A stretch of DNA of 14,613 nucleotides, taken from a virus (lineage: Duplodnaviria; Heunggongvirae; Uroviricota; Caudoviricetes; Crassvirales). The notes below the pieces were generated by a model. It was not told the origin of the DNA and did not search any database. It saw nothing but the letters and a program-made list of their open reading frames with translations. The position numbers were made by a program, and so were the translations under genes. Each line of letters opens with the position of its first letter. Within the stretch, counting starts at the first letter, position 1. This document shows, one piece after another, positions 1 through 14,613 of the stretch. The stretch is taken from positions 64,001-78,613 of IMG/VR virus record IMGVR_UViG_3300035698_016817; one strand, written 5' to 3'.

Positions 1-317
1 ATCGTTGCCGCTTTAGGGTCTGTAGGTATGTCTACAAGCCCAGGCTGCAAAGAATGCTCAGAATGAATTAGCTTTCCGCTTTGGTCATATTGCTTCATTG
101 ACATTGGACCACTCATTCCAACGGTGTTAAAGCTTTCGCCCCCGACGTTCTTAAATGCCATAGAATTCCCTGGCCCTTGACCTCTTAATCCTTGCTCTCT
201 TTGCTCAGGAGTATTAGCTACTTGCATGTTTGCTTGCTTTTCTTGCTGAATCAACTCAGAGATACTTCCCTTGTAGTTGTTTTCATAAGCCCGCATCATT
301 ATGTCGATTGCTTCCAT
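1..317 (-). CDS. Partial ORF running off the left edge; divergent DUF192-like protein
   Basis: Not in the ORF track. The ATG at 317-315 overlaps the TAA of the 914-aa gene (TAATG). Open for 105 codons to the edge: MEAIDIMMRAYENNYKGSISELIQQEKANMQVANTPEQREQGLRGQGPGNSMAFKNVGGESFNTVGMSGPMSMKQYDQSGKLIHSEHSLQPG... VANTPEQREQGL...MAF...FNTVGMSGPMSMKQYDQSGKLIH resembles, from memory, the DUF192 pattern VADTPEERARGL...MLF...FWMKNT..PLDIIFLD..G.V. Confidence 0.6.
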   Translation of the reverse strand, partial: MEAIDIMMRAYENNYKGSISELIQQEKQANMQVANTPEQREQGLRGQGPGNSMAFKNVGGESFNTVGMSGPMSMKQYDQSGKLIHSEHSLQPGLVDIPTDPKAAT

Positions 318-3061
318 TATTCTTTCATTTTCTTTTCCCACCAAGAATCCTCGCTTGTTTTGGGCTCTTTTTTTATCGTAGTTTCTCCATAACCTGGACC
401 GGCATTGTAAGCTTCAGACTTTTTATACCCTCCTAATTGAAAACCAGGTCTTTCTTCTTGGTTTGTTCGTATTGCGTACTTTTTACCTGACTTATCTCCC
501 TCCTGACTACCAAAATACTGAGCCATATTTCTTGCAAAACCGTATGAACTCTGGGCTTTTCCTTTCGCTTCTTTAATTTTGTCAGTGGCGCTTAAATCTC
601 CTCTATCTAAGTGAGCGTAAGCGTCATCGTTGAAATTGTAAGTGTCTAATACTAAAGTATCTGGTTCTGACGTTTCTAAAGTAGGAGTGACAACTATAGA
701 CGTTCTTCCCAAGGAAGATTGTGTTTGAAATCCAGGGTCTGTAAGTAAAGCTTTAGCTGTTTTAACTCCTGAACCTCCGTAAGCTTGATGAGGTCTAAGA
801 GCCTCATAATCCGGGTAACCTATATTGGTTTTTCCTTCGCTTAAGTTTTTTCTAGTGATCTGTCTTAAGACCTCCATTTGATCTCCTGTAAAATCTCCTT
901 CTGTTCTTATTGGAGGCATACTATTAGGACCGTAATTCATTACTTGCTTCCTAAACACGTCATCAGCAAGAGCGGAAATTGGAGTCATTGCTCCGGGAAA
1001 AAAAGATTCTAAAAACCCTGTAACGGGAGCGGCCTCTCTTACGTTTCTTCTAGTCTGTCCATCGCTTTTTGGATTGTCAGTTTTAAACTTTTCATAGAGT
1101 CTATGAGTTTCATCTCCCCACACACCATCTTCATTAAGTTTTTCTCCAATCTGACTTAATTGTGGATACGATTCATTTAAAAATCTCTGCAATGCTTTGA
1201 TGTTGGTCCCTTGTTTAATTACAGGCGAATACGTCTTGGAAATAGGTTCTCCGCCTTCTCCTTCGTTTGGAAAACCTCCTAATTGAAATTGAGGCAGATC
1301 ACCATTTATTTTTTCTTCCCACCAGTAACCGCCATTTTGAAGCTTAGGTTTTCTTGCGGCTCTTTCTGCCTTGATCATTTCTCTTCTTTCACTCGCGCTC
1401 ATTCCTGTTGAATTATGGTTTCTTTTAGCAAGAGCGGCAGCGGTTCCAAAAGTACCTGCCGCCATTGTGCCTACAATCGATTTAAGGCCATTTTCTATAA
1501 AATCAATTTTTTGATTGATTATTTTGTTTTGTCCTGATCGAAGGTCTTGCTTCTTGTCAAATATCTCTCCTAATTCTTGATGTGACTCATTCGTTATACT
1601 TTTATCTAATTCTTTTGCTTTTGCTTTTGTGGTGGCAAGTTTTTCTCCAATCATCTCGTATTCTTCCATCTCTCTTCTTTTCAGAGCCTTCTCTTGCTGA
1701 ACCTTTCTGCTTATTCCGGGATCTCTAGAGCTTATTTTAGCATCTATCTTCTTGGCTCCTTCTGGACGAACAAAATACCCTTCCGTTGGCCCCATATCCT
1801 TTAGTCCTTGATACCCTTTCTTTAGGTTTATGTTGGGGTCAATCTCTGGCAAAACTTTCTTATAAGAATCTAACTTCAAAAACCCTTGATAAGAGTCCAT
1901 TAAACTTGAGGAAATTCTTCTTTGAGACGCAGCCCCATAACCACCCTCTGCAATTAAGTCATTGGAACCTTGAGAAAGATATTTAATCACGTCCAATCTC
2001 TGCTCTGGAGTTCTTCCTTCAGATATAAGATTCATTCTTAGTTCTCCTTGAAATCCAGCCATTCCCTCTTGATTTGGCGTAGAGAACTGGTTCATTATTT
2101 GATTAGAGTTACTACTGTAATTTCCCTCTCCAAGCATTTTCGCACCCGGACCCCTACTTGTTAAGAGGGCTTCACGTATTGTTTGTTCAGAAGAATTTTC
2201 TGGAAGAATAACTCCTCTAAGACTTTTTGAATATCTATCTGAAAAATCATTTACAAGAGACTCGTTTCCCCTAAACTTTTTTGGGTTCATCAAAGCCTCA
2301 TCAAGCATCCCTTTGCTGTCAAGGTAGTATCCATAATTATTTCCTATAAAGTCTTTTGATGCCGGATGATTCATTGGATTCATTTTGCCAAATCCACGAC
2401 GAAGATTATCATACGAATTCTTTAATTGATACTCTCTTCTCCAATAAGGCTTTTGAGCTTCTCTACTAGTTCTTTCAGCAGCGTTAAACGTTTCTTCCGC
2501 AGACTCTTTATAAGGATCAAGGCTGTCTCTAAGTTTTTCGTGTTCTCGTTGAATTCTTTTTGTTCTTTTTAAAGAGTGCACTGGATTTCCAGAAATGAAT
2601 CCATCTATTGTTGGATTAGTGTATTCAGATGCAGCAGCAGCAATCTTTTGAGTTCCCTTATTTACAGCCGCGCCAAGTAATACAGCGCCCATGCCGTAAG
2701 TGGCCCCTTCTGCTGCTGATAACGCTCTATTCCCCCAATTACCACCTCTATTTTTCTGATACTCTTCTGGAGTTGGTCTTTCAAGTGTAAATATTGTGCG
2801 TGGAGCGTATGCAAAATCTGTTCCTAAATCACTAAGGAAATTACCAGCTCTCTGCATGTTGGTGGGCCCTTCACGAAGCGTTCCTTCGCTTGGATTCCTT
2901 CTCTGTTCCACCCTAAACCTTCTTCCTGCCCAAGGCTCTAAAGGAGCAACCTCTTCGAAGTCAGGAATTGGAGGTGTGTTTATGTTAGTGTTGTCTCGTG
3001 CTGCTCCACCAAGTTGAAACTCAGGTAGGTCACTGTTTATTTTTTCTTCCCACCATTTCAT
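317..3061 (-). CDS. 914-aa modular protein, probably virion-associated, with an internal peptidoglycan-binding-like domain
   Basis: Long ORF whose start overlaps the portal stop (ATGA). Segment IKALQRFLNE...LNEDGVWGDETHRLYEKF matches the PG_binding_1 pattern. Repeated WWEEKINxDLPxFQLGG / FQLGG motifs. Lies directly downstream of portal. Confidence 0.8.
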   Translation of the reverse strand: MKWWEEKINSDLPEFQLGGAARDNTNINTPPIPDFEEVAPLEPWAGRRFRVEQRRNPSEGTLREGPTNMQRAGNFLSDLGTDFAYAPRTIFTLERPTPEEYQKNRGGNWGNRALSAAEGATYGMGAVLLGAAVNKGTQKIAAAASEYTNPTIDGFISGNPVHSLKRTKRIQREHEKLRDSLDPYKESAEETFNAAERTSREAQKPYWRREYQLKNSYDNLRRGFGKMNPMNHPASKDFIGNNYGYYLDSKGMLDEALMNPKKFRGNESLVNDFSDRYSKSLRGVILPENSSEQTIREALLTSRGPGAKMLGEGNYSSNSNQIMNQFSTPNQEGMAGFQGELRMNLISEGRTPEQRLDVIKYLSQGSNDLIAEGGYGAASQRRISSSLMDSYQGFLKLDSYKKVLPEIDPNINLKKGYQGLKDMGPTEGYFVRPEGAKKIDAKISSRDPGISRKVQQEKALKRREMEEYEMIGEKLATTKAKAKELDKSITNESHQELGEIFDKKQDLRSGQNKIINQKIDFIENGLKSIVGTMAAGTFGTAAALAKRNHNSTGMSASERREMIKAERAARKPKLQNGGYWWEEKINGDLPQFQLGGFPNEGEGGEPISKTYSPVIKQGTNIKALQRFLNESYPQLSQIGEKLNEDGVWGDETHRLYEKFKTDNPKSDGQTRRNVREAAPVTGFLESFFPGAMTPISALADDVFRKQVMNYGPNSMPPIRTEGDFTGDQMEVLRQITRKNLSEGKTNIGYPDYEALRPHQAYGGSGVKTAKALLTDPGFQTQSSLGRTSIVVTPTLETSEPDTLVLDTYNFNDDAYAHLDRGDLSATDKIKEAKGKAQSSYGFARNMAQYFGSQEGDKSGKKYAIRTNQEERPGFQLGGYKKSEAYNAGPGYGETTIKKEPKTSEDSWWEKKMKE
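1274..1324 (-). repeat. Copy 2 of the intragenic 17-codon repeat (WWEEKINGDLPQFQLGG)
   Basis: 15 of 17 residues identical to copy 1, with synonymous DNA differences. Preceded by a further LQNGG. Confidence 0.9.
3005..3055 (-). repeat. Copy 1 of an intragenic 17-codon repeat (WWEEKINSDLPEFQLGG)
   Basis: Near-identical peptide at 1274-1324 (WWEEKINGDLPQFQLGG). Partial copies at 428-442 (FQLGG) and 329-343 (WWEKK). Confidence 0.9.
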
Positions 3062-5355
3062 TTTCTTGCAGTTGGAGTTGGTTTGTCACGCGTAATTTTC
3101 TCAGTAGCCTGATTGTGACGAATCGTTTCACTAAGCTGCCCTTCTTTTACCCGCGTCTCTCTGTTCTTGAAAGCGTTCTCCATTTGTGTTGGCCCTTCTG
3201 GAGCAGCTGTAGTTGTAGTTGCAATAGGCTCTGAATACTTAGAAGCGGCATTTGCATCTGCAATCTGAAGAAGCGTGTCATTGTGCTCTCTAGCGATCTT
3301 CTCCTTAGACTCTCGGTCTTTATCGTTGTCAGCAAATTCAGCTTCTCTTATCGCTTGTTCAGCTTTAGATTGTTCAGCCATAGCTTGTTGCTCTGCTTGT
3401 TGAGCTTGTTGTTGCTGTTGAGCTAATTCATCTTCAACTTTTTTGATTTTTTCTTTCATCAAAACGAAGTTTTCTTGATCAATAATCTCTAACGCTGTAG
3501 ACGCAGGGCCCCCTTTTTGAACGATTCCCTGAGCAACTTGAATTGCGTAATTGAGCTTCTCTTGATCTTTAGAAGAGTCGCTCATAAAGACTCCGAGGTC
3601 AGAGTAATTCCAAACTTCAGGATCAATATTCAAATACTCTCTAGTTCCGTCTGGCATAACGAAGCTGGTTTTCTTACCGTCTTTCCAGCAGTGCTTGCTT
3701 AAGTCGAGAAGGGCTTGCATGTCTCTTTGTTCGAAACCAGCAAACTTACGATACATGTCTTCAGTTGTATGTGAGCTTTGAACGATAGCTTGCTGTCCAG
3801 TAGCTTTCCCTTCGTAAGGAGACATTTCACCTAGCCTTTGGCGATTTACTCCAGCAACTCTGTGCCATTCTTCTTCAATACTTGCGAGAAGATTTAAGTA
3901 CATATCAATCGTTTTGATTGACAAATCCATTACTGTTTGGTGCTGAGGATTTAACCTGATTCCTTCTTTATTGTAATCTACCCAGGCTATTCCTGAGCCC
4001 TCGACCATATTCATGAATTTATCCATACTCCATTTCTTTGGAATAAGGTTGATGTCAAACTGAGCAATGATGTCTTTAGAACGAGCGATTGCCAATTCTA
4101 AACGGTATTTATACGTGTTGTAGTTTAGCTGATAAGGAATCCCTAGCATTACCGGGCTCACGTTAGCAGTGTTTATGTCAGAGTAACGTCTCCCGTTTAT
4201 CGGAAGCTTGTTCTTAGAAACGTTGTCAATTGAAGCTCTTTCGTATGCGTACGGCTGAACGTCTATACTAAAACCAGAATCGTTGTCTCCAATGTTAGTT
4301 CCTTCCCAGACTTTATTATCCCACAACCACTGAATTTTAGCTTCTAGTTCTTTTAACCATGGCTCTATTTTGTAGCCATCTTCAACCTCAAACATTTCTT
4401 CCGCTCCTGTCATTGGGTCGAGGTAAGATACAATCCCACGTCTCTCCATCCCTTGCCAGTAAACAGTCGTGACTTTTGTCAATCGATTACTTTGTCTGGA
4501 AGTTCTTGAATCTCTAAGAGAAGTAAATCCGTCAAAGTATTCTCCTTTTCCTGAATCAGAAAATATCTCGTCCATTTGATCGGTGGTCATTCTACTTCCC
4601 CACCTCTCTATTATCTGACTTGGAGTCATCCACCTAGTAATAACAGCCCAGTCCGCGTCTTCTACGTAATCTAATTCGGGGTCCAAGTCGTAATCAATAT
4701 CCATAGGGTTGAGCGGGTAGTAACTTACTTCGTTGTTTCTCAAAGTTCTCTCAGAGAAGCATTCTCCAGAGACCATAAAGTGGAACCAACATTTCTGCAG
4801 GTTCTCATGAACTCTTGCTTCTCTAATGATATAAGCCATCCCTTTTTGACCCAATACGGCGTGATTATCAACATAAGAACGGTTATGCATTTCTGCAGCT
4901 ACCTTAGGTTCTTGAGTCTCTTTTGACTCTTGTCCGGTTTCCATTCCAGCTTCATTCATGGCGTTAACCATGTCTTGTTCTATGGTTCCCAGAATGGAAG
5001 TGTTTAGCTCAGTTTCTTTTCTTGTGATGGTATCCTGGTTTGTGACAACCACGCTGTAATTGAAAGGCCTCTTAGCTTTTTCTCCTAATAAGTAATCGAT
5101 TACTGGCTTGATTAACGGGTAGTTCCGCATCTTAGAAGGGAAGAACTCTCTTTTCTTTCCGTAAGGTTTAAGTACGTAGTCGTAATCCGACGTATTAATT
5201 ACTCCGTTGTAATAATCGTAAAGCTTTTGAAGCCCTTCTCTTCTGCTTTGACCACGATCATCTATCAGCGAAATATACGCTGCCATGGTAGTGTCTTTAA
5301 ATTCTTTCCCTTTTCTAGAGATAGGAATTCTTTGATTGGGGATATTTTCGTGCAT
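3058..5355 (-). CDS. Portal protein, crAss-like
   Basis: 765 aa directly downstream of TerL. Motifs YDYYNG, YPLIKPVIDYLLGE, PMDIDYD, WHRVAGVNRQRLG and DLGVFMSDS resemble crAss-type portals as I recall them. Q-rich coiled-coil C-terminus. Confidence 0.85.
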   Translation of the reverse strand: MHENIPNQRIPISRKGKEFKDTTMAAYISLIDDRGQSRREGLQKLYDYYNGVINTSDYDYVLKPYGKKREFFPSKMRNYPLIKPVIDYLLGEKAKRPFNYSVVVTNQDTITRKETELNTSILGTIEQDMVNAMNEAGMETGQESKETQEPKVAAEMHNRSYVDNHAVLGQKGMAYIIREARVHENLQKCWFHFMVSGECFSERTLRNNEVSYYPLNPMDIDYDLDPELDYVEDADWAVITRWMTPSQIIERWGSRMTTDQMDEIFSDSGKGEYFDGFTSLRDSRTSRQSNRLTKVTTVYWQGMERRGIVSYLDPMTGAEEMFEVEDGYKIEPWLKELEAKIQWLWDNKVWEGTNIGDNDSGFSIDVQPYAYERASIDNVSKNKLPINGRRYSDINTANVSPVMLGIPYQLNYNTYKYRLELAIARSKDIIAQFDINLIPKKWSMDKFMNMVEGSGIAWVDYNKEGIRLNPQHQTVMDLSIKTIDMYLNLLASIEEEWHRVAGVNRQRLGEMSPYEGKATGQQAIVQSSHTTEDMYRKFAGFEQRDMQALLDLSKHCWKDGKKTSFVMPDGTREYLNIDPEVWNYSDLGVFMSDSSKDQEKLNYAIQVAQGIVQKGGPASTALEIIDQENFVLMKEKIKKVEDELAQQQQQAQQAEQQAMAEQSKAEQAIREAEFADNDKDRESKEKIAREHNDTLLQIADANAASKYSEPIATTTTAAPEGPTQMENAFKNRETRVKEGQLSETIRHNQATEKITRDKPTPTARK

Positions 5356-5359
5356 ATTA

Positions 5360-5367
5360 CAAATTTA
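5360..5367 (-). promoter_or_regulatory. Bacteroidota sigma-A -7 box TAAATTTG, 4 nt before the portal ATG (probable leaderless mRNA)
   Basis: Minus strand reads TAAATTTG-TAAT-ATG in the only sizeable intergenic gap of the packaging operon. Matches the TAnnTTTG consensus. Confidence 0.65.
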
Positions 5368-5432
5368 CTTTATACGTGAAGAATGTCTTTAGTTAGCTAC
5401 TCATTTTGTGCCACTCTTTTAATAACATGACA

Positions 5433-7484
5433 TTAAATATATGACACTCGTTCGTTGTCATCATCATCACTTGAATAAAACTCTCCTCGATCGTAATCTT
5501 TAGGTGGCCCTTGCTCACCTCCAAACATTCTATCAAAGAACTCATCTTGTGACCTGTCGTTATTGGGTTGAGTAACTTCTGCGTGAGTCAATTCTTTCAT
5601 GTGGTACATTCCCACAAACAATGACATTACCCTGTCAAAGTTACCAGTTTGATTGAATTTCATCATCTCTAGTAAAAGACCTGGGTCATAAATTTTGTTT
5701 ACGTTAAAAATATACCCTCCTTCAGCTGTCTTACTTCTTTCGCTTTCAGTCCAGTCTCTTAAGTACAATTCTCCTTGCAATTTCCTTTGAGGAGTCATGT
5801 GCATGCCGTATCCACGGTTAACGTTTTTACTGCTGAGCTCTTTTGTGTGAAGCATCTCAAATTCCTCTTGCAAGTAGTGAAGTTTTAGTTTTCTCTTAGC
5901 AAATGGAATTACCTCTCCCCTGTCATTCTCAAATCCAATCTTAGCGTTGTAATACTCGCTCAAAAGGAAGAGATTTTTATTGTACTCATCCTGTGTCAAG
6001 GGCCTTCCCACATAACTGGCCACGATCATGTCGTCAGGCTGAGATATATTATTTGCTCGCTTAATCACGTAAGCAGAACCGAGAGACCTTGTTTGAGCTT
6101 TGTCTTGACCGTAAGGGTCATGGCAAATAAAGTACATGAAATTTGGAACGCTATTTCCTTGCTTAAAAGGAGGCTCCCAAATAACTACGCAACCAGTTAC
6201 GTCATCTTTTTTCTTGTGAGGAAATTGATATACCGGCTTTAAATTATGATCAACCTTAAACGTTACTCCTTCTTTACCAGGAACAAGCTTCCCTGGCGTG
6301 CCAAGATTAGTCAGGTTGTGAACTGTAACTCTATCAAGCTGCGCTTTAATCAGAGCCACGTTAAAGAGGTTTCCAGAGACCTGCAGCGTTGCTTCCTCTG
6401 GCGTCCAAGGGTTCTCTGCTAAATAAGAATCGTAAGACTTGGGATTAGCCCCAGTTCTTTTCTTCTCCCTTTCTTCAAGTTCGAATATCTTAGCTTCTTC
6501 AATAAGGCTGTTTCCGTCTTCGTCTATAAACCCTTCAAGGATTTTGAAAATTGGACAGAAATATCCGCACTTAGTTCCAAATGAAGATTCGGACCAATCG
6601 TTGTCAAACTCTAGGATATCGTAACTGCCAGGATTGTAGTACAGTTCGTTTAGCCCTTCGAATCCAGTTCCTTCTGTTCCACCGGTTCCAAACGCAATCA
6701 TCAATCCAAGAGTTTTATTACCCTGTTTCATTGACGGCATCGCTCTGTTCCAAGCGTCTAGAAGTTCAGGAAAATCACCAGCTTCTTCATAGAAAATAAG
6801 CTCAGCTCCTTTTCCCCTTACTTTGTCTGGATCGTCTTTTAGAGATACTCCAGAAATAGAGTTTCCAGTTCCTTTTTCAACAAACGTTCCTTTTACTTTT
6901 TCTTGGTATCCAGACCGCTTGGCCATTGTTCCGTTTTTCAGTCTAGGCTGAGTCCAAGCAGTGTGCTGATCAATGAAGTTCATGATGTCCCAAACCTTTG
7001 GCAGGATTGCATCATCGCCTTCAAGGTGTTCTTTAAGGCCAGCGTAAACAAAGTTTTTGGTCTTTCTTTTTAGGAAGTAGTTTCTGCAAAGCATCGCTGC
7101 AGCTTTGTAAGAGAAACCTTTCCGTCTCGCTTTGAGAACAACCATGTGTTTGTTCTCCCTCCTTGCTTGGTCAATCTTCGAAAAATAATAATGGTCTTCA
7201 TCGTAGAACCTTGGAAAGTTCTCGTGACGTTCAGAAATGACGTCGCCATTAGGAAGCTCTACGTCCTTTACCCTACGCATTCTACAGAAATTCACATAGA
7301 AATAGTGAAAACCAGTAATGGTTATGTCCCCTTCTTCAGTAGTGTAACCGTAGAGGCACCGTCTCTTTTCTTCACGCCAATACTCTAACCATTTCTGTGT
7401 TCCCTTTGGATGGTGGGTGTACACTCCATGTGCGTTGTAATAATTGGCGGCCTCAGTAAGTCTTCCTGTATTTTTAAAAATCAT
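5433..7484 (-). CDS. terL: Terminase large subunit
   Basis: 683 aa. Walker A-like KARRKGFSY, Walker B IFYEEAG, motif III FGTGG, RNase H-like nuclease ICHDPYGQD ... FDRVMS. Adjacent to portal. Confidence 0.93.
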   Translation of the reverse strand: MIFKNTGRLTEAANYYNAHGVYTHHPKGTQKWLEYWREEKRRCLYGYTTEEGDITITGFHYFYVNFCRMRRVKDVELPNGDVISERHENFPRFYDEDHYYFSKIDQARRENKHMVVLKARRKGFSYKAAAMLCRNYFLKRKTKNFVYAGLKEHLEGDDAILPKVWDIMNFIDQHTAWTQPRLKNGTMAKRSGYQEKVKGTFVEKGTGNSISGVSLKDDPDKVRGKGAELIFYEEAGDFPELLDAWNRAMPSMKQGNKTLGLMIAFGTGGTEGTGFEGLNELYYNPGSYDILEFDNDWSESSFGTKCGYFCPIFKILEGFIDEDGNSLIEEAKIFELEEREKKRTGANPKSYDSYLAENPWTPEEATLQVSGNLFNVALIKAQLDRVTVHNLTNLGTPGKLVPGKEGVTFKVDHNLKPVYQFPHKKKDDVTGCVVIWEPPFKQGNSVPNFMYFICHDPYGQDKAQTRSLGSAYVIKRANNISQPDDMIVASYVGRPLTQDEYNKNLFLLSEYYNAKIGFENDRGEVIPFAKRKLKLHYLQEEFEMLHTKELSSKNVNRGYGMHMTPQRKLQGELYLRDWTESERSKTAEGGYIFNVNKIYDPGLLLEMMKFNQTGNFDRVMSLFVGMYHMKELTHAEVTQPNNDRSQDEFFDRMFGGEQGPPKDYDRGEFYSSDDDDNERVSYI

Positions 7485-7996
7485 CTACTAAATTCATTGA
7501 CTTCTACGCCCCCTCGCGTAGAGCTTTCATCAGACTCCTTTTCAGCAGCTTCTTCTAGCATCTTCAATGATGATACAGTTTTCCCCATTTTCTCTAGGAT
7601 GTTTATGTGTTTAAGAGCGTCATAATCTCCTGATTGTGTATCAACAGCTGTTAGCCAAATTTGAAGATTATTAATGCTCTCACGAGCCGCTCTTAACAAC
7701 TTCATTGTAGACGTTTCATTCTGATTGTAAAATTCTAGAACCACGTTAACCGTTTCGTCTATCTCTGTTTCTTTCCCGAATATGTCTACAGTAATTTGAA
7801 CGTGCTTGTTCAGTTCTGCGAGACCGTTGTAAAAAGATCTGGCGTCTCTCATTTGAAACACGTAAGTCAACCATTTGCAACCTTGAATGGTTCCGTGTTT
7901 TAGTAATAAATTTTGAATTGGTATTAACGAAATTGCGTACTCGCTAGGCTTTACACCCATTTCATCGTCCAACTCCAGCATTCTTTCTCTTAGCAT
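7481..7996 (-). CDS. Helical 171-aa protein immediately upstream of TerL (possible small terminase)
   Basis: ATGA overlap with terL. The function is inferred from position only. Confidence 0.6.
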   Translation of the reverse strand: MLRERMLELDDEMGVKPSEYAISLIPIQNLLLKHGTIQGCKWLTYVFQMRDARSFYNGLAELNKHVQITVDIFGKETEIDETVNVVLEFYNQNETSTMKLLRAARESINNLQIWLTAVDTQSGDYDALKHINILEKMGKTVSSLKMLEEAAEKESDESSTRGGVEVNEFSR

Positions 7997-8195
7997 CTTT
8001 TAATCTTTTAAGCCTTCCTGGCAATACATGAAATCTACCCAAATAAGGTAGTCTTACGCTTTGATACTTTCCTTCAGCCATAGTCTTCGCGGTTAATTTA
8101 AACTGAGAATACACTGCTTTTTCAACTATGTTTAAAGGTAAGTTGAATTCCGTTGCAAGCAACTGAATGACATCTTTAGGATCTTTTGACTCCAT
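7962..8195 (-). CDS. HU/IHF-like small DNA-binding protein (short, lacks most of the beta-arm)
   Basis: DVIQLLATEFNLPLNIVEKAVYSQFKLTAKTMAEGKYQSVRLPYLGRFHV fits the HU/IHF helix-helix-beta pattern (V.L..(F/L)G.F). IHF-like genes occur near the packaging module in crAss-like phages. Confidence 0.75.
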   Translation of the reverse strand: MESKDPKDVIQLLATEFNLPLNIVEKAVYSQFKLTAKTMAEGKYQSVRLPYLGRFHVLPGRLKRLKDAKRKNAGVGR

Positions 8196-8439
8196 CTAAT
8201 CTTTCCCATTTAGGGTTTTTATTATCTGCGCATTGAGTTGTTTGCCACTTTCCTTTTGTAGGCATGTGGCAACCGCATAGCGTGCACCTTTCAGGGCCCT
8301 TAGCAAAAAAAGGGCATTCAAAACACAACTCCATTCTTTTTTTGTACTCTGTCGGGGTAACTGTTTTGGCTTTGTTTTTAACGTGCTTAACAAGTTCGTT
8401 TGCAAAAGCCCAAGCCAATTTTAAAGGTGTGTTCTTCAT
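8176..8439 (-). CDS. Small Cys-rich putative metal-binding protein
   Basis: CFEC-x9-CTLCGC-x11-C pattern ending in PKW. Start overlaps the upstream stop (ATGA). Confidence 0.7.
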   Translation of the reverse strand: MKNTPLKLAWAFANELVKHVKNKAKTVTPTEYKKRMELCFECPFFAKGPERCTLCGCHMPTKGKWQTTQCADNKNPKWERLDGVKRS

Positions 8440-8627
8440 TGCTTTATGTCTAATTGTCTGAGCACTCCGTTCTTGTCATAGATTGCGAATATAAGGGTTC
8501 TTCCATGTCCAAATATCTGAGTAATGGTTCCTTTTGCTTTGCTTCCGCTAGGATGCCCCATAAATGCGCACTTCCACGGACCGATGTTTTTGCAAAAGCT
8601 TTGATAAGCTGTATTCTCCTTTGTCAT
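8436..8627 (-). CDS. Hypothetical small protein; start uncertain (8627 or 8561)
   Basis: Fills the gap between neighbours and its stop overlaps the next ATG. It overlaps the upstream gene by 80 nt if started at 8627. Confidence 0.45.
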   Translation of the reverse strand: MTKENTAYQSFCKNIGPWKCAFMGHPSGSKAKGTITQIFGHGRTLIFAIYDKNGVLRQLDIKQ

Positions 8628-8886
8628 TTTTTTCTAGAGCTTTTTTGTCCTTAATTCTTTTAATGTAAGTATTTGTTACAGCTGCTGTAACTCCTAGCTT
8701 TCCACTTGACGCCAACCTGTTTTCTTTCGAGCACAACTTTCCTGGAGAATCTAATAACACTTCAAGAATCCTTAATTCTTTCGAAGTCATTTGAAACATT
8801 CCGTTCCAAAATTTAAGGTAGCTATGAGTAGTTAAAAGTTTTACGTTTACCCTTAATCTTTCCGTTTCTTTCTTACTAGCGTGCAT
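8548..8886 (-). CDS. Winged-helix-like DNA-binding protein
   Basis: MTSKELRILEVLL...SGKLGVTAAVTNTYIKRIKDKKALEKNDKGEYSL resembles a MarR-like wHTH. Confidence 0.6.
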   Translation of the reverse strand: MHASKKETERLRVNVKLLTTHSYLKFWNGMFQMTSKELRILEVLLDSPGKLCSKENRLASSGKLGVTAAVTNTYIKRIKDKKALEKNDKGEYSLSKLLQKHRSVEVRIYGAS

Positions 8887-9101
8887 GATGATCCTTCAAT
8901 TAATATTTCTCCATTACTGTTTTCAAAAGCGTTGTATTTTGAAGCTACAGCGGCCATGTCTGTAAACTGGTTTATGTAAGTAAGAACGCGGTCAACCTCC
9001 TTTCGAAGTTCAACCGCGTCTTCTTTCATTTTAATTCCGCCAGTAGAGTTGCCCTCTAATTTCTTAAAGTCTTCTAGCGATATTGTCACTGAACCAGTCA
9101 T
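8853..9101 (-). CDS. Hypothetical 82-aa protein (start moved to ATG 9101)
   Basis: The ATG at 9101 overlaps the GroES-like stop (TGATG), which is more plausible than the track start at 9143. Protein begins MTGSVTISLEDFKKL. Confidence 0.65.
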   Translation of the reverse strand: MTGSVTISLEDFKKLEGNSTGGIKMKEDAVELRKEVDRVLTYINQFTDMAAVASKYNAFENSNGEILIEGSSCTLVRKKRKD

Positions 9102-9424
9102 CAAACAATCATTAGGATTTGTCCCTCCTGAACATAAGCGCAAATTTCTCCAGTTTCTTCGTTGACTTCAACTAAACATCCTTCCATTCGCGGGTCAACA
9201 ATAATCTTTGTTCCTGGAGGCATTAGGTTGCGAGACTTTACATCTGGACCACAAGCCACAACTGTTTGCGTTACCATACTAGATATTTCTTCAGCTTCTA
9301 GTTGTGCTTTAGTTTCCTTTGGTATGAAGATCTTAGAAGCTTCATCCTTAAATCGTCTGGGGTCGTCAAGAATGACCCAAGAAGTTAATGCTATAACTTT
9401 CGTTAGCGTTTTAATTTTTGACAT
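9101..9424 (-). CDS. GroES/Cpn10-like co-chaperonin
   Basis: 107 aa. WVILD..., mobile-loop-like SKIFIPKETK, VVACGPDV, GTKIIVDP and VQEGQILMIV follow the GroES pattern. Confidence 0.7.
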   Translation of the reverse strand: MSKIKTLTKVIALTSWVILDDPRRFKDEASKIFIPKETKAQLEAEEISSMVTQTVVACGPDVKSRNLMPPGTKIIVDPRMEGCLVEVNEETGEICAYVQEGQILMIV

Positions 9425-9425
9425 G

Positions 9426-9686
9426 TTAAAATTTTAGACCGTCTGCGGTCGGTTCGATTTTTGAATTGCTTGGGTCGTAGCTGTTTGGGTAAGGGTTTGG
9501 TTCATTCAATCTCTTGAGATCCATTCCTAGCCACATAATAGCTTCCTGAAGTTTTGCGATTGAAATTCTTCTTTCTCTAGAACTAGGAAGAGCCTTTAGT
9601 TTTTGCAAATTTTCATCAAGAGAAACTCTGAGTTCCTTGTTTGATATAACATCTGCTTCGATACTTAAATTCATTTTGTCTGACAT
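9426..9686 (-). CDS. Acb2/Tad1-like helical-hairpin protein (candidate immune-signal sponge)
   Basis: 86 aa. PSSRERRISIAKLQEAIMWL matches, from memory, the SRE..A/I..(L/V)(E/Q)EA.MW helix of Tad1/Acb2-family proteins. Confidence 0.6.
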   Translation of the reverse strand: MSDKMNLSIEADVISNKELRVSLDENLQKLKALPSSRERRISIAKLQEAIMWLGMDLKRLNEPNPYPNSYDPSNSKIEPTADGLKF

Positions 9687-9705
9687 ATCTGATTTTGTTA
9701 TCCGA

Positions 9706-9713
9706 CAAATATA
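9706..9713 (-). promoter_or_regulatory. Bacteroidota -7 promoter box TATATTTG for the Acb2-like to terL operon
   Basis: Exact TAnnTTTG between tRNA-Tyr and the ATG at 9686. Confidence 0.65.
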
Positions 9714-9725
9714 CAGAAATGTTAT

Positions 9726-9810
9726 TGGTAGGACAGATAGGACTCGAACCTATACAGCGTTAACGTCGGGGTTACAACCCGGTGAGCTCATGCCAGTGCT
9801 CAGCTGTCCT
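9726..9810 (-). tRNA. trnY: tRNA-Tyr(GTA), long variable arm, CCA encoded (block A)
   Basis: Acceptor AGGACAG/CTGTCCT, anticodon loop TTGTAAC, T-arm ATAGG-TTCGAGT-CCTAT. Confidence 0.9.
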
Positions 9811-9815
9811 ATTTG

Positions 9816-9902
9816 CAGAGGATATAGGAATCGAACCCTGCCGCTGTTACACGACCGCACCAAGGTTCAAACCTGGCTGGTCACCATTGACCGCTATCCT
9901 CT
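9816..9902 (-). tRNA. trnS: tRNA-Ser(TGA) (block A)
   Basis: Acceptor AGAGGAT/ATCCTCT, G73, loop TTTGAAC, long variable arm. Confidence 0.88.
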
Positions 9903-9910
9903 ATACTCTG

Positions 9911-9993
9911 CAGAAAACGGAGGCCTTGATCCCCAGTCCAGAACGGACCCAGCTCCTTAGCAGGGAGCGCCTACCCAGGTAGGTTCATCTTCT
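9911..9993 (-). tRNA. trnS: tRNA-Ser(GCT), atypical T-loop (block A)
   Basis: GCTCC-CTGCTAA-GGAGC anticodon arm, long variable arm, T-loop ATCAAGG, G73. Confidence 0.8.
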
Positions 9994-9998
9994 GTGTG

Positions 9999-10069
9999 AG
10001 GTACAAGTTGGATTCGAACCAACGTGACAAGGTTTGCAATCTTGCCCCTATCCTCTCGGTCATTGTACC
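9999..10069 (-). tRNA. trnC: tRNA-Cys(GCA) (block A)
   Basis: Acceptor GGTACAA/TTGTACC, U73, loop TTGCAAA. Confidence 0.9.
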
Positions 10070-10074
10070 TTAAG

Positions 10075-10146
10075 ATCTCCGTACCGGAATCGAACCGATT
10101 TATCCTGCTTACAAAACAAGCGCATCGCCATCAATGCTTACAGAGA
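10075..10146 (-). tRNA. trnT: tRNA-Thr(TGT) (block A)
   Basis: Acceptor TCTCTGT/ACGGAGA, loop TTTGTAA, T-loop TTCGATT. Confidence 0.88.
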
Positions 10147-10153
10147 ATATGTG

Positions 10154-10228
10154 TGCCCAAGGATGGAATCGAACCATCGAAAAACAGAGTTTAAGTCTGT
10201 CGCGTAGTCCTGCGTCCGCCACAAGGGC
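10154..10228 (-). tRNA. trnL: tRNA-Leu(TAA), short variable loop (block A)
   Basis: ACAGA-CTTAAAC-TCTGT, 5-nt variable loop, A73. Confidence 0.85.
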
Positions 10229-10233
10229 CAGTG

Positions 10234-10308
10234 TACTCCCAGCAGGGATCGAACCTGCAAAACTCTCGGGCCTAAACCGAGCGACTTTACCTATTTGCCC
10301 ATAGGAGC
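10234..10308 (-). tRNA. trnL: tRNA-Leu(TAG), short variable loop (block A)
   Basis: CTCGG-TTTAGGC-CCGAG, 6-nt variable loop, A73. Confidence 0.85.
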
Positions 10309-10310
10309 TT

Positions 10311-10348
10311 AAAACAAAAAATCCCCGTCCAAATTAATGAGCGGGGAT
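10311..10348 (-). terminator. Intrinsic terminator / attenuator hairpin A, upstream of tRNA block A
   Basis: ATCCCCG...CGGGGAT stem followed by TTTTTGTTTT on the minus strand. Confidence 0.85.
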
Positions 10349-10374
10349 CCAAAATATTGGGTGTACCTACTCCG

Positions 10375-10425
10375 TCACATGGCTGTGTACGATAACGTGA
10401 GTAGGCAATAACTAATCATTTTCAT
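10375..10425 (-). CDS. Leader peptide A, MKMISYCLLTLSYTAM (16 aa), putative attenuator sensor
   Basis: ATG 4 nt after a TAnnTTTG box. Codons AGT TAT TGC CTA CTC ACG TTA TCG TAC ACA match the downstream Ser/Tyr/Cys/Leu/Thr tRNAs. A terminator follows. Confidence 0.8.
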   Translation of the reverse strand: MKMISYCLLTLSYTAM

Positions 10426-10429
10426 GACG

Positions 10430-10437
10430 CAAATATA
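10430..10437 (-). promoter_or_regulatory. Bacteroidota -7 box TATATTTG for leader A / tRNA block A
   Basis: TATATTTG-CGTC-ATG. Confidence 0.75.
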
Positions 10438-10448
10438 AACATAATAAG

Positions 10449-10522
10449 TGGGACAGGCAGGTTTCGAACCATGCTCCTCAAGTTTTTCAGACTAGCGCTT
10501 CTACCAAGTTAGCTTCTGACCC
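10449..10522 (-). tRNA. trnF: tRNA-Phe(GAA) (block B)
   Basis: Loop CTGAAAA, acceptor GGGTCAG/CTGTCCC with one T.T mismatch, A73. Confidence 0.85.
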
Positions 10523-10526
10523 ATTG

Positions 10527-10595
10527 CGCACCCCCAAGGAATCGAACCTTGTCCTACGGTTTTGGAGACCGTTTGGCCACCATGGCCTGAAGTAC
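10527..10595 (-). tRNA. trnW: tRNA-Trp(CCA) (block B)
   Basis: ACGGT-CTCCAAA-ACCGT, T-arm CAAGG-TTCGATT-CCTTG, G73. Confidence 0.85.
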
Positions 10596-10600
10596 GTTTG

Positions 10601-10674
10601 CTCTAGTGACGGGAGTCGAACCCGCTTTCTTCCGATTAACAGTCGGTTGCTTCCGCCATTTCAGCCTCACTAGA
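10601..10674 (-). tRNA. trnN: tRNA-Asn(GTT) (block B)
   Basis: Acceptor TCTAGTG/CACTAGA, loop CTGTTAA, G73. Confidence 0.9.
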
Positions 10675-10676
10675 TG

Positions 10677-10748
10677 TAGTTCCTCTCGGATTCGAACCGA
10701 GGACGCTTGACATGTAACACCAACGCTCTACCACTGAGCTAAGGAACT
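10677..10748 (-). tRNA. trnV: tRNA-Val(TAC) (block B)
   Basis: Acceptor AGTTCCT/AGGAACT, D-stem GCTC/GAGC, unusual loop GTTACAT. Confidence 0.85.
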
Positions 10749-10753
10749 ATGTG

Positions 10754-10825
10754 TGACCCCGGCGAGTACCGATCTCGCGGCCCTTCCCTTAAAAGGGGAA
10801 TGCTCCACCATTGAGCTACGAGGTC
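10754..10825 (-). tRNA. trnK: tRNA-Lys(TTT), atypical T-loop (block B)
   Basis: TTCCC-CTTTTAA-GGGAA, T-arm GCGAG-ATCGGTA-CTCGC. Confidence 0.85.
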
Positions 10826-10835
10826 TTTTAAACGC

Positions 10836-10866
10836 AAAAAATCCCGCTTACTTTCGTAAACAGGAT
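10836..10866 (-). terminator. Intrinsic terminator / attenuator hairpin B, upstream of tRNA block B
   Basis: ATCCTGTTTAC-GAAA-GTAAGCGGGAT (11 bp, GNRA loop) followed by a T-tract. Confidence 0.85.
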
Positions 10867-10893
10867 CAATCTTATTTGGTATAAGTTCTCTGT

Positions 10894-10941
10894 TTACGTT
10901 TCCGTATCCTTAAAGACCTTATTCCAATTAAGTGTTCTCAC
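10894..10941 (-). CDS. Leader peptide B, MRTLNWNKVFKDTET (15 aa, GTG start), putative attenuator sensor
   Basis: GTG 4 nt after TATGTTTG. The run AAT TGG AAT AAG GTC TTT AAG matches the Asn, Trp, Lys, Val and Phe tRNAs downstream. Confidence 0.78.
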   Translation of the reverse strand: MRTLNWNKVFKDTET

Positions 10942-10945
10942 GGTG

Positions 10946-10953
10946 CAAACATA
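10946..10953 (-). promoter_or_regulatory. Bacteroidota -7 box TATGTTTG for leader B / tRNA block B
   Basis: TATGTTTG-CACC-GTG. Confidence 0.72.
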
Positions 10954-10965
10954 AGCATTTTATTG

Positions 10966-11038
10966 AGACCCTACCAGGATTCAAACCTGGATACCTCGGG
11001 TAGAAGCCGAGTGCTCTGTTCAGTTGAGCTATAAGGCC
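10966..11038 (-). tRNA. trnR: tRNA-Arg(TCT) (block C)
   Basis: CTCGG-CTTCTAC-CCGAG, acceptor GGCCTTA/TAGGGTC. Confidence 0.88.
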
Positions 11039-11042
11039 GTTG

Positions 11043-11114
11043 TACGCAACAAAGGATTCGAACCTTCATCTCCGAGTCCGTAGCTCAGCGTGTTGTCCGT
11101 TACACTAATCGCGC
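11043..11114 (-). tRNA. trnR: tRNA-Arg(ACG) (block C)
   Basis: CTGAG-CTACGGA-CTCGG, D-stem GTGT/ACAC. Confidence 0.85.
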
Positions 11115-11118
11115 GTAT

Positions 11119-11196
11119 TGGGGTGTAAGAGGGGACTCGAACCCCCTAATGACCAACTCCACAGATTGGCGCTTCGACCACTTCAGCTTCCTACAC
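11119..11196 (-). tRNA. trnH: tRNA-His(GTG), CCA encoded, position -1 is T (block C)
   Basis: CCAAT-CTGTGGA-GTTGG, acceptor GTGTAGG/CTTACAC, C73. Confidence 0.88.
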
Positions 11197-11198
11197 AG

Positions 11199-11269
11199 TT
11201 CCCAGAGAAGGATTCGAACCTCCGTGACCGGCTTCAAAAACCAGCATCCTGCCGCTAGATGATCCGGGA
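11199..11269 (-). tRNA. trnQ: tRNA-Gln(TTG) (block C)
   Basis: CTGGT-TTTTGAA-GCCGG, acceptor TCCCGGA/TCTGGGA. Confidence 0.85.
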
Positions 11270-11275
11270 ATTAAG

Positions 11276-11347
11276 TACCGAGGGAAGGATTTGAACCTTC
11301 GACCGCTTACGTATCAGGCAAGTGCTCTACCGCTGAGCTACCCAGGT
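11276..11347 (-). tRNA. trnI: tRNA-Ile(GAT) (block C)
   Basis: CTTGC-CTGATAC-GTAAG, D-stem GCTC/GAGC, A73. Confidence 0.88.
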
Positions 11348-11355
11348 ATATTTGT

Positions 11356-11449
11356 TTAAGGTCTGCATGTCTCCCACGGTTCATTGGTGGCGGACGGCAT
11401 GCACTTAAAGAGCTTCTTTTTCCTTGAAACCTTTCACTCTTTACCTTAA
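11356..11449 (-). ncRNA. Unknown structured element (three-way junction) between tRNA-Ala and tRNA-Ile
   Basis: Closing stem TTAAGGT/ACCTTAA. Arms AAAGAGT/GCTCTTT and TGCATG/CATGCA, the latter with an inner CCAC/GTGG. Confidence 0.45.
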
Positions 11450-11450
11450 G

Positions 11451-11520
11451 TGGAGTACGAGGGAGTCGAACCCTAACATTTTCGTTGCAAACGAAATGAC
11501 CTGCCATCGGCATCGCCCCC
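11451..11520 (-). tRNA. trnA: tRNA-Ala(TGC), irregular acceptor stem (block C)
   Basis: TTTCG-TTTGCAA-CGAAA. G3:U70 and A73 retained; the lower acceptor stem is mismatched or bulged. Confidence 0.75.
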
Positions 11521-11532
11521 ATATTCTTTCTG

Positions 11533-11605
11533 TTGGCCCGGTGGGTCACGATCCCACTCTCTTCTTGTTATGAGCAAGATGCTTTCCCCGTTAAGCTACG
11601 CGCCG
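11533..11605 (-). tRNA. tRNA with CAT anticodon, probably Ile2 (lysidine) rather than Met (block C)
   Basis: TCTTG-CTCATAA-CAAGA, C1.A72 mismatch, atypical T-loop ATCGTGA. The Ile2 identity is inferred from the ATA codon in leader C. Confidence 0.75.
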
Positions 11606-11615
11606 ATATGCTATG

Positions 11616-11689
11616 TACCCCGTATGGGATTCGAACCCATGTCCTTCTAGTTGAAAACCAGACGTCCTGAGCCTCTAGACCAACGGGAC
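11616..11689 (-). tRNA. trnE: tRNA-Glu(TTC) (block C)
   Basis: TCTGG-TTTTCAA-CTAGA, T-arm ATGGG-TTCGAAT-CCCAT. Confidence 0.88.
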
Positions 11690-11695
11690 TTAATA

Positions 11696-11772
11696 TGGTT
11701 GCGGGACTGGGATTCGAACCCAGGACCTCTAGGTTATGAGTCTAGCGAGCTGGCCAACTGCTCTATCCCGCA
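11696..11772 (-). tRNA. trnM: tRNA-Met(CAT), fMet-like scaffold but without the three G:C anticodon-stem pairs; CCA encoded (block C)
   Basis: TGCGGGA/TCCCGCA, D-stem GAGC/GCTC, loop CTCATAA. Confidence 0.85.
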
Positions 11773-11779
11773 ATAAATG

Positions 11780-11852
11780 TGCAGTAGGTCAGACTCGAAC
11801 TGACAACCTAGTGCTTGGAAGGCACCCGCTCTGGCGTTGGAGCTACTACTGC
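11780..11852 (-). tRNA. trnG: tRNA-Gly(TCC) (block C)
   Basis: GGTGC-CTTCCAA-GCACT, acceptor GCAGTAG/CTACTGC, A73. Confidence 0.85.
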
Positions 11853-11857
11853 ATTAA

Positions 11858-11990
11858 AAAAGCATGGTGAGGTAAGTTGCCTCTCCTTATGATTGCGTTG
11901 TGGTTGTCTTAACGGTTGTCCTCTGGTGGACGGTCGTCCTTAAGTTAGGCCCTTGCCTTACAATACGCAATATATACTCACTCATGCTTT
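11858..11990 (-). ncRNA. Unknown rod-like structured element between tRNA-Asp and tRNA-Gly, containing a Thr-rich 32-codon ORF (11887-11985)
   Basis: Nested stems AAAGCATG/CATGCTTT, GTGAG/CTCAC, ATTGCGT/ACGCAAT, CTTAA/TTAAG and GGAC/GTCC. Confidence 0.5.
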
Positions 11991-11993
11991 AAG

Positions 11994-12066
11994 CGGTCCT
12001 AGACGGGATCGAACCGACTACCTTCCCGCAGACAACGGGCTATCCTACCATTAGGACCTTAGGACC
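11994..12066 (-). tRNA. trnD: tRNA-Asp(GTC) (block C)
   Basis: Acceptor GGTCCTA/TAGGACC, G73, loop TTGTCTG. Confidence 0.85.
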
Positions 12067-12073
12067 AATATTA

Positions 12074-12123
12074 AGAGCGAAGAGGTCATGAACCCCTTTA
12101 AGTGCTGCAGCACCGAACACTCT
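12074..12123 (-). ncRNA. 50-nt tRNA-like minihelix (acceptor-like stem plus T-arm-like hairpin; no anticodon arm)
   Basis: AGAGTG/CGCTCT, GTGC-TGCA-GCAC, AAGGGG-TTCATGA-CCTCTT. Confidence 0.4.
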
Positions 12124-12125
12124 AG

Positions 12126-12198
12126 TATGGGAAGCAGGGCTCGAACCTACGATCTCCGCGTCCCAAACGCGGCGCGATACCAACTTCGCTATTCCCAT
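12126..12198 (-). tRNA. trnP: tRNA-Pro(TGG), first tRNA of block C
   Basis: CCGCG-TTTGGGA-CGCGG, acceptor ATGGGAA/TTCCCAT, A73. Confidence 0.9.
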
Positions 12199-12203
12199 GT
12201 AAC

Positions 12204-12236
12204 AAAAAAGCCCCTCTCTATTCGAGAAGGGCTTTT
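12204..12236 (-). terminator. Intrinsic terminator / attenuator hairpin C, upstream of tRNA block C
   Basis: AAAAGCCCTTCTC-GAATA-GAGAGGGGCTTTTTT. Confidence 0.88.
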
Positions 12237-12257
12237 GATTTTTTAATGTCTATGTCT

Positions 12258-12344
12258 TTATTTTCTCGAATACATAGAGTTCCCTTTCGTCCCGCCATTG
12301 GCGCGATCCATAATCGGTTGTTCTATATGTCTTCCTGTATTCAT
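12258..12344 (-). CDS. Leader peptide C, MNTGRHIEQPIMDRANGGTKGNSMYSRK (28 aa), putative attenuator sensor
   Basis: Codons 4-15 (GGA AGA CAT ATA GAA CAA CCG ATT ATG GAT CGC GCC) map one-to-one onto the 12 tRNAs of block C. The last codons contain the antiterminator strand. Confidence 0.82.
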   Translation of the reverse strand: MNTGRHIEQPIMDRANGGTKGNSMYSRK

Positions 12345-12352
12345 TGAAGCCT

Positions 12353-12360
12353 CAAAGCTA
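12353..12360 (-). promoter_or_regulatory. Bacteroidota -7 box TAGCTTTG for leader C / tRNA block C
   Basis: TAnnTTTG 8 nt before the leader ATG, overlapping the upstream TAG stop. A TTG lies 20 nt upstream (-33-like). Confidence 0.6.
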
Positions 12361-12564
12361 GTCATCTTTTTTCTTTTCTACAACTATTTCAGGAAGTATT
12401 TCATCTTCTATTTCAGCTGTTGGTTTTCTAATCTTTTTTTCAAGAGCTATTTGAAAATCAATGAACCCTTCTTTTCCCGTGTAACAAGAGGGGCCTATCT
12501 TGTAAGACCCTGGCTTTATTTCCTTGTTCATTTTTTCTCTGGCACTCTTCTCCCACTTTTCCAT
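12358..12564 (-). CDS. Hypothetical 68-aa protein
   Basis: Protein-like composition (GSYKIGPSCYTGKEGFIDF). Stop lies just before leader C. Confidence 0.55.
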   Translation of the reverse strand: MEKWEKSAREKMNKEIKPGSYKIGPSCYTGKEGFIDFQIALEKKIRKPTAEIEDEILPEIVVEKKKDD

Positions 12565-12655
12565 TTTGATATTTTTTAAAGTTTTTGATTGCTTCTTTTT
12601 GAGCCATTATGGCTATGTATCCCGACATTCCTCTTTGTCTTGGGTTCTTTATCAT
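12458..12655 (-). CDS. Possible small basic protein coupled to the spanin-like gene; overlaps the next ORF by 107 nt
   Basis: ATGA overlap with the stop at 12652. The large overlap with 12358-12564 makes one of the two doubtful. Confidence 0.35.
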   Translation of the reverse strand: MIKNPRQRGMSGYIAIMAQKEAIKNFKKYQNGKVGEECQRKNEQGNKARVLQDRPLLLHGKRRVH

Positions 12656-13419
12656 TTGATGTTAAAGTTTTTGATGTATCCCACCCCTAAGGTCCACCCT
12701 GGTTGATTTTGAAATAAGTATCCTCCTTTAATTATGAACTGATTGTTTTTTAGGTCCATATAAGAAACCATCGCGGAGGTCTCCATGCCTCTAAAGTGTG
12801 GGCTTGACCCCATATTGTGATACTCCAGTTCTCCGCCCATCCCAATTTTTCTGTATGGACCAATAGGAATAGCGGTCTCAACTGTTCGTTCAGTAGATAT
12901 AATTGGTGCGATTCTTTTGTAAGAAAGCTTTGGCGCTCCTTCAAGCTTTCCTTGAGTCTTGAATTCGTAATAGATGACCATGGTTTCGTCTCTAACTGAA
13001 TCCATGTACGTACGAATGGTAGATAAATCTTTGATCCTTTCTTCGCATTCCGTAAGGCTAAATTCGTACCGTCTGAGTGATGATGACATGTCATCAATAC
13101 TATCAGAAGCATTAGAGCTTGGAACGGGGCGTTTCCATTTGTTAAGTACCGGTAACTCTTCGAAAACAGGTATTGGCTCAGAAACATTTAAAATTGTTAT
13201 TGCTGAATCAAATGTAGTTATTTCAATAACATTATCAGATATTGTATCTCCTCTTTCTGGGATCTGACATTTTCCGTTTATTGTTAAAGGCCCGTTGTGA
13301 GTCAGCTGACAGAATATGATATAAATCCCCATCAGTAAGATGATCATCTCCTTTGGATATCTTAACAAAAGAGCGAAGAAGGTTGATAGCCCTTGTTTTA
13401 TGAGGATCATTAAGTTCAT
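12652..13419 (-). CDS. Spanin-like lysis accessory protein
   Basis: ATGA-coupled to the endolysin stop. N-terminal hydrophobic segment (MIILLMGIYIIFC), central coiled coil, C-terminal Gly/aromatic amphipathic beta-strands (GWTLGVGY). Confidence 0.55.
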   Translation of the reverse strand: MNLMILIKQGLSTFFALLLRYPKEMIILLMGIYIIFCQLTHNGPLTINGKCQIPERGDTISDNVIEITTFDSAITILNVSEPIPVFEELPVLNKWKRPVPSSNASDSIDDMSSSLRRYEFSLTECEERIKDLSTIRTYMDSVRDETMVIYYEFKTQGKLEGAPKLSYKRIAPIISTERTVETAIPIGPYRKIGMGGELEYHNMGSSPHFRGMETSAMVSYMDLKNNQFIIKGGYLFQNQPGWTLGVGYIKNFNIK

Positions 13420-14063
13420 TTAATAAATTTTGCATACTCAAGAGTGAGTTTAATTCTGTCGTCAAGACCATGGTATCCTCCGTTAATTCTTTTTGTAATC
13501 TTCTTGATAGTGTCTCGGTCGAAATCCCTAGACATATCAAAAATCCCATTTACATCGAAGAACCAACCTGCAGCTACAAAAGACAATTCTTCTGCAACTC
13601 TCTTTGGATCTTCCATTACCATTGGGTCTTTCAAGTATTCAGAGAACTTTTGGTAATTGTATCTACCGGTGAGTTGGATTGCTCCACGCCCTCTGAATTT
13701 GAATCCGTCGCCTGACGCTTCATCTCCATTCCCGTTTTGATTTGCGTAAACAAAATTGGCCAGCCTTTTAGGGCTCTTGGTCATTCTCTGGGCTCTTTCC
13801 TTTTCTACAGGGTTAAATTTCCGGTCCTTGTTCTCATCAAAATCATATTTAAAGATATCCCAAAGCCTATCAACTGATTTGTAATAAAGACTCTCTTTGA
13901 ACTTCTTGAAACCTCCAGTCTCATGAGCACACTGAGCGAAAAAATGAACTGCAGCAATAGGGTTTGGAAGATCTAAGTATTTACTTGCTGCTTTAAAAGT
14001 CAAGGGCCCAAAGTCTCCATCATCATTTACACCTGCGTTTCTTTGAAGTAACTTTAAACTCAT
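13416..14063 (-). CDS. Endolysin, glycoside hydrolase family 19 with a short N-terminal PG-binding segment
   Basis: LQRNAGVNDDGDFGPLT; FFAQCAHETGGF (catalytic HE); GDGFKFRGRGAIQLTGRYNY; ITKRINGG. Confidence 0.92.
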   Translation of the reverse strand: MSLKLLQRNAGVNDDGDFGPLTFKAASKYLDLPNPIAAVHFFAQCAHETGGFKKFKESLYYKSVDRLWDIFKYDFDENKDRKFNPVEKERAQRMTKSPKRLANFVYANQNGNGDEASGDGFKFRGRGAIQLTGRYNYQKFSEYLKDPMVMEDPKRVAEELSFVAAGWFFDVNGIFDMSRDFDRDTIKKITKRINGGYHGLDDRIKLTLEYAKFIK

Positions 14064-14197
14064 GATTTAGTCTTTGTTTCAGTCTTTATCGCAGTGTTTG
14101 TCGAAGTGTTTTCTCCGATTTTTTGAAGAATTACTGTTTGAATTTTCGCTTCTGCAAGAAGTTGAAGCAATAGCGATTCTGTTATAGTTTTTGACAT
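14060..14197 (-). CDS. 45-aa hypothetical protein in the lysis cassette (below the track cut-off)
   Basis: MSKTITESLLLQLLAEAKIQTVILQKIGENTSTNTAIKTETKTKS. A-rich upstream region; its TGA overlaps the endolysin ATG (ATGA). Confidence 0.6.
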   Translation of the reverse strand: MSKTITESLLLQLLAEAKIQTVILQKIGENTSTNTAIKTETKTKS

Positions 14198-14217
14198 GAT
14201 TTTTGTTTTTAAAGTAA

Positions 14218-14400
14218 TTATTTGGACTGAACTTGTTTGTACGTATCTATTCCTAAAAGAGTAGCGCTATACCCCAGGACGATTCCAATCACTGTTGTTT
14301 CAACCGTGTAGAATTCAAACCCTGAGGCTGCGCTCATTGACATCCCCAAGACAAAGGCAAAGAACCCTAGAATTCTCTTACTTATCTGCTCTCTTTTCAA
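14218..14400 (-). CDS. Holin-like membrane protein (2 predicted TM segments)
   Basis: ILGFFAFVLGMSMSAA and TTVIGIVLGYSATLLGI, basic N-terminus, located upstream of the endolysin. Confidence 0.6.
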   Translation of the reverse strand: MKREQISKRILGFFAFVLGMSMSAASGFEFYTVETTVIGIVLGYSATLLGIDTYKQVQSK

Positions 14401-14593
14401 TTTCTCTCTTTTTTATTTTCAAGTTTACAAATACTACCAAGTCATACATTTTCTTTATCAGTGTGAACGTGATTGATACCGCTGTCACATATAAAATGTA
14501 ACTACTTATCGATACTTCTCCAGCTACAAAGAGAATACTTAAAAAGCTTCCTGCTACGTCAACTGTGTAAAGAATAATATTTGTTTTAGTCAC
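14378..14593 (-). CDS. Second holin/antiholin-like membrane protein; true start may lie beyond the right edge
   Basis: Two hydrophobic segments and a highly basic C-terminus (KIKKREIEKRADK). The frame stays open from the GTG to the window edge. Confidence 0.5.
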   Translation of the reverse strand: MTKTNIILYTVDVAGSFLSILFVAGEVSISSYILYVTAVSITFTLIKKMYDLVVFVNLKIKKREIEKRADK

Positions 14594-14613
14594 TGTTTCT
14601 GGTATTTGAATAA

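What the first reader, a model, noticed from the sequence alone, without database searches (positions are those of the whole stretch)
9726..12360. Phage tRNA array gated by three leader-peptide attenuators that spell out the tRNAs they control
Seen in sequence: 24 tRNAs in three blocks. Each block is preceded by a TAnnTTTG promoter, a 15-28 codon ORF, a competing RNA pairing and an intrinsic terminator. Each leader has an uninterrupted run of codons for the downstream block's amino acids only, and the run covers all of them: GRHIEQPIMDRA for block C, NWNKVFK for block B, SYCLLTLSYT for block A. Crude uniform-amino-acid null without multiple-testing correction: 0.5^12, 0.25^7 and 0.25^10. Established: ribosome-mediated attenuation (trp, his, thr, pheST leaders) uses this 1:2/2:3/3:4 logic, and phages carry tRNAs that counter host tRNA-cleaving defences (PrrC, VapC, PARIS/AriB). 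Inference: loss of any one tRNA stalls the ribosome, the antiterminator forms and the block that supplies that tRNA is transcribed. This would be a multiplexed tRNA-pool sensor, or demand-driven anti-defence. I know of no published description but could not search.
Basis: partly seen in the sequence, partly recalled or inferred. Interest (0 to 1): 0.96.

Follow-up and report, generated by a model that had tools for sequence, protein, structure and literature searches.

The report
Codon-matched leader attenuators gating phage tRNAs
In this crAss-like phage each of three blocks of tRNA genes sits behind a tiny reading frame, written in exactly the codons those tRNAs read, and a switchable transcription stop, so the phage probably makes a set of tRNAs only when ribosomes run short of them; I found no published description of such control for tRNA genes.

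Summary
On the minus strand, 9726-12198, lie 24 tRNA genes (22 solid, 2 weak) for all 20 amino acids. Three promoter-box / short-ORF / terminator cassettes split them 12/5/7. Each ORF holds an uninterrupted run that uses only, and all of, the amino acids of the block behind it. Of 46,558,512 possible 10/5/5 partitions of the amino acids, only the true one is spelled out (p = 2e-8).

Cellulophaga phages Calle_1 and phi4:1, Tenacibaculum phage Gundel_1 and uncultured viral contigs (L139, L147, L158) group their tRNAs differently, and their leaders change accordingly, down to Arg, Ser and Leu isoacceptors.

Folding with a simulated ribosome shows that a stall inside the run frees an antiterminator in cassettes A and B, and in 8 of 11 cassettes overall. 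Cassette C is ambiguous.

Best reading: classical ribosome-mediated attenuation applied to tRNA genes as a multiplexed feedback on tRNA supply. The anti-defence role is untested.

Nine literature searches found no description. Earlier notes of this scan report the same design on other phage DNA. There is no expression data, so the mechanism is inferred.

The parts
12353..12360 (-). Cassette C: sigma-A-type -7 box TAGCTTTG, 8 nt before the leader start. It overlaps the stop codon of the upstream ORF.
   Evidence: Conserved in relative L004. In Flavobacterium the box lies at -12..-5 (PMC9723704), which predicts a 4-nt 5' UTR.
12258..12344 (-). Leader ORF C, 28 codons. The sensor run GRHIEQPIMDRA is at 12300-12335.
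   Evidence: The homologous ORF is kept in frame in L004, with a 3-nt indel.
12263..12272 (-). Cassette C: 10-nt stretch inside the last leader codons, perfectly complementary to the 5' arm and loop of the terminator. Candidate antiterminator strand.
   Evidence: Sequence checked; pairing seen. One compensatory change in L004, read by eye from the alignment. The ribosome-mask model is not decisive for this cassette.
12202..12232 (-). Cassette C: intrinsic terminator (9-bp GC-rich stem, 5-nt loop, -16.2 kcal/mol) with U-tract. It ends 3 nt before tRNA-Pro.
10965..12198 (-). tRNA block C: Pro, Asp, Gly, Met(CAT, initiator-like), Glu, Met/Ile2(CAT), Ala(weak), Ile, Gln, His, Arg-ACG, Arg-TCT. Three structured internal spacers lie at 12067-12124, 11853-11992 and 11348-11451.
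10946..10953 (-). Cassette B: -7 box TATGTTTG, exactly 4 nt before the GTG start. Predicted leaderless transcript.
   Evidence: Box position from PMC9723704.
10894..10941 (-). Leader ORF B, 15 codons, GTG start. The sensor run NWNKVFK is at 10909-10929. The antiterminator strand CGTAAACAG at 10890-10898 spans the stop codon.
10833..10867 (-). Cassette B: intrinsic terminator (11-12 bp stem, GAAA loop, about -14 kcal/mol) with U-tract.
10448..10825 (-). tRNA block B: Lys, Val, Asn, Trp, Phe.
10430..10437 (-). Cassette A: -7 box TATATTTG, exactly 4 nt before the ATG. Predicted leaderless transcript.
10375..10425 (-). Leader ORF A, 16 codons. The sensor run SYCLLTLSYT is at 10384-10413. A strong 1:2 hairpin (10364-10407) covers the sensor codons and the stop. 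The antiterminator strand GAGTAGG is at 10366-10372.
10313..10349 (-). Cassette A: intrinsic terminator (7-bp GC stem with an inner 3-bp helix, about -13 kcal/mol) with U-tract.
   Evidence: The simple scan missed it because of its 14-nt loop.
9726..10308 (-). tRNA block A: Leu-TAG, Leu-TAA, Thr, Cys, Ser-GCT-like (degenerate), Ser-TGA, Tyr.

Best explanation
Three ribosome-mediated transcription attenuators each gate one block of phage tRNA genes.

Host RNA polymerase starts at a Bacteroidota-type TAnnTTTG promoter. The transcript begins at, or 4 nt before, the start codon of a 15-28 codon leader, so a ribosome loads at once.

The leader contains one uninterrupted run of codons that samples every tRNA of the block downstream. 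If all those codons are decoded quickly, the ribosome reaches the end of the leader. There it covers the RNA strand around the stop codon that could pair with the 5' arm of the terminator. The terminator then forms about 27 nt further on, and the tRNA block is not transcribed.

If any one of the sampled aminoacyl-tRNAs is scarce, the ribosome stalls inside the run. That strand stays free and pairs with the terminator arm as an antiterminator, and the polymerase reads into the block. The result is a negative feedback that holds the supply of each set of tRNAs to demand.

Shown by sequence and computation: the anatomy, the codon-to-tRNA match, its covariation across phages, and the alternative pairings.

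Inferred: translation of the leaders, the direction of the switch in vivo, and the physiological trigger.
For: 1. The match of leaders to blocks is unique. Only 1 of 46,558,512 partitions is spelled by the three spacers. Each leader matches only its own block: longest runs are 12, 7 and 10 on the diagonal and 1-2 off it.

2. Covariation in independent phages with other groupings.
- Calle_1: a 16-residue run of Tyr/Ser/Asn/Trp/Phe/Cys codons, a 14-residue run of Pro/Glu/Gln/His/Leu/Arg codons, and a third for the Ala..Ile block.
- phi4:1: three cassettes.
- Gundel_1: two cassettes.
- Viral contig L158: runs for Pro Glu Tyr Gln Ser Leu Phe, and a 19-residue run for a 14-tRNA block.
- Permutations reached the observed sum of runs 0 times in 200,000 for the window, Calle_1 and phi4:1, and 20 times in 200,000 for Gundel_1.
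- An unbiased scanner that picks ORF and block size itself flags these cassettes, all with terminators. It finds nothing convincing in four phages of Xanthomonas, Stenotrophomonas, Streptomyces and Salmonella.

3. Anticodon level. 120 of 128 run codons are readable by a block tRNA, and 30 of 34 Leu/Ser/Arg codons come from the right box. Arg codon choice follows the Arg isoacceptor present.

4. Signs of translation. In most cassettes (window A and B, Gundel_1, Calle_1, the first phi4:1 leader) the start codon lies 4 nt after the box, which is the mapped +1 in Flavobacterium (PMC9723704). The frame is kept through a 3-nt indel in L004. The distance from the stop codon to the terminator arm is 23-30 nt in 10 of 11 cassettes.

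5. The switch. With a 28-nt ribosome mask, the terminator 5' arm pairs upstream only when the A site is at codons 3-11 in B (run 5-11) and 4-14 in A (run 5-14). The same pattern holds in 8 of 11 cassettes. The summed contrast is 3.06 against 0.18 +/- 0.61 in shuffles, reached in 0 of 60.

6. Host competence. Leader-peptide attenuation is reported for amino-acid operons in Flavobacterium (PMC9723704). phi38:1 relies on host RNA polymerase (PMC5335546).

7. The DNA is natural. Identical contigs bridging the cassettes occur in several other salt-lake metagenome runs.
Against: There are no transcript, Term-seq, Ribo-seq or reporter data for any of these cassettes.

Cassette C shows no stall-dependent contrast in the model (29 of 60 shuffles do as well). 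Two alternative upstream partners keep the terminator arm paired in nearly every state. Calle_3 and phi41_3 are also flat.

Leader B starts with GTG at the predicted 5' end, a weak start for a leaderless mRNA.

At equilibrium the full-length RNAs always fold into the terminator, so the switch must be kinetic.

In relative L004 the leader survives although only tRNA-Pro is left behind it. The leader can therefore persist without its block, at least for a while.

The TAnnTTTG box is not enriched in the window as a whole.

Two of the sampled tRNAs, Ala and Ser-GCT, are weak predictions.
Confidence: 0.78

Rival explanations
1. The leaders are translated and codon-matched, but the switch runs the other way or through another route. 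For example, finishing the leader might be needed for read-through, or stalls might uncouple the ribosome and cause termination. That would give a feed-forward check that the tRNAs work, not a negative feedback.
For: Cassettes win_C, Calle_3 and phi41_3 show no drop of antiterminator pairing at the stop codon. In several cassettes (Calle_1, Gundel_1 and 2, phi41_2) the ribosome-free RNA already favours the antiterminator, so the designs are not uniform.
Against: In 8 of 11 cassettes the modelled antiterminator is available during stalls in the run and is blocked when the ribosome sits at the end of the ORF. The 23-30 nt spacing from stop codon to terminator arm fits masking by a terminating ribosome. 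Positive feedback on tRNA supply has no evident benefit.
Confidence: 0.08
2. The codon runs act as RNA and are not translated. They would be a row of 'specifier' triplets that pair with anticodons of the tRNAs (T-box-like), or a decoy for tRNA-binding factors, and that binding would decide termination.
For: The runs match at anticodon level. T-box leaders show that direct tRNA sensing on a nascent RNA is possible (established knowledge).
Against: The triplets are contiguous in one frame that opens with a start codon at the predicted +1 and closes with a stop at a fixed distance from the terminator. A 3-nt indel keeps the frame in L004. No T-box or other Rfam family is found at gathering score. 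No stem-I-like scaffold was seen.
Confidence: 0.04
3. There is no regulatory link. The terminators are plain insulators or leaky stops between tRNA transcription units, and the small ORFs are chance frames or small proteins with another role.
For: Terminators and short ORFs are common in phage intergenic DNA. The promoter box alone is not enriched. In L004 the leader persists without its array.
Against: p = 2e-8 for the window. The same correspondence recurs with different groupings in at least four other phage lineages. The terminator lies between the promoter and the tRNAs, with no room for a second promoter (4-10 nt), so simple insulation would silence the block.
Confidence: 0.03

Closest known systems
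Multivalent leader-peptide attenuators of enterobacterial amino-acid operons (ilvGMEDA leader: Ile/Val/Leu; thr leader: Thr/Ile; also trpL, hisL, leuL, pheL)
   Same: A promoter-proximal short ORF with a run of regulatory codons, an intrinsic terminator before the structural genes, and mutually exclusive antiterminator and terminator pairings set by ribosome position. Cassettes A and B also have a 1:2 hairpin that gives termination without translation.
   Different: The genes controlled are tRNA genes, not biosynthetic enzymes, so the sensed molecule is itself the product. The run samples 5-10 different amino acids, about one codon per tRNA, rather than repeating one to three amino acids. The transcripts are predicted to be leaderless. 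The setting is a phage of Bacteroidota. There is no sequence relation: Rfam Thr_leader and Phe_leader score 21-24 bits against a cut-off of 55.
pheST (pheM leader) attenuator of E. coli
   Same: Ribosome-mediated attenuation applied to a gene of the translation apparatus and sensing a charged tRNA (established knowledge).
   Different: It controls a synthetase, senses one amino acid, and is not multiplexed.
T-box riboswitches
   Same: They sense the tRNA pool and decide between terminator and antiterminator upstream of translation-related genes.
   Different: T-boxes bind uncharged tRNA directly through a structured stem I and the T-box sequence, without a ribosome. No such element is found here. 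Here the reading is done by a translating ribosome.
Codon-matched leaders before tRNA blocks in Cellulophaga phages Calle_1, phi38:1 and phi4:1, Tenacibaculum phage Gundel_1, and viral contigs L139, L147, L158
   Same: The same anatomy: TAnnTTTG box, usually 4 nt, start codon (often M-K-T), run matched to the block, a terminator 23-30 nt after the stop, then the tRNAs.
   Different: Other groupings of tRNAs and unrelated leader sequences. In GenBank two of the phi4:1 leaders appear to be the small ORFs annotated as hypothetical proteins gp075 and gp076, judged by position and length. I found no functional description.

Membership tests
Ribosome-mediated (leader-peptide) transcription attenuator | Short ORF close to the transcription start, upstream of the regulated genes | tested here: met
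   ORFs of 28, 15 and 16 codons start 8, 4 and 4 nt after a TAnnTTTG box. The box position of -12..-5 comes from PMC9723704.
Ribosome-mediated (leader-peptide) transcription attenuator | Regulatory codons cognate to what the operon supplies | tested here: met
   The runs use only, and all of, the amino acids of the downstream block. All run codons in the window are readable by a block tRNA. The match covaries in other phages.
Ribosome-mediated (leader-peptide) transcription attenuator | Intrinsic terminator between the leader ORF and the regulated genes | tested here: met
   Hairpins of -16.2, about -14 and about -13 kcal/mol with U-tracts lie 4-10 nt before the first tRNA.
Ribosome-mediated (leader-peptide) transcription attenuator | Antiterminator pairing that excludes the terminator and depends on ribosome position | tested here: inconclusive
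   Met in the model for B (9-nt perfect complement, free only with the A site at codons 3-11) and for A (codons 4-14). For C a 10-nt perfect complement exists, but the model shows no dependence on position.
Ribosome-mediated (leader-peptide) transcription attenuator | The leader is translated, and read-through responds to supply of the cognate charged tRNA | not testable with these tools
   No RNA run holds the stretch. This needs Term-seq, Ribo-seq or reporters.
T-box riboswitch (RF00230) | Stem I with specifier loop and conserved T-box antiterminator sequence | tested here: not met
   No T-box match in the Rfam scans at gathering score or at E up to 5.
Rfam Thr_leader / Phe_leader families | Score at or above the family gathering threshold | tested here: not met
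   23.5 and 21 bits against a cut-off of 55 at 12201-12279. The likeness is probably due to the terminator only.

The most novel reading that the evidence does not exclude
The cassettes are an alarm-and-repair circuit against host anticodon nucleases or phage-induced tRNA loss. About one codon per tRNA is sampled, down to isoacceptors. Cleavage or loss of any single tRNA species would therefore stall the leader ribosome and switch on exactly the block that replaces it. The design would be a general rule for tRNA arrays of Bacteroidota phages, and, by unverified earlier notes of this scan, of Caulobacter and giant phages too.
Probability: 0.25. Interest if true: 0.95.

Novelty: new variant of a known kind. 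Interest (0 to 1): 0.88.

Why it matters
Regulation of tRNA genes is thought of as promoter-level (growth-rate and stringent control). Phage tRNA arrays are usually treated as constitutive codon-usage or counter-defence cargo.

A ribosome-read 'sampler' leader that names each tRNA of its operon would be a direct feedback from decoding speed to tRNA synthesis. With up to 10-12 amino acids in one leader, it would be the most multiplexed attenuator known.

It gives a sequence-only way to predict which tRNA genes form one regulatory unit, and to recognise weak or odd tRNA genes from the leader. It annotates many 'hypothetical' mini-ORFs in phage genomes. It makes the long-standing question of why and when phages express their tRNAs directly testable in cultivable Cellulophaga systems.

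Tried and rejected
- Close relatives for covariation. The leader-C DNA pattern in viral contigs found only one contig. The 255-aa neighbour protein has no relatives. A terminase-profile scan of metagenome contigs gave 80 loci at 55-63% identity, none with a tRNA array. The only relative with the leader, L004, has lost the array.
- Sequencing runs. No RNA holder is listed. DNA contigs of four other runs are identical over the leaders, so they give no natural variants.
- Equilibrium folding of the full cassettes always gives the terminator. It says nothing about a kinetic switch, so I used transcripts truncated before the 3' arm.
- The 140-nt gap inside block C was considered as a fourth, decayed cassette. 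It has no matching ORF (p = 0.59), and it folds as a closed structure.
- Rfam gives only sub-threshold likeness to the Thr and Phe leaders.
- Phage Lak-B1 gave no testable spacer.
- The claim in earlier notes that Caulobacter phiCbK-like phages have the same design was not checked. No hit id was at hand and whole-genome fetches were too costly.
- Whether bacterial chromosomal tRNA operons carry such leaders was not tested.
- Literature. Nine searches found no description of attenuation of tRNA genes. The library lacks most subscription journals, so absence is not proof.

Full report
**What is there**

All features lie on the minus strand. ARAGORN finds 21 tRNA genes between 9726 and 12198. Rfam adds Phe-GAA. 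Relaxed settings add a weak Ala-TGC and a degenerate Ser-GCT-like gene. Together the 24 genes cover all 20 amino acids. The window is the last 14.6 kb of a 78.6-kb phage contig with 40% G+C. Terminase, portal and endolysin genes lie nearby.

Gaps of exactly 139 nt split the array into blocks of 12, 5 and 7 genes, and a 159-nt stretch precedes the first block. Each of these three stretches holds, in order:
- a TAnnTTTG box;
- a short ORF of 28, 15 or 16 codons;
- a GC-rich hairpin with a U-tract that ends 4-10 nt before the first tRNA.

Block C has three further internal gaps of 58, 140 and 104 nt. They fold into closed, unusually stable structures and carry no matching ORF.

**Is it more than chance?**

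Each ORF holds one uninterrupted run made only of the amino acids of the block behind it, and each run covers all of them. The runs have 12 residues for the 10 amino acids of block C, 7 for the 5 of block B, and 10 for the 5 of block A.

I used a null that keeps the sequences and shuffles which amino acids belong to which block, and I allowed any of the three sense frames of each spacer. The exact-cover probabilities are then 1.6e-4, 3.8e-3 and 3.7e-3. Exact enumeration shows that only 1 of the 46,558,512 possible 10/5/5 partitions, the true one, is spelled by all three spacers. Each leader matches only its own block.

At codon level every run codon in the window is readable by a tRNA of its block. 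Both Ser boxes, both Leu boxes and both Arg boxes are sampled where the block has both isoacceptors.

One claim needs trimming. The CAT tRNA at 11696-11772 looks like an initiator, at 76% identity to the equivalent phi4:1 gene. The other CAT tRNA is either elongator Met or Ile2. The '12 codons for 12 tRNAs' bijection is therefore secure for about 11 of the 12.

Close relatives were of no help. The only one with the leader (L004, terminase 71% identical) has lost the array. Behind a conserved, in-frame leader and terminator it keeps only tRNA-Pro and a fused tRNA remnant. Eighty more distant relatives have no array.

Unrelated phages of Flavobacteriia turned out to carry the same design with other groupings of tRNAs.
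- In Cellulophaga phage Calle_1, the block Tyr Ser Ser Asn Trp Phe Cys follows a leader with a 16-residue run of exactly those six amino acids. The block Pro Glu Gln His Leu Arg follows a 14-residue run of those six. The first block follows a run of its own set.
- Phage phi4:1 has three such cassettes.
- Tenacibaculum phage Gundel_1 has two.
- A search of viral contigs with only the promoter-plus-start pattern gave 80 sites. Five were followed by tRNAs, and all five have matching leaders. They include contig L158, with yet another partition: a run for Pro Glu Tyr Gln Ser Leu Phe, and a 19-residue run for a 14-tRNA block.

Leu therefore appears in the leader with Thr, Cys, Ser and Tyr here, but with Pro, Glu, Gln, His and Arg in Calle_1 and phi4:1. 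Asn, Trp and Phe go with Lys and Val here, but with Tyr, Ser and Cys there. Permutation tests reached the observed sum of runs 0 times in 200,000 for the window, Calle_1 and phi4:1, and 20 times in 200,000 for Gundel_1.

I wrote a scanner that chooses ORF and block size by itself and calibrates by label permutation. It flags these cassettes, all with terminators. It finds nothing convincing in tRNA regions of Xanthomonas, Stenotrophomonas, Streptomyces and Salmonella phages. The design is therefore not universal, and the method does not fire at random. Two huge uncultured phages give suggestive hits.

Over 11 cassettes, 120 of 128 run codons and 30 of 34 Leu/Ser/Arg codons fit a tRNA of the block. 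Arg codons follow the Arg isoacceptor present.

**How it most likely works**

In most cassettes (window A and B, Gundel_1, Calle_1, the first phi4:1 leader) the start codon lies 4 nt after the box. In Flavobacterium the sigma-A box TAnnTTTG occupies -12 to -5 (PMC9723704). The start codon is therefore the predicted first base of the transcript, although leaderless mRNAs make up only 5.5% in that organism. Cassette C would have a 4-nt leader.

The distance from the stop codon to the terminator 5' arm is 25, 28 and 27 nt in the window, and 23-30 nt in 10 of the 11 cassettes.

I folded each transcript up to the terminator loop, with a 28-nt stretch held single-stranded at each possible ribosome position.
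- In cassette B, the 9-nt strand around the stop codon pairs with the terminator arm only when the A site is at codons 3-11. The run is codons 5-11.
- In cassette A, the antiterminator forms only with the A site at codons 4-14. The run is codons 5-14.
- Without a ribosome, both leaders fold on themselves and leave the terminator free. This would also stop read-through coming from the block upstream (inference).

The same pattern holds in 8 of 11 cassettes. The summed contrast between a stall in the run and a ribosome at the stop codon is 3.06, against 0.18 +/- 0.61 for shuffled leaders, reached in 0 of 60 shuffles.

Cassette C is the exception. It has a perfect 10-nt complement between its last codons and the terminator, with one compensatory change in L004. 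A second upstream partner keeps the terminator arm paired in nearly all modelled states.

At equilibrium the complete RNAs always form the terminator, so any switch is kinetic, as in the classical cases.

Leader-peptide attenuation is reported for amino-acid operons in Flavobacterium (PMC9723704). phi38:1 depends on host RNA polymerase (PMC5335546).

I conclude that these are ribosome-mediated attenuators that feed decoding speed back onto tRNA synthesis. I hold this with confidence 0.78. Translation, the direction of the switch in vivo and the natural trigger are inferred.

**Comparison with what is known**

The logic is that of the trp, his, thr and ilv leaders and the pheST leader. The closest are the multivalent ilvGMEDA and thr leaders.

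The differences are these:
- the controlled genes are tRNAs, so the product is itself what is sensed;
- the run samples many amino acids, about one codon per tRNA, rather than repeating one;
- the transcripts are predicted to be leaderless;
- the setting is a phage.

It is not a T-box and not a member of any Rfam leader family.

**Novelty**

Nine full-text searches found no description of attenuation of tRNA genes or of phage tRNA arrays. The library lacks most subscription journals. By position and length, two of the phi4:1 leaders correspond to the GenBank hypothetical proteins gp075 and gp076.

This scan has noted the same design before on other DNA: a roughly 330-kb phage, giant-phage fragments, phiCbK-like Caulobacter phages and a marine Bacteroidota phage. 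Those are unchecked AI notes and I did not verify them. My own support comes from the phages named above.

I class the finding as a new variant of a known kind.

**The natural status of the DNA**

Contigs identical to the window and bridging the cassettes occur in several other salt-lake metagenome runs.

**Verdict**

The anti-defence purpose remains open. Interest is 0.88.

Noticed in passing
window 12067-12124, 11853-11992, 11348-11451 (minus strand): The three internal gaps of block C fold into closed structures whose ends pair with each other. Energies are -17.6, -36.9 and -26.3 kcal/mol, with z = -2.2, -3.6 and -2.5. They hold no codon-matched ORF. They may be processing spacers or small RNAs; their function is unknown.
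   Followed up: partly
L004 7450-7790 (IMGVR_UViG_3300020048_000077): The nearest relative keeps the cassette-C promoter, leader (with Lys and Asn intrusions in the run) and terminator. Behind them it has only tRNA-Pro and a remnant in which the 5' part of the initiator-like tRNA is joined to the 3' end of tRNA-Tyr. The array was deleted by recombination between tRNA genes. The whole 89-kb phage has three tRNAs.
   Followed up: partly
11 cassettes in the window, L001, L003, L089: The distance from the leader stop codon to the first base of the terminator 5' arm is 23-30 nt in 10 of 11 cassettes, although the sequences are unrelated. This suggests a mechanical constraint set by the terminating ribosome.
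   Followed up: partly
L003 (Tenacibaculum phage Gundel_1), between the second leader-terminator and tRNA-Pro: An HNH endonuclease gene sits between the attenuator terminator and the tRNA block it should control. The first Gundel_1 leader also contains Tyr and Cys codons, while the block has no Tyr gene and only an odd tRNA with an 8-nt anticodon loop. The leader may record a former block composition.
   Followed up: no
window 9910-9989 and 11452-11520 (minus strand): The Ser-GCT-like and Ala-TGC genes score poorly: an atypical T-arm for the first, mismatches in the acceptor stem for the second. Yet each has its codon (AGT, GCC) in the matching leader run. Leaders may help to recognise aberrant phage tRNA genes.
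   Followed up: partly
window 9706-9713 (minus strand): A further TATATTTG box lies directly after tRNA-Tyr and about 20 nt before the ATG of the next gene (9426-9686). It is probably the promoter of the downstream late genes.
   Followed up: no
L214 (LR756501, 735 kb) and L215 (LR745206, 635 kb): Two huge uncultured phages show suggestive cassettes with strong terminators: a Gln/Glu/Met run before Glu Met Gln Gln (p = 0.006), a Tyr/Glu run before Glu x3 Tyr Glu Tyr, and an Ile/Ala/Gly run before Ile Gly Met Gly Ala.
   Followed up: partly
L089 (Cellulophaga phage phi4:1), annotated CDS gp075 and gp076: Two ORFs annotated as hypothetical proteins (39 and 33 codons) between tRNA blocks correspond, by position and length, to the leader ORFs of the second and third cassettes.
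   Followed up: yes

What the first reader, a model, noticed from the sequence alone, without database searches (positions are those of the whole stretch)
10311..10437. Attenuator A: SYCLLTLSYT sensor resolved to isoacceptor level
Block A is Leu(TAG), Leu(TAA), Thr(TGT), Cys, Ser(GCT), Ser(TGA), Tyr. The leader uses AGT for Ser-GCT and TCG for Ser-TGA, CTA for Leu-TAG and TTA for Leu-TAA, plus TGC, TAT/TAC and ACG/ACA; CTC is the only loose fit. Helix 1:2: TGCCTACTC-(A)-CGTTA (10407-10393, inside the sensor codons) pairs with TGACG-GAGTAGGTA (10377-10364, spanning the stop) for 14 bp. The predicted 2:3 helix, GTGACGG with CCG(C)TCAT in the terminator 5' arm, is weaker than in B and C.
Basis: partly seen in the sequence, partly recalled or inferred. 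Interest (0 to 1): 0.82.

Follow-up and report, generated by a model that had tools for sequence, protein, structure and literature searches.

The report
Leader-peptide attenuator gating phage tRNAs
In an uncultured crAss-like phage, a 16-codon mini-gene written almost only in the amino acids of the seven tRNA genes behind it sits in front of a transcription stop signal, so the phage probably makes these tRNAs only when ribosomes run short of them, a control I found described nowhere for tRNA genes.

Summary
On the minus strand a Bacteroidota-type -7 box lies 4 nt before an ATG. The ORF is MKMISYCLLTLSYTAM. A hairpin plus U-tract terminator ends 2 nt before tRNA-Leu. The ten-codon run uses only Leu, Thr, Cys, Ser and Tyr, the amino acids of the downstream block (14 of 20,000 shuffles match it).

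Two points are weaker. The Ser(GCT) "gene" is called by no detector.

The strongest support comes from elsewhere. Leaders B and C of this array follow the same plan, and so do six leaders in cultured Cellulophaga phages of two other lineages. Those phages divide the amino acids among blocks differently, and each leader tracks its own block.

Attenuation is therefore the best reading, at about 0.65 for A. This scan has noted the same class before on other DNA. I found no paper describing it. No homologue of cassette A exists for covariation, and no RNA data were available.

The parts
10431..10438 (-). Bacteroidota-type -7 promoter box TATATTTG, 4 nt before the ATG. This implies a leaderless or nearly leaderless mRNA.
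   Evidence: Sequence read. The pattern TAnnTTTG-N4-RTG occurs 3 times in the window (portal gene, leader A, leader B) against 0.35 expected, and 0 of 200 shuffles reach 3. The Cellulophaga phage leaders have the same geometry.
10375..10425 (-). Leader ORF of 16 codons plus TGA, encoding MKMISYCLLTLSYTAM.
10384..10413 (-). Sensor run of ten codons: AGT TAT TGC CTA CTC ACG TTA TCG TAC ACA (SYCLLTLSYT). It uses only the amino acids of block A.
   Evidence: Run length 10 is reached by 14 of 20,000 shuffles. Runs against the sets of blocks B and C are at most 2. Codon-to-anticodon check.
10389..10407 (-). Region 1, the 5' strand of helix 1:2. It lies inside the sensor codons.
   Evidence: MFE (-19.5 kcal/mol, z = -3.0).
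10364..10380 (-). Region 2, the 3' strand of helix 1:2. It spans the stop codon. Its core GAGUAGG (10372-10366) is the upstream arm of the candidate antiterminator.
10349..10360 (-). Small hairpin CCAA-UAUU-UUGG between region 2 and the terminator.
   Evidence: Present in all MFE structures.
10339..10345 (-). Region 3, CCCGCUC inside the terminator 5' arm. It pairs with 10372-10366 when region 2 is free.
   Evidence: MFE under ribosome masks. (P paired 0.8-1.0 under sensor stalls, 0.01 with the ribosome at the stop). The pairing is weak: -5.5 kcal/mol, equalled by 18-26% of shuffles.
10321..10348 (-). Intrinsic terminator hairpin: 7-bp G+C stem, an internal mismatch, a 3-bp inner helix, and a loop within the motif CUCAUUAAUUUGG.
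   Evidence: -13.6 kcal/mol. The loop motif is shared with a Cellulophaga phage phi4:1 tRNA-leader terminator and with many IMG/VR phage terminators.
10311..10320 (-). U-tract (with U10321: U6 G U4), ending 2 nt before tRNA-Leu(tag).
9726..10308 (-). Regulated block A: tRNA-Leu(tag), Leu(taa), Thr(tgt), Cys(gca), a 95-nt tRNA-like spacer with a GCU anticodon loop (9903-9997, unverified), Ser(tga) and Tyr(gta).
   Evidence: The Ser(GCU)-like element was tested.

Best explanation
Element A is a ribosome-mediated (leader-peptide) transcription attenuator that gates the last block of a phage tRNA array.

1. Host RNA polymerase starts at the TATATTTG box, so the transcript begins at or next to the AUG. 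Transcripts reading through from block B also enter here, because no terminator follows tRNA-Phe.
2. A ribosome translates the 16-codon leader.
3. If all ten sensor codons (Ser, Tyr, Cys, Leu, Leu, Thr, Leu, Ser, Tyr, Thr) are decoded quickly, the ribosome reaches GCC-AUG-UGA and covers region 2. The terminator hairpin 10348-10321 then forms and transcription stops in the U-tract, 2 nt before tRNA-Leu.
4. If the ribosome stalls on any sensor codon because that charged tRNA is scarce, it holds region 1 open. Region 2 is left free to pair with the inner 5' arm of the terminator, which delays hairpin nucleation, and the polymerase runs on into the seven tRNA genes.
5. With no ribosome at all, helix 1:2 sequesters region 2 and termination is the default.

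The result is negative feedback: the block is transcribed when any tRNA of that block is limiting.

Shown here: the ORF, the codon-set match, helix 1:2, the terminator, the geometry, and the recurrence in other phages. Inferred: translation of the ORF, stalling, the identity and sufficiency of the 2:3 pairing, and the physiological trigger.
For: (1) Codon-set match. The run of 10 is reached by 14 of 20,000 shuffles. B gives 212 of 20,000 and C gives 91 of 20,000. The three sensor runs partition all 20 amino acids with no overlap, and cross-assignments give runs of at most 2.

(2) Architecture. The promoter box is 4 nt from the ATG. Helix 1:2 has z = -3.0 and the whole leader z = -4.2. The terminator abuts the first tRNA, leaving no room for another promoter.

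(3) Switch logic.
- In transcripts cut before the 3' arm, a ribosome on any sensor codon leaves the terminator 5' arm paired upstream (P 0.8-1.0 on 6 nt).
- On GCC this drops, and on UGA it is 0.01. C behaves the same way, and B shows a smaller drop (mean 0.77 to 0.32).
- The estimated refolding barrier from antiterminator to terminator is 7.4 kcal/mol for A, against 7.9-11.0 for B and 4.7 for C.

(4) Independent recurrence.
- Cellulophaga phages phi40:1/phi38:1/Calle (Pervagoviridae) and phi4:1 (Lightbulbvirus) each carry three promoter-leader-terminator-tRNA-block units.
- Their diagonal runs are 10-16 and off-diagonal runs at most 5. In five of the six (the scan picked the wrong terminator for phi40_2), strong antiterminators (-8 to -15.7 kcal/mol) exist only while the ribosome is in the sensor run.

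(5) Natural swap.
- In the window, Leu and Thr share a block with Ser, Tyr and Cys, and the leader follows.
- In the Cellulophaga phages Leu sits with Pro, Glu, Gln, His and Arg, and Thr sits with Ala, Lys, Ile and others, and their leaders follow that instead.
- Arg codons follow the isoacceptor: AGA in the leaders of Arg(tct) blocks and CGA or CGT in the leaders of Arg(acg) blocks, 4 of 4.

(6) Codon choice. The leader avoids the phage's favoured CTT, TCT and ACT and uses A/G-ending codons that U34 tRNAs read directly (3.6% by chance).
Against: - It is no better than 18-26% of shuffled spacers.
- At equilibrium with the full hairpin present, the terminator wins under every ribosome position, so the switch must be kinetic.
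- The Ser(GCT) gene needed for the AGT codon is not recognised by ARAGORN or Rfam.
- CTC needs U:C superwobble.
- No homologous cassette of A exists for covariation. 80 metagenome relatives lack tRNAs and the closest relative has lost the array.
- Population contigs showed no variants.
- There is no experimental evidence of translation, termination or read-through for any of these leaders.
- Phage T5 tRNA blocks show no such leaders, so the design is not universal.
Confidence: 0.65

Rival explanations
1. The leader ORF and the terminator are real and coupled, but read-through in A is not set by a 2:3 antiterminator helix. For example, the stalled ribosome could open the strong 1:2 hairpin and change polymerase pausing or coupling. 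Or A could be a mostly constitutive, leaky gate whose dynamic range is small compared with B and C.
For: The 2:3 pairing is weak and not above chance. Helix 1:2 is strong and significant. The terminator wins at equilibrium under every mask.
Against: The on/off profile of 5'-arm occupancy coincides exactly with the end of the sensor run, as in B and C. The refolding barrier is comparable to that of B. Most of the other leaders use a plain antiterminator.
Confidence: 0.17
2. The ORF is a coincidence. The hairpin is simply the terminator of block B or an insulator, and block A is expressed by constitutive leak-through.
For: No terminator separates tRNA-Phe from this element, so it also ends block B transcripts. 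The terminator loop motif is a general phage terminator type.
Against: The run of 10 in-set codons covers all five amino acids (14 of 20,000 shuffles). The same coincidence would have to recur in B, C and six leaders of other phages with different partitions. The ATG sits 4 nt after a promoter box.
Confidence: 0.05
3. The ORF encodes a functional small hydrophobic peptide, or the terminated about 110-nt leader acts as a small RNA. Its composition would then be unrelated to tRNA sensing.
For: The peptide is hydrophobic. Terminated attenuator RNAs and leader peptides can act in trans in Sinorhizobium (abstracts of PMC7968998 and PMC7298713, listed).
Against: There is no sequence conservation of the peptide between phages, only conservation of the rule that leader residues equal the block's amino acids. 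Sixteen residues is too short for a membrane span. A trans role would not explain the set match.
Confidence: 0.04

Closest known systems
Multivalent leader-peptide attenuators of enterobacterial amino-acid operons (trpL, hisL, leuL, thrL, ilvGMEDA leader); textbook knowledge, modelled in PMC1183508
   Same: A short ORF with regulatory codons, a 1:2 hairpin, mutually exclusive antiterminator and terminator, an intrinsic terminator before the regulated genes, and ribosome position as the signal.
   Different: The regulated genes are tRNAs, not biosynthetic enzymes. The sensor lists one to three codons for each of five amino acids (seven tRNAs) instead of tandem runs of one amino acid. The mRNA is leaderless. 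The element is phage-borne. No Rfam leader family matches.
pheM leader controlling the pheST (phenylalanyl-tRNA synthetase) operon of E. coli (own knowledge, not checked here)
   Same: Attenuation by a leader peptide applied to a gene of the translation apparatus rather than to a biosynthetic pathway.
   Different: It senses one amino acid and regulates a protein gene. It is chromosomal.
Leaderless polycysteine short ORFs acting as Cys-responsive attenuators in mycobacteria (bioRxiv 10.1101/834739, abstract seen)
   Same: A leaderless short ORF whose translation speed sets expression of downstream genes.
   Different: It senses a single amino acid. The downstream genes encode proteins. It was not described with a terminator abutting tRNA genes.
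T-box riboswitches
   Same: A leader RNA that turns on translation-related genes when a tRNA is not charged, through a terminator/antiterminator choice.
   Different: T-boxes bind the tRNA directly through a specifier codon and the T-box sequence, without translation. No T-box match was found here. They are known from Firmicutes and Actinobacteria rather than Bacteroidota.
Leader-tRNA-block units of Cellulophaga phages phi38:1/phi40:1/Calle and phi4:1 (found here; annotated at most as hypothetical proteins, for example Phi4113_075)
   Same: The same promoter-N4-ATG geometry, a sensor run equal to the block's amino acids, and a terminator just before the first tRNA. The terminators are similar to those of A (loop CTCATTAATTTGG) and of B.
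   Different: The amino acids are partitioned differently among blocks, so the leader peptides differ. Their antiterminators are much stronger than that of A.

Membership tests
Ribosome-mediated leader-peptide transcription attenuators | A short translatable ORF in the transcript upstream of the regulated genes | tested here: met
   A 16-codon ORF lies 4 nt after a TAnnTTTG box. Translation itself was not shown.
Ribosome-mediated leader-peptide transcription attenuators | Regulatory codons cognate to what the regulated genes supply | tested here: met
   Ten of ten consecutive codons belong to the amino acids of block A (14 of 20,000 shuffles). Nine of ten are readable by standard wobble. Caveat: the Ser(GCT) gene is unverified.
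Ribosome-mediated leader-peptide transcription attenuators | An intrinsic terminator between the leader ORF and the regulated genes | tested here: met
   A -13.6 kcal/mol hairpin plus U6GU4 ends 2 nt before tRNA-Leu.
Ribosome-mediated leader-peptide transcription attenuators | An antiterminator, exclusive with the terminator, that forms only when the ribosome stalls on the regulatory codons | tested here: inconclusive
   The on/off profile is correct. The helix is only -5.5 kcal/mol and is equalled by 18-26% of shuffles. It is clearly met for B (1-2 of 300-500 shuffles).
Ribosome-mediated leader-peptide transcription attenuators | A 1:2 hairpin that sequesters the antiterminator strand when the leader is not being translated | tested here: met
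   -19.5 kcal/mol, z = -3.0.
Ribosome-mediated leader-peptide transcription attenuators | Read-through increases on shortage of the cognate charged tRNA | not testable with these tools
   No RNA run holds the phage. An experiment is needed.
Curated Rfam leader families (Thr_leader, His_leader, Trp_leader, T-box and others) | A match at the family's gathering score | tested here: not met
   Only sub-threshold chance-level hits were found: NsiR1 at 24.1 bits over the A terminator and Thr_leader at 23.5 bits over the C terminator.

The most novel reading that the evidence does not exclude
Phage tRNA arrays in Bacteroidota phages, and by earlier scan notes in other phage groups, may be run by modular closed-loop sensors. 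Each block would carry a leaderless test peptide that lists its own tRNAs one codon at a time. Loss of any single host or phage tRNA, for instance through anticodon nucleases of defence systems or phage-induced host tRNA decay, would then switch on exactly the block that replaces it. The sensors are rewritten whenever tRNAs move between blocks, and whole cassettes are exchanged between unrelated phages.
Probability: 0.35. Interest if true: 0.9.

Novelty: new variant of a known kind. Interest (0 to 1): 0.78.

Why it matters
Why phages carry tRNAs is an old question. Recent work points to replacement of tRNAs destroyed by host defences (eLife 2023, PMC10264068; Nature 2024, PMC11464382). Neither that work nor a virus-wide tRNA cluster survey (PMC6409571) nor the phi38:1 infection transcriptome paper (PMC5335546) mentions any control of phage tRNA genes.

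A leader peptide that enumerates the tRNAs behind a terminator would mean the phage measures decoding capacity codon by codon and tops it up on demand. It would extend classical attenuation to RNA genes and to one-codon-per-species sensing. It also gives a direct read-out of which tRNAs the phage expects to lose.

The same design is present in cultured Cellulophaga baltica phages, so it can be tested at the bench now.

Tried and rejected
- Homologous cassettes for covariation of A: none found.
  - The TerL-like neighbour gene found 4 IMG/VR loci and 80 metagenome loci. Only L001 has a tRNA, and it has lost blocks A and B.
  - Megablast and blastn against 50,697 phage records matched only single tRNAs.
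  - A look-up by sequence in the scan's notes found only this window.
- Pattern scan for the terminator loop of A in IMG/VR. It returned more than 80 generic terminators, and no tRNA array apart from phi4:1 itself. The scan for the terminator of B found only phi4:1.
- Public runs: no RNA holder is listed. Contigs of four salt-lake runs laid on the array were fragmentary pieces of the same genotype plus unrelated tRNA hits, with no variant in 10311-10437.
- Equilibrium folding with the complete hairpin: the terminator forms under every ribosome position, so thermodynamics alone does not give a switch.
- Ser(GCT): no call from ARAGORN at default or at -ps90, only an implausible 64-nt call at -ps80, and no call from the Rfam tRNA model at E <= 10.
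- Rfam hits NsiR1, Thr_leader and sau-19 were all far below gathering scores and were rejected as terminator look-alikes.
- Phage T5 tRNA region, checked as a test of generality: its small ORFs do not mirror the tRNAs that follow.
- My first automatic terminator pick for Cellulophaga leader 2 was wrong. A longer fold shows the real terminator and a 1:2/2:3 design.
- Literature: six full-text searches found no description of attenuators on phage tRNA genes.

Full report
**What the window is**

The window is the last 14.6 kb of a 78.6-kb viral record. It holds a P22-like portal gene and a large terminase-like gene. Earlier notes of this scan call the genome a divergent crAss-like phage; I did not re-test that. 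The DNA occurs in several salt-lake metagenomes.

On the minus strand lies a tRNA array from 12198 to 9726.
- ARAGORN tRNAs.
- Rfam adds Phe(gaa) at 10449-10522 and a weak Ala(tgc) at 11451-11519.

**The observation**

Read on the minus strand, the region runs as follows.
- TATATTTG at 10438-10431, then four bases.
- ATG at 10425, followed by AAA ATG ATT.
- Ten sensor codons: AGT TAT TGC CTA CTC ACG TTA TCG TAC ACA.
- GCC ATG, then TGA at 10377-10375.
- 26 nt further on, a hairpin at 10348-10321.
- U6-G-U4 ending at 10311.
- tRNA-Leu(tag) starting at 10308.

- In the minimum-energy fold the helix extends to 10407-10389 with 10380-10364. It is worth -19.5 kcal/mol, z = -3.0, and 1 of 200 shuffles folds as well.
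- The whole leader has z = -4.2.

The run SYCLLTLSYT uses only the five amino acids of the downstream block.
- Such a run appears in 14 of 20,000 dinucleotide shuffles of the spacer.
- L, S, T, Y and C make up 24% of codons in the six long ORFs of the window.

Two details are weaker than stated.
- The Ser(GCT) gene at 9903-9997 is not called by ARAGORN at default settings or by the Rfam tRNA model at E <= 10. It does fold into a five-arm cloverleaf with anticodon loop CUGCUAA, but with a 4-nt D loop and a non-canonical T loop.
- Sampling of all seven tRNAs is expected 32% of the time given the peptide. Adding the requirement that at least nine codons are readable by standard wobble lowers this to 3.6%. 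The leader avoids the phage's favoured CTT, TCT and ACT.

**The context inside the window**

The array has three such units.
- Leader C (ATG 12344) contains GRHIEQPIMDRA and precedes Pro, Asp, Gly, Met, Glu, Met, Ala, Ile, Gln, His, Arg, Arg.
- Leader B (GTG 10941) contains NWNKVFK and precedes Lys, Val, Asn, Trp, Phe.
- Leader A precedes Leu, Leu, Thr, Cys, (Ser), Ser, Tyr.

The three runs split the 20 amino acids with no overlap. Each leader scores runs of at most 2 against the other two sets. Shuffle frequencies are 14, 212 and 91 of 20,000 for A, B and C.

TAnnTTTG-N4-RTG occurs three times in the window, at the portal gene, leader A and leader B. The expected count is 0.35, and 0 of 200 shuffles reach three. 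This fits host-type Bacteroidota promoters and leaderless mRNAs.

No terminator separates tRNA-Phe from the promoter box of A, and none separates the last tRNA of block C from leader B. The three gates therefore also act in series.

**Does A work as a switch?**

- Free RNA folds into helix 1:2, a small hairpin and the terminator.
- With the full hairpin present, the terminator forms whatever the ribosome covers. Any switch must therefore be kinetic, as in classical attenuators.
- I cut the transcript just before the 3' arm and masked the RNA up to 12 nt past the A-site codon. Every stall from AUU to ACA then leaves GAGU-GG (10372-10366) paired with CC-GCUC (10345-10339). With GCC, AUG or UGA in the A site the pairing is lost.
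- In the ensemble, those six arm bases are paired upstream with P 0.8-1.0 under sensor stalls and 0.01 with the ribosome at the stop. C gives 0.57 to 0.0 and B gives 0.77 to 0.32 as arm means.
- The findpath barrier from the antiterminator state to the terminator state is 7.4 kcal/mol for A, 7.9-11.0 for B and 4.7 for C.

On the other side, the helix adds only -5.5 kcal/mol.
- Between 18 and 26% of shuffled spacers do as well. For B the figure is 1-2 of 300-500, and for C 21-28 of 300-500.

For A the logic is therefore right, but the antiterminator is not independently supported.

**Evidence from other phages**

Relatives found through the terminase-like gene do not help with A.
- 80 metagenome loci have no tRNAs.
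- The closest relative, L001 (71% identity), keeps the leader C homologue, its terminator and tRNA-Pro. The rest of the array is replaced by a chimeric tRNA remnant.

The tRNAs themselves pointed to Cellulophaga phages, and those carry the same design.

In phi40:1, phi38:1 and Calle (Pervagoviridae), three leaders start 4 nt after TATATTTA or downstream of TATATTTG. Each ends before a terminator.
- YNNFSWYSNCSFSSYN precedes Tyr, Ser, Ser, Asn, Trp, Phe, Cys.
- LLHQEPLEQLRLP precedes Pro, Glu, Gln, His, a tRNA with a Leu(tag)-like anticodon loop that I assigned by eye, Leu(taa), Arg.
- KTIMNIATDIRTKGVK, with one off-set residue, precedes a candidate Ala(tgc) assigned by eye, Lys, Ile, Gly, Met, Asp, Thr, Val, Arg, Ile.

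In phi4:1 (Lightbulbvirus) the runs are as follows.
- QRLHLQELEQP
- TKTGITVIDKTKGARA
- NYC-T-YNNSNWSFSY

Across these phages:
- The run matrices are diagonal: 10-16 on the diagonal and at most 5 off it.
- In five of these six leaders, antiterminators of -8 to -15.7 kcal/mol exist while the ribosome is in the sensor run and vanish after it. For the sixth, phi40_2, the automatic scan picked the wrong terminator; a longer fold shows a 1:2/2:3 design.
- Arg codons follow the isoacceptor of the block in 4 of 4 cases.
- The window partitions the amino acids differently from these phages, and its leaders follow its own partition. This works as a natural swap experiment.
- The terminators of A and B resemble two phi4:1 leader terminators, which suggests cassette exchange.
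- Phage T5 has nothing comparable.

**Comparison with what is known**

The element works like the multivalent leader-peptide attenuators of amino-acid operons. It differs in three ways:
- it controls tRNA genes;
- it lists about one codon per tRNA;
- it is leaderless and phage-borne.

It matches no Rfam leader family or T-box. Six literature searches and three directly relevant papers gave no description of such control.

Earlier notes of this scan report the same class in other phages. Of those I re-derived only the marine Bacteroidota case; the rest are untested leads.

**Verdict**

The specific 2:3 helix and the Ser(GCT) gene remain open. I put attenuation for A at about 0.65 and rate it a new variant of a known kind.

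Noticed in passing
window 10329-10341; loci L089-L204: The loop of terminator A (CTCATTAATTTGG) is a recurring phage terminator loop. A scan of IMG/VR for CNCTCATTAATTTGGRNG returned 118 or more stretches. About 80 of the hits read lie between complementary G+C flanks followed by a T-run, in many unrelated contigs. This looks like a conserved terminator type of unknown significance.
   Followed up: partly
L001:7440-7790 compared with window 12120-12370 and 9690-9760: The closest relative (71% identity in the terminase-like protein) keeps the promoter box, a leader C homologue (MSIKRHIEQPIINDRAMNADNGTSM), the terminator and tRNA-Pro. The rest of the array is replaced by a chimera of a tRNA-Met 5' part and a tRNA-Tyr 3' end, which points to deletion by recombination between tRNA genes. 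TTCGAG/CTCGAA in the window against GCGAG/CTCGC in L001 looks like a compensatory change in the antiterminator of C.
   Followed up: partly
window 9903-9997 (-): A 95-nt spacer between tRNA-Cys and tRNA-Ser(tga) folds as a five-arm cloverleaf with a GCU anticodon loop and a long variable arm, but no tRNA detector calls it. It may be a non-canonical or decaying tRNA-Ser. Several tRNAs of the Cellulophaga phages are also only found at relaxed thresholds.
   Followed up: partly
window 11853-11992 (-): The 140-nt spacer between tRNA-Asp and tRNA-Gly inside block C is closed by a long-range stem (AGCATGAGTGAG with CTCACCATGCT) followed by a T-run. It holds a Thr-rich ORF that does not match the tRNAs that follow. 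Its function is unknown.
   Followed up: no
window 5353-5367 (-): The portal gene start has the same TAnnTTTG-N4-ATG geometry as leaders A and B, which suggests leaderless mRNAs are usual in this phage.
   Followed up: partly
L088:5096-5215; L086:2403-2534, 2972-3091 and 4542-4694: GenBank annotation of the Cellulophaga phages lists one leader as a hypothetical protein with a too-early start (Phi4113_075). It also places several short hypothetical CDSs on the opposite strand across leaders or uncalled tRNAs. These are probably mis-annotations.
   Followed up: no
L207 (phage T5, 26000-44000): The small ORFs between T5 tRNA genes do not mirror the tRNAs that follow. T5.070, before tRNA-Cys, is Cys-rich, but in CxxC pairs typical of a zinc ribbon. 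The leader design is therefore lineage-restricted.
   Followed up: partly

What the first reader, a model, noticed from the sequence alone, without database searches (positions are those of the whole stretch)
10836..10953. Attenuator B: NWNKVFK sensor with 1:2, 2:3 and 3:4 helices
Block B is Lys, Val, Asn, Trp, Phe, and the leader run AAT TGG AAT AAG GTC TTT AAG uses exactly these amino acids. Helix 1:2: TTGGAATAAGGTCTTT (10927-10912, the sensor codons themselves) pairs with AGAGAACTTATACCAA (10891-10876) at 14 of 16 positions, enclosing a TACG-GAAA-CGTA tetraloop hairpin. Helix 2:3: CGTAAACAG (10898-10890, spanning the TAA stop) is the perfect complement of CTGTTTACG (10863-10855) in the terminator 5' arm. 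Helix 3:4 is the GNRA-capped terminator.
Basis: partly seen in the sequence, partly recalled or inferred. Interest (0 to 1): 0.85.

Follow-up and report, generated by a model that had tools for sequence, protein, structure and literature searches.

The report
Leader-peptide attenuator gating phage tRNAs
In front of five phage tRNA genes sits a tiny reading frame spelled in the codons those five tRNAs read, wired to a terminator/antiterminator RNA switch, so the phage probably makes these tRNAs only when ribosomes run short of them; I found no published report of this control for tRNA genes.

Summary
Window 10953-10834 (minus strand) holds, in order:
- a Bacteroidota -7 promoter box;
- four bases later a GTG that opens a 15-codon frame;
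- an uninterrupted N-W-N-K-V-F-K run;
- a long 1:2 hairpin (z -5.9);
- a perfect 9-bp 2:3 pairing spanning the stop codon (p 0.004);
- a GAAA-capped intrinsic terminator.

The genes behind it are tRNA-Lys, Val, Asn, Trp and Phe.

Masking a ribosome footprint in silico makes the antiterminator the best fold only while the A site lies on codons 4-11, which covers the sensor run (codons 5-11).

The two sister units in the same array follow the same rule. So do units in Cellulophaga phages Calle_1, phi4:1 and phi10:1, Tenacibaculum phage Gundel_1, several IMG/VR contigs and Caulobacter phage RB23. Where the tRNA grouping differs, the leader composition differs with it (permutation p <= 5e-5). A Chitinophaga his-operon leader uses the same leaderless layout.

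I read it as a trp-type attenuator applied to tRNA genes. It is inferred from sequence alone; no expression data exist. Seven literature searches found no description. This scan has noted the same class before on other phage DNA.

The parts
10946..10953 (-). Predicted sigma-A -7 promoter box TATGTTTG (Bacteroidota consensus TAnnTTTG). It is followed by CACC (4 nt) and then GTG, so the predicted transcript starts at or next to the start codon (leaderless mRNA).
   Evidence: Sequence. The box spans -12 to -5 with 4-5 nt to the TSS in flavobacteria (PMC6847099, PMC9723704). The same box plus a 4-nt gap precedes the leader start in win_C, Calle_1, phi4:1, phi10:1, Gundel_1, the IMG/VR units and a Chitinophaga his leader.
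10894..10941 (-). Leader ORF: GTG plus 14 sense codons plus TAA (peptide V/M-RTLNWNKVFKDTET).
10909..10929 (-). Sensor run N-W-N-K-V-F-K. Seven consecutive codons use exactly the five amino acids of the downstream tRNAs. Six of the seven are the third-position wobble partner of the phage anticodon.
10871..10932 (-). Hairpin 1:2 (anti-antiterminator, possibly also a pause hairpin). The sensor codons pair with 10891-10871. It encloses a UACG-GAAA-CGUA mini-hairpin (10906-10895).
   Evidence: -17.5 kcal/mol; z -5.9.
10890..10898 (-). Core of region 2 (CGTAAACAG), spanning the TAA stop codon. This is the 5' strand of the antiterminator.
   Evidence: perfect 9 bp, duplex -10.0 kcal/mol; p 0.004.
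10855..10863 (-). Core of region 3 (CTGTTTACG) within the terminator 5' arm. It pairs either with region 2 or with region 4.
10834..10867 (-). Intrinsic terminator: a 12-bp stem with a GAAA loop (10867-10840), then the run TTTTTT (10839-10834) followed by GCGTTT.
   Evidence: -15.3 kcal/mol.
10449..10825 (-). Regulated genes: tRNA-Lys(ttt), tRNA-Val(tac), tRNA-Asn(gtt), tRNA-Trp(cca) and tRNA-Phe(gaa), separated by 1-4 nt.
10320..10437 (-). Sister unit in front of Leu, Leu, Thr, Cys, Ser, Ser, Tyr: box TATATTTG, 4 nt, ATG, leader MKMI-SYCLLTLSYT-AM, then a terminator.
12208..12360 (-). Sister unit in front of the 12-tRNA block (Pro to Arg): box TAGCTTTG, ATG at 12344, leader MNT-GRHIEQPIMDRA-NGG..., then a terminator.

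Best explanation
Window 10953-10834 (minus strand) is a ribosome-mediated transcription attenuator of the trp type. It controls a five-gene phage tRNA operon (Lys, Val, Asn, Trp, Phe).

Proposed mechanism:
1. Host RNA polymerase starts at or next to the GTG. A ribosome loads on the leaderless 5' end and reads the 15-codon frame.
2. If all five aminoacyl-tRNAs are plentiful, the ribosome runs to the TAA. There it covers region 2 (10898-10876), so the terminator 3:4 forms and transcription stops before tRNA-Lys.
3. If any of the five is scarce, the ribosome stalls on N-W-N-K-V-F-K. This keeps region 1 out of helix 1:2 and leaves region 2 free. Region 2 pairs with the terminator's 5' arm as that arm emerges, and the polymerase reads through into the tRNA genes.
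4. With no ribosome at all, helix 1:2 forms and termination follows.

The result is negative feedback on the supply of exactly the tRNAs the block encodes.

Shown here: the sequence elements, their statistics, and the covariation between leaders and tRNA sets across phages. Inferred: the promoter, translation of the leader, the kinetics of the switch, and the natural cause of tRNA shortage.
For: 1. All four RNA regions, the ORF and the terminator sit at the stated coordinates.
2. Statistics: leader fold z -5.9; 2:3 complementarity p 0.004; the sensor run is one of only two such runs in 157,222 codon positions of the contig.
3. Footprint-masked folding: the 2:3 antiterminator is the MFE of the transcript truncated before region 4 only when the A site is at codons 4-11. 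It is lost from codons 12-13 onward. At the stop codon region 2 is masked.
4. The three leaders of this array give in-set runs of 12, 7 and 10 codons against their own block, and at most 2 against the other blocks. Each run covers its block's full amino-acid set, and together they cover all 20 amino acids.
5. The same design, with different tRNA groupings and matching leaders, is present in:
   - Calle_1 and phi4:1, three units each;
   - phi10:1 and Gundel_1;
   - IMG/VR contigs L020/L021, L022, L025 and L031;
   - Caulobacter phage RB23.
   Permuting leaders against blocks over 15 units gives p <= 5e-5.
6. Region 2 lies at the 3' end of the leader ORF in every unit examined. The distance from stop codon to terminator is 21-29 nt in 14 of 16 phage units. 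Combined antiterminator p-values are 5e-7 (9 units) and 1e-5 (6 further units).
7. A Chitinophaga hisG leader (MKTNTHVHHHVTCLQR) has the same box, the same 4-nt gap, a leaderless start and a region 2 that spans the stop codon. The layout is therefore a genuine attenuator format in the host phylum.
8. The promoter precedes the terminator, so transcripts from it must pass the terminator to reach the tRNAs.
Against: - No RNA data, and no sequence variation in the metagenome contigs laid on the region, so helices 1:2, 2:3 and 3:4 of this particular unit have no covariation support.
- A leaderless GUG start is weaker than AUG in well-studied bacteria. The box TATGTTTG also has G at -9, which is almost absent from F. 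johnsoniae promoters (PMC6847099), although phi4:1 and Gundel_1 use the same box.
- The antiterminator (about -10 to -12 kcal/mol) is weaker than the terminator (-15.3 kcal/mol). The terminator is the equilibrium winner in every masked state, so the switch must be kinetic.
- Only one or two codons per tRNA are sampled, so sensitivity is unknown.
- There is no terminator between tRNA-Arg(tct) and this leader. Some copies of the leader will therefore lie inside longer transcripts from block A, where the leaderless mode does not apply.
- The host is unknown.
Confidence: 0.8

Rival explanations
1. The leader is translated and does report tRNA supply, but the output is not intrinsic-terminator read-through. 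Stalling might instead change Rho access, RNase cleavage or pre-tRNA processing or stability, with the hairpin acting mainly as a processing or insulating element.
For: The terminator is thermodynamically favoured in all simulated states. The antiterminator p-values of some sister units are not significant taken singly (win_A 0.18, win_C 0.25, L025 0.52).
Against: A canonical stem plus U-run is present in all Bacteroidota-phage units examined. Region 2 complementarity is significant overall. The stop-to-terminator spacing is conserved at 21-29 nt. The geometry matches a his-operon attenuator of the same phylum.
Confidence: 0.1
2. The hairpin is simply the terminator or insulator at the end of the upstream tRNA block. 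The short frame and its amino-acid match are coincidence.
For: No other terminator separates block A from block B. A 7-codon run taken alone has a chance of about 1e-3 in a spacer of this size.
Against: The promoter box lies upstream of the terminator, not downstream. The same match holds for all three units here and for at least 12 units in other phages, with covariation. The antiterminator and helix 1:2 are each individually significant.
Confidence: 0.03
3. The leader RNA binds the tRNAs directly through codon-anticodon contacts, like a multi-specifier T-box, without translation.
For: The sensor triplets are complementary to the anticodons of the downstream tRNAs.
Against: No T-box or other riboswitch match appears at E <= 1. 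The triplets are contiguous and in one frame, opened by a start codon at the fixed 4-nt position and closed by a stop codon in every unit. A his-operon leader shares the layout.
Confidence: 0.03
4. The 15-residue peptide is itself the functional product, and its composition is incidental.
For: Some homologous leaders are annotated as hypothetical proteins, for example RB23 gp135.
Against: The peptide sequence is not conserved. NWNKVFK has no tRNA-linked homologue in IMG/VR. Only the amino-acid set is conserved, and it tracks the tRNA set.
Confidence: 0.02

Closest known systems
E. coli trp operon attenuator (trpL) and the his, leu, phe and thr leaders (textbook ribosome-mediated attenuation)
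   Same: A short leader ORF holding the regulatory codons. Four RNA regions with mutually exclusive 1:2, 2:3 and 3:4 pairings. The stop codon is placed so that a terminating ribosome masks region 2. An intrinsic terminator lies before the regulated genes. trpL also senses with only two codons.
   Different: The regulated genes are tRNAs, not biosynthetic enzymes. The sensor samples five different amino acids once or twice each, not a run of one. The mRNA is predicted to be leaderless, with no Shine-Dalgarno sequence. The element is phage-borne. There is no Rfam leader-family match for this unit.
Multivalent attenuators ilvGMEDA (Leu/Val/Ile) and thr (Thr/Ile)
   Same: One leader integrates shortage of several different aminoacyl-tRNAs.
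   Different: Those leaders sense 2-3 amino acids with many repeats each. Here 5 (and 12 or 7 in the sister units) are sensed at about one codon per tRNA. The codon list also mirrors the gene list behind the terminator.
pheST attenuator (pheM leader) and T-box riboswitches of aminoacyl-tRNA synthetase genes
   Same: Transcription attenuation that adjusts the translation apparatus to the supply of charged tRNA.
   Different: Those systems control synthetases, not tRNA genes. T-boxes bind uncharged tRNA directly, whereas no T-box features are present here.
Bacteroidota his-operon leader found here (Chitinophaga MAG, L096:1403-1353, upstream of hisG)
   Same: The same -7 box, 4-nt gap and leaderless start. 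The same MKT-type opening, since GTG AGA ACA in B aligns with ATG AAA ACA. Region 2 spans the stop codon. An intrinsic terminator follows.
   Different: The sensor is a His-rich stretch (HVHHHV) and the regulated gene is hisG.
Leaderless polycysteine short ORF attenuators of mycobacteria (bioRxiv 10.1101/834739)
   Same: A leaderless short ORF acts as an amino-acid-responsive attenuator of downstream genes.
   Different: A different phylum, a single amino acid, and the targets are protein-coding operons. I saw only the title and abstract.

Membership tests
Ribosome-mediated (leader-peptide) transcription attenuator | Promoter upstream of the leader, in the same orientation as the regulated genes, so that transcripts must pass the terminator | tested here: met
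   TATGTTTG at 10953-10946, 4 nt before GTG. The order is promoter, ORF, terminator, tRNA-Lys. Promoter geometry comes from PMC6847099 and PMC9723704. Only the motif was tested; promoter activity was not.
Ribosome-mediated (leader-peptide) transcription attenuator | Short ORF with a start codon and a stop codon in the leader transcript | tested here: met
   GTG at 10941, TAA at 10896-10894, 16 codons including the stop. Translation itself was not tested.
Ribosome-mediated (leader-peptide) transcription attenuator | Regulatory codons cognate to what the operon supplies | tested here: met
   Seven consecutive codons cover exactly Lys, Val, Asn, Trp and Phe. The own-block run is 7 codons, against 1-2 for the other blocks.
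Ribosome-mediated (leader-peptide) transcription attenuator | Intrinsic terminator between the leader ORF and the regulated genes | tested here: met
   A 12-bp stem with a GAAA loop and a U-run, -15.3 kcal/mol.
Ribosome-mediated (leader-peptide) transcription attenuator | Antiterminator pairing that excludes the terminator, and an upstream 1:2 pairing that excludes the antiterminator | tested here: met
   Helix 2:3 is 9/9 perfect, p 0.004. Helix 1:2 pairs 14/16 within a -17.5 kcal/mol hairpin, z -5.9.
Ribosome-mediated (leader-peptide) transcription attenuator | Ribosome position decides the fold: a stall on the sensor frees region 2, and a ribosome at the stop codon masks it | tested here: met
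   In silico only. The antiterminator is the MFE for A-site codons 4-11 and is lost from codons 12-13. The assumed footprint is -15 to +12 nt from the first base of the A-site codon.
Ribosome-mediated (leader-peptide) transcription attenuator | Read-through increases in vivo when the cognate charged tRNA is scarce | not testable with these tools
   No listed sequencing run that holds this stretch is on record as RNA.
T-box riboswitch (RF00230) | Stem I with a specifier loop and the conserved T-box antiterminator sequence, detectable by the Rfam model | tested here: not met
   No T-box match at the gathering score or at E <= 1 over 9650-12450.
Rfam amino-acid operon leader families (Trp, His, Leu, Thr leaders) | Match to the family covariance model | tested here: not met
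   Nothing matches unit B. The only hit is a sub-threshold Thr_leader match (23.5 bits, E 0.2) on the sister unit at 12201-12279.

The most novel reading that the evidence does not exclude
The attenuators are counter-defence sentinels rather than nutritional sensors. Each leader samples about one codon per phage tRNA, often the wobble codon. A unit would therefore fire only when a particular host tRNA is nearly absent. That could follow cleavage by an anticodon nuclease (PrrC, RloC, PARIS or a retron-type effector) or phage-induced decay of host tRNA. The unit would then switch on just the replacement set. Block B would be the Lys/Asn/Trp/Phe/Val replacement cassette.
Probability: 0.3. Interest if true: 0.9.

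Novelty: new variant of a known kind. Interest (0 to 1): 0.85.

Why it matters
Phage tRNA genes are usually discussed as constitutive aids for codon usage or as decoys against tRNA-cleaving defences. How their expression is set is largely unknown.

A leader peptide that lists the tRNAs behind its terminator would mean phages measure decoding speed codon by codon and top up only the tRNAs that are short. That extends a textbook mechanism (trp, his, ilv attenuation) to the tRNA genes themselves.

The design recurs in phages of Flavobacteriia and Caulobacter with cultured hosts, so it is directly testable. The leaders could also serve as compact, programmable sensors of individual tRNA pools.

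Tried and rejected
- Close relatives for covariation of helices 1:2, 2:3 and 3:4. The neighbouring 255-aa protein has no relatives in IMG/VR. Terminase relatives in IMG/VR and JGI metagenomes carry no tRNA array next to the terminase, apart from L002 with a collapsed one.
- The exact B-type terminator pattern found only phi4:1.
- Back-translated NWNKVFK found 25 IMG/VR loci, none with tRNAs downstream.
- Near-identity search of the cultured-phage collection: no match.
- Expression: no RNA holder listed. Contigs of four salt-lake DNA runs laid on the region were identical across 10826-10964, so they gave no information.
- Rfam: no riboswitch or leader family for unit B.
- Generality controls, using one scanner. 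No unit was found in the tRNA regions of Prevotella phage Lak-B1, Vibrio phage nt-1, T5, Roseobacter phage DSS3P8 or Rhizobium phage RHph_TM30.
- One borderline ORF in Erwinia phage phiEa21-4 (MTGQLRRWSVS...) was rejected because no terminator follows it.
- Bacterial genomes: 81 matches to the shared promoter/leader-start motif were checked and none precedes tRNA genes.
- My simple terminator finder missed the GC-rich terminators of RB23. Those two units were therefore not scored for the antiterminator.

Full report
**Context**

The window is the last 14.6 kb of a 78.6-kb IMG/VR viral contig. It carries portal, large terminase and endolysin genes.

On the minus strand, 12198-9726 holds 24 tRNA genes. 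ARAGORN of them. Phe is called by Rfam. Ala(tgc), Phe(gaa) and Ser(gct) appear with ARAGORN at a lowered threshold.

The array falls into three blocks:
- Pro to Arg (12 genes);
- Lys-Val-Asn-Trp-Phe;
- Leu-Leu-Thr-Cys-Ser-Ser-Tyr.

The finding concerns the 139-nt spacer 10964-10826 in front of the second block.

**Observation**

- GTG lies at 10941-10939.
- The frame reads V/M-RTLNWNKVFKDTET, with TAA at 10896-10894.
- Helix 1:2 pairs 14 of 16 positions and belongs to a 62-nt hairpin of -17.5 kcal/mol that encloses a GAAA-capped mini-hairpin.
- CGTAAACAG (10898-10890) is the perfect complement of CTGTTTACG (10863-10855).
- The terminator (10867-10840, GAAA loop, -15.3 kcal/mol) is followed by a U-run.

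The spacer folds far better than shuffled sequence, z -5.5 as a whole and z -5.9 without the terminator. Complementarity between the segment after the sensor run and the terminator arm plus loop beats 996 of 1000 dinucleotide shuffles. Across all six frames of the contig, only two runs of 7 or more codons from {K,V,N,W,F} contain all five residues, and one is this leader.

**Promoter and start codon**

Eight bases, TATGTTTG (10953-10946), match the Bacteroidota sigma-A -7 element TAnnTTTG. In flavobacteria this element spans -12 to -5, with 4-5 nt to the transcription start (PMC6847099 and PMC9723704).

Exactly 4 nt separate the box from the GTG. The same 4-nt gap precedes the ATG of the sister unit at 10437-10423 and of units in Calle_1, phi4:1, phi10:1, Gundel_1 and several IMG/VR contigs. 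The leaders are therefore predicted to be leaderless mRNAs.

GTG AGA ACA in B aligns with the frequent opening ATG AAA ACA (MKT) of the other leaders. This supports GTG as the start.

Two caveats apply. The G at -9 of the box is rare in F. johnsoniae promoters. A leaderless GUG is usually weaker than AUG.

**Switch logic**

I masked a ribosome footprint (-15 to +12 nt from the first base of the A-site codon) and folded the transcript truncated just before the terminator's 3' arm.
- A site on codons 4-11 (the sensor run is codons 5-11): the best fold is the 2:3 antiterminator, with 10 of the 12 arm bases paired (-12.2 to -13.3 kcal/mol).
- From codons 12-13 onward: the antiterminator is lost.
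- At the stop codon: region 2 is covered.
- Without a ribosome: hairpin 1:2 forms.

In the full-length RNA the terminator always wins at equilibrium, as it does in trp. The choice must therefore be kinetic.

**The sister units and relatives**

The unit before the third block reads MKMI-SYCLLTLSYT-AM. The unit before the first block reads MNT-GRHIEQPIMDRA-NGG.... Each run uses only the amino acids of its own block and covers all of them. In-set runs are 12, 7 and 10 codons against the own block, and at most 2 against the others.

The same architecture (promoter box, short ORF, terminator, tRNA block) occurs in:
- Cellulophaga phage Calle_1, three units;
- phi4:1, three units;
- phi10:1 and Tenacibaculum phage Gundel_1;
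- IMG/VR contigs L020/L021, L022, L025 and L031;
- Caulobacter phage RB23, behind sigma-70-type promoters.

In those phages the tRNAs are grouped differently. For example, Lys goes with Ala, Ile, Gly, Met, Asp, Thr, Val and Arg, and Leu goes with Pro, Glu, Gln, His and Arg. The leaders follow the grouping. Permuting leaders against blocks over 15 units never reached the observed score (p <= 5e-5).

The terminators of the three window units resemble those of the three phi4:1 units. The units therefore look homologous, while their tRNA content and leader codons have been reshuffled together.

Region 2 lies at the 3' end of the ORF in every unit examined. The stop-to-terminator distance is 21-29 nt in 14 of 16 phage units. 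The antiterminator p-values combine to 5e-7 (9 units) and 1e-5 (6 further units).

**Link to a textbook case**

Searching bacterial genomes for the shared promoter/leader-start motif found no tRNA-linked case among 81 matches. It did find a Chitinophaga leader, MKTNTHVHHHVTCLQR, followed by a terminator and then hisG (PF01634, E 3e-52). That leader has the same box, the same 4-nt gap and a region 2 spanning the stop codon (p 0.009). The phage units therefore use the attenuator layout of the host phylum.

**Controls**

The same scanner found nothing in the tRNA regions of Lak-B1, nt-1, T5, DSS3P8 or RHph_TM30. It found one borderline ORF without a terminator in phiEa21-4. The design is therefore not a general by-product of tRNA arrays.

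**Codon choice**

In B, six of the seven sensor codons are third-position wobble partners of the phage anticodon. GTC makes up only 10% of Val codons in the phage's long ORFs. This may raise sensitivity, or it may simply serve helix 1:2. I leave it open.

**What is not shown**

- No RNA holder is listed.
- The metagenome contigs are identical here.
- No homologous B leader exists in IMG/VR for covariation analysis.
- The host is unknown.
- No terminator separates block A from this leader, so part of the leader RNA will lie inside longer transcripts.

**Known or new**

Seven full-text searches found no description of leader-peptide attenuation of tRNA genes, in phage or in cells. The library lacks most subscription journals.

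Earlier notes of this scan describe the same class on other phage DNA. I re-derived it independently on Cellulophaga, Tenacibaculum and Caulobacter phages.

The mechanism class is known. The target (tRNA genes) and the sensor that lists the downstream tRNAs are new, hence a new variant of a known kind.

**Verdict**

Confidence that unit B is a ribosome-mediated attenuator of the Lys-Val-Asn-Trp-Phe tRNA block is 0.8. The trigger, whether nutritional shortage, codon demand late in infection or tRNA destruction by host defence, remains open.

Noticed in passing
L096:1353-1403 (minus strand), Chitinophaga pinensis MAG: A leaderless-format leader, MKTNTHVHHHVTCLQR, plus a terminator lies directly upstream of hisG. 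This is a his-operon attenuator of the host phylum. It shares the promoter box, 4-nt gap, MKT opening and stop-spanning region 2 of the phage tRNA units.
   Followed up: partly
window 11853-11992 (minus strand): The 140-nt spacer between tRNA-Asp and tRNA-Gly, inside the first block, is structured (-36.9 kcal/mol, z -3.6). It has a long closing stem followed by a U-run. It shares a conserved core (GGACAACYGTTWAGACAACCA) with the Thr-Val spacer of phi4:1. This is an unexplained conserved RNA inside tRNA arrays.
   Followed up: partly
L002:5440-5790 (IMGVR_UViG_3300020048_000077): A relative with 71% terminase identity has lost the array. Only tRNA-Pro and a hybrid remnant (5' part of tRNA-Met fused to the 3' end of tRNA-Tyr) remain. 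The homologous leader (MSIK-RHIEQPII-N-DRAM...) and its terminator are still present, which looks like a recent deletion.
   Followed up: partly
window 10941-10958 (minus strand): A mini-frame, ATG CTT ATG TTT GCA CCG TGA (MLMFAP), overlies the promoter box. Its TGA overlaps the leader's GTG (GTGA). It could couple translation into the leader on read-through transcripts coming from block A.
   Followed up: no
window 11348-11449 and 12067-12124 (minus strand): Two further spacers inside the first block (about 100 nt after tRNA-Ala, and 58 nt between Pro and Asp) have no promoter box, codon-matched frame or terminator. Their role is unknown.
   Followed up: no
window 11696-11772 (minus strand): One of the two CAT-anticodon tRNAs starts with C and would face A at position 72, an initiator-like feature. 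The leader of the first block holds both ATA and ATG, so one CAT tRNA may be Ile2 or an initiator rather than an elongator Met.
   Followed up: no
L039:5074-5202 (Erwinia phage phiEa21-4): The short frame MTGQLRRWSVSPDCQDNQ precedes Gly, Trp, Thr, Val, Leu, Arg, Gln and His tRNAs, but no terminator follows it. It is probably chance and was not counted.
   Followed up: partly
window 9600-12700: Contigs of several salt-lake metagenome runs from 2017-2018 hold this stretch, nearly identical to the window. This points to a saline-lake host.
   Followed up: no

What the first reader, a model, noticed from the sequence alone, without database searches (positions are those of the whole stretch)
12204..12360. 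Attenuator C: 12 consecutive codons map one-to-one onto 12 downstream tRNAs
GGA-Gly(TCC), AGA-Arg(TCT), CAT-His, ATA-Ile2(CAT), GAA-Glu, CAA-Gln, CCG-Pro(TGG), ATT-Ile(GAT), ATG-Met, GAT-Asp, CGC-Arg(ACG), GCC-Ala(TGC). Both Arg and both Ile isoacceptors are sampled separately, with no repeats. TATTCGAGAA (12272-12263, codons Y-S-R-K just before the stop) is a perfect 10-bp complement of TTCTCGAATA (12228-12219, terminator 5' arm plus loop), giving an antiterminator that a ribosome reaching the stop would mask. TGAATACA (12343-12336) can pair with TGTATTCG (12274-12267) as an anti-antiterminator.
Basis: partly seen in the sequence, partly recalled or inferred. Interest (0 to 1): 0.9.

Follow-up and report, generated by a model that had tools for sequence, protein, structure and literature searches.

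The report
Codon-matched leader attenuator before phage tRNAs
In an uncultured crAss-like phage from salt lakes, a tiny gene followed by a transcription stop signal sits in front of 12 tRNA genes and spells one codon for each of them, so the phage probably makes this tRNA set only when ribosomes read those codons slowly; I found no published account of such control for tRNA genes.

Summary
On the minus strand, a 28-codon ORF (12344-12258) contains 12 consecutive codons (12335-12300, GRHIEQPIMDRA). These match, one each, the 12 tRNA genes that follow a strong hairpin plus U6 terminator (12236-12204).

Under the phage's own codon usage such a window has P about 2e-9. It is the only one in the 78.6-kb genome. 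The two other terminator-bounded tRNA blocks have leaders of their own that match only their own block.

Unrelated Cellulophaga phages (Calle_1/phi38:1, phi4:1) group their tRNAs differently, and their leaders follow that grouping. Stenotrophomonas phage Moby shows one such unit. Three control arrays show none.

Best reading (about 0.75): a ribosome-mediated attenuator in which stalling at any sensor codon allows read-through into the tRNA block.

Weak points:
- The tRNA-Ala is sub-threshold, and GCC is not a normal codon for its UGC anticodon.
- Which CAT tRNA, if either, reads ATA is unproven.
- The 10-bp antiterminator is real and well placed, but it is no stronger than shuffled controls give.
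- The proposed anti-antiterminator is weak.
- There are no expression data.

This scan has noted the same class before on other phage DNA. I found no published description.

The parts
12353..12360 (-). Bacteroidota-type -7 promoter box TAGCTTTG, 8 nt upstream of the second ATG. Its TAG is also the stop codon of the upstream 68-aa ORF.
   Evidence: Three of the nine minus-strand TAnnTTTG matches in the window sit at the 5' edge of the three leaders. The box is conserved as TAACTTTG in L002. Promoter activity is inferred.
12258..12344 (-). Leader ORF C, 28 codons plus TAA. An in-frame upstream ATG at 12365 overlaps the end of the 68-aa ORF and gives a 35-codon form.
   Evidence: The frame and length are kept in L002 through an in-frame 3-nt indel.
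12300..12335 (-). Sensor run: 12 consecutive codons (GRHIEQPIMDRA), one for each tRNA of block C.
   Evidence: P = 1.8e-9 per window, and it is the only such window in the genome.
12263..12272 (-). Antiterminator strand TATTCGAGAA (codons 25-28, just before the stop).
12204..12236 (-). Intrinsic terminator: 9-bp GC-rich stem (13 bp with the A-U extension), loop GAATA, then T6. The 5' arm plus loop (12228-12219) is the partner of the antiterminator.
   Evidence: dG is -17 to -21 kcal/mol.
12249..12278 (-). Conserved small hairpin TCTATGT / ACATAGA that encloses the stop codon and the antiterminator strand.
   Evidence: Centroid structure. Both arms are identical in L002. Its role is unknown.
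10965..12198 (-). tRNA block C: Pro 12198-12125, Asp 12066-11993, Gly 11852-11779, CAT 11772-11696, Glu 11689-11615, CAT 11605-11532, weak Ala-TGC 11520-11452, Ile-GAT 11347-11275, Gln 11269-11198, His 11196-11119, Arg-ACG 11114-11042, Arg-TCT 11038-10965.
10840..10953 (-). Next unit (B): box TATGTTTG, a GTG-started 15-codon ORF with the run NWNKVFK, and a terminator. It precedes Lys, Val, Asn, Trp, Phe and bounds block C.
10316..10437 (-). Third unit (A): box TATATTTG, a 16-codon ORF with the run SYCLLTLSYT, and a terminator. It precedes Leu, Leu, Thr, Cys, Ser-GCT, Ser-TGA, Tyr.

Best explanation
Attenuator C is a ribosome-mediated (leader-peptide) transcription attenuator that gates the first 12 tRNA genes of the phage's 24-tRNA array.

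Proposed sequence of events:
1. Host RNA polymerase starts at a Bacteroidota-type promoter just upstream, or reads in from the upstream operon.
2. A ribosome translates the 28-codon leader.
3. If every codon is decoded promptly, the ribosome reaches the stop codon and covers the segment at 12272-12263. The hairpin plus U6 terminator then forms, and transcription stops 6 nt before tRNA-Pro.
4. If the ribosome stalls at any of the 12 sensor codons because the matching tRNA is scarce, uncharged or destroyed, that segment stays free. It pairs with the terminator's 5' arm and loop as these emerge, and the polymerase reads on into the tRNA block.

The result is negative feedback on tRNA supply, exerted block by block. 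The two downstream units do the same for their own blocks.

Shown here: the ORF, the codon-to-tRNA match and its statistics, the terminator, the complementary segment and its position, and the parallels in other phages.

Inferred: promoter activity, translation of the ORF, the switch itself, and the physiological signal.
For: (1) One-to-one codon-to-tRNA match. P = 1.8e-9 per window, and this is the only such window in 157,000. At the amino-acid level P = 6e-7, again unique.

(2) An unbiased scan finds exactly three gaps in the array that end in a hairpin plus T-run. Each holds a run matching its own block (12, 7 and 10 codons) and at most 2 codons of any other block.

(3) Covariation across phages.
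- Cellulophaga phages Calle_1/phi38:1 (Pervagoviridae) and phi4:1 (Lightbulbvirus) partition their tRNAs differently: {Ala Lys Ile Gly Met Asp Thr Val Arg Ile}, {Tyr Ser Ser Asn Trp Phe Cys}, {Pro Glu Gln His Leu Leu Arg}.
- Their three leaders follow that partition, with runs of 11, 16 and 14 codons in Calle_1 and a diagonal match matrix.
- Some of these tRNAs are 82-84% identical to the window's.
- Stenotrophomonas phage Moby has one unit covering 14 of 15 amino acids of its block (P = 6.5e-6 per window).
- The arrays of Bacillus phage Deep Blue, coliphage JS98 and Gordonia phage GodonK show nothing comparable.

(4) The anatomy is that of an attenuator.
- A -7 box TAnnTTTG lies at the 5' edge of each leader: 3 of the 9 minus-strand matches fall in about 420 nt.
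- The same box placed 4 nt before the ATG serves the portal gene.
- Almost no gene of this phage has a Shine-Dalgarno motif, so its absence before the leaders is normal.
- The terminator ends 6 nt before the first tRNA, which leaves no room for another promoter.

(5) The antiterminator.
- The best duplex with the terminator arm lies at ORF nt 72-83. That is inside the footprint of a ribosome at the stop (nt 70-97) and outside the footprint of one stalled at codons 4-15.
- It sequesters the loop, giving a refolding barrier of about 13.9 kcal/mol, against 4.7 for the competing partner.
- Across six independent units, complementarity to the terminator arm beats shuffles (p = 0.18, 0.008, 0.5, 0.012, 0.04, 0.044).
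- Constrained folds of units B, A, Calle_1 and Calle_2 switch as the model predicts.

(6) The relative L002 (TerL 71% identical).
- It keeps the leader, with 9 of 12 sensor codons identical at all three positions.
- The following spacer has diverged but keeps its length and frame.
- A U-A pair of the antiterminator is replaced by G-C through changes on both strands.
Against: - No expression, end-mapping or ribosome data exist for this phage.
- For unit C alone, the 10-bp helix is no stronger than 18% of dinucleotide shuffles, because the leader is purine-rich and the terminator arm pyrimidine-rich.
- Equilibrium constrained folds for C do not separate the two states. With a ribosome at the stop, another segment (12289-12282) can still pair with the terminator arm.
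- The proposed anti-antiterminator is weak and not conserved.
- Each tRNA is sampled by a single codon, which may give only weak stalling unless the tRNA is nearly absent.
- tRNA-Ala is marginal and GCC is a poor match to UGC. The ATA-to-CAT assignment is unproven: one CAT tRNA looks initiator-derived (A11:U24) and the other has a C1xA72 mismatch.
- L002 keeps the full leader although it retains only tRNA-Pro behind it. This is explained by a visible recent deletion, but it shows that leader and block can come uncoupled.
- Codons 16-20 (N G G T K) also lie in the zone where stalling would induce read-through, and they include codons of other blocks.
Confidence: 0.75

Rival explanations
1. The same attenuator hardware is present, but the physiological signal is amino-acid starvation (uncharged tRNA) or general translational slowdown. 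It is not loss or shortage of particular tRNAs. The element is a multivalent starvation sensor that happens to sit before tRNA genes.
For: A stalled ribosome cannot tell a missing tRNA from an uncharged one. Classical multivalent leaders (ilvL, thrL) work this way (established knowledge). The sensor of unit C covers 10 amino acids.
Against: - Making more tRNA does not relieve amino-acid starvation.
- The leaders sample isoacceptor families separately: AGA and CGC for Arg, ATA and ATT for Ile, AGT and TCG for Ser, CTA and TTA for Leu.
- The leaders follow the block partition rather than any metabolic grouping, and they do so in phages with different partitions.
- These points fit sensing at the tRNA level.
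Confidence: 0.12
2. The codon-to-tRNA match is real and selected, but the ORF does not switch termination. For example, translation of the mini-ORF could protect or process the precursor or time its decay. The hairpin plus U-run could be a fixed partial terminator that sets the ratio between blocks.
For: For unit C the alternative pairing is not statistically exceptional, and equilibrium folds do not discriminate the two states. Terminators inside an array would create polarity on their own.
Against: - A fixed terminator needs no codon-matched ORF in front of it.
- In most units the best partner of the terminator arm lies within reach of a terminating ribosome, and constrained folds switch in four of six units.
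- There is a compensatory change in L002.
- No known mechanism links such an ORF to tRNA processing.
Confidence: 0.1
3. Chance: an accidental ORF lies next to the ordinary terminator of the upstream gene.
For: The run of 12 block-C amino acids alone is not rare, because block C covers half of all codons (run-only E about 0.1).
Against: - The one-to-one coverage has P = 1.8e-9 and is unique in the genome.
- Two further units in the same array and units in three other phage lineages show the same rule.
- The terminator lies downstream of a promoter-like box and 6 nt before a tRNA.
Confidence: 0.01
4. The 28-residue peptide itself is the functional product, for example a small regulatory or membrane peptide.
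For: Comparable mini-ORFs are annotated as hypothetical proteins in Cellulophaga phages.
Against: - Leaders of different units and phages share no sequence, only the rule that they list their block's amino acids.
- In L002 the sensor is conserved at synonymous positions while the rest of the peptide diverges.
Confidence: 0.02

Closest known systems
Multivalent leader-peptide attenuators of enterobacterial amino-acid operons (ilvGMEDA leader sensing Ile/Leu/Val; thr leader sensing Thr/Ile)
   Same: A promoter, a short ORF with regulatory codons for several amino acids, an intrinsic terminator, and an alternative pairing that a ribosome at the end of the ORF would mask. Stalling is expected to give read-through.
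   Different: - The controlled genes are tRNAs, not biosynthetic enzymes.
- There is one codon per tRNA species instead of tandem repeats, and the codons cover 10 amino acids and 12 anticodons.
- There is no Shine-Dalgarno motif, and the 5' leader is very short or absent.
- There is no sequence relationship: Rfam Thr_leader scores 23.5 bits against 55, and Phe_leader 21 against 55.
trpL, hisL, leuL and pheL attenuators, and the Bacteroid-trp leader motif of Bacteroidota (Rfam)
   Same: The same class of switch. Bacteroid-trp shows, from established knowledge, that leader-peptide attenuation is used in the presumed host phylum.
   Different: - Those sense a single amino acid.
- Their strong 1:2 anti-antiterminator is not evident in unit C (-3.9 kcal/mol).
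- No Rfam hit reaches threshold.
T-box riboswitches
   Same: They report on the state of a specific tRNA through a terminator/antiterminator choice.
   Different: - A T-box binds uncharged tRNA directly, without a ribosome, and controls synthetase or amino-acid genes.
- Here there is no specifier loop or T-box sequence, and Rfam gives no match.
- Sensing here would be by translation.
Phage tRNA clusters studied so far (the T4 tRNA region; T4-like JS98, used here as a control)
   Same: Clustered phage tRNA genes transcribed as precursors, with small structured RNAs between them.
   Different: No leader ORF plus terminator unit was found in the JS98, Deep Blue or GodonK arrays with the same scan. 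I found no such control described in the literature.
Codon-matched leaders before tRNA blocks in other phages
   Same: The architecture and the rule are identical: the leader lists the amino acids and anticodons of the block behind its terminator. TAnnTTTG plus 4 nt plus a start codon recurs in the Bacteroidota phages.
   Different: - The leaders are not homologous in sequence.
- The tRNA partition differs.
- Unit C is the largest (12 tRNAs) and the only one I saw that is a strict one-codon-per-tRNA list.

Membership tests
Ribosome-mediated leader-peptide transcription attenuators (functional class) | A short translatable ORF between a promoter and the first controlled gene | tested here: met
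   ORF 12344-12258 lies downstream of the box at 12360-12353 and upstream of tRNA-Pro at 12198. Translation itself has not been shown.
Ribosome-mediated leader-peptide transcription attenuators (functional class) | Regulatory codons in the ORF that correspond to what the controlled genes supply | tested here: met
   Twelve codons match twelve tRNAs. P = 1.8e-9, and the window is unique in the genome.
Ribosome-mediated leader-peptide transcription attenuators (functional class) | An intrinsic terminator immediately upstream of the controlled genes | tested here: met
   Hairpin of -17 to -21 kcal/mol plus U6, ending 6 nt before tRNA-Pro.
Ribosome-mediated leader-peptide transcription attenuators (functional class) | A mutually exclusive antiterminator that a ribosome at the stop codon masks and a ribosome at the regulatory codons leaves free | tested here: inconclusive
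   - The geometry is met (ORF nt 72-83 against footprints 70-97 and up to nt 55).
- The refolding barrier is high, and there is one compensatory change in L002.
- The energy is not above shuffles (p = 0.18), and a competing partner exists.
Ribosome-mediated leader-peptide transcription attenuators (functional class) | An anti-antiterminator (1:2) or pause hairpin that enforces termination without translation | tested here: inconclusive
   The proposed helix is -3.9 kcal/mol across a 61-nt loop and is not conserved in L002. Without a ribosome, the truncated transcript folds into the antiterminator.
Ribosome-mediated leader-peptide transcription attenuators (functional class) | Stall-dependent read-through demonstrated | not testable with these tools
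   This needs in vitro coupled transcription-translation or reporters.
Rfam leader families (Thr_leader RF00506, Phe_leader RF01859 and relatives) | A covariance-model score at or above the gathering threshold | tested here: not met
   23.5 and 21 bits against thresholds of 55. Nothing reaches the gathering threshold.
T-box riboswitch | A match to the T-box model (specifier loop, T-box sequence) | tested here: not met
   No T-box match even at E up to 10 in 9600-12700.
Codon-matched leader attenuators of phage tRNA arrays (class seen in this scan; I found no publication) | Promoter, mini-ORF, terminator and tRNA block in that order, with the mini-ORF holding an uninterrupted run of codons for the block's tRNAs and not for those of other blocks | tested here: met
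   The same rule holds in Calle_1/phi38:1, phi4:1 and Moby.

The most novel reading that the evidence does not exclude
Phages of several unrelated lineages carry a block-wise tRNA-supply homeostat. Each tRNA block is switched on by a translated test sequence that lists the block's anticodons. In unit C the start codon may in addition report on an initiator-like tRNA, because without translation the antiterminator is the default fold. With one codon per tRNA, the device would respond mainly to near-absence of a tRNA. That makes it a sensor of host tRNA destruction (anticodon nucleases, phage-induced host RNA decay) and so a regulated counter-defence, rather than a starvation response.
Probability: 0.35. 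Interest if true: 0.9.

Novelty: new variant of a known kind. Interest (0 to 1): 0.85.

Why it matters
How phages regulate their tRNA genes is essentially unknown. Why they carry them is still debated: codon bias, host shut-off, or escape from tRNA-cleaving defences.

A leader that lists the anticodons behind it would show that phages measure decoding capacity directly and top it up on demand, block by block. This extends the classical trp/his attenuation logic from amino-acid supply to tRNA supply.

It gives directly testable predictions, namely block-specific induction when one tRNA is depleted. One carrier, Cellulophaga phage phi38:1, is a cultured system. The leaders could also serve as natural reporters of tRNA-targeting defence activity, and as an annotation aid: a leader predicts which odd or sub-threshold tRNA genes are real.

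Tried and rejected
- Megablast of the region against GenBank phages gave no match.
- TerL-based searches of IMG/VR returned 84 related loci. Only L002 shares the leader, and the others have no tRNA array within 10 kb.
- An exact-pattern scan of IMG/VR found only L002's contig.
- A metagenome scan with a degenerate leader pattern found only the same phage again (L088) and two unrelated chance hits.
- Sequencing runs: no RNA holder is listed. Contigs of four salt-lake DNA runs are identical to the window across the leader, so they give no population variation to analyse.
- I tried to classify the two CAT tRNAs by similarity to annotated E. coli tRNAs. The result was uninformative: 7 genomes with a 'tRNA-Met' hit for one and no hit for the other. 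Alignment with Cellulophaga-phage CAT and TAT tRNAs showed only that the first CAT tRNA belongs to an initiator-like type.
- Rfam gave only sub-threshold hits to leader families, driven by the terminator hairpin.
- Equilibrium folding with ribosome masks for unit C does not discriminate stalled from terminating ribosomes. I therefore do not claim that the switch is demonstrated by folding.
- Six literature searches and one paper on the phi38:1 transcriptome gave no description of leader peptides or attenuators before phage tRNA genes.
- I considered whether the terminators simply end the preceding block's transcript. I rejected this because each lies downstream of the next unit's promoter-like box and ORF, and only 6-9 nt before the next tRNA.

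Full report
**What the window is.** The window is the last 14.6 kb of a 78.6-kb IMG/VR viral contig with 39.7% G+C. Its large terminase and portal match crAss-like phages of Bacteroidota at 35-40% identity. Contigs identical to it occur in several salt-lake metagenomes. All tRNA genes of the genome lie in one minus-strand array at 12198-9726. ARAGORN at default settings finds 21. Rfam adds Phe-GAA. A slightly relaxed ARAGORN threshold adds Ala-TGC, Phe-GAA and Ser-GCT without any spurious calls, giving 24 tRNAs for all 20 amino acids.

**The observation.**
- A 28-codon ORF runs from 12344 to 12258. It has 35 codons if read from an in-frame ATG at 12365 that overlaps the end of the upstream 68-aa ORF.
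- Codons 4-15 (12335-12300) read GRHIEQPIMDRA.
- A 9-bp GC-rich hairpin (13 bp with its A-U extension) and a U6 run follow at 12236-12204.
- tRNA-Pro starts at 12198.
- Twelve tRNA genes lie between this terminator and the next one: Pro, Asp, Gly, CAT, Glu, CAT, Ala, Ile-GAT, Gln, His, Arg-ACG, Arg-TCT. The 12 codons hit each anticodon once.

**Is it more than chance?** I used the codon usage of 52 long ORFs of the phage.
- Twelve random codons map one-to-one onto these 12 tRNAs with P = 1.8e-9 (2.3e-10 with strict wobble rules).
- Among about 157,000 windows on both strands of the genome, only this one qualifies.
- The amino-acid-level version does not depend on any doubtful tRNA assignment. 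It asks that all 12 codons fall within the block's 10 amino acids and that all 10 are present. It has P = 6e-7 and is again unique.
- The bare run length is not impressive, because block C covers half of all codons. The significant feature is the complete, non-redundant coverage.

**The two neighbouring units.** A scan that knows nothing about the ORFs finds exactly three gaps in the array that end in a hairpin plus T-run.
- The second gap holds NWNKVFK before Lys, Val, Asn, Trp, Phe.
- The third holds SYCLLTLSYT before Leu, Leu, Thr, Cys, Ser, Ser, Tyr.
- The three blocks partition the 20 amino acids without overlap.
- The matrix of leader against block (longest run) is 12/1/2, 1/7/2 and 2/1/10.
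- Each leader starts just downstream of a TAnnTTTG box, the -7 element of Bacteroidota promoters (established knowledge). Three of the nine minus-strand matches in the window fall at these three spots.
- The same box placed 4 nt before the ATG precedes the portal gene.
- Only 1 of 52 long ORFs has a Shine-Dalgarno-like motif, so its absence before the leaders is expected.

**Related and unrelated phages.**
- Close relatives are rare. Of 84 IMG/VR loci with a related terminase, only L002 (71% identity) has the leader. A metagenome scan found only the same phage again.
- L002 has the homologous box, ORF, terminator and tRNA-Pro. After that comes a hybrid remnant: the 5' part of the first CAT tRNA joined to the 3' part of tRNA-Tyr. 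The array was therefore deleted there.
- In L002, nine of the 12 sensor codons are identical at all three positions. The spacer after them has diverged but keeps its length and frame.
- The decisive comparison is with unrelated phages. Cellulophaga phages Calle_1 and phi38:1 (Pervagoviridae) have three units. Each has a repeated promoter, a mini-ORF, a terminator and a tRNA block. phi4:1 (Lightbulbvirus) has three units of mini-ORF, terminator and block.
- Their partition differs from the window's. In Calle_1, the leader before Ala, Lys, Ile, Gly, Met, Asp, Thr, Val, Arg-TCT, Ile-TAT has an 11-codon run from that set. The leader before Tyr, Ser, Ser, Asn, Trp, Phe, Cys has a 16-codon run. The leader before Pro, Glu, Gln, His, Leu, Leu, Arg-ACG has a 14-codon run. 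The match matrix is again diagonal.
- Some of these tRNAs are 82-84% identical to the window's. Related tRNAs therefore sit in differently composed blocks, and the leaders have followed.
- In a small control set, Stenotrophomonas phage Moby unexpectedly showed one unit covering 14 of 15 amino acids of its block (P = 6.5e-6 per window). Bacillus phage Deep Blue, coliphage JS98 and Gordonia phage GodonK showed none.

**How it probably works.** The order is promoter, short ORF with regulatory codons, terminator, controlled genes. That is the anatomy of a classical leader-peptide attenuator.
- A ribosome with the stop codon in its A site would cover about nt 70-97 and mask this segment. A ribosome stalled at codons 4-15 reaches at most nt 55 and leaves it free.
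- This helix ties up the terminator loop. The estimated barrier for refolding into the terminator is 13.9 kcal/mol. For a competing partner (12289-12282) that leaves the loop free, it is 4.7 kcal/mol.
- In L002 the pairing is kept in a different form, including a U-A to G-C double change that involves a terminator loop base.
- Without any ribosome, the truncated transcript folds into the antiterminator. In unit C, termination may therefore require complete translation. That would also let a failure of initiation induce the block.

**Limits of the structural case.**
- For unit C alone, the antiterminator energy is matched by 18% of dinucleotide shuffles. The reason is that the leader is purine-rich and the terminator arm pyrimidine-rich.
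- Equilibrium folds with ribosome masks do not separate the two states for C. They do for units B and A and for two of the three Calle_1 units.
- Over six independent units, the complementarity is better than shuffles overall.
A small hairpin, TCTATGT/ACATAGA, around the stop codon is conserved, but I cannot assign it a role.

**Limits of the mapping.**
- The Ala-TGC gene scores below the thresholds of both tools. It has a G.A mismatch and two G.U pairs in the acceptor stem, a 3-bp D stem and no G3:U70.
- GCC is read by a UGC anticodon only under relaxed wobble.
- Of the two CAT tRNAs, the first has the initiator-type A11:U24 pair and resembles tRNAs annotated fMet or Met in other phages. The second has a C1xA72 mismatch. 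I could not show that either is the lysidine Ile2 species.
- Ten assignments are therefore solid and two are open.

**Comparison with what is known.**
- Functionally this is the trp/his/ilv type of attenuation. The closest match is the multivalent ilv and thr leaders. Leader-peptide attenuators are known in Bacteroidota (the Bacteroid-trp motif).
- It is not a member of any Rfam leader family or of the T-box family.
- It differs in what it controls (tRNA genes), in using one codon per tRNA species, and in working without a Shine-Dalgarno motif on a very short or absent 5' leader.
- Six literature searches and a reading of the phi38:1 transcriptome paper found no description of such control.
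- Earlier notes of this scan describe the same class on other phage genomes and on this window. I treated them as leads and tested the claim independently on the Cellulophaga phages and on Moby.

**Verdict.** The attenuator reading is the best explanation (about 0.75). The exact RNA switch of unit C, two tRNA identities and all functional steps remain to be shown.

Noticed in passing
window 11853-11992 (minus strand); L091 about 8431-8576: The 140-nt spacer between tRNA-Asp and tRNA-Gly folds into a multibranch structure closed by a 13-bp stem followed by U6 (-36.9 kcal/mol, z = -3.6). It carries a 21-nt motif (AGGACAAC.GTT.AGACAACCA) that is shared with the Thr-Val spacer of Cellulophaga phage phi4:1. 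There is no Rfam match. It also holds a Thr-rich 32-codon ORF. It may be a conserved small RNA inside phage tRNA arrays.
   Followed up: partly
L002 7702-7760 (IMGVR_UViG_3300020048_000077): The relative lost the array through a deletion. The deletion joins the first 19 nt region of the CAT tRNA to the 3' end of tRNA-Tyr. Leader C, its terminator and tRNA-Pro are left in place, and the whole 89-kb genome has only 3 tRNAs.
   Followed up: yes
L092 9370-9523 (Stenotrophomonas phage Moby, NC_048802 about 80470-80624): A 26-codon ORF plus an annotated terminator precedes tRNA-Trp. A 20-codon run in it covers 14 of the 15 amino acids of the 16-tRNA block behind it (P = 6.5e-6 per window). The architecture may therefore extend to phages of Proteobacteria.
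   Followed up: partly
window 11696-11772 and 11532-11605 (minus strand): There are two CAT-anticodon tRNAs. The first has U1-A72, A11:U24 and an A31xC39 mismatch, and it resembles phage tRNAs annotated fMet. The second has C1xA72 and G5xG68 mismatches. Their roles (initiator, elongator Met or Ile2) are unresolved.
   Followed up: partly
window 5360-5367 and the portal start at 5355; genome-wide: TAAATTTG lies 4 nt before the portal ATG, with the same spacing as in leaders A and B. Only 1 of 52 long ORFs has a Shine-Dalgarno-like motif. This suggests leaderless or near-leaderless late mRNAs in this phage.
   Followed up: partly
window 9426-9686 (minus strand): The 86-aa ORF right after the array has a weak, sub-threshold Pfam hit to the Acb2/Tad1 hairpin domain of anti-CBASS/anti-Thoeris sponges (E = 2e-4, 21.9 bits against a cut-off of 27).
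   Followed up: no
window 12358-12564 (minus strand) versus L002 7764-8081: The homologue of the 68-aa ORF upstream of leader C lies downstream of the tRNA region in L002, behind the post-array promoter box. The array region has therefore been rearranged between the two phages.
   Followed up: no
L087 4320-4390; L086 4302-4372: Calle_1 and phi38:1 carry a tRNA-Ile with anticodon TAT. It shares its acceptor stem with their Ile-GAT tRNA and is matched by an ATA codon in leader 1. phi4:1 has a CAT tRNA at the same position in the array.
   Followed up: partly
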